DNA of 63,809 nucleotides, the filler included, from Polymyxa betae A26-41 (lineage: Eukaryota > Protista > Endomyxa: Phytomyxea): the NCBI GenBank assembly GCA_003693705.1. It is 7 parts of 7 records of this genome, joined end to end, with 100 filler letters (N's around TTAATTAATTAA, not from the genome) between each part and the next. Parts side by side here need not be neighbours in the genome. Positions count along the whole stretch, not along the records: positions 42,153 to 51,124 come from RBZT01000552.1; 6 more parts are not named here. One strand, given 5' to 3'. The notes under the pieces are model-generated. The model had not been told where the DNA came from and searched no databases. It was given only the letters and a program-made list of their open reading frames with translations. Below, in pieces: positions 1 through 63,809 of this stretch (position 1 is the stretch's first letter; the number at the start of each line of letters is the position of its first letter). The translations under genes were made by a program, and so were the position numbers.

Positions 1-165
1 TAGGAGACAAACGACACAATCATGACCGTTTCCCCACAGCATGCGCCATGGAGAATCACTGGGCCATAACAATGACGCCCGCCGAATTTTGTTGTGTTTT
101 GCAGCCCCATTCCTGTTGTCGTATCGGCGACGGTTCATCATCAGAACGAATAGCCACCACATCAT
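1..165 (-). pseudogene. N-terminal fragment of a PIF/Harbinger-type transposase (runs off the window edge)
   Basis: Minus-strand translation ...KIRRASLLWPSDSPWRMLWGNGHD matches the LxRxxLLxPxxSPWxxLxxxxxD N-terminal motif of fungal/oomycete Harbinger-like transposases; divergent to a DUF6818-type gene. Confidence 0.55.
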
Positions 166-256
166 CACCGGCACCGGCCTCAAAGTGAAGGTCTAACGTT
201 GTGTTTCAACTTCACAACTTGTTCGTGGGCAGTTCTCTTGTAATGTTATAACGTGA

Positions 257-403
257 CCGACACTAAAGTAGCTTCGGGCCCTAAAATATCTTTTTTCGCC
301 AACGGTGGTAGCTACCGACAGCTAGTGTTTAGACGTAGCCGACGTTAAAGTGGCTTCCAGCCCTAAAATTGCTGTTTTCGCCTACTTTGGTAGCCGCCGA
401 CCG
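257..403. repeat. Imperfect ~65-bp direct repeat (2 copies) between divergent TE genes
   Basis: ccgacactaaagtagcttcgggccctaaaa...cgccaacggtggtagctaccgac (from 257) vs ccgacgttaaagtggcttccagccctaaaa...cgcctactttggtagccgccgac (from 339). Confidence 0.7.
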
Positions 404-444
404 TGTTTAGTAATCACTTTTATAAACGACTAGTTTGCTTAATA

Positions 445-1149
445 TGACTGAGCCCAAACTAAAGAAGGGGCGCATGGCTGGAGCAACCAATTTCCCCGTC
501 GAAAACCTGCACACCCTGAATATGTACTGCATGAAATACAAGCCCATCGGCGCCGACGAATGGGAATTGGTAGCAAGTCCGTACTGGCGAGGCCCTCAAG
601 AAGAAGTTTCGGGAGCTCCGTCACAAGAAAGTTCCAACTGGGGATCCCAACTGTCCGATCCATATCCGCGACGCGAAACGGATACACAGGATGATTAATG
701 CGCGCGTCATGCTGGACTCCTCAATGCCGGAGAGTGATCTGTTTGGCGAAGTGCAGGCTCCCAACGATGGAGATGAAGAGTCCGTCGGTGAATTGTCCGT
801 GTGCGAGTTCGACGACGGATATGGAAGGCCTATAGAACTCAAGGACACGCCACCGAGAGAGGCGAACAAGGCAATTCCACGGACAGGTTGCGCAGGCAAG
901 AAGAAGCTGGCGTCCAGTGGAACAGCCACGCCGGTTCCGTTGCGTCAAAAACGGAATCTGCAGATGCCGGACAATAACAGCGAAGACCGAATCCTGCTGA
1001 TGATGACGATGGAGGCAGAAGAACGACGAGAGGCTGAAACGCTGCGTGAAGAGCGCCGAGCTGCTCAAGCAGCAATTGATCGTGAAGAGGCCCGGCAACG
1101 TCATGAGCAATTCATGGCCTTAATCATGGCTGTTTTGAAGAAAGAATAA
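445..1149 (+). pseudogene. DUF6818-like Myb/SANT DNA-binding partner gene of a Harbinger element, frameshifted
   Basis: GRMAGATNF..KPIGADEWELVA in one frame; KKVPTGDPNCPIHIRDAKRIHRMINAR in the frame of ORF 691-1149; C-terminal coiled coil (EERREAE..EEARQRHEQFMALI). Confidence 0.7.
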
Positions 1150-2496
1150 TAAAAAACCTAAGTTTTGAGGCCTATTTCTAAATCTAGGAATCTGGAAAGG
1201 GTCCTCTGTGCCGATTCTAAATCCTGAATCTAGGACGAATCGGTCCAAATTTTCTGACACAGTGACAATATGAAAGGCTGCGCGAATTTAGTCTAGGAAT
1301 TCCTAAATTGAATTCCAGGAACCGTCCAGTATAATCCTTGAATTACAAACAGTATCAATTATTCACCTTTAAAATTGTGGCGAATCTTTGATTATGATCC
1401 ATCACAACGGTGACGCCCGGTCTCTAGTAGAAGATTTTGTTCCCTGCCCGTAATTCTTTACAGGTTAACAAAATGAAAATTTGTTTGTGAATTGAACAAC
1501 GTATGTGCAGTACTTTTCAGGAGGAAATGTCTTGCCGCGATTTTAGTCTGGCTCTGTATTCCATCGCATCTCTGAGCTGTGCCCGCATACGCTCTGAACT
1601 TTCATTAAAGCAGAAAACACTTATAGTGAGGTTCAATTACCTTCATGGTCGGAAAAGACAAGGACGGTCCGTCATCGGACATGGACATCACGGTCCAAAT
1701 CCGGAGCTGTAACTGTACGGAGTCAACAGACAACAAAATATGGTCAACTTCTTATACTAAAGCTAATCATTGTGACAGTGAACTTTGAAACTCATCGCAA
1801 AGTTTTTGAAAAGTATTCTCGCCGTCAGAAACTGAATGTATTAAGCTCTAAAGTCTAAAGTGTTTTTGAAATGTTCCGAAATTTACATTTTGTCTAATTG
1901 AAAAGTATGAAACAACAAACCTCCCAAAAACGACTTCATTGGCTGCGCTAGCAATAAAAATAAGATCATTCGTTACCTGGTTCTGATTGTGCCGATTCTG
2001 CAGTAGCACGAATTATGTTTTCGGTTGTGGGGGCTTCAGCTTCAGGCCAAGAACATTCACAATGATCGCGAATATGGTGAGCCATCTCCTTACGCGTAGA
2101 GAGTTGCTTTGATAGGTTCATTCAACAGTACATGTGCCACTGATGTATGTTTGGTTGACCTACAAGCTGAAAAACCCGATGTTAGAGAAATGCAATCCCC
2201 AAATCGTTCCGTTGCGCTCTTGGCAATGCATTCTTGGATTTCCCGCCAATTTTCTCATATGTTTTTGAATGATTGCCAAGGGACCGAGCAGAACACCGTG
2301 AGGGGCCACGTTTGATGTTGCCTGTTTTAATGCTTTAGGACGTTTTCTTGTTATATCAACAATGGGGGTTTGTCTGAGGGAAAGTGCTGCTTCTTATTGT
2401 GTCGAGCGTATTATTGGCAACGGATCAAATGGTTTTGCATCGATATCATCATGATGATCTATGGGTTGGAACGGGTTGAATGTCAGTATCTTTAAA

Positions 2497-5174
2497 CGAA
2501 CCTGCTAGTTGTACGACGGGTCGCACAACTAAGTAATTGTGCGACCACGCAGTCGCACAACTAGTTGCGCGTGCGACTCTATATAGAGGGTAGGTGAAGC
2601 GGCAATTCGATCGCGGTGCCCTCTTAGATTAAATTACGACGGACTCAGATGTTCCAACGTTGGGCTGCTTTTTTCGTTGGCAGCGCAGAAGTTTCGGCCG
2701 ACAGCTGCCTTCCTGATCACAGCACAGACGATGACACCTTGGACGCTCATTCCTGTGGTGCCTCTCCCTCGGCCTTACTATGTGGCGGTTCTGACGAGTC
2801 TCACGAAGAACTCCATCAAGATGATTCGGAACCAAACCACCTTCCAACCAACACTGATTGTGCACCGGCCTGTGGTGCACCGGTACCATCAAGCATTGAA
2901 GTTCACTGCAATGGAAGCGAAATCGCCAAGGGATCTATTTTCGCAACTTTGACAGAAGCGAAGGAGCTCTGTACTGCCTTTGCACAATGTCCTATTCGGC
3001 AATCCAGTACAAAAAAGCTCAAGTATTTAACTTTCTCATGTTTTAGAGGCGGAGCACCGGTTGCATATGAATCCAAAGTCGAGGAAGAATTCCAAAGAAC
3101 GAAATGGAGTTCTAGAATCGGATGTTCTTTCACGATCAGATTGAAGAAGAACGAAGAAATGGGAATCTACGAAGTCACTGAAGTGTTATCAATCCATAAT
3201 CACGAACTATTTGCGGATGATGAACTTCGGCTTCTTCCCCAGAATCGCCATAATCCTGAGGAAGTGAAACAGAAGATCCTGTCTCTAAATCATCACGGTG
3301 TTCTGACCTGCGATCAAATCATTTGCTTGATCGAAAACGATCATTTTCCAGAGCTTCAAGTCTCATGGACTAAACGTGATGTGCAAAACTTATTGCAACA
3401 GCACACCAATAGAAAATTCGAGACTCACGAATTTGTTTCGCTTCTTAATCGAAAGCGTACTGATGGCTGGGAAATACAGATCCAGCTCAACGAAAGAAAC
3501 GCTCAGATTGGAGCGAATAATTTGGATGTCGAAATCGGGAAAGGAGACGTATGGATCTTTCTTCGATGTCTTGGAAATTGATTCGACTTACAAGACCAAT
3601 AGGTAAGCTTTTGCCAGCAGGTGATCAACGGGTTTTAAAATAAAATAGATTCGGCATGCCGTTAGTTCTCTTCACGGTGGTTGATAACCATGGCTTGACT
3701 AACCTGGTAGCGGGATGCTTGCTGAGCAAGGAAAAGCGTGAATCCTACGAATGGGCGCTTACGCAGTTCGAGGTTGTTAACAGCTGCAACGTTCGATTAC
3801 GATTTGATTCTGAAACGCAGTCTTGGAACTCTCGCCATCCAACAATCCTGTTCACAGAAGGCGATACAGAACTTGCAAAAGCAATCCAGGAAGTTTGGCA
3901 GAAGACGATTCATCTACTATGCAGACTCCATATCGCACAGAGCATCAATCGTGCACTTGCTGGAACTCTCCGGAAGAGACTAAACGAATTCCTGTCTGAC
4001 TTCTGGCGCATCGGCGCCATTGAAAGTATCGAAGAATTCGAGTCTGAATTCTCTGATCTGGAGACGAAATGGGCCGAAGCCAGCAAATATATTCCATTTC
4101 TGAAAGCAAAACGACAAAAATGGGCATTTGCATACTCCCATCAACACTTTGTTGCTGGAATATCATCAGCCAAACGCCAAGAGCAAGTCAATTGCCAAAT
4201 TAAGTCGTCCCTAATGAGCAACTCTTCTTTGCAGCGAATAATCGATGGTTTTGAGAGAGTTGAAAAAGGATCTGCAGAACGACTGTTACAAGCTACGGTC
4301 GCAACCAAACGTGCTTCCGTAACTGATGACCCCATCATCCATGACTGAATGAAGGAGCTGACCTTATATGCCGGAAAACTGGTCAAACAAGATTGTTCAC
4401 AGTCACTATCCTATAAGTGTTCGGTCGAATCCGGCTCATTCCAAATGTTCCGCGTCTCTCATAAGGATGCCCCCATGAGCAAGTATCGGACGGTCACAAT
4501 TAACTCGGAAACACCACTCGCAATTCATTGCTCTTGTCGCAAACCAGTTTGGCATGGCGTCGTATGCCGGCATATTTTAACTGTGTTGCGGCACCGAAAC
4601 ATCCTCTCTTGTCCAATTGAGCTATTTAACCCCCGTTGGCGCAGAACATTTGTTGATTCTACACGCACGAAAAACATGCTTGAGTGCGCTATAGGGATTG
4701 GGCCTTCAACCCGTGTTGCCGACGTTAATGGGCAGGAGAGGCCAAATCTTACTGAAGACGACAGGATATCCGACCTCGCCGCGATTTCGAAAGATCTGAT
4801 TATACGCTCGGCCTCTAATGACCCTACTTACCAGTACGTCAGATCAATGCTTTTAACGACCTACAATTGTCTAGTCAAGTCTCAGAATTTGCAGCAAGGC
4901 GATAATGTGGATAACTCTGATGACAATGTTATTCGCAATCCGTTGAAAACTCGGACAAAGGGACGCCCAAAACGGGGGCAAACGATACATGAGCCAGGCC
5001 GAAAAACAGCAGCGACAACATAAGAAGAATAAACAGGCCGACTGATATCGGCATTAATTGGGCAAGAAGGGAGACCCTCGATTGGTATATAGAGTCGCAG
5101 GCGCAACTAGTTGTGCGACTGCGAGGTCGCACAATTAGTTAGTTGTGCGACCCGTCGTACAACTAGCAGGTTCG
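2497..5174 (+). mobile_element. Mutator-like element (MULE, FAR1 type), full length, ~90-bp TIRs, 9-bp TSD
   Basis: Left TIR cgaacctgctagttgtacgacgggtcgcacaac... (from 2497) is the near-perfect reverse complement of ~5086-5174; TSD ATCTTTAAA at 2488-2496 and 5175-5183. Confidence 0.95.
2649..5023 (+). pseudogene. FAR1/MULE transposase with SWIM zinc finger, disrupted
   Basis: FAR1-like DBD (FSCFRGG..RIGCSFTI..HNHEL); IDSTYKTNR|FGMPL across an intron at ~3603-3648; LLCRLHI; SWIM CSCRKPVWHGVVCRHIL; RNPLKTRTKGRPKR; frameshift at ~3490 and in-frame TGA at 4346. Confidence 0.9.
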
Positions 5175-5183
5175 ATCTTTAAA

Positions 5184-7080
5184 TTCTACACACATAATAT
5201 TTAAGAATCGCGAATTGACAAATAATCCCGGAAATATTGTAATACCAACGGAGTCATAATCGCGATCGCTATTGTTCATCTGCGTGACCTCATCATTCTG
5301 CAATATTTGGTCAGTTTGTCCTGAACAAAGTTCATGTGATGATGACTGCTGGCGTTCGGAAACGTCTCTCTGTTCGGCTGTTTCTTCCGTGGGCGCAGGA
5401 GATAAAATCTGATTTGCGGCCGGTCTGGGGAGTGAATCATCAATATTTCTGGAAGATGCATTTTGTGAAGGGATATGGTCAATCGCTAATGCTGCAGGAC
5501 GATTTTGTTGGACTGATCTGCTTCCCGCTTCAACCACAGCTACATAAATGAATCAGTAAAGATGCAGCTGGATTCAAGTTAAACATACCTGATTCGGAGA
5601 TATGAGAGTTTGGGTTGGGCGGCCGGTTATGGACTATTTGGTATGCCTCTTTGAATATCAAATAGTCGTTTGGTATATTGCTGGGAGAGTACGACATCAT
5701 TCGTGCGTGCTGAGGTGGTAACGAGATGCCAGGTTGGCAATTTTGATAATCTTGAAAAGCTTTCTCTGCATCAGCTCTTAACTTAAAACAAAGTCTTTCA
5801 AATTTGGATGGGGGTTACCCATTAGTCGATTTAGTCTGCAGTTGTAATTTCCAAAGGGTTATTGGTCCGGTTGGTCAAAGTTTCGTTTCCTTCGAAGATC
5901 CTGTAGATATTCGAGTCTCCCGGTGAATATTTACCTAGCCATGTTCGTTTAAAATAATCAAAGAACCTAGCTGTAATTTCGGCCTTATATAAGAGAATCC
6001 GATGGTGCCAATATCCTCGTGAGGGATTAACGAGAGTGTATCCAGCATGTCCTTGGACATCAATTTGCCGATAAGAGCACCATCCATTTTCAGTTTTTTG
6101 CAGTTTCCGACCGCTTGCTTGCTTCCAGTGAAACAAACAGCCGATAGTCGAAGTCGTGGGACCCATGACATCTACATCAAACATGAAACTGAGATCTTGC
6201 CTAGAAAGGCCTTACCTTTTACAGCAGAAATTATTCCTTTTTCGAAGTTGCAATAAACATGTCCAGGTTTTAAGGAAACTCCAACCACTGTTCTGATCAT
6301 ATTGAAACTGAAACGATATAGGAATGCAGAATTTCCGGTCGTTAGCACATTAAATTCCCGGTAACTATAAATCTGTCGGACAATGCCGAATCATAAAGAC
6401 TAGAAGCTGGCTAAATGGTTTGGGAACCACTCGAAATGTGGTATCCATAAAGATGTCGGCGTTTGGAGTTTTCAAAAGATTGCAGAGCCCAGGATGCCCC
6501 CATCCAGCAATTCGATGCTTTACAGTGCCTTCAAACACTGGAGTATTGAAAGCAAGAAATGGCGCTCTTTCGTCTGATAACAATGCCAAATCCCGCTGCT
6601 CTTTGTCGCGCAATCGGTCTGCACGCAATCCTCCATTCTTGACATATTGAACTCGGGACATGGCTTCCTTTTTTTAAGGATAAGAAGGGGACCCTGTTGC
6701 ACTTCGTGTTAATTGCATTCCAGACTTGCTCCCATAACACCGTTGCAGTCAGATGTCGTTGTGTTGCCACCAGATTGTCAATCATGGTCCGCATCTGCAC
6801 ATTTGTCATCATTTCATTTGGGATTCGTTTAAAGTTGCTACCTCATCTTCGTCTTTACCACATCGGCATTAACACGAAGGCAGTTGTGGAGTTCAACAAG
6901 GCATCCGCTTATCAAAGAGCCATCCGGGTTAATAGTAATGCTTGCTGGGCAGCCTTCGGTTCGCTTTTGCGTTACCCGATATTTGCTACATCGGTAGAAT
7001 TTGGCTCCTGAAGAGCCAGTTCGATTGTACACATATGTATAACCATCGAGAATTATCGACGGATTTGCAGGAGATGGCAT
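5184..7080 (-). pseudogene. FLYWCH-type MULE transposase, heavily frameshifted
   Basis: FLYWCH-like IILDGYTYVYNRTG..FYRCSKYR..CPASI..HNC; IFMDTTFRVVPKPFSQL; GCLFHWKQA; TNRTNNPLE. Confidence 0.85.
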
Positions 7081-7176
7081 GTTCGCAGTAGAAACCTCGT
7101 AGAGGATCCAATTCAGAAGGCGCAGCAATTTGGGAATTGTATCGGTTCCATGCTTTGTAATAAAGAAAATCAATTG

Positions 7177-7343
7177 TTAGGGTTAGGGTTTGATAGGTCA
7201 TTCTGTAGGCCAATTGGTGCCAGTAGGTCAAACTGTAGGTCATTTGGCACCAGTAGGGCAAACAGTAGGTCATTTAAGTACGCCGGGAAACAGTGCGCGC
7301 AGTAGGTCAATTCGTAGGGCGAAGGTCAATTTAAATTTTCCCG
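7177..7343. repeat. Terminal region of the FLYWCH-MULE: (TTAGGG)2 plus an array of GTAGG(T/C/G)CA subterminal motifs
   Basis: ttagggttaggg at 7177-7188 followed by about 8 gtaggtca-like motifs. Confidence 0.6.
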
Positions 7344-7549
7344 ATCCAGCCAATCAGATTGCGCCACGCGCATTTATTCCAGATTTTATAATTACGGAGG
7401 TCGGGGACCTCCACAATTCAGAAGGTGCTCATATAATTATCAAACAATGCGCTCACGGAGTTGTCGAGCCGTCTCCTCTGCTAGCATCCTGGGCGTCGGG
7501 ATGGCTGTTACGGCAGCTGGAAATTCAATAGCTGAAGCATTGCTTGACA

Positions 7550-8470
7550 TGGATGGGCGATCGTTTGCTATGCAGAGTTTGTGACGATTTTCTATCCGAC
7601 AGTCGCAATTAGAAACTGCAGACGCTCACGCATCATTCAAAAATGGTTGGTTTATTGATCAGTTCCGATGTTCAAGGTCGACATTCGATACTATTTGCGA
7701 TCTAGTCGAAGAACATTGGTTACATGTCAACGATCCTATAACCACAACGCTATTTTCTTAGTTCGGGAACGAGTTGCGGTCACTTTCTATTACCTGACTC
7801 ACTCAGGCAATCTTGCGTCGTCAGCTAAAACATTCGGAATATGCAAGTCTTCAGCAGATGGATTTATCTGGCAAGTGGTAGATGTCATTGGGACTGTCTT
7901 GGAACCACTATTTGTCAAGGTTGCTGAATCCGATGCTGAATGGCTTGAAACCTGCGAGGGATTCGACAAAGTTTGCGGTTACCCAAATGGGTGTCTGGCG
8001 ATCGATGGATCGTTATTTGAGATTGAACGGCCAGAAGATTTTGAGGGGTGGTACTGTCGCAAATGTTACCCTGCAATCAATGCACTGATCGTTATTGATT
8101 ATAAGTGCCGTATATGCTCGTATGATTTTCGTCCCGGATCTGCAAACGACAAAGCGGTGTTCAATTACTCTCAGTTTGGTAAGAGCATTCACAAAATGTG
8201 CCGAAAGGGAAGCATGTAATCGCCGACTCTGGGAATACATGAACTGAGTACGTAATGATTCCATTTCCGATAGCGGAAACAATGCCTGCTGATGAGCGCA
8301 CGTTCAATTATTTACAGTCGAGGACTCGGATAGCTGTTGAAAGAGCAATCGGAATGCTGAAGAATCGGTTCAATATTCTGAAGCTTCCATTGAACCAAAA
8401 ACCGAATCGTATTACAGGCAATACTGCGACTTCCCAAATGGCAAAAATTATTCGGGCATGTTTTTTCTTA
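7550..8470 (+). pseudogene. HARBI1-like (DDE_Tnp_4) Harbinger transposase, frameshifted and 3'-truncated
   Basis: WFIDQFRCSRSTFDTICDLV; AIDGSLFEIERP..WYCRK..AINA; PGSAND; FNYLQSRTRIAVERAIGMLKNRF. Confidence 0.9.
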
Positions 8471-8806
8471 GGGTGCGTTTGGCTATCTGCGTTGCGGAAT
8501 TTCGCAAACTTCCTTTTTTGCAATATTGCTGAAAAATATTGTGAGAACAGGTTTTGTCAATTTCCAGATCGTTTGGATGCATTGTTTGTGAATAAAAAAA
8601 AACAAAATTGATAGTCCGCATCGAATATCTTCTACATTGTACTGTACTCTCTTTGGGACAATCATGTCAAACGAAGGGCAGTTTCAGGCTCAGGCTAAGC
8701 CGGCCGTAAAACAAGATGTCGGGCGTGCTAAATGGACGGATAACAAGCAGTTACGTCTAATGGACCTTATGATCGTCCAGGTGAATTGCTAGTTCTACCA
8801 TCCGCC
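8471..8806 (+). mobile_element. 5' end of a PIF/Tourist-type element inserted into the Harbinger transposase; carries the start of a Myb/SANT gene
   Basis: TTA (8468-8470) followed by GGGTGCGTTTGG, a PIF-like TIR; ATG at 8664 gives MSNEGQ..GRAKWTDNKQLRLMDLMIVQV (Myb_DNA-bind_3-like); cut by a gap. Confidence 0.7.
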
Positions 8807-8906
8807 NNNNNNNNNNNNNNNNNNNNNNNNNNNNNNNNNNNNNNNNNNNNTTAATTAATTAANNNNNNNNNNNNNNNNNNNNNNNNNNNNNNNNNNNNNN
8901 NNNNNN
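8807..8906. other. Artificial contig-joining linker N44-TTAATTAATTAA-N44 (12-mers also at 18765, 37196, 42097, 51169, 59883)
   Basis: Identical 12-mer giving stops in all six frames, centred in 100-nt gaps, six times. Confidence 0.97.
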
Positions 8907-9557
8907 CAGTCACTCCCCTTACAAGAATTCACCAGAAACTTGCAGAGACTCTCATAGTCATTAATATCAGTCACATCATGATTGAAGGAATATTGAAGGA
9001 ATACAGAAGGTCGGTTGAGATGTGACTTTCTTCTGACAGTTCACAAATCATATAAATCCAGAGTTGTAGAAACATTTCATACATTAAGATAAATCTTTCT
9101 GAGAGGTGGTGAAAATAGGGCGGATGCAAGAAATTTTGATTTGCATATTGATCATAGAGAATCTGTACCTATATTGCATGTTAAAAAGATGCGATTTCTT
9201 TCTGACTGTCCAGAGATGTCATAAATCTAGAGAAATAGAATCATTTCATACATCAAAATTGACATTTAGGTCAAATGAGGGCTCAAATTGGTGATTGAAA
9301 TAGGGCGGATGCAAGAAATCGTGTTGAAGATATGGACCATAGAGAACCGGTTCCTGTATTGCATGTTAAAAAAATGTGACTTCTTTCTGACTGATCAGGA
9401 ATCTTACTCCGGTTTCTGTAACGAGTGGGTCAAGATCAGAGACTGTAACAGGAGTCTCCACTAGAGAGCTTGTAACATTACTTGGACCAGAGCTAAATGT
9501 AGCAGCCAAGCATTCAGATAGGCTCAATATCAGAAAGACAGCCACAGGACCAACCAT
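8907..9557 (-). CDS. Secreted protein family, copy A (multi-exon, 3' end lost in gap)
   Basis: Signal peptide MVGPVAVFLILSLSECLAA; GTAAGA donor after ETG; exon EPVLYGPYLQHDFLHPPYFNHQF; paralogous to the gene starting at 12881. Confidence 0.7.
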
Positions 9558-9933
9558 TTCCTGGAAAATGAAGTCTGATGGTCGGAAATCGACTTCGGGG
9601 AAATTTTTGACCCGAGATGGAAAACCCCAATTCTAAGCGCAGTTTCAGATTTTCAAATTGTTAAAGTCTTAAAGTCTTTTCAAAGTTTTTCGAGACCTGT
9701 CTCTACACTGTATCGTAAACAATATGTGATTTTTCGTCGAGCATCCAGCTCCTGTCAATAGAACACGTCCAGAATCAGGATCTTATATAATTCCGAACAT
9801 TTCCTCCCCCAAGACAAAATTATAAAGTGAAGGTAGGAATTTGTGAGATTTGCTCATTTAAAAGCACCAGTAAAACCGCCCCCCGTGAAACCCTGAAGGA
9901 AAAATCGAACGGGTTTTGGACAAAAAGTCACTT

Positions 9934-10252
9934 AGAACATCTCCAAGTCGGGTCTATTCCGAGGTCTATTCACTATAGACCCGTCACGGAATGTTCCATC
10001 GCGCGTCAATAGTCTATCTACAACCGGTAAATAGACCGGTCGATAGTTGCAAGTTGCGAGAGCGACATAGACGGGAGTTCGATTCGTCTCGACTGTATTT
10101 TGGTTAGCTGTATTTTTTTTTGGCGGTTTGGAACACGGAATTAGCAGGGTTCTTCTTCGTTCCGTGACGAACTGAGCCAAAGGGTCGCAGCAAAGGCTGG
10201 ACCTCAGACGAGGACATGTTCTTCGATCGCTCTGTCGTGCAGGTTAGCCATG
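9934..10252 (+). mobile_element. Truncated Harbinger remnant of the GAGCATCTCCAA-TIR family
   Basis: tta followed by gaacatctccaa; downstream PKGRSKGWTSDEDMFFDRSVVQVSH resembles KGKSWTEAENLCLARDVVYVSH of ORF 56907-57710. Confidence 0.6.
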
Positions 10253-10254
10253 TC

Positions 10255-12881
10255 GAAATCGAAGGCGCTGATAGAAGAGGACGCTCCAACTTCTAGAATC
10301 GAGTTATCCGGCAATTGTTTATGTTCGTTCCTTAAAGCAATCGAACTCCAGACGAACTGTGTATCCGATGGAAGGAGATTCAGGCTTGATGCTCAAAATT
10401 TGCAAGATATCTTGCAGCGTCCAAATCGCCACCATCATGTGCCCATCCGCCTATACAAAGGCTCCTCCAGGCGGTCTGAATCTGCTTTCATACAAAGTTG
10501 GCATGTCACTATTTCAGACAGCATCCATTTTGACCCCAGATTCGGGATCATCTGCAAAGACGTGGTTTAGAGCTTATTAAGAAGATATCTGGCAGATAGG
10601 GCCCTGATGCACTCATTTTATTAAGAAAACGTCTCGTGATACATTTCGAGCAGATTGAGCAGGACATTGTCCAGTATGTCCAGGACAATAATTCTGACGG
10701 AACTGATAATGGTCTACCTACTGTCCAAATATATGAGAGAAATAATTGACATTATTGTTACAGTGATATTGAAGACATAAGAGAGCTGGATAGACGGAAT
10801 CTGTCAGGTAGTCCGTCAGATCAGATGGAGAAATCAAAATTTGCTCCTTCATGCAAATACTAATTCGCTGAATACACTCCAACAAGAGCTCCTGTGATAT
10901 ATAGCCAGATTAATACAAATAAACTTGGACACAGTAATACCGTCTTGAATCCTTTCATAGAATATCTCAATACACAATGGCCTCCAATATCACAAGTTAG
11001 TTGGGATTTAAGCGAGTATCTCTTATCGTCACTGACAATGAGATTCTCAAATCCGCACGGTTTAGTCTGGATATTGTGCCTAGAACAAAGCTTGTAGAAG
11101 TGACTATGCCGAAACGGATTTCCCCATCGAGATTGAAAGATCCGAAGATCATTCTGACAGCATCTGCTAAGACATGAAAGCACTGGGAAACATGTTCGCC
11201 GCAGCCAATCACTACAGCGATGACGTTTCATGTTCAATTTCGGGTCGGTGATCTTGGCCCGAACTGTTCTTAGAAATAAACTGGCCACCAATATCAACTT
11301 CTCCAATGTCGTAGCCGAAGTCGATATTTTGGAGGTTTCGGTCAATATGATCTGATCATCGAGAACTTTGATAATAATGGGGATTGTTGCTACATGTTTT
11401 CTGCCCGTTGATGGGATCAACATGTTTGTAACGGTCAAAAGCGTTTCCTCGTCATCATCAGGCAGCTTTTTCTGTATGACAGTTTCAATGTGAGATTCTG
11501 CATTCTATATGAATACAACTCACCAGAAAAGCACACAGAGAAGTATAGTCGTTGACGATCTCAACATTGAAATCGAACAAATTCAGAAACTCAGGCGAAA
11601 CGTTATAAAATGGCCAAGCCAAATCCTTTCCTACTGACCAAGAATTGATCCGTTTTAAAGAAGGATTTTCGTCACTCTGTAGAACGGGACGGTCAATAGA
11701 GATGAAAGAGCTATCTCGGACCGAATTCATAGACTGATTGGCAGTTAACAGTTTAGATCGGCATTCATCTGCGGAACATTGTTGAAGGAGGCTCCAATGA
11801 GGGAACGGATTCCCCCAGATGATCTGAAACATTCGGAGATCTTTCTGACAGCAATGCATAACACATCTCAACAAAGGACGACAGATATCATACATCTGAT
11901 ACCGTAATCTTCGATCAACCGTCTTCCAAGTCCATTCATATTTCCGGGAGGCCCAGATCAATTTCCGATACAGATTCGTAATCAGAATCATCTTCTGTAA
12001 TGTGCTCTGAGCAGAACGGATTCCTTCGATTTCGCTCACATCCAGATCATGTCCTTTCACATTGATAACGAGTGGAGAGTTGATCCCGGACCAATGACCA
12101 TCATCACCATCGGAGTTTGAAGACAGAAATTGAAGTTCCTCATCATTAGGTTCTTTGTTCTAGTATACAGTCAATATTCAGCCGGACAGAACTGCTCCTC
12201 AGAAATCACCAGAAACTTGCAGAGACTGTTATAATCATTGATATCAGTCACATCATGATTGAAGGAAAACAGAAAGTCGGTTGACGATGACGTCTTGTTT
12301 ACATGACGCCGTTTCCGGGAGAGATTGTCAACTCGTACATTATTCTGAATACGAATATATCAGATGTTTCTAGCCCTTATGATTAGAGAAGCAAACATTA
12401 CATTGATAGTTTCCTGAATAGGAGGAAAAAGCGGAACATTATCTGTATGATGTAATAAAGATGTTGGTGTTGATAGAAATCCAACATCAGGTTGGGTGTT
12501 TTCATTCTCAGCAAAAAACTGCAATATTCATCAATTTCATAATATCACAGTTATACAGTAGAAACATTTCATACATTGAATTCTCCATTCAAATCAAGTA
12601 AGGGATCAAAGAGGTTATTGAAATAGGGAAGGTCCGAGAAATCTTGATTTGCATAGGGATCATAGAGAATCGGTTCCTTTTAATGCATGTTAAAGAGATG
12701 TGACTACTTTCTGACAGAGCAGCAATCTTACTTCAGTTTCTGTAACGTGGAGGTCCAGATCCGAGACAGTAACATTAGTCGCTTCCAGATAGTCGGTAAC
12801 ATTACTTGGACCAGAACTGAATGTAGCAGCCAAGCACTCCGATAGGCTCAGTATCAGGAAGACAGCCACATGACCATCCAT
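10255..12881 (-). CDS. Secreted protein family, copy B, with two tandem Cys-containing domains (3' end uncertain)
   Basis: Signal peptide MDGHVAVFLILSLSECLAA; exons 11485-12060 and 10860-11438 share LxKxILxxxL...CxPxLxCxxxCCQxDLRxFQxxWGNPFxH. Confidence 0.7.
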
Positions 12882-14385
12882 TGTCAGGGAAATGAAATGT
12901 CTGTTTGTCGGACTTTGGTTTTTGGTCCGGTGTTGGAAAAAACAATTCTGCGCGCAGTTTTCTACCTATTTTTCAAGATTTTCTGTCTATTTTTGAATCG
13001 GATTCACTCTCTGTATTCTTTTCTCGTCAGATATTATTGATTATTGTGCGTAAAATCGTATATACAGAATTTAAAAAGAGAGGAATATTCTCAGATGTAA
13101 TGACTCCTTAGCAACCGTTTTCTGCGTGACAAACTGTGTAGAATTTGAGCCAATTAGAGCAGGACATTGTCCAGTAGGGCCAGGATAGGACTGGATTGGA
13201 CAGCATTACTCACATCTGTTCAGGATGGGCGCTTAAGTTACCAGAGTGCGAAGCCTGAAACCTATGTCCGGGTTATCTTTCTTAAACATAGGCGAAACAT
13301 CTTCGGAAAGCTGCTAAAAACAAATAAAGCAGCGGCAGTTTTAATGCTGGCAGACACACCGGAACTGCGCAGACCTGCGTTTTACCGCATTTTCGGACCT
13401 GCGAATTTTCACGGCCATTTCGCAAGCTCACGCAGAATTTTGCACGTCGAAATGCGTGGACAGATATTTGCGGAGCATTGCAGATATTCGCATGAGCATC
13501 TGCGTAAAATTTACATATCCAAAACGCATGTAATCACCGAATAATTGCAGAGAAACGCAATCAGGATAAATTAATTTTTTACAATAAAATCGCAGCTATC
13601 TCTAATCAATCAATCTCGAACAAAGTAAAGTAATATCTGTTTTGAAGTTTATTGTTCAAAGTTATTCTCAGCCTAGCCAGATCAGCCAATACATCACCCG
13701 TAGGCAATCCAATTAAAATTGCCAAGAATCTCTTTCATATGCAATATAAGTAATCCCGACAAGAATACTTGCTTTCAGGCGGCTGTTACAGGTTCTATCA
13801 TTTTCCAAGAAAGTCAGAAGAACGTACCACTGGTCATCATTTTGTCCAGGAGACCGGCCGTTTCACAGGTAGCTGTACAATTGGTACGTAAGATTCTACA
13901 GCTCTATGCCGACAGCAGCCAAGATCCACCGGTATTAAGCACCCTAAAACGGGCCATATGGATTTTACACTTCGCTTGAAAAGACATCGGAAAAGAGCAT
14001 GTAGACTTTCTGATACCATTGCAGGATGGCCCAGGTAACGACTTCAGACATACAAGTAGGCGTGAAGAGAAGAGGGGTCATCCATTATTTCAGGAGACCG
14101 GCCCTCGCGACAGAGGGCCGTACACCTCATCATATCGCCTTTAGTCATAGCCGGGCCCAGGCGCAAGACTTGATCTTGGTGTGAAGTCGACAATAAAAGG
14201 TGAAAGGAATGAGGACAAGAGGGTGCACGGAGTGCGTACGGTGTCTGCGCAGCCACGCTCAGTTTCGAATCAAAAACAGCGCCAGTGACGGCGTAATAGT
14301 GCGCCACTGTTGTAATAAAATGCGTCAGTGCGTTTGGAAAAATTGCGTGCAATAGATTCATTAACTGCATCAAAACACGTTTGTA

Positions 14386-15401
14386 ATGGAGAGTGCAGCT
14401 CCAGGCTCTGTTGTTTTCTTCTTATTGGAAGGAAAACCTGTCGCAAGGGTCGCTTTGCTGTCTGAGGAAAATGATCCCCATCAACATGTTGGCATCGTTC
14501 ATGGTCATGATGTCGATTTGCAGTTCGAAAGAGGGGTTAGGGTCGTTCGAGTTCTAGTCGAAAGTAACGTTCCTTCGGTGTCGACAAGCCCTTCAAATGA
14601 AGAAATTTTGGTGAGAGGTCTAAGGTTTGTCGCGCCACTTGATCATCTGATATTCAAGGTTGATACTGCATGTAAGTGTATGCTCTGAAAAATATCACCC
14701 AAATATGTAATAATTGACTACCTGAAATCCAGGCAAACGTCAACGATCAAGCAGCTACGAAATCGAGCTGTCTGACATACGGGATGCTTACTGGTCACCC
14801 CCGTACTGGCCCTGTATCTGTTGAGTTGCTGAAACAATTTCGGATGAAGACTGCCAAACAGCATGACTCCTGAGCGAATGAAGATGCGTCAGCTGCTTCG
14901 TGATCAAATCGCATACAGCAAGTGAGTAAATCATAATGCTCTTGGAACCGGTCCTCATATTGTAGCATATCTCGTGAAACAGTTGATGCCGATGCAGAAA
15001 GGCTGTTGAATCTTGTAACAGTGCAATTCCCTGCTGCGAAGGCGACAAAGCAGTTGATCCGTGATGGTTTGCAGACGTGCTGTTGATAGAGTGCTTAATA
15101 ATTAATAGTTTCATTCACAGAGCTGTTGGCGAAGTTGTCTGATATGAAAGCCAAAGAAAATGCCAAAAATCGGAAGCAGCAGTCACTGCCGAAAGAAATC
15201 GGAGAGTACTGTTTCCCGAAGGATTCGCTTGGTTTTCTGTTGGAATCCGTGTATGAAGATTTCGTGCGCCTCAACCAAAACAATAACGTTGTTTTTGACA
15301 TCAATACCAGCAGCTTAGGTCAAAAAACTAGAAATCAGGTTTTCGCCCACCTTCAGAAGCGCTGCCAGGAAGATGCAGGTAAACCAACACAAAAACGATA
15401 G
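14386..15401 (+). pseudogene. CACTA accessory (TnpA/Transposase_23-like) gene
   Basis: VARVALL..VGIVHGHDVD..VRVVRV..GLRFVAP resembles the Tnp1/En-Spm-like domain; spliced, with internal stops. Confidence 0.45.
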
Positions 15402-15535
15402 ACATTTGCTCACAAAATCCATGATGACCTTTCCTGCATTTTTCAATAAAACTTGTATCGCAAAATATCTGGTACGCCATCTCAACCGATAGGACTTTGA
15501 TACTTGATCATCGTTGACCTATCTCCATCCTTAAT

Positions 15536-18262
15536 ATGACTGGAAACAAGTTCCATCGAGCTAGCAACGAGCTGCAGCGGAAATGTTTCTGTAGATCTCA
15601 TAGCTGCAAAGGCAAAAGCGTCCACCCTCAAACGTACAAGCGACATCAGATCGACGATCTTAACAGAGAAGACAATTTAGATGAGCTGTCCTCGATTGCT
15701 TCGGAAACTTCTGCTGATCTACCAATGATTGAAACCATTGATTATGCACAAGAGGCATCGGAGTCGACGATAAACGATGGCGGTAACTCAATTGAAAGCA
15801 TACCTGACGAGGAAGATCATAGCGTTGATTATATCGTCCCATCAAAGTTGAGTCCGGCTCATGATGTTAATGGTGATGACTTTTCAATCAGCACCCAACA
15901 ACATTCCGAAATTGAAGATAGCATTGAGACGCTACCTGCGATAAAAGAACGTCATATCGATGATCCATCGAAATCAGCCTTCGACTTCGATCGACGAATC
16001 ATTAGCGCCATGAACGGTGCTAGAGCATTGCTACAGAGTTCATCAGTGATTGCAGAAAATCAGATGTCTGAGCTTGGGATCACACATCTGAGCCACCTAG
16101 AAAGCATCAAGATAAAAATTATGCAGTTTGTGGATCAGTGCCTTCGGGCAGGAGTGAATAGGAGAGGCTTCGACGATCTAATGACGTCATACCTCGCAGC
16201 CCTATCCAGTCGAATGGATGAATTGCCGGGTCAAGACTTACCTCGGTTCGACAGCTTTCCTGAAAACTGGAAGCAAACAAAGTCAACTACTCTGCGAGAT
16301 ATCTTCCTGAAACTCAAGCCAATACCTTTACAATCATGCCCCGGAGGTCACTGTATATTCGCCCTTGAGAATGAGAATGAGCGGCAATGTCCTCAGTGCC
16401 ATGTATCAAGACAGAACGCCCGAACATTTCTGTACTGGCCACTCTCGTTTGACATCCAGGTAAAGGTTTTGCACACTTTTCACATCTAATAATTCCAAAT
16501 TCTAGATCCGTTTTGCTTTTGTAGCATTTGCCAGTTTGTTCTGGCAAGGTTACGATGAAGTTGATGCCGCCGTCATGGAGTATAAGAAGACACAGACCAA
16601 GGAGGAATCCATGTGCGATTGGTTCCATGGGGACCTGTTCTATGACCATTACGTACCATATCATGACAAAGAGAAGCAGGTTGCGAAGAATGGTAATGAA
16701 TTATTGATGATGCAATCCCCTTCTTATCTTTGTTCATAGAGGCAATACATGACAATCGCCTTGTCACATTGTTTCGATGGTTCTCATCTACACAACTCTT
16801 CTAAAATATCGGTATGGCCTCACCTCTTCTCATATCTCACACTACCATCATTCGCGCGTTGCAAACCTTCAGCAGTAGCAATGACTTCGTGCTCATATTA
16901 TTCAAGCCAAGCGTACTTCCAACTGGTTGCTCATGAAATGAATCTGATCAATAAAGAGGGACTTTGGATCTTCGATTCATCCAGGAATCAATTAATTAAC
17001 GTATGCTAGCGTTTTTGCGTTAATGCACCAGCAACTGATCGTCTGCAGGTAAAACTGAAGTTAATGACCAGCATGGCAAATTTACCTGCCTTTGCAAAGG
17101 CAATGATGAAAGCAGGATCATCGAGCATTCATGGAGCATGCATTTGTTCTATCGTTGGAGTGAGAGCGAATAAGCGGACCTGTCGTTTGGGATCTTACAG
17201 ATTTCTCCCTCCAGCCCATCCATTTCGCAAGAAAGCATTGATACCAAAATGCTTGGATTTACATCGTAAATCTCCAGCACCAACGTTTTGGACGAAAGAT
17301 CAGATAGTTGAGGCAGGTTGAAATGATATGCGATTGGTTTCAATATCCAGTCCTAACCCGAGTACAGGAATCGAAGCGAGTCGTTACGAGCTGATAAAAT
17401 CAAGAGCAGGACGCTGAGCGCAACAAAATGCTTGAAAGTGTACGACAGATCAAACGATCTCTCCCACCCTTACAAACAACCAGGGCCAGGACAGTATGGA
17501 ATAGACAACTTGACCAGCGGTCTGGACAATGGTTGGGATCCTAGTAGACAGTATAAATCCGATTTTATGCATCATATAGGGGTAGGTTGTTGATTCTGGC
17601 AGTTGTTTGCTGATGCTAACTGGCGTTTTTGTATAGAATGCTGTCCGAACCTTGGTTGAGGCCCTGGATTGCGAGAGTAATGGTTCCGGATTGGTGTTCG
17701 ATTATGAGGCTCGGCTGTCGGAAAAGTCTCTAAACAGGCTCAACAGTGTTTGGGAGCAAGACGCTGAGCTCCAGTGGGCATTGATTCCAGGAAGCCGTAA
17801 AGCTATATCTGAACGAATCAAGAATTTACTGGTTCCGGACAGTAAGAGGGCAGAATTTTTTGAGAATTGTAGTTGTTAACAACACTCAGGGACCGAAGAG
17901 CTATTCAACCCGTTCATCAGATCGCAAGTAATGGTGAAGAATTCTCAGTGGCATATGCTGCTGCATGGGCTGTTCAAATTTCTAACCAAAGGGCTGTTCG
18001 GAGAGAGCATCCAGGCTCAGAGCTTCCAGAAGGCTCTATACCGGTTGTTTGATGTTCTGTCAGGCTGCATGTGTTCAATCTTGAGACGATCACAATTGCA
18101 AAAGCTTCATCTCGCAATTGTGGAATCTTTGGCACGGCTGGAAGAAGTAATAACTGTCTCGGTTCTGTTTCAATGCTAACTTTTCATTCAGCAAATGCCA
18201 AGTATGCTGTTGACTCTGCCGGTACATTTTATTCTTCATATATGTCATGCCCATTGAGCATG
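15536..18262 (+). CDS. En/Spm (Transposase_21/DUF4218-like) transposase, intron-containing, possibly decayed
   Basis: CFCRSHSC..H; SCPGGHCIF..QCPQCHVSR..FLYWPL; CFDG..SVWP..LP; EMNLINKEGLWIFD; ANLPA; YRFLPPAHPFRK; DFMH; LQKLHLAIVESLARLE. Confidence 0.8.
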
Positions 18263-18381
18263 NNNNNNNNNNNNNNNNNNNNNNNNNNNNNNNNNNNNNN
18301 NNNNNNNNNNNNNNNNNNNNNNNNNNNNNNNNNNNNNNNNNNNNNNNNNNNNNNNNNNNNNNNNNNNNNNNNNNNNNNNNN

Positions 18382-18690
18382 CCATTCCGATCAACTCCGA
18401 AATTCATACGTTTCTCATCTCGTCTCCGACTCTCTATTGCTTCGTTCTCTCGCCTCGCCTCACCTCCGACTCCCCTCCGACCTTCGTCTCCGCTCCGCCT
18501 CCGTCTCACCGGCACCGCTCCGTACGTCCTTCCTACGCTCCACTACGATCCCCTCACCGCTCCACTCCGACCCTCTCTCCGCTCCACTCCGTGCCCCGCC
18601 GCTCCGCCTCCGAGGACTCCCTGACGTCGCTCCGTTGCAGGACACCGGTCCCCCGCGTCCTACCCTCTGCTCCCGAGTCATCGCACCGCT
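18382..18690. repeat. GC-rich, pyrimidine-skewed low-complexity tract (CTCCG-like units)
   Basis: Many ctccg/cctcc units; composition differs sharply from the flanks. Confidence 0.7.
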
Positions 18691-18820
18691 TATCTAACCA
18701 ATAAAAGGGGACTTTTTACTNNNNNNNNNNNNNNNNNNNNNNNNNNNNNNNNNNNNNNNNNNNNTTAATTAATTAANNNNNNNNNNNNNNNNNNNNNNNN
18801 NNNNNNNNNNNNNNNNNNNN

Positions 18821-20117
18821 TGAGACCGGACACATTCGCTCAAAATCCCTCTCGAGCTCGTGATGGCCCAAACACAAGACCGGACACATTTGCTCAAGAT
18901 CCCTCTCGAGTTCGTGATCACCCTAACGATGGCCTAAAGATGAGACCNNNNNNNNNNNNNNNNNNNNNNNNNNNNNNNNNNNNNNNNNNNNNNNNNNNNN
19001 NNNNNNNNNNNNNNNNNNNNNNNNNNNNNNNNNNNNNNNNNNNNNNNNNNNNNNNNNNNCGATGGCCTAAAGATGAGACCGAACACATTCGCTCAAAATC
19101 CCTCTCGAGCTCGTGATGGCCCAAACACAAGACCGGACACATTTGCTCAAGATCCCTCTCGAGCTCGTGATCACCCTAACGATGGCCTAAAGACGAGACC
19201 GGACACATTCGCTCAAGATCCCACTCGAGCTCGTGACGGCCCAAACATGAGACCGGACACAGTTGCTCAAGATTTCTCTCGATCTCGTGATCATCCTGAA
19301 GATGGCCTAAACATGAGACCGAACACATTCGCTCAAAACCCCTCTCGAGCTCGTGATGGCCCAAACACGAGACCGGACACATTTGCTCAAGATCCCACTC
19401 GAGCTCGTGATGGCCTAAACATGAGACCAAACACATTTGCTCAAGACCCCAATCGAGCTCGTAATCATTCTGACGATGGTCTCAACATGAAACCGGACAC
19501 ATTCGTTCAAGATCCCTCTCGAGCTCGGGATGGTTTAAACATGAAACCGGACCAACTTGCTCAAGATTCGAGCCGAGCTGTTGATCATTTTGACGATAAC
19601 CTAAACATGAAACCGGATAGATTTGTAGAAGATCCCAGTCGAGATCAGAAAGCTGCGACACACAATGACGACGGTCGAAAGACCAAGTCGGTAGTTGATG
19701 ACCCGAATTTAGATTTGCATCATATGGCACCCGATCAGGTTCCCGAACGGCTTGAAGATCTTGATATATTTCGTCCCGATCCAAATTCTGACGAAATTAG
19801 TCGCAAGGACAGCAATACTCCTGACGTTACGCTGCGTAAACGCTCGAAGAATCATCCGAATTTGTCATCGTTATTTTTGGATGCATTAGAGCGAGCCGAG
19901 CGAGCCAGTAAAGAGAGTGTGGATTCTCTGCAAGGTAGAGCATCGCTTTCAGTTCTCAGCATGGTTATTGACTGCAATTACAGATGAGCGGGATCCGTTG
20001 CAAGGAAGTTCAAGCGAAAATGATTTGACGGCTAACCCGGAGGCTACTCCATTGGAAAGGCTGGCTCTCTGTTGCTCCTGGTTGTGTGGAAATCCTGTAC
20101 CGGAAACACAGCACTAA
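18821..20117 (+). CDS. Tandem-repeat protein (16/20-aa units DGxNxRPDTFAQDPSRAR[DHP]), 5' end in gap
   Basis: 48/60-nt repeats from 18821 to ~19640; intron at ~19936-19983; last exon DERDPLQG..LALCCSWLCGNPVPETQH*. Confidence 0.8.
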
Positions 20118-20269
20118 AATAGTTTTGATTCTGACTAATACACTCATAAAAACTGTGAACACTAACCTTCTTCTTCCTGATTTTGTTAAAGGAGCAGAAA
20201 ACCCGAAATAACTAATAAGCGACAAAGCATAAAAACATACTGTGTTGAATATATATTAAAGTCTTTAGG

Positions 20270-23200
20270 TTTACACCATTTCTGATTCGCTCCGAAGCCC
20301 TTTGAGCTCTATTTGCAGTTTCTGGATCCGCATTCTCGATTCTGTCAGGCCAAGTATAGCTCTTGATTCAATAGAGGCCAGGTTTTCGCGGGAGTTATGC
20401 AAACGCGATTGCACTCGAGAGCGCATCATTTCCAAACGCTTTCACTGAATTCAGTAACAATTATAAAAACAATTCCAACAGTTACCTTTTTTAGAAAGAC
20501 ATTCGTTTCGACAGCCTTTTCCGAGACTTCGGCAACTAGATCTCACGTAAGAAAGCAACTTGGTGTTATTAATATATCGAAAAAATACCATCCGGTAACG
20601 TCACGGGCGGTATTGTCGGTGTAAGCGTTGACTGGTGAGCGAGAAGGGCCTGATTCTTGAAATTTCTTGTCAGTATATACCTGTTTATTGCTCTAGAAAA
20701 GTGTTACCTGCATTTCCAGAGTGGCTACGATGGCTTCATGCTGCGACTTCTGCTGGTCTATTGCATGGGTCAGGTTGGCATTGGTAGCCATTTGTAACCG
20801 AAGCTGTTGACGAGTTTGCTCCAGCTGCAATAATGCCTCTTCAAGGTCCTACACAGTAAGTTAGTTCCGACATTTCGATATTCTTGAAGAAGTCACATTG
20901 TTTACAGATTCTTGTTCTTGAAAAAGATCGCGGTTCTTTGCCTGCAAGGATGCATTATGCTTTTGCAGTAAATCTGATGCTTGTGCTTGACTTCAAGGTT
21001 ATCAGCGACGAAAAGAGACTCAATTGCTTGCAAACTACCTACCTTTGGGTGGTTTCTTCCAACGATTTGCATTTCTTCTGATAATGCGACAGCCTTTCTT
21101 TGTGGTCCAACAATTGTCGTTGAGCGATTTCTAGCATGTCTTTAGCATTCTGCCAACAGCAATGATTACAGTATCAAGTGTGGGAAAATTAGCATTTGCT
21201 ACATTTTCCTTATTCGATTTTGTTGCCTGTATCGCAGAATCTTTCATTATCGCCTGATCAGTTTGAGTTGACGCCGATACAACTACCCGCCTGTTTGAAT
21301 GTTGCGAATCTGAAACGATCGTTTTCCTAGAATTCACGTCACCGTTTTTATACTGATATGACACTTGAAATACGATGAGTAATCCTTCGATATCCTGCCC
21401 CGCTTCTTTTCAATTGAAGAAGGATGCCTGTTGGTACTGCGTGAAGACCGAGTCTGTTTCTCTCCAAAAGAAGACTTCGATCCATCCGGAAAGGCATTAT
21501 GTTTTGCATCTGGATCGGTGTTAACGGCATCGACGTTATTTTTCTGTATGTTGGCAAAGGGAGGAGAAATGTGATGATCTTGCAATTAATAAATGATTTG
21601 CATAGCCCTTATCACATAAATTACCTGAATTTAAATTGTACTCCAGAAACTTTTCCTGATGATCTGCAGCTTCACCTTCGCCAGTTAAAGTTGAGTTAGA
21701 TTTAAGCTGATCATTTCGACTATGCGAAGATTTATAGTAGTTAGTTGTTGACTTTGCGTGCTGCACTAGAGAGCTATGCTGTTCAGAGGTTGGTTTTGCT
21801 TCAACGGATGAAAAGGAATTCGGGCCCTTTACAATCTGGGATTCCCCATCGATACCAGATGATATGCTGTTATGAAACGGAAGAACTAATGGTTGTTTTC
21901 CAGCAGGAGGTGAATGGGTCGGATGATGATCAGACCCTTTGCTGTACCTTGGAGATTTCGACCTGGACCTTGGTGATCTCCTGATTGATCGCAGCGCATC
22001 AGCATCGTTTTCCCTATGTCCCTTTGAAGACACAACCGGATCGGTAGAATTCGTGCCTCTGGTCGTTGAATGCCCTGATGCTTTTGAGGGAGCAGAACAT
22101 GATTCTTTCGAGGGTGCATTATCCTTTGAACGTGCCCGAGAAGAATGATGAGAGTGCTGCATTGAATCCCCAAGTGATTTGTCAATACCAACTATCGAGC
22201 GCCCTTCTTCAATGACGATAGGATTTCCTATAGAAGTCGATTTCTCAATACTTCCGGCGGTATCTGATTTTGAATATAACTCTAATTTTGGGGACAATAT
22301 GGAATCAGAGGTAATAGAAGTTTGCGGTCCTGCTGATTCGCAAGCATTACGTGGCCGGCCTTGTGCAACGGATAATCTCCTCATTCGTAAAGACAAGCCT
22401 CTTGATTGACTACCGTCATTATCTGACTCGCTGGTGTTACCCATTGAAAGAATATTTTTACGTTGAACGGCAATCGAATGCCGCCCTCTCCTGATCGGCT
22501 GCAATCGAACAATAGATTTGGGTGACGAAGAATTTTCAGTAGTTGGCTTAACAGCGTCGGGCCGTCTGTGATGACCTTGTTCATCGTCTTCTCGAGGTGA
22601 CATCTCGGATCCCGATGATAGCCCAAATTCTTGAGCCTGTCAGCAATTTGAAATCAAGCTATTGCAAAGTTTCATTTGCGGATTACATTGAACCGTGTCT
22701 GAATAGCAGCAGTAGAAAGATGATTCGTCGCGGAAGGTCTTGAAGTCGGTTGCTCATCTATAGCACCAGCAACTTCATTGTCAGACGGGTCCCGTAATGA
22801 TTCATTTTCTTGCTGCGTTTGTGCAGGAGCGAAATGTTCAACCTAAACAGGTTTGTGAGGAGATGGTACTGGTAGTTGAAATCGGGCATCTACCTCAACA
22901 ACAAGGTCTGCCATTGGTTCGATTTCGGTTAGATGCGCTACAGCCTTTTTCTCTGCAATAGTTTCCTGTGAGAATTTCAGCGTTTAAATTGCATAGAAAC
23001 GCCAAAATCCTTCCAAGTTGAACGTTTGTCAACAATGCTTATACCTTTTCCAACTCCTGATTGACCCAAGGATCTTGCTTGGCCGTTGATGTTACTGATT
23101 GCTCAGCTGCTCTGATTTGCAAAGCGACAGCGCGACTGAACGAATAGCCGAATACAATAGAGCCTTGCTCAACGAGAATCGAAATCAATTTCGTAATATC

Positions 23201-24304
23201 AAGGAATGGCGCGTCCATATTCATGCTCAGACATGGGCCGAGCAGGATGGATAATGATTTTGACGAAGCCTTCGTGACCGTATTCATCTGAAACTGAAGT
23301 CGCATGAGCAATCTCAGGTTTGAATGTATTCAGATAGGCAAAAGACAAAAACAAATTAGAAAAAAATGATCATAATATGAAGAATAAGCGTTGACCCTTC
23401 TTTACCTGCCGATAAATCAAGACTGACAATTTCATGAGGATCTCGCGGTTTTGCAAAGGTAGCTTCTCAACTAGATCTCGAACTGATTCTGCAGTAGCTG
23501 ACATGCTGGTAAACGGCAGAATCAGGTCTTCGGTTAGAACTGATTCCTAATATTTGTGAGCGAGCTATCGTGATGAGGAAGGCAGAATACTGGTAACTCT
23601 CGAAGAAGTTTCTTCACTACGCTTGCTAACTCAAAGACTGTGACGTCGTTTGCAGCAAACGCTTCAGCTGTTTGAAGCCGATAAATGGCATCACAGGTGC
23701 GATCAACTACATTCTTAACGCCTGGAACACGAAATAAGCCTTCAACATCCCCAGCTGCAATTCCAGTCAGAATCAGCACTGCCTCCGGGTAATAAACGCA
23801 CAATCACTCGTTAACGATGTTATTGCAGTTATCAAGGCCATGTAAACATGACGGGCAATCGGAAGTGCACCAGATGCCGAAGCCCCATTAAACGCCTGAA
23901 GCGTGTCATAACGCTGCAGTAAAGCAGTTTGTCCAATGCCTTACGAATAAGTTAGCTATCCAACAATCTCGATCTTCAGTATTAGGAGCACGGAACCAGT
24001 AGGTCCTTTCAGGTAACTCTATCCAGAACTCACGAGCGATTTCATCGCCTTCAGTAATGCCAACAGCGATGCATTGACTCAGATCAATTTGCCCTTTTGG
24101 CTCCGATACAGCTCCATCGACATCCTCAAGTCGAAGGTAATAAACCAGCAAAGCTCGTCGCTGTAGAAAGTATCGCAGCTGAAACTTCCGAAATAGGACG
24201 CTTGAAGTTTGCTTCTCCAGATACCCCTGCATTGCGGGCGACCTTAGGCTTCATCAGCGCTAGCGTTTTTACCATCCATCGTCGTACTCTGGAGATTGTG
24301 TCAT
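20270..24304 (-). CDS. PH domain + RhoGAP protein with long Ser-rich disordered region and C-terminal coiled coil
   Basis: MTQSPEYDDGW|GYLEKQ..RYF..LVYY..PKGQIDL..RTYWFRA..RDCWI (PH); VEGLFRVPG..LASVVKKLLRELP; KLPLQNREIL; SKSLSILLGPCL (RhoGAP); 3' end approximate. Confidence 0.85.
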
Positions 24305-24708
24305 TTGTGTGACGATCAAATTCGAAGGTGGACCTGACACCATTTCGGCCAACAACCATCCAGGCAAGCAAGCCAAAAGGCATGCAATGTGCACAACAGA
24401 AGAAATTAATGGCTTTCAAGAAAGTCCATTCCCATTGAATTGAAGATGGTAGAACCAACATGAAATAAATATTCTTCAAGTCTTAGTCCAAGTTATGTTA
24501 CGATTCCGCTTTACACGTGATCGGTTGCCGATTAGGCGACTAACCAAGGGGGAATACTGAAGAGCGAAAAGCCCTACATTGGGGGTAATGATAACAGCTC
24601 ACGTCAACTTACGTTGCCGGTTAAGTATTGGCAGGGTGGCTTGTCTGCTGCAAGACCTGAGGTCGCAACCCTGCCTCTGTTCTCTCACCTGATTTCCTCA
24701 TTGTTTCG

Positions 24709-27061
24709 ATGTTGGGAGAAGATGGAGATTGGGTCAGACTTCCAGGTGCAGCGCTTGATTGGCAAGGCGATCTCGGAGATGAGACTCGAGCGAAGCTGGC
24801 AGAAAATGGTCTGATAGAGGCCGACGCCGAAAACGGATTGGTTACTGGAGCCACTATTGCAAACAGGATAAAAAAATTCCCCGGATTGGTGGAACTTACT
24901 GAAGTAATGGATAAGCACTGCCAGAGTATCTTAAACAGTCGATTACATCTCGAAGAGACTTTCACTTCTCAAATCTGTAATTGCTTATCAATGGTTGGTT
25001 TATATTGACGTGTTTGATTATAGGTGGTTCTAATTCGGAAACACTGCAAATAATATTGATTTCTGCATTGTACAATCGTTGCCCTTTGATGGATTCTGAA
25101 GGGTATGCTTGTATAGCATCAAAGCAGCCGGTGATCTACATTTCCGATTCGTTTGCTTTCGAAACGTCTTTATTTCGGGCATGTTCGTACTTATTACTGC
25201 CGAGCTTGAGGTCAGTAAGAATGATTCCCAGCATTCCTGTGAAGAGGCATGAGGGCGACGTTTTCGTTGCGTCTACTCTTGACTGTGATGCTCTGGCACA
25301 AGCAATCGAAGAGGATAAGCAAGCTGGCAGAATCCCGCTCTGTACCTTCGCAGCATTGCCAACAACTGTTTATCGTAAGCCTGCGAGCAACAAATTCGAA
25401 AATTTAAATCTGAAACTTAGGTGGGAATGGATTGATTTATAAGAACGATTATCTGTCTAGGATTCGGCAAATTTGTAACATAATTCAAATTTGAACAATC
25501 TTAAAATTAAGAACCAACTAGGTGATGCTCATGGCGTCTGGCTTCACATTACAGGTGCCGATCTATGCTTTCTATCTGCCAATCATCGACCAGAAGCTAT
25601 AAGCTTAGCTGTTGATGTTGCTGACTCTTTCACAATTCGACCTCGGGACTTAATTGCCACTGGATCGGATTCTCATATATTAATGATCCGATCTGCACAA
25701 GTTGGTGGCTTGATTTGGATCATTGCCTCTCTGACAACGATGTGACAGTTTAAAGAAAAACTCAGAAAACCCCCAGTTTACGACATTGTTGCTCCCGTTT
25801 ATATCTTATTATCATCGATAGCTAGAAGGCTTCAAGAATATGCAGATGCGCATCTTAAAGCAACAAGGCATCTTATGGAGAGTTCTCTAAATGATTACTC
25901 TGATTATTTCAAACTCGAGATCTCGCAGCATACGGAAATTCGTCCAACATTTTATGTTGTTCCGACTTGTGTCGAGCTTGACGAGCTTGGATTGACTATT
26001 CAAATGGCGAACAGTTTTATTCTGGAAGATATTAGGATCCAGAACCTCAACTGTGCTGTGGTATTTGATTCTAAATTCGATGGACTGCTATTGACTATAC
26101 GACCGTACAAATATGATGAACTGGTCGAAAATCTTTGTGCTGAAGAAAGCGTTGTCGAGGTTCTGGACATCATCAAATCACAAATCAAAAGACTTGAGCG
26201 GGTAAAAGATAGATTTCGGTTGATGGTCTTCTAATTCTTTCAGGGAGTTCGGGTTCGAGCAAGTTTAGGTCGCCTGATTGCAGAAAAAAGCCCATTCGTC
26301 TGGTCGGATAAATCAAATTTCAGCTGTCACATCGGCATTGGCGCATTCAGATTGGTCAATCTCTATCGCAACCAATCAACGCCGTTGAATGAATGCTCTT
26401 ACAGGTTCCCGGATTTCTTACAGGCGACCAGCATGAAGCTGCAAATTGTCTCAATGACTGTCTTGCAGAGCAGTTATTTCAGAAATCTCCTTGTTTTAGA
26501 GGGTAATTTGAATTGTTTGATATCTTTAATTCCAAAACCTTTTTGTACATAGGTGCTTTTCGGATGACAACCTTGTTAGCATAGCTGTTTTGACCATTCC
26601 TAATGACTGTTTCGAGGAGATGAGTGACGACGAGATCGCTGAACACATATTCGATATTGTCTTCAAAACGCAAGCTCACATTCAGTATCCACAAGCTGTT
26701 ATTGAATTGTTATCAAAATCCTTGCAAACGGGCATCGAAGAAGCCGAGGTTTGTGCCTTCTATCGTTAGTTAGTCAAATTTATAACTTCTTGTGTTTAGA
26801 ACTATTTAACAGGTGAGGCAGGATTCGTATTATTTCATTGCAAACAGTTAGCTGAGCTTGTGGAAAGAAATGCAGAGTCGGAATTTCAGCCCGCTGGAGA
26901 TAATCCGATCTGTGCCGATTATTGGTCCAGTGCTAGGCTGGCTGTTCAATCAAGAGGACCCCGATACCAAAAACCCTGCTACGACAGTTGGGCAATCTTT
27001 TGACCTGGAATCAAAATCGTTATCTCGCCGATCCACCCGTCATGATATATTATTAAAATAA
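24709..27061 (+). CDS. PDXDC1: Pyridoxal-dependent decarboxylase domain-containing protein 1-like
   Basis: LAQAIEEDKQAGRIPL; HGVWLHITG..ADSFTI; GIGAFR; C-terminal IIRSVPIIGPVLGWL..GQSFDLES, typical of PDXDC1. Confidence 0.75.
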
Positions 27062-27179
27062 TGGACTCTTCTAAGTGATATTAGCCAGAACATAACATGT
27101 TCTAGAAGATGTAATAGAGGGAGTCTGCGGCGGGACGTCCCATAGCTGATAATTTAGCAATTGTATTAACTGGGTCGCA

Positions 27180-27960
27180 GTTCATCATACTATCAGCGAT
27201 ACTATCAAGATTCTGGTCGAGGCGCGCGCCATCGTATTTCAATCCAGGTAATGGATACATTAGAAACGGGCCCGATCGGCGACGCCCTGGCTGTGTTCCA
27301 GGCTGAATGCGCTTCCGCCTTATCATCGAACAAGGCTGACACAGACTTGGCTCGATCAGAGCTTCTCGAGCGGTTATTACATACTTCGTCGAAACTAACT
27401 CTTTCGGATGATAAGATTGTTGCCGTCATGATCAACGGGCGTTTGCGACGAAAAGAAGCCATTCTTGCATTACTGCTGGAGCAAGAGCTTTGCGCCCTAG
27501 CTCAATCTGGCCCGATTTCCGAGGCTCACATTAACGCCTTGACAGAACGAATTAAAGGAAAAAGGAACAAGAAAAGGAATTTTCCCTTCAGGGATGTTAT
27601 GAGTGACGATTGTGAGCTTAGAGCGTTCAAGAAAAGAAAATATCGCGAATCTAAAAGCAATTCTCAAGCAAGAAATCGCGGTCCAGTGTTTACTGGGATT
27701 AGAACAAGAAAGCCAAAATGTATCAAGCAGAACAAATCCTGATTCATTATCATTATTATATTCATTAGCTCAGCATACATGGGATATCATAAGCCTGTAT
27801 GATTCATCATCTTCTCTAAAGGTCAGACGACTCGACGTTCTCCATCATGAACTACATCTAGATCGCTCCTTCAGAAAATACATAACCGCTCAATTGTTCT
27901 GGCTCCAAAATTCCTGAAATCGTTTGGAAACGATGGACTGCTCAAATGTTTTAGGTCGTG
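27180..27960 (+). CDS. Hypothetical helical protein (spliced)
   Basis: 163-aa ORF 27251-27742 with flanking splice-like signals; no family recognised. Confidence 0.4.
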
Positions 27961-28012
27961 ATATAAAGGTGCTCAATGTCAAGTTTTCTCCCTTTGCCAC
28001 CATCAAGACCTT

Positions 28013-28591
28013 CTAGTTCTTGCTCGGGTTGGTTTGCGTTGTGTTCTTCTTAGCGAATGGCGACGTCCCTTGGCTCAAGATGTACGCCTGAACGTATTGT
28101 GTTAAGCCTGTTGAGCCTCGCCCTTTATACCATTGTGGTGATGGCTGATGGGCGCTCTGGTCCCATCCATATTCATGCGATGTCGTTAATGGCAGCTCCC
28201 ATTTCTCCTTGGGAGTTCGCGACCGCGACATTATAATCTGCCTAATGTGACCTGTGCCTCGATTAGCTTGAAAATAATCTCATAAAAAGCTCTAGTACGA
28301 GATTTGCCAGGTACGTCCCTATTGTTCTGTTCGGCTTCCTGTTTAGCAACCTTCAAATATTCGCTCATGCTTTTGATAATAATGGGATTGGTTCTGGTTG
28401 GTTTATCGGTGATGATATCCACTGCAGTAATGTCAGCAAATGCCTTTCATTCTAAGACGCCATATACTTGTATAAGGATTTGGAATGAATTGGGTATTGA
28501 GCCTTATATTGGCGAGCTCCTTTCGAATATGTTCGGTCCATGCCTGATGAGCTAACTTCTGCTTCTCCAGCAGCTGCTCTGGCGACGCCAT
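28013..28591 (-). CDS. FAM183: FAM183/CFAP144-like ciliary microtubule inner protein
   Basis: QAWTEHIRKE..FIPNP; TPKEKWELPLTTSHEYGW; TQYVQAY..GTSPF; three exons. Confidence 0.75.
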
Positions 28592-28714
28592 TATATCGTT
28601 AAAACGCCGAGCCAACTAACGATCCACTAAACCGTACCAGAACCTTCATTAATTACTCGTGACGTATTAACAAGGCCTTGTTGCAGCAATAAAGATTATT
28701 CATCAAATATTGAT

Positions 28715-29236
28715 TTATTCACTACCTGCAGAGGGAGATTTGATGTTCGGAACGACTTTACCATCTCTCTCAATGGCAAATTTGGATTCCAGTAGATGAT
28801 GATACAGAGCTTGTTTTGGGAGCTGATTAGATCGGCGACGTGAAGTTCCTGCTTTTGCTCCATGGCCTGAGATGGTCTTTCCCTGAGACTTTGGCGTTCG
28901 ACGATCAGTGCTTGTCTTTGGCGTACGATCGGCAGATGAGGACGACCCAGGCTTGCTTGGGATACAGCAGAAGCTCTGTGAACCAGAACGTTTCTGTGAA
29001 TTGCTCGAACTAGCTTGATGGATGGAGTGATGCTGCTTATCACCCTTCGTCAACGTTGGTTTCTTAGATAGGCTTGGTGTTAGAACTGGCTTCACCTGTT
29101 CTGTGCTTGTTCTACACAATGATGGAAGTCTTCCCAGGTCCATTCTGAATCTATCTGCGAATGAGAGTCCTGCGCTGCTTCCGCCACAGACCAGAACCAC
29201 AACCTGAATCATAACGACAATATACCACTTGATCAT
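28715..29236 (-). CDS. Small secreted Ser/Lys-rich protein (candidate effector)
   Basis: Single exon; signal peptide MIKWYIVVMIQVVVLVCGG; C-terminal LPKQALYHHLLESKFAIERDGK. Confidence 0.7.
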   Translation of the reverse strand: MIKWYIVVMIQVVVLVCGGSSAGLSFADRFRMDLGRLPSLCRTSTEQVKPVLTPSLSKKPTLTKGDKQHHSIHQASSSNSQKRSGSQSFCCIPSKPGSSSSADRTPKTSTDRRTPKSQGKTISGHGAKAGTSRRRSNQLPKQALYHHLLESKFAIERDGKVVPNIKSPSAGSE

Positions 29237-29888
29237 GTTAGAAATATCAATTGCAAAATAATCTGATCTGACTTGACTGAATCATTGCCGAGCGATCAAA
29301 CTTGACGCGATCTCGGAGCCGTTGTTTAACCTGCATACGCGTCCGTAGGCCCTGCCGGGCTCATGGCTAATAGAGGCAACAGATGAGCTTACAGATGAGC
29401 TGCATTAATGGCAGCTCATCTTTCATACGCTGTTACAAAACTCGTGTGTCTCGTACTACATCGTTAACAGCAGAATCTCCTTTGAAACTGGATCATCAAC
29501 ATTCAACTGGCTACACAACGGACAACTCAGAGTCGAACTCTTTATTGTGTTGAATTGCTCCTACTTGTGATCTCAGATGAGTCAAGCTGATCGATCTCGG
29601 CTAACAATATAATAGAATAAGCTAAGTTGCTTACTGGATTCCAAAAACCGACAAGGAAAAGCTTCCTGGCATTTTGTGAGATGGGAAATATGTGAAGTTT
29701 TTGACGTTAACTGGAGTAGGGAACGGGAACCGATTCTTGAACCAGTTTAAAATCAAGCAAATAGTATTTAATACATCTAATAATCCGATTTTGATATGTT
29801 GTGTATTCACATGAATTTATAACTCAATAGGTATAGACGAGGCTCGTTTGAGCATATCTCGAACTTAATCAGAAGAAATATACAATTA

Positions 29889-30623
29889 TCAGTTCAAAGA
29901 TGCAAACGAATCTGATGAGGCAGACTTTACAATAGATAATTTTCCGTTTTTTCTGACAATCAAGTTGGATTTGAGCAGATGATAACTTAAAGCATGCTGA
30001 GGAAGCAAATTCATAGCATCAGAAAACGATCTGGATTTTGGCATCCCTGATCGTTCTGTCTTGATGGATATGCTTCGTTCGCTGGCCTTTCCTGGCTCCT
30101 GCCGAAAATAAGCTTGCTGCTGGGTTGGATTGGAGCTTGTGGGATCTTGGGGTTTAGGAGCGAATCGGCTTAGTTGAAGAGGTTCTCGAATTGCTTTCGC
30201 AAAAGTAATGCGTCCTGGCGAATACTTTTCAAATCGACGAGGACAACGAATGGGCAGCAGGACCTTGCATGCAAGATCTGGTATTAAGCTGCCACTTGTT
30301 GTACGATGAAGTCCAGAAACATGAGCACCAACCTGACTAGTACTGCTTGACCGATGAAGATTCTTGTTCGAAGAGGTCTGCGATCTGATAACTTCTTGTC
30401 TTCTGGATTCAAGCGCTCTTTGAACAAGCTTTGAGCCGCCAGGGCGAAACTGCGCTAGAGGATTTTTCGGTTTGGCTGCAGGCCTGGTTTCGGAGCTCTC
30501 AGGCTGATGGCGGTGTTGATCAAAGTGCTGGACGAAAGGATCCGGGGCCAGCCACGAGAATACGCCGCCTTCGGATGAGGCACTGACGGCCGTGGCCAAG
30601 AGAACAATGATGACGACATTCAT
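29889..30623 (-). CDS. Secreted Ser/Arg-rich protein (candidate effector), related to 28715-29236
   Basis: Signal peptide MNVVIIVLLATAVSA; C-terminal LPQHALSYHLLKSNLIVRKNGK. Confidence 0.75.
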   Translation of the reverse strand: MNVVIIVLLATAVSASSEGGVFSWLAPDPFVQHFDQHRHQPESSETRPAAKPKNPLAQFRPGGSKLVQRALESRRQEVIRSQTSSNKNLHRSSSTSQVGAHVSGLHRTTSGSLIPDLACKVLLPIRCPRRFEKYSPGRITFAKAIREPLQLSRFAPKPQDPTSSNPTQQQAYFRQEPGKASERSISIKTERSGMPKSRSFSDAMNLLPQHALSYHLLKSNLIVRKNGKLSIVKSASSDSFASLN

Positions 30624-31468
30624 AATTGTGATTGGGGATTAACTGGATCAAACCCAAAGGCGATTAGAAATTGAATAAACAGATGTGATCGTATTCAATG
30701 TCAATACTGCACTGAGTATCATGACAGCGTGGAAGGTCTCGGCGTGACCCAGGCCGACCCCATACGCAATATGTGATCGCCCCTTAAACCCTAACCCTAC
30801 CCTAACATCTAACAACCTCTTTGCTGTTAGCAACTTTCCTGTGCTAAATGAACAGTTTCGCATGACAGGAGAGTTCGAGGAGTTTTGGCAGTAGGTTGCC
30901 GCCTTGGTTTGGCGATCCAGTGGTATGGCCGCTGGTGTCTTGACTGTGTCTACACCTTGGCCACATTGACGACCATCCAGATGTTGGTGCAGCACATGCA
31001 CCAGGACCTACTACTGCAAGATATGGTGAGTGGACTCGTGTCTGGAAGATGCTCTCGATCATATAAAACTTGAAATTATTATGTGTTTCATTTTCTCTGT
31101 TCAATATATAATCCTGCTTTAATATCATCAGTGCATGTCAATAGTTATCCGACCTTTAATCCTGAGCCTAATTACTGCTTGTTTGCTTCTATTTTTGTAT
31201 CTGTTGTACAGACGTTCACAAACTTTTCAGGTTCAGCATCTCTTTGAAGGCACAATCCGATAAACATTTCGTTGAGAGAGCTACAAATTGTCACTTTCAC
31301 ATTAGTATTTCATTTTGCAATAATATTGTATCATCTGCTTCTTCTGTTTTAAGAACCGGAAGCTTGTTTATAAACTTATGGATGACCGGATCTAAAATCT
31401 ATCTCAGTAGATATGACATTGAAGATATACTGGATAGGATCAGGCCCATATGAAATATCTGTTTAGTA

Positions 31469-32021
31469 ATGGGTGCTAATGAGAAGAAATCGTCGAGCAC
31501 AGTCGGGTTCGGGAGCGGTGATTACAAGGGCAGGGGAGCGTTATTCGACAGCTCTAATCGTAATCGACATCAACATGCTAATCGTATGGTAATTAACTAA
31601 TTCATACTTACACAATTGCTATGAGGATTAGTTAACAAAACAATAATTACAGGAAGATGAATTCTACTGCCACGAAGATCACACATTAGATAACTTTGAA
31701 CAGCAATATGGGAGATCGAATTCACTCTCGCTGAATTCAAAGCAGAAACGGTCGCCTGTACAGTCTGATGATTTCCTTTATGATCGAGTGCTTGGATCTA
31801 GAAGCCAGACATCGCCTTGTTTTCTCTGTAAATTTGACCAATATACATGTCGTCATCGACGAGCTGTACCACCACCAAAGGAGTCTGTAATGTGGTCAAC
31901 AATCACATCACACGATTGGGGATGGTAGTAGGTTTTGTATGCAGAATGATATCGTGATTAATATGCTGTTAGGTATGGAGCTATTGATGCTATGGTTAAA
32001 GGAGGGAAATCTAAATCATAA
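31469..32021 (+). CDS. Small three-exon hypothetical protein absent from the ORF track
   Basis: Exons 31469-31588, 31653-31924 and 31973-32021 splice in frame via GT-AG: MGANEKKSS..RM|EDEFYCH..CFLCKFDQYTCRH..TSHDWGW|YGAID..KS*. Confidence 0.55.
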
Positions 32022-32521
32022 AAATACATTTGAATGGGTTCAATGATTGTTAACCATCAGTATCTTGAGATGAGAAATTTGTGATTTTTGATGATAATGC
32101 CCATTAATCTGTTGGCAAAACACAAGTTCATAACAAGTACTTCTAATCATATATTGATTGCATTGTTAGAATAGTATTAGCACAAGCTCAGCTTTATGGA
32201 TGTAGCCATATTCTTGCAGTTAACGATCGATAGCTGCATGATCAAGATGATGTTGTAATCATTGTATTCAGTCAGATGACTCTTTACTCAGCTCTGTGAT
32301 CCGAATCAGATTAACCGTTAACGTGCGATTTCGCTCATGTTGTGTTCAGAACTTTTCTATATGAATAGTAGTTAGTTGAATATGCACAACAATAGAATTG
32401 TTTCGCAAAGATCTTGGAGCGATCGCAAGATATTAATCATCTGTATAGTACGCCCGAATATATTATTGCTCAGTATTCAAAACGAGTTCTGCGAGTTCAT
32501 TGTCTATCGATCTGTCTGAAT

Positions 32522-33670
32522 ATGTTTATCTATCTATCATGGTTCTTGTTATTAGCGTTATCGCAAGCGAGTTTGTTGCCTCAACATCTCCAGAGCGTCG
32601 TTATCGATGTGTCTCTGCGATTCGGTCGATCTGAATCGATCGCTGATAAGCTTGCTTCTCTATCACTGCCAAAACATGAAACATTTTCTAACCTGACTGA
32701 TCTGATCTATTGGTTACGCCTTGATCGTATCAATGCCGATATCGAGTATAACAGCTTCATAGATGAACATGAGACCACCATCACCATCATCAATGATACA
32801 ATTGTAGAATTACAAACCGCTCTCAATGATCATAAGCGAATGCTTGACGACCTCGACGACGACCTTCGCGATATTCAAGATGAGATTGACGCACGCGAAT
32901 CCGACGCTTCCGAAGCACTGAGCGAGTCGCGGTTGATCGCTTCGATTGCTAACGACATCGTTGGCGAACACGCTGAAGGTCGAGAAGGAAGAGATGCTCG
33001 TATGAAGGAGTACGAAGACGCCATACAAGTTATTGATAGAATATCACAGATGGAGGCTATTGGAGGAGCTCTCACGTTTATTGAGAGTTTGGACGCCAAT
33101 AACGATTATGTAGCTGATTGTATTAATGCTGTTCATGGAGGGAATCTTACACGAGATTTGATCATGATTCGGCACAGAATTGGGCAGAAGCTGGATCTGA
33201 CAGCCGCCATCTTCTGGCAGCAAGAAATTCGCTTTAACCTGACCATAACCGAATATCGTTCTGCGATTAACGAATATCGTGATGAATATGATGCTATTCA
33301 GGACGATATCGCTGATCTGTATGATGAATTCCATCAATTAAACGAAGATCGGGATATTGTTCAAGCTGATGTTTATTCAACAGAAGAGCTTCTTCAGGAG
33401 TCGAAAGCGGCAATGAAGGCGACGATGAGGGCGATGTTGAAAGAGGGATTGGGGTTTACAACCAAGACGAAGGTGGTGAATGCTGAACTCGATAGTCTGA
33501 ATGCTGCAATGATGTTGGTGAACACGACCATGAAAGGAGATGCCTGGCCAGACCTCTGCCAGATCGGAATGCAAGGCTGTAGACCATGTCTGTATCATGA
33601 TCAATGCTTAGAAGCACAACTCTGCTCTAAACATGGTCAATGTATTCATAATTCGGTCAATGTCACATGA
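32522..33670 (+). CDS. Secreted acidic coiled-coil protein with C-terminal six-Cys module
   Basis: Signal MFIYLSWFLLLALSQA; two long heptad regions; CQIGMQGCRPCLYHDQCLEAQLCSKHGQC; intronless. Confidence 0.8.
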   Translation: MFIYLSWFLLLALSQASLLPQHLQSVVIDVSLRFGRSESIADKLASLSLPKHETFSNLTDLIYWLRLDRINADIEYNSFIDEHETTITIINDTIVELQTALNDHKRMLDDLDDDLRDIQDEIDARESDASEALSESRLIASIANDIVGEHAEGREGRDARMKEYEDAIQVIDRISQMEAIGGALTFIESLDANNDYVADCINAVHGGNLTRDLIMIRHRIGQKLDLTAAIFWQQEIRFNLTITEYRSAINEYRDEYDAIQDDIADLYDEFHQLNEDRDIVQADVYSTEELLQESKAAMKATMRAMLKEGLGFTTKTKVVNAELDSLNAAMMLVNTTMKGDAWPDLCQIGMQGCRPCLYHDQCLEAQLCSKHGQCIHNSVNVT

Positions 33671-34815
33671 TTGCATCGAGAAGCTTTTCATGACATAATC
33701 TGACTCGGCGACTAACACAAAGGGTCGTGAAATTTCATTCGGCAGAACCAGCATTTAGTTAAACGTAGCGAAATTCAGAATGTGATCAGTTCAATAAGAG
33801 CATTGACAACAACACCTGCAAACAACACCATGAAGTTGATGACTCATCTTTCTTCGTTTGTTATTTGAATAAAATTGGTTCATGTTCTGGTCGCATTAAA
33901 CTACTAAGTATCATATCCGAGAACTGCAGGCCTATATCAATTGCCTGCGATTAACCTGTTTACATCTCAATGCCTGATACACCTAAACCATACATCATAT
34001 GAGTAATTAGATCGATTGATCCAAATTTCAGATTCGTATCACGAATAGAAAGTAAATCGGCCTTTGGAATGACCTTCGACGTTCCTCTGTGCGACGTTTT
34101 CAAGGCCTTTTAATCGGCCTTCCAACTGCGTTCGGAATGACATTCCCAGACTCTCTCGCCTTCGCAATCGCCTTCATTGCGATGATTCAATTCTCTCACG
34201 TTTTCGAATTTCGAGGACGCTGCCGATTGCTCATTGTTCTTTAAGAACCAGACCAGAAGGAATCGTATTCGATGGCGGGTGTGATCGACATCATCCAATC
34301 AGGATACGAACAGATGATCAAGTTTTCCCGGTTGAGCAAATGGTTGAGATATCATGACGTTATGGATAGAGTGAAGTCTGCCTCTGCCTCCTCCTCGTGT
34401 TAAACATCAATCGGAAGACGAACGGACAATCAAATGTACAGAACGTTGAAAAATCAATAACCGAGATGATGATTGCAGCGCGTAACCGAACGAAACGAAC
34501 CCTCTTGAATCCAACGAGACACTCGTGTACGCCCTAAAGGATTAAGCCACAATTAGAACATTTTCCAGCTCTCTTTCAGGAAGGGTTTGATGATGGATTC
34601 ACTGCTGCGTCCTTCTGAAAAACACCAAATTTAAAAGAGCAAAGTGCTTCAGCTCCATTTCATGAAGACATCGCCTGCGACCACCGTTCGCGTTGATTAC
34701 GCTCAACTTGAGAAGCTAAGCGTCTTCATGACGAGCGTATTCGCTGGCTGAAGGAAATGGAGATGAACAGAAAGCGCAAAGCCGAGGAACGCCAGGCTAG
34801 AGAATCCAATAAGAA

Positions 34816-36521
34816 TTATGTCGGATGCTGCCTTTCTCGGGCTGAATTTAGTTGATATAAGAACGGATCTGAATGGCGTTGTGGTGAAAGGATCGCATTG
34901 TCGTCAATGATGCCAAACTCAACAAACAATTGCCATGGTGAAAGCCACGCCCTCGTTAACATGATCAGATCATCGATATATAGAACAGCGATTGTGTTGA
35001 CGATTTCCAGTAGATCGTTGCCGATTCTCCCCCGAAACACAACCTGCTTCGACAAAACAGAGGACGGGGACGTCGCCGACCCTCGCTGCTCGAAATTCTG
35101 ACCTTTGTCATGCTATGCGTTCTGGTTGCCTTTTTGTTCATTTTCTTCAAATCGTGCTGCTTCTGTTTTGACTTTCCCACATTTTCTTCTCCATTAAAAT
35201 CTTCATTTATTTGTAATCATTACTACTGATTAAATTGCTTCTATAGCAGTATGCCTGCCCATTTTTGTCCGATCTTTTCAGGTCTGTTATGTCGTTCATA
35301 ACTGTTTACGTATAATTTCACTTTCGTCATACCATTACTTTGTATCATTGTTTATATTAAGAGAAATGGCTCGAATCTGGGGCACGTCAGCTATAAACTC
35401 GCTATCTCTCACGACGTCTTCTGACGATCCTGCAACCTTGAGCCGTTCGATCATGAGCCGAGCGATCTTAAAGCCGCTGGTGCTGGACACTTTTGGGCAG
35501 ATGATGCTCTGGCGTACTCTGGAGAATGTCTTCTTCACGATTATATTCCATGGTGTCATGTGTGTGTGTCCAAGATGATCCAGAAATTTGCTGGTTAAAA
35601 TCTCGAGATAGACGGCGTTGCAGAACCTGTCGCTTTGACAACCAAATCGACGCTGTATCACTCGTTCTCATACCCGGATGATGAAACCAACGGTTTCACT
35701 GATTATGCTGGAAGTAAAATTGTTTAAGCTCGGCGCCAACAGAAGAACTTTGGGTGAAGGTATTGTGGCCATCTGCATTTCTCTTTATGGGTTTTACTCT
35801 TAATTGTATTTCTGCAAAATGTTAATATATACAGCGATTCACCCCAATAAACTTTCGCCTCACTATCAATCCGCATTCTCCACACGATGGAAATCAATCT
35901 CTTTCCTTCCAGTCGTCGTTGTTCCGATAAGCAATTCGCTCAAAACAGTTCAACAAACAATGAATAATACGTACAGAAATAGCTGGGCAAGCCTTCAATG
36001 ATAATTCTCATGCTGTAAGTGAATTTTCCTTGGGACGAATATGCCATGAGACCTGGATCGCTTGCATGTCCAGTTTTGTTCCTGGCATTATATTTGTATT
36101 CGCATTCATAAGTTATGCGTGCAATGCTCGTAAGTGCTTCGCTGTGCGAATCAAAATGACGCTTTGAAGACGCTCTGTTAGACACGATCCATCCTGACTT
36201 TGCAAGGCGCTGGTGGAGGTGATAATAAACGGCTGCAATTTTGGTGCAAGACAGCGCCAGTGTCTTGAGATCGTACTGAACGATAAAAGAAATCATTGTA
36301 TAGAGAATGACGACATTACCGCGCTTGAGAGTGGAGCCCTTCTCGCGAACATTCAACGAGATGAAAGTTATGTATCTGCAAGTGACCAGTGTGTGATACA
36401 AGCCAGAGATATTTTTGTAAAAGACCTTTCTGCCGGACTTTTTAGAAGAAAATCCGACAGAAAGGTCTGGTTGTTTGACTGACTGTAAAAATTGCGAAAT
36501 TTTCTTAAAAAATCGCCCCAT
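34816..36521 (-). CDS. Hypothetical multi-exon protein
   Basis: Chain of minus-strand ORFs (35940-36521, 35335-35661, 34816-35055); no family recognised. Confidence 0.35.
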
Positions 36522-36530
36522 GTCGATATT

Positions 36531-37151
36531 AGAGACAATTCGGGACGACTTGTTTCAAATTTGAGTTTGAGTTTTCACCCCGTCACAATGACTGAAACTC
36601 AACGGTAATAAAACGAGAATTCGGTGACTGGATGGTTTTGAGTTTCAGTTTCGCTATTGGTACCTCTATCCTCGTACGATTTCATGTTGCCCGCGATGTC
36701 GGAAAAGGAGGCAATCCTATTTATTATCTCAATATTCGCTGCTACCGGTTCCGATATATCCGAGTTCCTCGACATCATGAACTACATTTTGCAGCACGGC
36801 TACTTGCGATTACGTCATCGTAATCCAACTATGATTAACTACAGAAAATATTTCAACGAAGATTTAGACGATGTTACCGCTAAGCACATGTTCAAGTTCA
36901 CTATTCCAGAACTTCGACAGTTGACAGTCGCTCTGCGGTTGCCGAACGTCATTATTACTGGCGCACAGGACGCTGTCCCTGCATTAGAATCTTTAGCATT
37001 GGTATGCCGCCGTCTGGCGGAGCCTAGCCGTCTGTTTACTGTCGCAAACGAGTTCGGTAGGTCTCCCTGGGCATGTTCAAGAGTCATCGATGCTACCGTC
37101 AACATTTTATACGAAACGCATCGCGATCTCCTATTCTTCAATGAGTATTTA
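36531..37151 (+). mobile_element. 5' part of a Harbinger element with transposase N-terminus (HTH_Tnp_4-like), cut by gap
   Basis: FKFTIPELRQLTVALRLP..LALVCRRLAEPSRL..EFGRS..SRVI; preceded by TTA at 36528-36530 and subterminal gagtttca/tgaaactc motifs. Confidence 0.75.
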
Positions 37152-37752
37152 NNNNNNNNNNNNNNNNNNNNNNNNNNNNNNNNNNNNNNNNNNNNTTAAT
37201 TAATTAANNNNNNNNNNNNNNNNNNNNNNNNNNNNNNNNNNNNNNNNNNNNATGATGCAATGACAGAACGAAGCCGATTCTTTCCAATTCCTCTTTCAAC
37301 ATATCAAAGGTCTATTGAAACGGTCATCTCACAAATATCACAGACCGATGGAGAATGATCCCCAGGGTCGCGACTTTCACTTGAAATCTACAGAATATTA
37401 AAATGCAACTCTGGATGACTGAGCACAGTAGCTATTCCGAAAATTCGCCTAAATAGTCACTTTGCCTGTCAAAGTAAAGTAGCTATTATTTTAACCCCAA
37501 AATTCGTTATTTATGACAGAGCACACCCTTAGTGTGTACAGGAGAATTCATTCGTTATATTGAGCGGACACTATTTAAATGGTTAATTGCAACAAAACGA
37601 ATCACTAAAGATGAAGGTGTAAATCGATGTTGCACTTCTCAGGGGACATCATCTACGGAGCACTTTTCAATCGCGTTTGTTTAAACAGTCTTGAAAGGAT
37701 ATTGCTGTTGAGATTCATATCGGCAATCCGGGCATCAGCAGGCCATCGTCGT

Positions 37753-39283
37753 ATGGCGTCTGCATGGTCGTGGTCTACGACCTTATGCCTGGGCCATTCT
37801 GGACAGCATCGATCTGTCCCAATTCGGGTCCAATCCGACCGTCCTCAGCAAGATCTGCCTTCCCTCGTTAATCGAGCCGCCTTCGTCTTATGCTTTGTAC
37901 CCTGTGGTAATTCCCAACAAGTAATCAACACGGTTCCATGAGAGATCTGCTGTTCCTCAATATTAACGTTCTCAGATAGCAGAAATTGTGGCGAAAACGC
38001 TTTCGGCTACGAGCCAATCTCGCATACAAGTGAATACAGATGATACTGAAGTTATTGTCGATGCTAGCCATGCTTTCGTCGTGTATGGTGACCTCCAGAG
38101 GCTATTACATTTGCTTACATTTTGTGGCAGTGAAACTCATTCTTGGGGTCGTGTAGAAATTCTACACGAAACCACAGAGACTGGTCTTTATCATCTGCAT
38201 TTGTCGCCTCACGAGCAGATTCCTCGCCATATTCACAAACATCTTGCAGAAGTTGAGATGATTATCAGCCAGGATATCTGGTGTCAGGAGGGTCCCATGA
38301 AACCCAACGATATTGTTGCCTGGCCTCGTCTGGCACCTCATTCCTATCATAATAAGAGTCCAGATAAGGTGCTCTCAATTCTGTGTGTGAACCAGCCGCG
38401 TTTCGATCATGTTGATGAAATTGTCGTTGGTTTGACTCAACTCCTCATCTGATGCTCGCTTGTTAATTCATTATCAGATGGATCTATAGCGAATAGCTCG
38501 ACATTACAAGAAGCTCGTAGGGAAATCTGCCATGATCCTTGGAGTAATATGCTAGAGAGAGGTGCCGAATTTAGGTTTCAGGGCGCTTTATCTGGTAATC
38601 GGCTCGATGTTCTATGGTTTTTCCTGCGATTAAAACCATATAACGACAGGCCAGGACGTAACTTACTTCGTTAGGAACGAAATTCGTCAAGATGCCGGTG
38701 AGAAAGAGCCATGGCTCTCTCGTTTTAGCTAAAATAATAACAGATGCGGCTCTAATTGCGATTCTGGATGGCTCTAAGATCGTTATCTGTCAGCATCATA
38801 AGTTTGTTCAATCGGCTTCTTGAGGGTTTATATCTAAATCTACCGTAGACGTGGCTGGGAGCTTCCTGGTGGCAAGCGTGATCCGGGAGAGACTATCGAA
38901 GAAACGGCTCGCCGTGAGGTAACTGCTCAAGTATCTCTAGGTTTAGTTGAACGTTGCTAGGCATTGGAAGAAACAGGGATCATCTTAGCCCCAAACCTCA
39001 TATCATTAGGCTATTTCATCGGTACCGGGTAATAGCAATAGTGTTGCCAAGAAAGTGTAGCTTACAATCTTATAGGAATGGTCCTAAACATGTCAAGCAA
39101 GTTTTCATGGCAACTATACAGGAACAAAGTAGTGAATGGAACAAGGACGAAATACTTCAGGTCGGCCGTGCAGACCCGATGGATTTCGCACGGCGATCAG
39201 GAAGCGATTCGGATGTGAGCTTTCTATGTCGGGACTCGGTGGTTCCCATAATAGCATCCCTTCTTCAATTCAGAATTCCATAA
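37753..39283 (+). CDS. Cupin + Nudix hydrolase fusion, possibly with a degenerate FolB-like N-terminus
   Basis: Cupin IPRHIHKHLAEVEM..WPRLAPHSYHN; Nudix box RGWELPGGKRDPGETIEETARRE|ALEETG split by an intron; YtkD-like C-terminal SFLCRD. Confidence 0.8.
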
Positions 39284-39290
39284 TGACAAT

Positions 39291-42052
39291 TTATGTTGTT
39301 CGGTTTCGCTTCTTTACTTGGTAGACAACAGTTTGAATAGGTACCAGATCACCTGCCAGTGAAGGATATTTCTCTCGAATAATCTCGTCGAATCGCTGAT
39401 AATATTTCAGAAGCTGCATTGACACTGCTTTTAACACGGATTCCTCCCATCTTGTTTCGGTACCATTTCCGGAAAATTGCCCGTTGCAGATAATGTTGGA
39501 GATCGCATCTACTCCTGTTCAATTGTTCAGCAAACAAAAGGCGTTACAACTTTAAAAAACCTTGTTTCCATTGAGAAGCGTATATTTTGATTGCTGTTGA
39601 CGCTAACTTTGAAGAGTCACTTGGCAATGAAGAACCCTAGTTCGAATTCAGAGAATGTTCACGAAACTGCACAGAAGTACATCGTATGATTTGATGAATG
39701 TCAGCATCGATTTGAATTCATCACGAGAGTGAAGAAATTCAATGCCATAGGCAGCAACGTGTTGCTCCGCTAGGTCATCGAATACGGCGCTATCCTCAGA
39801 ACCAACCTATTCAATTGTTCAAACTTTTAATCGAGTAGTTCTTGCTGGACAAACCGTGCTTTTCAGCTCAAAAGCAACATGCTCCAATTGATTGATTAAA
39901 AAAACCATACGATCACTAAAAAACGGTTATCAATTACGAACAAATCTTAACTTTGAATGCCTTTGCGACAAAGTCGCTGCCATTTGGTTCAAGAGCGAGA
40001 CGAAACTGTTTCGTACTCTCATTAATGACGATTTCACGATTTCATCCCTGCAACCAGTATTATAGAAAATACCTCGCAGGACGTTGCCTGCCTTACGAAT
40101 TGAATGGAGCTGTATTTAGTGTCACCAACGCATGACAAAGTGCAGCGAATCTGTAAACCGGTTAGAAAGTCAAGCATCGTGGAATGGGCCAGCACACTAC
40201 CTGCGAGTGATTACATGTGCTGAATGAGGGGTATAATCTGGCGAGCTGATTTTGTAAGTAGTTATACTGGAGCAATGGCCATCGAATACAGTCTAACAAA
40301 ACATCAGGTTCGAAAAAACCCCGAAATGAGTAGGACATTCTTACTTTGAACCTCGGCCACACTAGCATACTGAATCTATCAAACATGTGATCAAGGACAG
40401 TAATGGTCTGGCATCAAATAAGATTGCAGACAACGTTTTAGAGCACACTAACAGCTGCACCAGGCTTAGTTTTCAGAGCAGTTCTATGCTTCTCGCAAAC
40501 GCGAACCTAGAAGCGCAATGTTGATATTAATAATGCAAATCAACCACATGCTTACAGTTAATAAGATTCCAATAACATCAAATGACGTGTTCAGATATTG
40601 CTCGAGATCTGTCTGTATCAGGCCTACACAAAAGGAGAATAAGTTCAACGAAACAACCAGAGGATGCCAAAGACCGATTGTCTTAACGAAGATAGAATTA
40701 GACAGGTTTGGGTCATGGAAGAAATCAGAGACATATTGATGTTCAGAGACAGCAGTATTAGCAAGCAAATGAAGGACGGAGTCCCAGACATCCTCCCAAG
40801 CCAATACACGTCCAGAATCATCCATTACACCAGGACTAAACGATGGGGAAACCAGCACCTTCCAATTAGCATTCAGCGTGAGCCGAAAACAACAACAGCT
40901 CAGCCAGCACCTTATGACGATCACCCAGCGATAAAATATTCAGAATGTGCTGTTCTGGCTTCTTGGATCCAACGCCAAACAGCCCATTGCTTTTCGAAAT
41001 CTCTGTACCACATAGCAAATCGGTCTTGTCGATCAAAGACAACTAGACAAGAATCATTGGAGAGCAACCAATCAGTTTTAGTGTAAAGTACGTTTCTGTT
41101 CAAGCGCTTCAAGTGGATCGAATGAACTTCGTTAATATAACCTTGGAAAAAACTGGATAGCAATGTCGACATTGTGGTCGTGTAGAAGTTGACAATCTGA
41201 ACACGATAAATCAATTTGCATTCCGCAAGATGAGAACAGAAAAAATCGGACTTCGTTGGCAATCGGTTTGGCATGCTCGTTTAAGAACTCGTTCAGGTAT
41301 TTATATTTTAAAAGCACACCTTGCTTCACTTGTACATTTGACCGAGATTTCTGCAGTTCGTTGATCTTCTGCATCAGAAACTGCCTGATCCGCGATATCT
41401 TTTCCATCACGTTAGCAATAGCAAAACAAGAATCCCTAAAAGCGTCAACGTACAGCTTTGTCGGTCAACGTACGAACGTGCTGGCTCGTCTCAATCAACG
41501 ACGGATGCTCATCCGGTTGACGAAGATACATGATCTTGGAATGCAGCTCGGCAAGGTGATCGATGAATTTCGAGTCGATAGCATCTTGGCACAATCCTCT
41601 GTACAAAGGCAGTTTCAGAAGAGAGTCTGAAACGGGGAATAACGACCAACTTAACAAGCTCTGGTTTAATAACAACTGTGTTGATGAATTTTGATATTTT
41701 TCTCTCTGCTGATCGCCGGTTCCTTAATTTGATGTTCATCGACAAACTCTGGAATACACTGAGTTCGTTCCTTTGAGAGAAATAATAATAAAAAAATGAA
41801 AAATCAACCTCGACTTGGAGCTTCTTAATGTCAGAGCTGATTCCACCAAGATTTTCTTGGAAACCTCTCAGCCTGCGCAAATCGGTTGTAAGGCCAACAA
41901 GAGCTTCGCATTGCCGTATTCAACTAACATCGTTTCTAATCCTTCCAATATAGAATCGCATGTTTGAATTTCTCGATACAAATCAGCAACATTGTCACTA
42001 TGTTCGACAACTGTATTTTCATCTCAATAAGCTTGGAAGTGTAATGGCACAG
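39291..42052 (-). CDS. VPS52: Vacuolar protein sorting 52 (GARP/EARP subunit), 5' end in gap
   Basis: NVADLYREIQTCDSILE; GFQENLGGISSDIKKLQ..SMNIKLRNR; LLKYKYLNEFL; YTTTMS; MLVWPRFK; C-terminus DLVPIQTVVYQVKKRNRTT*. Confidence 0.9.
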
Positions 42053-42239
42053 NNNNNNNNNNNNNNNNNNNNNNNNNNNNNNNNNNNNNNNNNNNNTTAA
42101 TTAATTAANNNNNNNNNNNNNNNNNNNNNNNNNNNNNNNNNNNNNNNNNNNNGGATTAAGGATTAATCGACGATAATCAAGGTCCGATTGCCCCATAACA
42201 TTTCTAGTTTCTTATATCCTAACCCTACCTGTATAAGCA

Positions 42240-42950
42240 ATGACTGTATCGAGCTCGAGTCCGATCTCAATCGATTCTGATGATGGCGATCGTATTAAGT
42301 TCCTGATCTATACGCGATTGACAGATCCCAACCAGCCGCTAGCGACACCTCGTCAAATCTATGGATTTCTCGAAGATGAGTTGGACGTGAAGCCAGGCGG
42401 GCTTTATCGTGATCGAATCCTTCGTCGATCGATTCGCACCTGGATTGAACAGATCACCGACTTCATTACCGCCCATTCCAGAACTTTTCGTCGACCACGA
42501 CCTTCGAATCCACGACCAGCAAAACCAAAATCGCCTTGCTTTGAAGAATATCGCCAGCTGAGGAAGCTTTGCACGTTGAATAAGATTACGTAAGTTGATT
42601 TGTGTGATCACTGATAGATGTTCCTCAAATCGTACAGGTTGAATCGAATATCTCTTTCAGAGCTCTCACTGATAGATAAGGTCGCCGTCCTTCGTGATAC
42701 TTTATCAGAGGCAGGCGTCGAATCGAGCGATACAGACCAGACGAGTTGTGTGTCATCCAAACCAAGCCCCATAATTGATATGAACATGATCGAAACAATT
42801 GGTGGTACCTCTGGGACTCGAAAGCGAAAGCAAGCATTGGACGACGATTTTCTCCAGCTAAATGAGTCAAAGACGAAGCGTTCCTCAATCACCAGCTGTG
42901 CCAGTGAGAAATCGTTTGATGATTTCGATGCATTTCGACCGAAGCAGTAG
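42240..42950 (+). CDS. HIRIP3-like/DEK_C + CHZ-like histone chaperone
   Basis: TPRQIYGFLEDELDVKPGGL (DEK_C-like); QLRKLC..KVAVLRDTLSEAG..IDMNMIE..RKRK; short intron at ~42590-42618. Confidence 0.5.
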
Positions 42951-43069
42951 TCGCTGCAGGTTCCAAAATAAATCTTACTCAAATTCAAAACAAAAAATCC
43001 ATCAGTGCTTCTGATAGATTTTTGGACTAGAAGTAGACATGCCGTCTAAAATTTAAGAGAGTCGAAACT

Positions 43070-43869
43070 ATTATATTGACGAGAAGCGTCGATTGCTTTG
43101 AGTTTGGCAGCGAACAGAGTTTGACAGCGTACAGAGTTTAAATGGTTCACTCAGAAATTATCAATTTCCGTCTCTTTTTGAGCCACTTTGCTCTGTATCT
43201 TCGGTTATCAATTGATTTAGGGAAACTAACCTGAACGATAAATCAGTCGTTGATTTTCATCACAGCGGATGTAAATTACCTGAAGAAAATACTCGGGACA
43301 ATCAAGCAGAAACTCTTGGGAAGAGATATCAACAGCGACTGCTTTGATATCATCCTGCAAACATAAATTAGACTTCTCCAAAGGTCTTCCGAAAGCAGAT
43401 AATTACAAGTAAAGGGAGATGGATTTCCAGGACAATACCAGAATTTGTTCTTGTTAGTGAGTAATTAGGAGTCTCTTTGACTTCTTCGATCAAAATCTTT
43501 CGTAGAGGTTTATCATTCTTCTGTTGTTCAGCTGAAAGTCGAATGCCATCAACATTATCGATATCCTCCTCAGGCAAGACCGAATTATTGTCGGTCAGAG
43601 CCGATTTAAAAGGCAGAATGATTGAGGGGTTCTGTTTCGTCCCATTGTTCGGCTGATCCTGTTTAGGCTGTTGTTCACGTTCAGGTACTTTCCCCGGTCC
43701 TTCTTTCAGCTGCTTCGAAACAAAATCCTTATACGCTGACGGGTCGGATTCAGCTAGATTATCCAGGAACGACCATAGATGATCAACGGTCTTCCTGAGA
43801 TCGCCTACAACCCAGCTGGAATCATTAGGCCTAATAAGATATGACAACAGTCACCTTACCTTTATCCAT
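43070..43869 (-). CDS. PIH1D2: PIH1D2-like dynein assembly/R2TP co-chaperone
   Basis: LWSFLDNLAESDPSAYKDFVSKQLKEG (PIH1D2 N-terminal signature); ILIEEV; CS domain TPNYSL..IVLEIHLP; 3' end approximate. Confidence 0.7.
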
Positions 43870-44000
43870 AGCCGACCTCTCAACCTGACTATGGAAAATA
43901 GTCTGAGAAAAATTTGCGCGTTTTTCCAGTTTTTTTTTTGAAGATCTTTCATATCTGTCGTTGTCTGATTTTATTACTCAAAGGTGCCAGCTTCTAGAAC

Positions 44001-46249
44001 ATGCCGAACGTGGTTTCCAAGCAGTGTGATAATGAGACATGTCTGTTTCATCGGTGTCGGAACCTAGATTACAAACACGAAGGATCAGTTGAGGGAGATA
44101 TTTTTTCTAGATCATCTGTATCGATTGGGACTGTTTAGTCGCAGCCACGATGCAGGAACATCCCAGCAAGCTTATCCTGGGATGGATGGGCCATCTGGTT
44201 GCTCCAGAATGGGACGATAGAAAGGCCTACAACAATTGCTATCATTGCAGTCAGAGGTTTCAGATCGGGCATCAACATCATTGCCGCTTATGTGGCCATA
44301 TGTTCTGCTCGATGTGCACTGCCAAGTATCTGGTCAGTTCTCAATTCAAACGCAAAGACAAGGACGGGCCTGATCGTGTCTGTTTTGGTTGCCGAAATCA
44401 ATGCCTTGAACGCAGAGCTAAATTCGTCAAAAATGAACCGGCGTTGAAGCCACAAATGGTCCTAGCATACGACAACGCCGGCATAATGCATATTTACCCT
44501 CCTGTTTGGGCTAAAGCCGGATCGTACATGAACTGCAAAGTAGATCAAACTCAATTTAAATGCGCCGATTATAACTATGGTTAGCTATGTCACGAGATGT
44601 TGGTTAAGGGCAATACGCATCATTGTCGAGCTTGTGGTGAGATGTTCGATAAGAACTGCACGACGAAGATGGAAGTACCGCAGGCGTTTAAGAAAAAGCC
44701 TAAAAATGGTCCATGTCGAGTATGTTACGAATGCAGATATCACCTCCTTAGTGGGAAAGCCGTATTAGGTAGAATAGTACCTCAGTTTTTGTCGAATGAA
44801 AACTGAAGCATTTTGGAAGATGAAAGGCCAATTTCAGCATTGAACAGTAATGTTTCGCTGCTCAACACCGAATCATTACCTGCGGCTAAATTGCTGCCTG
44901 TATCGATCCTTTGGGAAGATACCAACGAGAAGCCGATCGTTACATTGAATGTCGTTGGACAATGTACGCTGGAGGAGATCAACGATCGTCTATTGCGAGC
45001 AATGCCTGACATGAAACCGGTTGAGTATACGTATATCTGCCGAGGCCGGCCCATCTTTAAAGAACATTGGTCTGGTAGAACTGATATTCAGGTTGTGAGC
45101 TGACTCTTGGTAGGGGGGTGTTTAATGCCGATTTCATATCTCCAGAAATTATTATCCGGCAAGGCACATTGGAGGTGGTTTCCGACGATCAACCTGATTT
45201 AAAGTTCTGGTTGTTCCTATATTTGGATTCACCGTTAACAATCGTTTAGGACTATTATGACAGCGCCTGCCAATATCAATCAACAAAATCATATATCGCC
45301 ACGAATGCAATCAAAGATGGTAGCACTGCATAGCAGCTTTGAACCCGATAAATCAACGTAAATATCGTTGACTGAAGAAAAACGAAAATATTGAAAAACT
45401 GATTTTTTTAAAGCAAAAAACAACCCGAAAACTTCCATGGGGGGAAAAGGTACCCTTTCCTTCGAGAATAAGCATAAAAACTCATGCATTTTTTAGAGCG
45501 AGTGAAATCATCAAGTCGACAACTATTTTAAAGCCTGTTAAGCCACTAAACATTGAACATAACAAGGTGTTTTAGTTGAATAGGCAAATATTGGGCTTTG
45601 ACGTTGCATTATTAGGATGCCTATGGAAACTTTATCGAACGCTCAACTCAAGCGAACATCAACCGGCCAAATGTTAACATCCTGAAACAGGTAATACAGA
45701 ATCTTTCCAAAACGTACCAACTTAGTTACTATAGGAGCACATGGATAAGTTGGAAGAGAAGCCTCTCGATCGTTTGCAGGAGCCATTCAGTGAGAAGCTG
45801 GATCTCTCAAATCAAGAAGCAGCAGAAATGAAATCGCCAATTTCCGATGCGAAGCCATTAAAGGTCGGAACACAGTAAACTGTCCCAAACAATAGACACT
45901 TATAGCAGTTCAGGCGGACGAGAAACAATCTGACAACGAAATGGCCCAGGTGAACGGCGACTATCTGCTCGTGCGATCACGTTATGATTTTAAGACCGAC
46001 AAGGCAACGCTGCTATCATGTTCAGTTGACGAGAACCTCAGTGAGTTCTTGTTAAGCTTAGACCAATAACAATTTAGCCCTGGTATAGTAATAATTAAAA
46101 GGCCAGAGAAAAGCGGTTGGTGGCTAGCACAGAATGCATCGAAACAGAAAGGATGGGTCCCGGCACGATACATGCAGATACTGCATGAATACTCAAACCA
46201 GCAGGCGACTTCGACTACAACCAAAGCAATCGAATACAATTATGATTGA
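44001..46249 (+). CDS. Tandem FYVE-like zinc fingers + ubiquitin-like + SH3 protein
   Basis: HHCRLCGHMFCSMC..RVCFGC; HHCRACGEMF..RVCYEC; TLEEINDRL..YTYICRGRPI; SH3 RYDFK..GWWLA..KGWVPARYM. Confidence 0.8.
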
Positions 46250-46844
46250 AGCGAAACATGGAAACATTGCAACTCACCAATAAGGGATTCTCCAAGCGTC
46301 GTTGTAACATTACAAACGAAGTAGTAGATGATTTACTTTAAATTGGCACGCTGTATACAGCGTTTGTTAGTAGCAAAATATGAGCTGTTTACAAAAAAAG
46401 CCAGCTTGATTAGGTAATTTTGTTGAATGAATTCCGAACATGATAAATCGGATTATGAGACGGTTTTAAAACGGTGTCGAAGTTGGTGAATCAATTATAG
46501 TTGTGGCGCTGTCACAACAGTATACAGCCCAGCGAGTTTCCAGAACTGCAGAACCTGCATGAATAGAATCCCACTTCTTAGACGAATGTGTAAAAGCAAA
46601 AACGCTCAAGATATAAAACTTCGCAGATCTCGGTAATGTCTTACGATAACGATTGCTGTCATGCACAGGACAATGAGACAACGTTGCACATTCCGAGCTG
46701 AGAAGTCTATCCAGACTCGAAACAGCCGTCGGTTATCACGAATGGCTGAAGGTGCTATCAATTAGCTACCCTAAAACGTAAATGAAGGGCTGCAGACGAT
46801 TGTCTGCGCTATGAGACGTGATTTTCTACGGGGGTCATTCTCAA

Positions 46845-49228
46845 ATGAACATTGGCACCAGAGGATCGCGAGTCTCCGTCGACTTTGTATGGGTCCCAGA
46901 TAGCCAGGCGTCGGCCTGCTATTCCTGCCAGGCTGGTTTCACGTTTTTCAGGCGGAAGGTGAGAGTTGTCATCCTTAGTCACCATTATCGTACTGACTCT
47001 GAGCGTTTCGTTCGAGCTGATCTTGTTTCATAGCAGTAAGCTTCAAAACTTTGATGATATTTTGTTTTGAAAAATTTGTATTAGTCATTGCCGGCTGTGC
47101 GGCCGTGTATTTTGTGATTCGTGCTCCAATAAACGGTTAGCTGTAGACAAAAACGCCGATCAGTTTGTCGTCCATCGCGTCTGTTCCATGATCGGCAATT
47201 TGTGTTGACTTCTAATAAGTATTTAGGCCTGCAATGCTTGCTATGATCGGGTTTTAATTAGCGAACAGCCCGCTGCTACCCGAAACGGTGATGATCTCTC
47301 AACAAACCTTATTTTATACAAGACCCAAACGCTGTGTGTGTCCTGTTCGCTTATTGATCAGCGAGGTTTTGAGCCTGTTGATGCTGTCGTATGGATTTCT
47401 GGATTTTCATTTTGTGTTGAGAATGCTCAATTCCGTTTTAGGTGAGGCAGAAAGGGTCAGAAGTGTTTCTCGAACGGCATTGCTCGATGCATGCATCAAA
47501 TCCCGTCCTATATTGCTCTGATGCAGCATTCTTTCGTAGAATGTTTCAGTATGACCGCTCCTGGTTTAAAGCGAATGTCGAGGAGCAAATCCATAATCGA
47601 CACCAACAGCCATTTAAGGTCACTCTTCGTGTAAGTTTATCTCCGTTATGAAAACTGTATATAACAATATAATCTCTAGTTATTTTCGAACGGTCGATTT
47701 ATGACCATTGATGCAATCGATGCGTCCTTGCAGCGCTTCTGTGCGATTCACGATCCAGAGAATTCTTTCATTGTGACCTGTGATGGAGGTAGTGTAGACG
47801 GACTTCGTACACTTTACAATTGATTGGGCTAATAGGGCTTTTACCAAGTTTGTCGCATGTCAAACATTTCAACAGGCTGATTTGTCATATGTTAAATTCA
47901 ACATCACGTTGTATATTCGCGATCGAGCTGCTTTTCGATCGACTTCGTGATATCTCTCTCTTGCATGATTCTTGTCTTTTGAAAGGTACACGACCTGTTA
48001 CTTCTCCTTCCTAGTGTTTATCGTCGCATAGGTCGAGTGTTTCCTTCTGTCCGTTATCACTTAACAGAGAATGGACAAGCTGTAATTGCAGTTTTTGTTG
48101 TTCCATATCTTTTCTCATTGTCAAGATTTTTAGACTGCCGTTAAGGAACTCTCGGAGCTGGTATCCGTTTTGAGGAATATTATCGACATAAAACTGTGTT
48201 TGAGGCTCTCTTTTGATCGCGAGAATCCAGATCTCAGGTTGATGCTTTCATTTGCTCAATCACAGAGGTATTTTGTTTTGCATTTCTCTATCCTCTACTC
48301 AACCTTCCTACAGAGACATTATTCGGTATCTATTGCTTTTCCCTACTAGATCAAATAAGGAATTGCTGTTGCGCGCTGTCAGCCCTAATGTGCAGGTGGA
48401 ACCGCTTTCTGAGAATGTGGATCCCCTGAGCGTAATAGACCATATCTGTAAAGCAAAGGGTTTGTATCTCTTAAGGTTATCTTGACATTCTGAGCTTCGT
48501 TCAGGATTGGCCCGCTCCGATTTCTTTCCTTTATGTGCTTATCAAAGTACTGTACATATGCTGTATTGTGAGTTCATTTTTGACAGCCGCTTTAGTGCTG
48601 GAGCCGCTATTCGCATTGCTGGGATTACCGCGGTTTCCAGTGAAAATGTCGCCTTTCTGTGCGTTTATTTGTCCGATTTCAGTCAAACAAGGTGATTGCT
48701 GCCGATAATTTAACTAAATCAGTTGCTCTTATGTTTTTAGATGGAACAATTTACGCCATGGCGCGCTTAATTGATGTTGCTGCTTTACATGATGCCTTGA
48801 TACCTTTTGTTGAGCAATGGCGCCGTGGTCGACCAAAACGCAGCGACGTTTCACAGATCCGCCAGGTTGGATCCCAGATCGTATTCATAATCCACAATAA
48901 TGGGATTTCGGTAGTGCCTACAAACATTTCTGCAAAATTTTCCCGCGCCATCACCGCTGCTCAACGATATAATATCGATTCTGTCATGTAATGATCCCGT
49001 CAGTTTAAAGCGATTGCAAGAATTCTCCTCATCGCTCCAGTACATTGTTATTCAAGTATTGTATCAATTGTTTCACTTTCTTGTGCTCATATCGGTATGC
49101 AGAATACTATGGATATTGGTTCAATGGATTTACGGCGCAAATGCCAATGTTCGGCTGCATTAACATCATTACCGTCTGGAGCTTCTTCTGGAGCTTTCGC
49201 TGCTTCTTGCATCGGAGATTGTTTTTAA
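46845..49228 (+). CDS. FYVE domain fused to a degenerate MJ0619/Tes-like radical-SAM homology region
   Basis: WVPD..CYSC..RRKHHCRLCGRVFC..C..ACNAC; then TQTLCVSC..VDAV|VRQKGSEVFLERHCSMH..LYCSDA; SDFFPL..SPFCA..MARLIDV; IVIQ|NTMDIGSMDLRRKCQC..AASCIGDCF*. Confidence 0.7.
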
Positions 49229-49320
49229 CGTATTAGAGGTTCAAATTACCCATCACCTGCAGCGTTCACGTGTCCGGTATCGTGTTATTTTATTTGCATT
49301 CGAGTCCCACTGATAGTTAA

Positions 49321-50191
49321 TCATACAAAGATATCGAAATGTGAATCAGATCCTTGCGAACTACTGTTTGCCGACGAATTCTGATTAATAAAGGTGCCAA
49401 TCATGGAACTGCTTCCTGGTACAAGCATTGACAGAGTCTGGAAATTCAGTGGAGGCTCGCTTTCAAATGTTGGCAGAGTCTGCTGCGCCCTTGGTCCCAG
49501 GCTTGTGAATCCCAAGCTATCGGCCGTCTCAGTGAACGGCAACTCGGCTGCTAAAGTAGGTTGGAGTTCGGGTAATGCCTACAGGTTGGTTGGACTTTTG
49601 AAAATGGCATTCTGTGATTGTATGTACCGATCCAGGAAATGTTTGCTGAAGAAGCGATGTCATCTGTTGTAACTCTGCTCTCAGCTTCATCTTCTCATGT
49701 TGGATACTGTTGTTTTCCATCCGCAGACTCTGAATTAAACTAATTGCTTCACTCAAGATTACGAATTTTTCAGCTGTGTCGATGATTATCAGCAGGCCTC
49801 CCAACGAGGTCCAGTTTGACCGACCTTTAGCACATGACATGTTTAACATATCAGTTAGAACTTCGAATTTGTCGTTGAGTTCCAGACGGCGACGTTTCTC
49901 GCGGTTGTTCTTTCTGATCTTCCTTTTCGAACCAAGAATGGATTTCGATAGATTCCTGCGACGTGCATCAGATTTTGCAATGAGCGAGATGATCATCAGT
50001 AGTTACTTGTCTATAGAGCCTTGCTTTGATTTCATGGATTTGTCATCGCTCTCTATAGCTCCGTTGTTGCCTGATGAGTTGATTTCAGAAAAAAAGAATT
50101 TGGATTCTCGGCGATTATTTGCGGCTCTCGATGCCGGTAGATCATAAACGGCGACAAAATCATCCTGATCCGGTAAATTCAATGACATCAT
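49321..50191 (-). CDS. bHLH(-ZIP) transcription factor
   Basis: KNNREKRRRLELNDKFEVLTDML..AEKFVILSEAISLIQSLRMEN followed by a zipper-like heptad. Confidence 0.85.
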
Positions 50192-50453
50192 GGCGACCTA
50201 TTCAAGCCTATTTAATTGCAAGTGACAGCATTGCCTTGCACTCTCTCAACCTGTGTGATATACGAGGATTTCCCATCACCCAGCAAGTTGGCATCCAAAT
50301 ATCCATCCATGCTCGAGATAGTCGAAATGAACGGTGCCCGATAAGATTATAGCAGATCTCTAGTTTCTGCTTGTCAATATCTTCAGGTACAGGACAATAT
50401 CTCCTAGATTTAACCATTTCTTGGTGATTTTTAGTGTACGCCGCAAAAATCTC

Positions 50454-50733
50454 ATTCCTTGACCAAAATGTAACATACTACCACATGATACTGAAATCCT
50501 GGAAGGTCGGAATTTATTCCATTTTGGCATCGGTACATAGGATCACAGAGTCTGTTGCTTTACAGATATTACTCTAAAATGTATCTATCCATAATTCCTT
50601 GACCAAAATGTAACATACTACATGATACCGAAATCCTGGAAGGTCGGAATTTATTCCATTTTGGCATCGGTACAGAGGATCACACAGTCTGTTGCTTTAC
50701 AGATATTACTCTAAAATGTATCTATCCATAATT
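50454..50733. repeat. ~140-bp near-perfect tandem duplication
   Basis: attccttgaccaaaatgtaacatacta...tatctatccataatt starting at 50454 and at 50594. Confidence 0.9.
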
Positions 50734-51224
50734 GCTTTTCTCATTGAAGATCACAACTGTAGACTCGCCAGCTCGCAGCAATCTGCCTTAAAGCCATCCG
50801 TTTCTATGGAGAAGCTGATAGGCGCCCGAATTAAACGAGTTTATATGAAATGAATAGTCCTATCGAGCAGAATGCGATCTTTCCACAACAACTGCTTTGA
50901 GCGCTCTGGATAGTGTTTTCTACAGCATTGTTAGCACGATTTTGTTGAAGAATATCAATAAATTAAATTACATGAACACATTCCAATTCGAATATCGTTT
51001 CACAATTTCATTTACTAACTTTGAATCCAATTACGAATGCTCTAAGTAGTGATTACCAGACGATCATCAACAACGGGTGATATCGGTGAATGTTGTTTGG
51101 AGTAGTTGATAACACAATCTAACANNNNNNNNNNNNNNNNNNNNNNNNNNNNNNNNNNNNNNNNNNNNTTAATTAATTAANNNNNNNNNNNNNNNNNNNN
51201 NNNNNNNNNNNNNNNNNNNNNNNN

Positions 51225-52465
51225 CTATTTAAACCACATTGCGATACTACGCAAATGGTAACATAAGGGTTTCAAGTCAAGACCGCCGGAAGCTGAAGGC
51301 CCCCAAGCCCTGAATCACGTTCCGTCGGAATAGCGTCACGGACATGCGTCACGGACCGCGGAACTACCCTGGAAGAATTACAGTTTGATTAAATTACCAT
51401 TACGATTTTACAGCACTAACTCCAACGACTATCACGTTTTAGTAGAAGTGCTATAGAATTAAGATGTGATACCTCGCAGTGGCCTTGGTTGGTCGTTCAT
51501 GTGCAGCATACACTGAACCACTGAAGCCAGGCCAGGTTAGGAAACCGTGCTCCGGCTGAGTTGAAAACTGGACAGCCTCCTGATAATCCCTTGCAGGATG
51601 TGATTCGTATGCATTGGCTGATTCGATGCCAGTCACGCCGCCGTCGACCGCCGAGATAGAACAGCACTATGATCGTTCGATCAAAGCGCTGGCTGAATTT
51701 CATAAAACTGCGAACGTGTTTACTAGCATGAAAGAAATAAAAAACGGCAAAAATCGACTAAAAATCGCATGATTAATCTGGAAGTGGGGGAGTATGTACT
51801 CGTAGCAGTACCGGATCCAAACAGAGCGCCTGGCGGCAAACTGAGACACAAGTGGCGTGGACGGTGGACCGTTCAAGTAACGCGTGCTATCAGCCCCTGG
51901 GTCTACGAAGTCGAGGACATTGTCAGCTTAAAAGCGAGTAACATTCACATTGAGAGACTAAGATTGTATGCTGATAAGCAATTGAATGTCGATGTTGATA
52001 TAAAATCACAGTATTGTTTTGACAATGTAAAATATGAGATTGAAGAATTCCTGGATGTTCGAAGGAACAAGCAGACGGGTGAATTTGAACTGCTAACGAG
52101 CAGGAAAGGTTTTGAAAATGATCAGAACAGTTGGGAGCCGATTGGTAACCTATTGATCGATGTGCTTGAGCTTGTAAAGAGATTCAAACCGAAAACAGGA
52201 CACAGGCTAAAGAAGGAATGGGAAATGTTTATTTCTGTTCAACGCCAGCGTTGAGTATACCTTCCTCCAGTTTTTGTCCCACGAGGTTTTTCTGGGGGTT
52301 TACTGGTGCTCACGCTAGGTCGAGATTTTTCTTGGAGAGGGGAGTGTGGTGATCTGGTTAGCGCAGCCCACCTACGTTACTTTATACCGTACGCAATTAA
52401 TACAGACTCATTCTATATTATTGTCTTCATCTGTGATCGACTGTCTCGTACCTCAGATCGGCACA
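51225..52465 (+). mobile_element. Ty3/Gypsy chromovirus 3' remnant: integrase C-terminus + chromodomain, PPT, short 3' LTR
   Basis: GEYVLV..KLRHKWRG..VYEVED..IHIERLRLY; chromodomain YEIEEFLDVR..KGFENDQNSWEP; PPT ggagaggggag at 52334-52344, then TGTGGTGATC...GATCGGCACA (52345-52465). Confidence 0.8.
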
Positions 52466-55400
52466 CAGTGTTTTTATCAACCGTGGACGCCATGATGATC
52501 ACCTTATTGGGCTCATTGCCAAGGTAAGAGTATCGACGATCGGTTGCTGTAATCTTCCAATTGAGCACGATCTGCAGATGTGGCAAAATGATTAGCTGCG
52601 ATTCCGAGTCCCTAATACGAACTTCAGGTCGTTCACTACTTGATTATTAGCGCTCTACAACCGAGCGAATTCGTAATAATCAAAGTCCCGGTGATCAGGA
52701 TCGAAAGCTTTCCAAGCGACTAGATCTTGCGAAGCCTCTTCCCACTATTTCAGGCCCCTACGAGCTCTGTGCGATCGTATACCAAGTTGGTGAGTCTTTC
52801 CATGGGATGCAAGGATTGATTTACCGAACCATAATCGTGCAAACGAAATCAGATCAACTCATACATCGATGCTTTCAATTAAAATCGGATCTGCCTTGGA
52901 TGCTGTGAGACTGGTAAACTTATAATTTGGATTTAATGTGGCATTGAGAGTTATTTCTAGCTTCCAGAAGAATACCCTTTAACAACGAAGGAATTTTACC
53001 ATCTGTATCATCCTGTAAGGCATATTTGCCTTCCCGGTTCATACAAGTCGAGACAAGTTAAATTCAAGCAACGGTAACAATCAACGACCCCCTGACCCTT
53101 TTTCATCCCTACAGAACGAGATTACAAAGTTAAGCTCTTGCGGATCCCTGATGCAGGTTCTTTCTTTATCATGATAGTTGCTGTCGCTCAATCAAAGTCG
53201 TTACAGAAAGAAATATTTCCGGACGTAGAATTATGGCCGGGCAGAATGGAACGGGGCGAGGTTTGTTAATAAAATCTCGCTGCGGGAAGATTTTTTCTAA
53301 CATACTTCAGCAGGATTCCGTTCTTTTGAAGCTTAGTTGTCCAGCACATCATATTTGGAACGATGCGATTCTTTGTGGCCAAGAATAAATATATTGATTT
53401 TGCGAATCAACTCATCATCGCTATGTCGCAATCGTCGGACCCGACTGAACAAAAGCTAGAGCTTGTCAACTTGCTATGCTGGACCTAACTAATCCAATCG
53501 ACAATCTTCACCCGACCTTAAGGTGTCCATTACTGGAGAAGTACGCCCAGTCGCAGCAAAATCTTCCAGAATAAGGTCCTTTTTAGGGATGCTGTCACGG
53601 GCGTAGTGTGTGGTTGAGAAATTTGCCAATAGCTTACGCAGTCTCTGAACCGATGAACATCAATCATGTCCGTTGAACTAGAAACCCTCCAACATCCGAG
53701 CTAACCTCCGACTTTGGCTCTATAAAAGGGCTTATGATCTATTCTTCTTATCGGGAAAGACAGAACAGGTGTCAATATGCCTGAGTCTGATTTTTGCAGA
53801 AGTTAACCCTGCTGAAGTGCCAGCGCAGGTTGCTTCAATGACCACATTGGCAGCCCCGAATCAAATCGAATCTGCTTGAAAACAAGAAGTGTCAGATGAG
53901 CTGGGCAATCGTTATTACTGACCCTGTGGCGAGAATGGAAGCATGGTATAAGAGGAGGGCCCGCCTATGGAATCGTTCGAACGGGATAATGGAACTAAAC
54001 GGTGAAAGGGAAAGCAAGAACGACGATACTTCAATCGGAGAAAGTTAATCATTAACGTCATTGAGCACCAAACTCGCACAATGGCAGGAGATTTTATAGA
54101 ATGAGTTAATATCGTTGCCCAAACATTTAAACGCTTTTCCCGCCTACATATGTGTCGCTTCCGCAGCGAAAAAGGAAATCCCCATCCTAAAGGAACTTCG
54201 TCACCCAGCTGACAGCTGACAGCAGCACGGCACCCAACGCAGCCTCTGTCAAGATTCAGGATTCCGCGTCCCAGAACAAACACTTCTTGCATCCAGGGGG
54301 AGAGCAATGTCGTGACTCACGACATGAATGATTCAATTACCCTCATCATCACGGTATTCTCACCCAATTTCTTTGTAAATTCTTTGAAGCATTATCATTC
54401 ACATTGTTTCGGACCGGTTTATCACCGTCAGAATTCCCAAAATATAAGAGACTTCGATCGTCCGTTTCAGTAGTTCCAAAAAGAAGACTATCCACACATT
54501 TCGCAAACGCCTCCTTTTCGGGTCTAACCATAATACGACAAGGCATTCCATTACATTTTTTGGGTGCTCCACAACAATTGGTTGGCATTGTTGGTTTTGA
54601 AGAATGAAAAAGAATGACACGCTCCGTTAGGGTTTATCAATTTATTGACGCAACATAGAACAAGTAATGGCACGGCGCGATCCCAGTCACACCGCTGTCT
54701 GCCTTAATAAAACGCTCGGTTGAAATCATCGCCATCGTTCATTTAGCCATTCGCATCCTAACCTAAAAACCTTTATCGCTATGCGGTAATCTGTGTCAAC
54801 GAGTGATAGCCATGGCTCAGGATGTCGAACCGTTGGCCGGAAACACATTGGTGAAAACGCTTCGTACGTTGTTGCCCATGTTGGGCCAGCGATGGCCTGA
54901 TTGCATAAGACGTGAGAACGTTGCCTTAACTCTTAAGTGATCCTGTAGATGCAAGTGATCTATGGCGGCCAGTCGTTGTTCGTGTGGCGTGGTCTCGCGC
55001 GGTATCGAGCGGAACCCGTTGCCCTGCGCAGAATAATCGCCAGAATGTCATGGCCCAGCCATGACAACAGGGAGGCGCGACCCCCTGGGCGACGAGCGCA
55101 ACCCCCGAGACTACAGCCTCCCGATCCGGCCACGCATTGGATCCTTCCGGCTGCCATCGTAGAACTGGACCTGGAACCTTCCAGCAACAGCCGACAGGAA
55201 CCTTCTAGCAACAGCTCTCGCAGATGAAGCTTGGTGTGGGAAGTGGTCCGCCCCCATTCCGGTTGTAAGAATCCAATCCCCGATTAGACTAGTTCATTCG
55301 CCCTCCTTAGTATAATGTTATAAGCCAGCTACTACAGTGGTCGAGGAATGGGGGATAGAAGAAGAGAAAGAAGAAGAAGAGAAAGGGAAAAGGGAGGGCG

Positions 55401-55566
55401 AAGAGAGCATCTCCAACGCGCAGACCCAACCCAAAACCCAATACCTCAAAAGTGCGTTTCCGCAATTTTTTAGCTTGCTCCAAAATTGAGTGTCCCCATC
55501 GCTTGGATCGAGCTAAAATCTACATACAACATCGTCCATTGCATCTGGACTGTTTATTCGTCGATG

Positions 55567-56900
55567 TCGATTGTAACGAACTGGTTTCTTGGGTCTGGCT
55601 TCATGGCCATGCAGGATACTGAGTTAGAGCAGCTGGCTGTCGTTTTGAGCGACCTTGATAGCGATGATGAGCAGGAAGCAACACATGGCGGCTCCGTTTC
55701 TGGGCGTCCGTTTATCTATAGAGATCATGAAGTGTCTGCCCGTCAAATTTACATGGATTATTTTGCTACAAACCCAACATACCCGGCCGGATAACATTTG
55801 TAGACGTCGGTTCCGTATGCATCGTTGATTGTTTTTTTTGCGAATCGTGCAAGATGTAAAGCAGCAAAACGATTACTTTCTGCAAACGAAAGACGCGCTA
55901 AACAAGGCGGGACTCAACTTTGCAAAAAGTAGTTGCTGCTTTTAGGGTTTTAACTTATGGTTGCCCTTACGACTCAACTGACGAATACGTCAGAATCGGC
56001 AAATCGACAGCCGTCGAATGTGTGCGACATTTTTGCCAGGCAATAATTACAAAATATGCCAAAACTTATCTTCGACAGCCAACCTCGGAAGACCTGGAAA
56101 GAATCTTGCGTCATAACGCCGAACGTGGGTTCCCAGGAATGGTGGGTTCCATTGATTGCATGAACTGGAAATGAAAGAACTGCCCTGTTACTTGGCAAGG
56201 ATCGTATCGTTGCATCGAATGGACTTCAATTATTCTGGAGGCAGCGGTATCGCATGACCTGTGGTTTTGGCATGCCTCTTTCGGCATGCCTGGTGCCTGA
56301 ATGACATCAGCGTTCTCCAGCGATCGCCGTTGCAACGTTCCCTCATCAATGGTACAGCACACAAAGTTCAGTTTGAGGTTTGCGGAAACGAGTATGATCT
56401 GCCATACTGGCTTGCAGATGGGATATATCCAAACTGGCCTGTCTTTGTCAAAGCGATTCCGGATCCACAGGGAGCAGCGAAGATTTATTTCAGCAAAATG
56501 CAAGAGTCGTGTAGAAAAGATTTTAAGCGTGCATTCGGTGTGCTGCAAGCTCGGTTCGTCATTGTTAAACTGCACGGCAATGGAAGCAAGAGCGGTTACA
56601 CGAAATCATGCAAACCTGCGTCATTCTGCATAACATGATCGTGGAGGATGAACGTCACAGTAATAATCTCTTGAACACGGAATTCGACTCTAGGCTACCA
56701 AGGCCACCGAATGGTCGTCGAACACGTCATCAGGACGATCTCCTAATAACTGTCAGCAGAACCACAACCGCTGACTTACAGCTGCTTCACTAGCCTCGAT
56801 AATCAACCGAACCATGGAAACCAGGGATCACTCCCGATACCTGCAACTGCAATCTGACCTCATTGATCACCTCTGGAGTACAAAATCAGCAAAAGATTAA
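55567..56900 (+). pseudogene. Harbinger (plant-type DDE) transposase, stops and frameshifts
   Basis: FRRRFRM-like motif; QKVVAAFRVLTYG; RGFPGMVGSIDCMNWK*KNCP; NDISVLQRSP; YWLADGIYP; ESCRKD..RAFGVLQARF; CVILHNMIVEDE. Confidence 0.9.
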
Positions 56901-56906
56901 TTTTTG

Positions 56907-57710
56907 CTAAACATCGACATCGGTAATTAGATCAACTCCAGCCTCAGCCGCTTCTTTCATCAACTTCTGCTTGGCAATCTTCTGCTTCAATTGCAAGTAC
57001 TTTTTGGCCATAGGATCTGTGCGATCGCTGAACATTGACAATTGGGTGGCTTTTTCTTGCAGGTTGGCCAGGCGATTCCCAATGGCGTTCTGCTCTTCCA
57101 CTAGTAAGGCATTGCGTTTGTCCATTGATTGTTGAGTAGATTCACGGAAGGCGCGCTTGTCGTCTTCAAATGCATTTAAAGTCTTAGATTTTTTAGCTCC
57201 AATGGGGCGCTTCAATTCTTCAGTTTTCTTCTCGGTTTCTTTTGCTAACATTTCATCGACAGAAGGTACTTCCTCAACCCTTCGACGTTTAGTTTTATTT
57301 TGGCAACTCGGCGAAAGAATAGCATCCTGAAATTTGGGAACCTCTTTACGAAGATATTGCCAGACCTCAAGCAACTTATTGAAATCATTACCGTTTGTGT
57401 TAGAGTACATTTGCAAAGCATCTGATATATAATCGTCTTCGTTGTATCCGGATTTCGGTTGTGAGGTGCACTGTGAAAAACAGCCGACAAACTTCGACAC
57501 AGCAGGCTGGACAGATTTTTTCCACTGATTCGTGCAAGCTATATCAGAACGTTCAGTATCGGGATGAAATCGTTTGAACTGAGGATGAACTGCTGCCCAA
57601 TACTGGTCGGCAGATTGGGAAGTCCCTTTTTGCGGATCGTGACTAACGTAAACAACATCTCGGGCAAGGCAGAGGTTCTCTGCCTCGGTCCACGACTTTC
57701 CCTTCACCAT
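56907..57710 (-). CDS. Harbinger Myb/SANT-like (NAM-associated) DNA-binding protein, intact ORF
   Basis: SWTEAENLCLAR..VSHDP..GTSQ..YW; W..VQPAVSKFVGC; KRPIGAKKSK. Confidence 0.85.
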   Translation of the reverse strand: MVKGKSWTEAENLCLARDVVYVSHDPQKGTSQSADQYWAAVHPQFKRFHPDTERSDIACTNQWKKSVQPAVSKFVGCFSQCTSQPKSGYNEDDYISDALQMYSNTNGNDFNKLLEVWQYLRKEVPKFQDAILSPSCQNKTKRRRVEEVPSVDEMLAKETEKKTEELKRPIGAKKSKTLNAFEDDKRAFRESTQQSMDKRNALLVEEQNAIGNRLANLQEKATQLSMFSDRTDPMAKKYLQLKQKIAKQKLMKEAAEAGVDLITDVDV

Positions 57711-57948
57711 TCTTACAATTGTCAGTAAATCGAAGATGACATCAAGATAAACATTGAGCAACCCTGTTCAGTCATTCTTTCTTTGGCTAGGTCCGTGGCT
57801 CTGGGTTTGTCACGAAAGCCAAAACATGTATTTTGGATCCATTGAGCCAAAGAAAAATTGCGCGTTTAGTTTTGACTTCCGAATTGGGGATAAATTTTGA
57901 GCCAAAAAAGTCCTTGGCTCGCAGTTTGGCTCCGCGTTGGAGATGCTC

Positions 57949-59660
57949 GAGCATCTCCAACGGGTGGAGCCAAGCTAAAAGCCAATATCATAAAAGTGCG
58001 TGTGCGCAGTTTTTTGGCTGCAAGTATAAACGGGGTTCCCCATCGCGAGTGCGAGCCAAAATCAGAGAGCCAATCGGTATCTATCATTCGTAGCGGTATC
58101 GAGCCAGTATATCCATAGTTATGTCAGCTTCCAGCAGCTGGTTTCTTCAGGCTTGTATGGCCAGCACGCAGGGCTTTGACTTTGACGAAATACTGGCTAC
58201 ATTGAGCGATATTGACAGCGATTTCGATGAATTTACGAAAATCGGATCCACTCGTGAATATCTTGGTCGAGACCACGAGGCGGGACACGAACAGATATAT
58301 AGAGATTATTTTGCACCAAATGCTCTGTATCTGCCTAAAGTTTTTCGACGACGGTTCCGTATGAGCCGTTTTTTGTTCTTAAAAATATTGAAAGGGGTTG
58401 TTGATCGCGACAATTCTTTCGTCAAGAAAACGATGCGCTTGGTAATCAGGATCATCTAGCTTGCAGAAAGTAGTTGCAGCCTTTATGGTCCTTGCTTATG
58501 GTTGCCAGTTCGATGCAGTTGATGATTACATTAAGATAGGTGAATCGACTGTAATAGAATGCCTAGGCCATTTCTGCGAAGCTGTTATAGACAAGTATGG
58601 AGAGCAATACTTACGTTCTCCTACCACTGAAGACCTTCGTAGAATAGTCGAGCAGAATGCAGGTCGTTGTTTTCCTGGTACGCTGGGCTTAATAGATTGT
58701 TATAGTTGGAAGTGGAAAAATTGCCCGAACGGTACTTCGATTGTACTGGAAGCAACGGTTTCTACGATCTTTGTTTTGGCATGCGTTTTTTGGTTTTTTG
58801 GAATGCCGGGCGCTTTGAACGATATCAATATTTTTGCAAAGATCTCATTTTCTACACTCAATCACACACGGAACCGCTTATCAAATCGAATACGAGGTCA
58901 ATGGCAACAAAAACAATCTGCCCTATTGGCTGGCAGACGGCATTTACCCCAATAGGCCCGTTTTTGTTAAGACCCTACCAGATCCTCAAGGAGCAGCAAA
59001 TATGTTCTTCACGAAACTACAGGAGTCCTGCAGAAAAGGCATCGAGCGCGCGTTTGGAGTTTTGCAGGCCAGATTTGCTATTGTTAAGAATCCTGGACGT
59101 TTATGGACGACTCAGAAGTCAAATGATATCATGACCACATGCATTATTTTACATAACATGATTGTTGAAGGCGAACGAGACTCTGACGCTCTTTTCGATA
59201 CTGACTTTGATCCCCGACCTGTTCGGAAGACTGATCGGCCCAAAAAACGTGCACGAAAGGTGGCTTCGTCCAGATTGATCGACGATGAGAATATCCGCAT
59301 TTCTCCTACCCGAATCGAAGATTTTTCGCCTGCATCGTTATCGGCAATCATCAGCCGCTCTTTGGAGATCCGGAATAATGAGAAATGTTTCCAACTGCGA
59401 AAAGACTTGATTTGCTATATTTGGAATAGCAAAGTCGCAGCACAATGAATTTATAAACAATTAGTGGTCAGAATCAAAACCGGCAATATCGATTCCAGCT
59501 TCCATTGCCTGCTTTTTCAGTTTTTGCAATTCGATCTTTTGTTTCAAGGCGATATACTTTTTGCAACGATGTCGTCACGTCCGGAAAATAATGAAATCTG
59601 AATTTGCTCCGACTGCAGCGTGCAAGCCGCTTCCCAACAAGTGTAGCGGTTTCGTCTCGA
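57949..59660 (+). mobile_element. Harbinger element copy 2 (diverged paralog): transposase pseudogene 58121-59448 plus C-terminal remnant of Myb gene (- strand, 59461 to ~59650)
   Basis: TIR GAGCATCTCCAACG at 57949; FRRRFRMSR, IDCYSWKWKNCP, YWLADGIYP, ERAFGVLQARF; KKYIALKQKIELQKLKKQAMEAG vs copy 1 KKYLQLKQKIAKQKLMKEAAEAG. Confidence 0.85.
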
Positions 59661-59938
59661 GAACGCGACACGTTTTAATAAAGCGTTGAATTGGAATGTG
59701 TTTTATTGGGATTCAATATCAGGCGTCAAACCTCGTTCAGGCCCGTCAAGAGTAGTTCCGGACTTTCCGGACTCCGCGAGCGACTCACGCAGTCTCTGCC
59801 GCCACTGGGACACCAGTGGCGAGAGTCGGCTCTCCCAGNNNNNNNNNNNNNNNNNNNNNNNNNNNNNNNNNNNNNNNNNNNNTTAATTAATTAANNNNNN
59901 NNNNNNNNNNNNNNNNNNNNNNNNNNNNNNNNNNNNNN

Positions 59939-61219
59939 TAGAATATAATTCCAACAGCAATTGCAGGCAATTGAATAGTGCGTCGATTATATGCTATAGC
60001 GAGACTTGGTGCCAGATTGCAAGCAAGCATGACTATGAATGTGAGATGAAAGCGCCGAAAGAATGAGAGATATCTGTAAAGAGGAACAGTTACGAGATAT
60101 GGCGTTAGAATCAGACACGCCTGAAGAAGGGAAATGTCGAAAAACAAGGTCGCACAGAACGCCACCAACATCATGAATGACATCCTAAAACGGCAATTGA
60201 GCAACTATCTGATCGAAAAGGAAACTTAGAAGAACAAAGATTCAAGCGAAACGCGAAAGTGTTCGCACCAGATTCCATCGAATAGCAGGCTGGGTAATGA
60301 TAATAGGATCGCATTCTCATCTTTGTAAATGGCCCGAATGACAGAGAACAACGGAAAATTAACAACAGACAGGATGAATAATACCGGAAGAAACCAGAGC
60401 CTGATAACAGAATAGTTCAGTTTGACTCTTTATATTCTGGAAGCATATCACCATTCAAAGCCGCCACAAGCGAATTGATTTGTGAAGAAATCGAAAGCAA
60501 AGTCAAAAAAGTCGTCAATGTCTTTAGCCGCACACGGACGGTAATGCCGGCCGATAAACGCTGTCGGCAATACGATGAAGACCTGCCCAATTAAGCACGG
60601 GATTAGAAGTCGAAGCAGTTTTTTTTCTAACAAATCTGAGGTAAAGATTTCACTATGCCCAGCAAGCTTACTGAAGAAGATAATGAATGATTGGTCATTG
60701 GACAAATACGAAGCAGATCCGCTGAGATAAAAGAAAAACGCTGCAACAGTCAGCGAAGTCGATTCTGGAAGCGAAACCAAGGCTTACGCATTCCGAACTG
60801 AATTAACCCACGAATGGCGGCATCTTGCTGCTGAAGAGCACCGGGAGTGTAGTTCGAAACCCTCGCAAGACTAATTGCTGTATGAACAATGGCTACCTAT
60901 ATCAACGATTAGCAGACTCCGCAAGAAAGAAGCAGCATAATACGAGATAGACTGCAATCGTTCTTAGCCAGTCCAGATAGAGGAGGCGATCTGATCCGAC
61001 GCCAGGGCTTACCAGCGATTTAATTGACGGCGAATATGCCGGGGATACAGACTTCGTTTCTGCCAGCGTTATAAAGAATTAACGATCGCGATTTAAATGA
61101 AAGTTCGTGAGTCATTTTGCAGAAGAAATGTTGACTGTGTCATTTGAAGAGGGTCGTGACACGCCACTTTGCAAAGATATTGGCCCATCTTCCGCTCGGT
61201 TAAGCCCTCCGGAATCCAT
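59939..61219 (-). CDS. OpgC/Acyl_transf_3 family membrane acyltransferase (3' end in gap)
   Basis: RLLYLDWLRTIAVYL|VAIVH; QFGM|PFFFYLSG; KLLRLLIPCLIG; LWFLPVLF. Confidence 0.8.
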
Positions 61220-62242
61220 TCCCGCTCTGGACGCCGTACACGCCTGCCTGTTCGCTTTTAGCCTTCTTCTCCCTTACACCGGATAATACAACTGCTAGCA
61301 TTTCCGATCACATTTGCTCTCTCTGTTTACGTCACTTTTTTTGATCGAGAAATCTCGGAACATTTTGTCTCTACGCTTCCTTCGTCTTATGCTGCTGCTA
61401 CACAAGGCATCCCAGCTCCATCACCCTACTTCCATCAAAATACTGGATACAATCAGAGCGCCCCTCTGCCGATCTTAAATGCTGAACAGAACAACAATCC
61501 GCTGCTGGGCCTTCTGACTGTTGGAGTGTTCGGAACATTCTAGTGAGTAAGATGGCCGCACCCCGCTCCAGTGGAAACATGCGTGGAACATTCTGCGGAC
61601 TTTATAAGTGCGACAAACATATTGAATAAATCAGAGTAGCTATACACACCGAGTGTGAGATTGTGTTGTTTGAGTTTATCGCATCCATCGTCTAGGACTT
61701 CGCACCCAGTATCCCAACACTGACTACCCTGACGGTGCGTATGACGGATTCGATTCTAAATGACGCCTCAGCCGTTCGCCATTCGGGGTTCCACCTCCGC
61801 AACGACGCGCACATCTCGAAACCGACATCCCGCGCATCCTCTCACTGTCATTCCACCAGTAATCGCCGAATACCATACTACGTTACGGTCAGGCCTGCCC
61901 CGCTTTTAACGCTCTACAGGCTCAATGAGCGTCCGCGAATTCGTTAACTTTTTTGAAGATCGCTTACGTGCTCACTGCTATCCCAGTTCGAGATGCATGA
62001 ACGCACTGCTCAAATAATGTTGGTCAGAAAATTTTAACATTCAAGGCTACAGAGCGGCTTGTCGTTCTCAACACCTGACTGGAACTTCCTTGAGTGTAAC
62101 TGCTTCCAGAAATCGGTTCAAAAGCCGGACGGCGCCAAAATCCTGCTCTGATCGAATTACAGTAAAATCGTCTAGATCGTTGCACGTACGGTGCGGCTGG
62201 CCAGATAGATGATCGGACTCGCCCCAATGCCTATCTTGGGCA

Positions 62243-63178
62243 ATGTCTCCGGTCCTATTCTGGTTTGAGCAGTGCGGCCGAGACCTGATCACCGCCATCA
62301 CCTCTCGTCCTGATAAAAACAACGGCGCCGAGCTTCGCCATCATCCTGCTCTGCAACGCCGTCTTGACCAGCTATGGCGCGCCTTCGGCCCCCGACGTCG
62401 CCAAATCCAGCGCTCCGAATACGTCACCGTCTATTTGTTAATTTGCAAGGCGCTCGGCGTCCTTGGCAGCGATGCCACGCTTCTCGGCCATCGAAACTGG
62501 GCCATTGATCTCGTCGCCATTCGCGAGAAAGGTATGACCCGGATCCAATTCCAGGACAGCATCTTCGAGATCGTGGGCCAGTGCGCCGCCGCCCATGCCG
62601 CTCACGACTATTGCAAATTCCTTAAAGTACTGGCCGACAGGATCCTGTGTCCAGCACCGCTTTCATACCTCCCCTTAGCTGAGGTCCGCAAGCCGACCCT
62701 TCAGGGACCGGGACGAGAGCGCCAGACGCGCCTCCGTCGTGTATCTTCGGCTCCGATCCTCGGGCGACGAAATCTCGAAATGATGGAGACGCCCTGTGAT
62801 CTAATCCCAATAAGGATGGCGGTGGCGGCGACCAAAGCAATTCCGCCCAGGGAGTTCACAGTGCCCTTGATGACATCAGCAAGTCGGAGCCCGACCGAAT
62901 CCGGATTTCGAGGCTGGGCTAAGTTGACCAAGACGACGGCAAGCCGACCCCCAGAACGACCAAAGACAGCTGTCAAAAGGCGTCAGGCATTCGATGGGCC
63001 AATCGATTTGATCGGATCCAAAACTCTACAGATCCGAATCGACGCCGTCGCTCTGAAGCATCGGCCGCGATCGTCGCCCGGCCTGAGCCGGTCGCTATCG
63101 TTGGCGGAACACCCGCGCTCTGTCCCGAATTCAAACTTCTGTCTTCAATCTTGTCAAGTGAAACTGTCATTTTCGTAA
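62243..63178 (+). CDS. Hypothetical protein with degenerate EF-hand-like region seen in flagellated protists (5' exons unresolved)
   Basis: LDQLW..EYVTVYLLICKAL..NWAID..MTRIQFQDSIFEI..YCKFLKVLADRI; basic disordered tail. Confidence 0.5.
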   Translation: MSPVLFWFEQCGRDLITAITSRPDKNNGAELRHHPALQRRLDQLWRAFGPRRRQIQRSEYVTVYLLICKALGVLGSDATLLGHRNWAIDLVAIREKGMTRIQFQDSIFEIVGQCAAAHAAHDYCKFLKVLADRILCPAPLSYLPLAEVRKPTLQGPGRERQTRLRRVSSAPILGRRNLEMMETPCDLIPIRMAVAATKAIPPREFTVPLMTSASRSPTESGFRGWAKLTKTTASRPPERPKTAVKRRQAFDGPIDLIGSKTLQIRIDAVALKHRPRSSPGLSRSLSLAEHPRSVPNSNFCLQSCQVKLSFS

Positions 63179-63499
63179 TGACTGCCCAAGGAGGGCGATG
63201 GGGCTGCGCTAACCACAGAGATGGCAGCTTAGCTAAGCGGTGCCCACCATTACCCCAAGAAGGACATGACTGCAATGTGGCTGCAGCGTTCTGAACGAAC
63301 TCTCTTCATTCGATTCATATTGATATCTGTTGTACATTATCATATTAGATCAATAGCAAGCGTTTGTGTCAAGATCAGGATTCGGATCTGTAGATTTGGT
63401 GGTCGGCTCTGACTTCTCGTTTGACCGGGGCGATATTACATCGGTGACATTGAGGATAATACCGGATGGACCCATACCATAGCTACTAAAATTTTTTAC

Positions 63500-63809
63500 C
63501 TATCCCGACATCTTAATGCGCTCTATTAGGACATTAAGGCAACTTACAGGCGTCGGGGAGAGCTGTTCCAGCTTTGAAGTACGGCGGGAAACATTGGATA
63601 GGCCGAAGGCGAAGCAAAGGCCTGGAACCTGGATGATAAAAAGATAGGTTAGTAAACAGAAGAGAATGGTAATAGGATAGACAAGGACGAGTGCAAGTAG
63701 AGGTGAAAGAGCAAGCGGGATTACTATCAGAACTTGTATAAGGTCAATATACAGCCAATGGAACAAATACACTATCGATGACGAATGGGTTCCATGCTTG
63801 AAAAACATC
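63500..63809 (-). CDS. C-terminus of a second OpgC/Acyl_transf_3 acyltransferase
   Basis: SSIVYLFHWLYI..two TM helices..LTYLFI..LCFAFG pattern, typical of the family C-terminus. Confidence 0.6.
   Translation of the reverse strand, partial: MFFKHGTHSSSIVYLFHWLYIDLIQVLIVIPLALSPLLALVLVYPITILFCLLTYLFIIQVPGLCFAFGLSNVSRRTSKLEQLSPTPVSCLNVLIERIKMSG

Follow-up and report, generated by a model that had tools for sequence, protein, structure and literature searches.

A putative FYVE-domain descendant of tetraether synthase, without recognisable catalytic motifs, predicted in the Polymyxa betae genome

Tetraether synthase (Tes, GDGT-MAS) makes the membrane-spanning lipids that distinguish archaea. The archaeal enzyme, represented by MJ0619 (PDB 7TOL, 7TOM; NCBIfam NF045702), has an N-terminal rubredoxin-like ribbon (CxxC..CxxH), an N-terminal auxiliary [4Fe-4S] cluster, a radical-SAM core and a C-terminal auxiliary-cluster domain. 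The radical-SAM motif CX3CX2C is kept at one fixed spacing in all 94 prokaryotic family members that we compared, and the N-terminal auxiliary cluster's motif (C73, C77 and C80 in MJ0619) is likewise invariant (94 of 94). Two lipids are bound by GDGT-MAS, Escherichia coli phospholipids among them, without headgroup specificity and partly in a pocket that adjoins the C-terminal cluster domain (Lloyd et al. 2022, PMC9433317). Our searches of the literature and of databases turned up only archaeal and bacterial homologues of Tes/GDGT-MAS. FYVE-domain proteins (Pfam PF01363) are PI3P-binding endosomal adaptors, and none whose body resembles Tes or a radical-SAM protein was found in the papers or protein collections searched.

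In the present study we describe a predicted gene of P. betae A26-41 in which features of the two groups are combined. The window, that is, the whole stretch of DNA that was analysed, comprises 63,809 nucleotides, filler included, from assembly GCA_003693705.1, and the gene lies in the piece at positions 42153-51124 (RBZT01000552.1). Judged from sequence, a lipid enzyme of prokaryotic origin has here given rise to a non-catalytic descendant, which is a rare case and of putative function. Our best explanation, to which we assign a probability of about 0.6 as a whole, is a protein made of a FYVE finger, a Tes-type ribbon, a middle region unlike the radical-SAM core and a Tes-type C-terminal domain, which would be recruited by PI3P and act without catalysis.

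Gene model and FYVE finger

Positions 46845-49228 on the + strand contain a single open frame of 551-552 codons in 14 exons, or 15 when a candidate 2-nt microexon is counted:

46845..46958, + strand: exon 1, ATG start codon plus the N-terminal half of the FYVE finger (WVPD, first CxxC, ..FFRRK)
47034..47035, + strand: candidate microexon CA, predicted from frame and flanking splice signals
47085..47178, + strand: exon 2, HCRLCG.., with CxxC pairs two and three of the FYVE finger
47227..47388, + strand: exon 3, last FYVE CxxC (RACNAC), linker of ∼25 aa and first CxxC of the ribbon (YKTQTLCVSC)
47442..47630, + strand: exon 4, second half of the ribbon (CSMH), LYCSDAAFF, and a linker at the expected place of the N-auxiliary cluster motif
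47680..47788, + strand: exon 5, where the divergent middle region begins (..IVTCDGG), placed only by frame and GT-AG continuity
47836..47985, + strand: exon 6, divergent middle region, placed by frame and GT-AG continuity
48032..48081, + strand: exon 7, divergent middle region (..LTENGQA), placed by frame and GT-AG continuity
48134..48237, + strand: exon 8, divergent middle region (..LRLSFD..), placed by frame and GT-AG continuity
48314..48459, + strand: exon 9, end of the middle region, running into the C-terminal domain (..PLSVIDHICKAKG), placed by frame and GT-AG continuity
48505..48546, + strand: exon 10, DFFPL motif (DFxP in the family)
48587..48691, + strand: exon 11, 29-residue spacer, then SPFC, putative counterpart of the family HxxC cluster cysteine
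48741..48865, + strand: exon 12, GTIYAMARLIDV.., putative counterpart of the family G..iPitRFvDv
48915..49055, + strand: exon 13, helical segment within the C-terminal domain, closing with ..LQYIVIQ
49103..49228, + strand: exon 14, TMDIGSMDLRRKCQC.. and ..AASC.., putative counterparts of FxDxxNxDxxRxxxC and PFC; TAA stop

The introns are short (40-76 nt) and of the GT-AG type, in the same size class as the 45-nt intron of a neighbouring gene. Upstream of the ATG, an in-frame stop lies at 46812, with no AG between the two, and beyond exon 1 the frame remains open for 513 codons over 13 correctly phased introns. Plain GT-AG splicing from exon 1 (donor GTGAGA) to exon 2 removes a 126-nt intron, puts the frame off by one base and leads to a stop after 48 codons. 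The candidate microexon mends the frame and supplies the first His of the R(R/K)HHCR motif; it is preceded by ..TTTCATAG and followed by GTAAGC.., which divides the sequence into introns of 75 and 49 nt, and its AG-NN-GTRAG site is the sole one on both strands of the 9-kb piece. If real, this 2-nt microexon would be among the shortest exons known. A GA-AG donor is an alternative and would yield RRKVHCR. Four RNA runs with the same species label, in which the organism may be absent, gave 0 reads over 43950-49900. We regard the locus as probably a real, spliced eukaryotic gene with a predicted protein of ∼552 aa.

Scored exon by exon against PF01363, exon 1 reached 24.6 bits (profile positions 2-24) and exon 2 reached 32.1 bits (positions 26-49), the latter above the Pfam cut-off of 27.8 bits; profile position 25, which falls between them, is supplied only with the microexon. 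Exons 1-3 supply the eight zinc-binding cysteines as four CxxC pairs (CYSC, CRLC, CDSC and CNAC), and of the PI3P-binding motifs WVPD is present and RAC stands in place of RVC. These features indicate that the predicted protein opens with a FYVE zinc finger of the kind that binds PI3P. The first-pass annotation had read a FYVE domain with WxxD and RRKHHCR from splicing of the short GT-AG introns, and the continuous 14-exon frame, the Pfam match, WxxD and the four CxxC pairs agree with it; RRKHHCR, however, appears only with the putative microexon, the outcome otherwise being RRKVHCR or a frameshift. The end of the FYVE finger and the start of the Tes-type ribbon fall within one stop-free stretch of 54 codons in exon 3. 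With the final CxxC of FYVE and the ribbon's opening CxxC encoded together there, a single exon carries the predicted fusion.

Similarity to tetraether synthase along the predicted protein

Searches were run one exon at a time; joined exon coordinates served solely to verify the frame, to count spacings and to bring the aligned segments of the exons into one row. The predicted ribbon is clearly a zinc ribbon of the Tes/HMPTM type. Compared with 44 family members by hhalign, the ribbon (exon 4) gave 92.4% and an E of 5.3e-7, and exon 4 also matched NF045702 (E 0.0019, profile positions 20-65), a local family HMM (18.7 bits) and, more weakly than its relative P0001, PF23545 (13.3 and 26.8 bits, respectively). 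Its best ungapped diagonal against the family had a z of 5.6, and exon 3 aligned with nodes 3-14 of the family profile. The CxxC..CxxH site, which had been reported as retained, is indeed present as C106, C109, C137 and H140 of the model and is kept in P0001, with a spacer of X27 in the predicted protein versus X20 in the family. P0001, a 131-aa fragment from run ERR12035931, was the sole relative found with the exon 4 query among 1.84 billion representatives. It is identical at 56% of positions in exon 3 (P0001:1-46) and 48% in exon 4, and shares with the predicted protein the linker, the intron position and all four ribbon ligands. A search of a 5.8-billion set returned nothing but P0001 itself, and no relatives emerged when genomes and metagenomes were scanned with a profile of exon 4. 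Among PDB sequences, GDGT-MAS was not matched by exon 4, by exon 12 or by a two-sequence profile, and exon 4 matched nothing in the ESM Atlas but low-score unnamed clusters.

At the other end, the predicted product of exons 10-14 is homologous to the Tes C-terminal auxiliary-cluster domain and has archaeal-type spacing. The chain of these exons (∼180 aa) scored 61.3 bits against the Tes C-terminal nodes, versus 40.5 ± 3.0 for shuffled sequences, none of 1000 being as high (z = 7.0-7.9). The best ungapped diagonals of exons 10, 11, 12 and 14 each lay at offsets 67-70 out of ∼300-390 possible: 67 for exon 10 (z 4.6), 69 for exon 11 (z 3.8), 70 for exon 12 (z 4.8) and 70 for exon 14; for exon 13, offset 67 was the second-best diagonal (z 2.6). 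BLASTP matched exon 10 in 90 of 94 family members (positions 301-315), and exon 14 at 50% identity over 26 aa (E 0.003, family positions 378-404). Single-exon hhalign results for exons 12 and 14 are weak alone (P 0.01-0.04), with P 0.018 for exon 12 against archaeal Tes (template 355-381) and P 0.012 and 0.041 for exon 14, at the expected place. Exon placement by MAFFT --addfragments was dropped as noisy.

The spacer between DFxP and HxxC is 29 aa in the predicted protein, 27-28 aa in all ten archaeal Tes and 4-7 aa in the 84 other members, and the distance from HxxC to FxD is 102 aa, versus 100-113 in archaeal Tes. As had been noted, the C-terminal cysteines are retained: all three at the archaeal-invariant positions C340, C456 and C471 are kept (C411, C524 and C546 of the model), as are several of the domain's invariant residues (Asp, Arg, Pro and Gly). 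The equivalents of Met439 (ligand of the labile cluster), Tyr459 and a His appear as Q, A and S in a short, local, exon-wise alignment that may err by ±2 residues. The motifs DFFPL, SPFC, DGTIYAMARLIDV and TMDIGSMDLRRKC stand where the first-pass annotation had placed them and are colinear with the family profile. With a pooled 94-member HMM, the whole-body chain gave a z of 4.1 (2 of 2500 shuffles as high) and an exon-order permutation p of 0.04; when split by clade and region, the whole-body signal came entirely from the C-terminal exons.

Exons 5-9 (∼190 aa) gave z 1.0-1.4 against the radical-SAM core nodes, with 88-149 of 1000 shuffles equally high, and z 0.9 in a banded test; no exon among them matched Pfam or NCBIfam. 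The matches of exon 8 in BLAST were only weak (near family positions 183-233) and the exon was not significant in the core test; neither exon 6 nor exon 7 had a significant match, nor did exon 9 taken alone. A near-gapless alignment of the middle region on the diagonal of the C-terminal domain (GG, T245, K293, N320, DIIRY) was rejected, given the banded result. This region could represent a barrel that has degenerated, or sequence with no relation to one. An earlier equation of FMTIDAIDASL..IVTCDGG with the family's EPT..GGEP is unsupported, since the middle region stays at z ∼1 against the core.

The reported lack of CxxxCxxC extends to all six frames of 42153-51124, apart from an artefact at 47077 that straddles intron 1 and FYVE exon 2; an overlooked exon bearing this motif, which would have indicated an active enzyme, was found in none of these frames, nor was any hidden radical-SAM-like exon. 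The N-terminal auxiliary [4Fe-4S] motif CX3CX2C..H is also absent, C148 being followed in the model by C207 as the next cysteine, and the seven cysteines of the middle region are scattered (C207, C220, C239, C248, C269, C311 and C369). We infer that the predicted protein would be unable to cleave SAM. The proposal of an MJ0619/Tes-family homologue fused to a FYVE domain thus stands for the ribbon and the C-terminal domain, but not for the central part, where no sequence relation is detectable; with homology confined to the two ends, the idea of a scaffold kept whole goes further than the similarity does.

Proposed role and alternative explanations

Under our best explanation, the FYVE finger would recruit the protein to PI3P-rich endosomal or phagosomal membranes, where the Tes-derived part would work without catalysis. 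The ribbon would hold metal, the C-terminal domain perhaps a [4Fe-4S] cluster, and lipid tails would be bound in a remnant of the Tes lipid pockets. Lipid binding, targeting to PI3P and endosomes, and a role as sensor or transfer protein are what we infer of its function. In a bolder form of this explanation, which we hold to be unlikely, an archaeal-type tetraether-synthase gene, obtained by archaeon-to-eukaryote transfer or left as a relic of an archaeal ancestor, was rebuilt as a PI3P-targeted, Fe-S-bearing endomembrane protein that binds lipid tails; if true, lipid sensors or carriers of a new class would have been made from a radical-SAM lipid enzyme.

The locus could instead be a decaying relic: a Tes-like gene of prokaryotic origin that picked up introns and a FYVE exon and has ended as a pseudogene, either non-functional or not expressed. 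The frameshift that plain GT-AG splicing leaves from exon 1 to exon 2 would fit this, as would the lack of reads in RNA runs that may not contain the organism, the loss of catalytic motifs and core similarity, a very long branch (2.87) and near-absence from databases. Against decay stand 513 further codons left open across correctly phased introns, a relative at 48-56% identity that keeps the ribbon ligands and the intron position, the retained C-terminal cluster cysteines and invariant residues, and the position of the two frame-mending bases at the sole AG-NN-GTRAG site of the piece; we judge decay to be quite improbable.

We consider it similarly improbable that the protein sits on PI3P membranes mainly as a sensor (metal or Fe-S redox, iron or oxygen), with ribbon and C-terminal cluster at work and lipid irrelevant. 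Best kept are the metal sites, namely CxxC..CxxH together with the cysteine triad of the C-terminal cluster, and the middle region, whose counterpart in GDGT-MAS forms the SAM site and part of the substrate pocket, is the least conserved, as such a sensor would lead one to expect; however, two stretches characteristic of archaeal Tes, the ∼100-aa helical region and the 29-residue spacer, have retained their length, and it is residues adjoining the cluster (the Met439, His and Tyr459 equivalents) that have changed. A radical enzyme still at work, with a SAM cluster held by cysteines distant in sequence, as in Dph2-type enzymes, or supplied by a partner, could draw on the scattered middle-region cysteines. 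Against it stand the missing CX3CX2C, which all 94 prokaryotic members keep at one spacing, the reduction of GGEP to GG at best and the undetectable similarity to the core, and we deem it highly improbable.

Comparison with known systems

A spliced eukaryotic descendant of Tes would carry the family into the third domain of life, and the archaeal-type spacing of its C-terminal domain would offer a concrete example with which to study how genes of lipid biology passed from archaea to eukaryotes, by transfer or by descent. A radical-SAM enzyme that has lost its SAM cluster, kept its ribbon and auxiliary-cluster domain and been joined to a phosphoinositide-reading finger would be a pseudoenzyme with a testable role. 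In a tree from 130 exon-wise aligned columns, the predicted protein sits on its long branch with no supported neighbours, so that no donor can be named.

With FYVE-domain proteins the predicted protein has in common WxxD, the four CxxC pairs and the R-x-C ending, whereas R(R/K)HHCR is matched only with the candidate microexon. TIGR04347 (‘pseudo-SAM/SPASM’, NCBIfam), an example of radical-SAM-like proteins without the SAM cluster and likened here by description only, is likewise of radical-SAM descent and has lost the canonical cluster motif while keeping an auxiliary-cluster domain; unlike the predicted protein, it is prokaryotic, of SPASM type and without FYVE. Bacterial Tes/TrsS-like radical SAM proteins with an HMPTM ribbon (for example Planctomycetota, Myxococcota and Bacillota clades), compared here from below the NF045646 and NF045702 cut-offs, share the ribbon and the C-terminal motifs, and one small clade of them (L105, L120, L008, L052 and L093) gave the best match to exon 14 and a chain z of 6-8. 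These bacterial proteins differ in keeping both N-terminal clusters and in the 4-7 residues between DFxP and HxxC.

Archaeal Tes shares with the predicted protein the N-terminal ribbon and, in the C-terminal domain, DFxP, the HxxC-type cysteine, G..RF/LxDV, FxDxxxxDxxR..C and the final cysteine. The best single-exon score against NF045702 was 16.9 bits, versus a whole-protein cut-off of 450 bits and 647-721 bits for true archaeal members. Unlike archaeal Tes, the predicted protein is eukaryotic, comes from a gene with 13-14 spliceosomal introns, bears a FYVE finger at its N terminus and is without the [4Fe-4S]N motif (C73, C77, C80 and His), CX3CX2C and a recognisable radical-SAM core.

Gene model and the FYVE junction

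The region has a G+C content of ∼43%, tightly packed genes, and introns whose lengths peak at 45-50 nt. Translation of 46500-49600 in the three forward frames gave a predicted FYVE-Tes gene (Tes, tetraether lipid synthase) of 14 joined exons, with an open frame of 551 codons ending in TAA. All introns are GT-AG, 12 of 13 measure 40-76 nt, and the 45-nt intron of a neighbouring gene is of the same kind.

Predicted exons of the FYVE-Tes gene
Exon 1, 46845-46958, +, FYVE match (Pfam)
Exon 2, 47085/6-47178, +, FYVE match (Pfam)
Exon 3, 47227-47388, +, last FYVE CxxC, linker, first ribbon CxxC
Exon 4, 47442-47630, +, ribbon; PF23545 and NF045702 matches
Exon 5, 47680-47788, +, middle region
Exon 6, 47836-47985, +, middle region
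Exon 7, 48032-48081, +, middle region
Exon 8, 48134-48237, +, middle region
Exon 9, 48314-48459, +, middle region
Exon 10, 48505-48546, +, DFFPL; C-terminal domain
Exon 11, 48587-48691, +, C-terminal domain
Exon 12, 48741-48865, +, C-terminal domain
Exon 13, 48915-49055, +, C-terminal domain
Exon 14, 49103-49228, +, C-terminal domain

The first-pass annotation proposed a FYVE domain joined to Tes-like sequence, and this holds. Exons 1 and 2 match adjoining positions of the Pfam FYVE profile (2-24 and 26-49), and the finger has WVPD and four CxxC pairs. One stop-free stretch, exon 3, joins the final FYVE CxxC by way of a short linker to the following domain's first CxxC; the fusion is therefore independent of any splice.

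The canonical finger (WxxD, RRKHHCR) claimed from GT-AG splicing stands in part: WVPD is present, whereas RRKHHCR requires a candidate microexon. Intron 1 (46959-47084), at 126 nt the exception in length, shifts exon 2 by one base and, spliced plainly, leads to a stop after 48 codons. Within it lies a candidate 2-nt microexon, CA (47034-47035; AG-CA-GTAAGC), preceded by a good acceptor (TTTCATAG) and followed by a good donor (GTAAGC), which would leave sub-introns of 75 and 49 nt. If used, its two bases would complete a CAT codon, mending the offset and yielding RRKHHCR. With both strands of the 9-kb piece (42153-51124) considered, AG-NN-GTRAG occurs at this site only. An alternative GA-AG donor at intron 1 would give RRKVHCR. 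Of four RNA runs, which may not contain the organism, none yielded a read mapping to 43950-49900.

The upstream neighbour (44150-44806, +) encodes two FYVE fingers (Pfam 46.2 and 34 bits) in two ORFs of one frame, split by a 45-nt in-frame GT-AG intron (44539-44583) containing TAG; FYVE genes thus lie in tandem at this locus. Downstream, a gene with a bHLH domain (49529-49996, −; Pfam HLH 27.8 bits, bHLH_IRO3 31.2 bits) converges on the FYVE-Tes 3′ end.

Retained N- and C-terminal Tes domains

Prokaryotic family members were retrieved with a spaced DNA pattern made from the published ligand numbering of MJ0619, the archaeal Tes (C9, C12, C33, H36, C73, C77, C80, C102, C105; Lloyd et al. 2022, PMC9433317). 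Across archaeal and bacterial genomes it matched >120 loci, where ∼0.03 would be expected by chance (hand reckoning). The archaeal loci are true Tes (647-721 bits, cut-off 450), the bacterial loci score under the Tes and TrsS cut-offs, and both kinds carry PF23545 and Radical_SAM. The nine ligands, spanning 97 residues, are identically spaced in >120 loci (L001-L120) from many bacterial phyla and archaea, and the N-terminal module of ribbon and two clusters is therefore length-invariant across the superfamily.

Exon 4 matched the HMPTM zinc ribbon PF23545 weakly, Tes NF045702 at profile positions 20-65 (E 0.0019), and a 44-member alignment by hhalign (92.4%, E 5.3e-7). When exon 4 was run by HMMER against all 1.84 billion cluster representatives, a single protein matched, P0001, and searching the sequence collections exon by exon yielded this fragment as sole relative. 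P0001, a 131-aa ORF, lies at 557-952 of a Logan contig of 1863 nt (run ERR12035931); it shares 48-56% identity with exons 3 and 4 and scores 26.8 bits on PF23545. An intron between its ribbon halves, at the position of intron 3 here, remains in the ORF and adds 15 in-frame codons. The contig has two further short ORFs downstream. As the first-pass annotation held, the CxxC..CxxH site is kept: all four ligands are present in both proteins, and the ribbon is apparently constrained.

A local HMM of 94 prokaryotic members, scanned against every stop-free piece on both strands, ranked exon 4 first, exon 14 second and exon 3 fourth (tied with one minus-strand piece); these plus-strand matches are colinear with the profile. 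In single-exon BLASTP, exon 10 (DFFPL) matched family positions 301-315 in 90 members, and exon 14 matched positions 378-404 at 50% identity. When exons were aligned separately to the archaeal Tes profile and colinear scores summed, exons 10-14 reached 61.3 bits, compared with 40.5 ± 3.0 for shuffled exons (z 7.0, 0/1000 as high). Independently, the best ungapped diagonals of exons 10, 11, 12 and 14 had offsets of 67, 69, 70 and 70 among ∼300-390 possible; for exon 13, offset 67 was second-best.

Cysteines are kept at the archaeal-invariant positions C340, C456 and C471, which from their conservation we take to be C-terminal cluster ligands beside Met439, and several invariant Asp, Arg, Pro and Gly residues are retained. 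Locally aligned equivalents of Met439, His459 and Tyr459/460 are Gln, Ser and Ala. The DFxP proline and HxxC cysteine have 29 residues between them, compared with 27-28 in 10/10 archaeal Tes and 4-7 in 84/84 others; a further 102 residues separate that cysteine from the FxD aspartate (100-113 in archaeal Tes). Both spacings point to architecture of the archaeal type. In a tree of 130 aligned columns (exon-wise segments in one row) the protein fell on a very long, unplaced branch. Judged by sequence, both terminal Tes domains have clearly been retained.

The middle region and loss of catalytic motifs

The description as a Tes-like radical-SAM homolog is supported for the ribbon and C-terminal domain; the middle exons gave no significant match. 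As a chain against the archaeal profile split by region, exons 5-9 scored 49.4 bits versus 45.0 ± 3.2 for shuffles (z 1.4, 88/1000 as high), and banding them onto the C-terminal diagonal was not significant (z 0.9). The protein has neither the N-terminal auxiliary cluster motif nor CX3CX2C, both invariant in 94/94 prokaryotic members. The reported absence of CxxxCxxC is thus borne out, and the 94-member HMM found no hidden radical-SAM-like exon in any frame among all stop-free pieces of both strands. From ribbon His to DFFP there are 238 aa, against 273 in Tes, a shortfall roughly equal in length to the two lost cluster loops. The middle region is either a barrel so degraded that sequence no longer reveals it, or a replacement. 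The protein cannot be a conventional radical SAM enzyme.

Possible role and comparison with the prokaryotic family

Literature searches found neither a FYVE protein with Tes or radical-SAM sequence nor a eukaryotic Tes homologue. GDGT-MAS (Tes) binds two lipids, E. coli phospholipids among them, without contacting their headgroups and partly beside its C-terminal cluster domain (PMC9433317). Given this lipid binding and the FYVE finger, the protein would most likely serve as a non-catalytic module that PI3P recruits and that binds lipid and/or Fe-S: the finger would recruit the protein to PI3P, and the Tes-derived part would bind lipid and/or Fe-S without catalysis. Less likely, the protein may be a decaying relic; a pure metal or redox sensor; or an enzyme with a non-canonical cluster.

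Within the prokaryotic family, a clade (L068, L017, L021, L057, L011, L038, L111) and some Planctomycetota loci keep CX3CX2C, but Val, Glu and Ser replace all three cysteines of their C-terminal cluster. These members are the converse of the FYVE-Tes protein, in which the cysteines are kept and CX3CX2C is lost.
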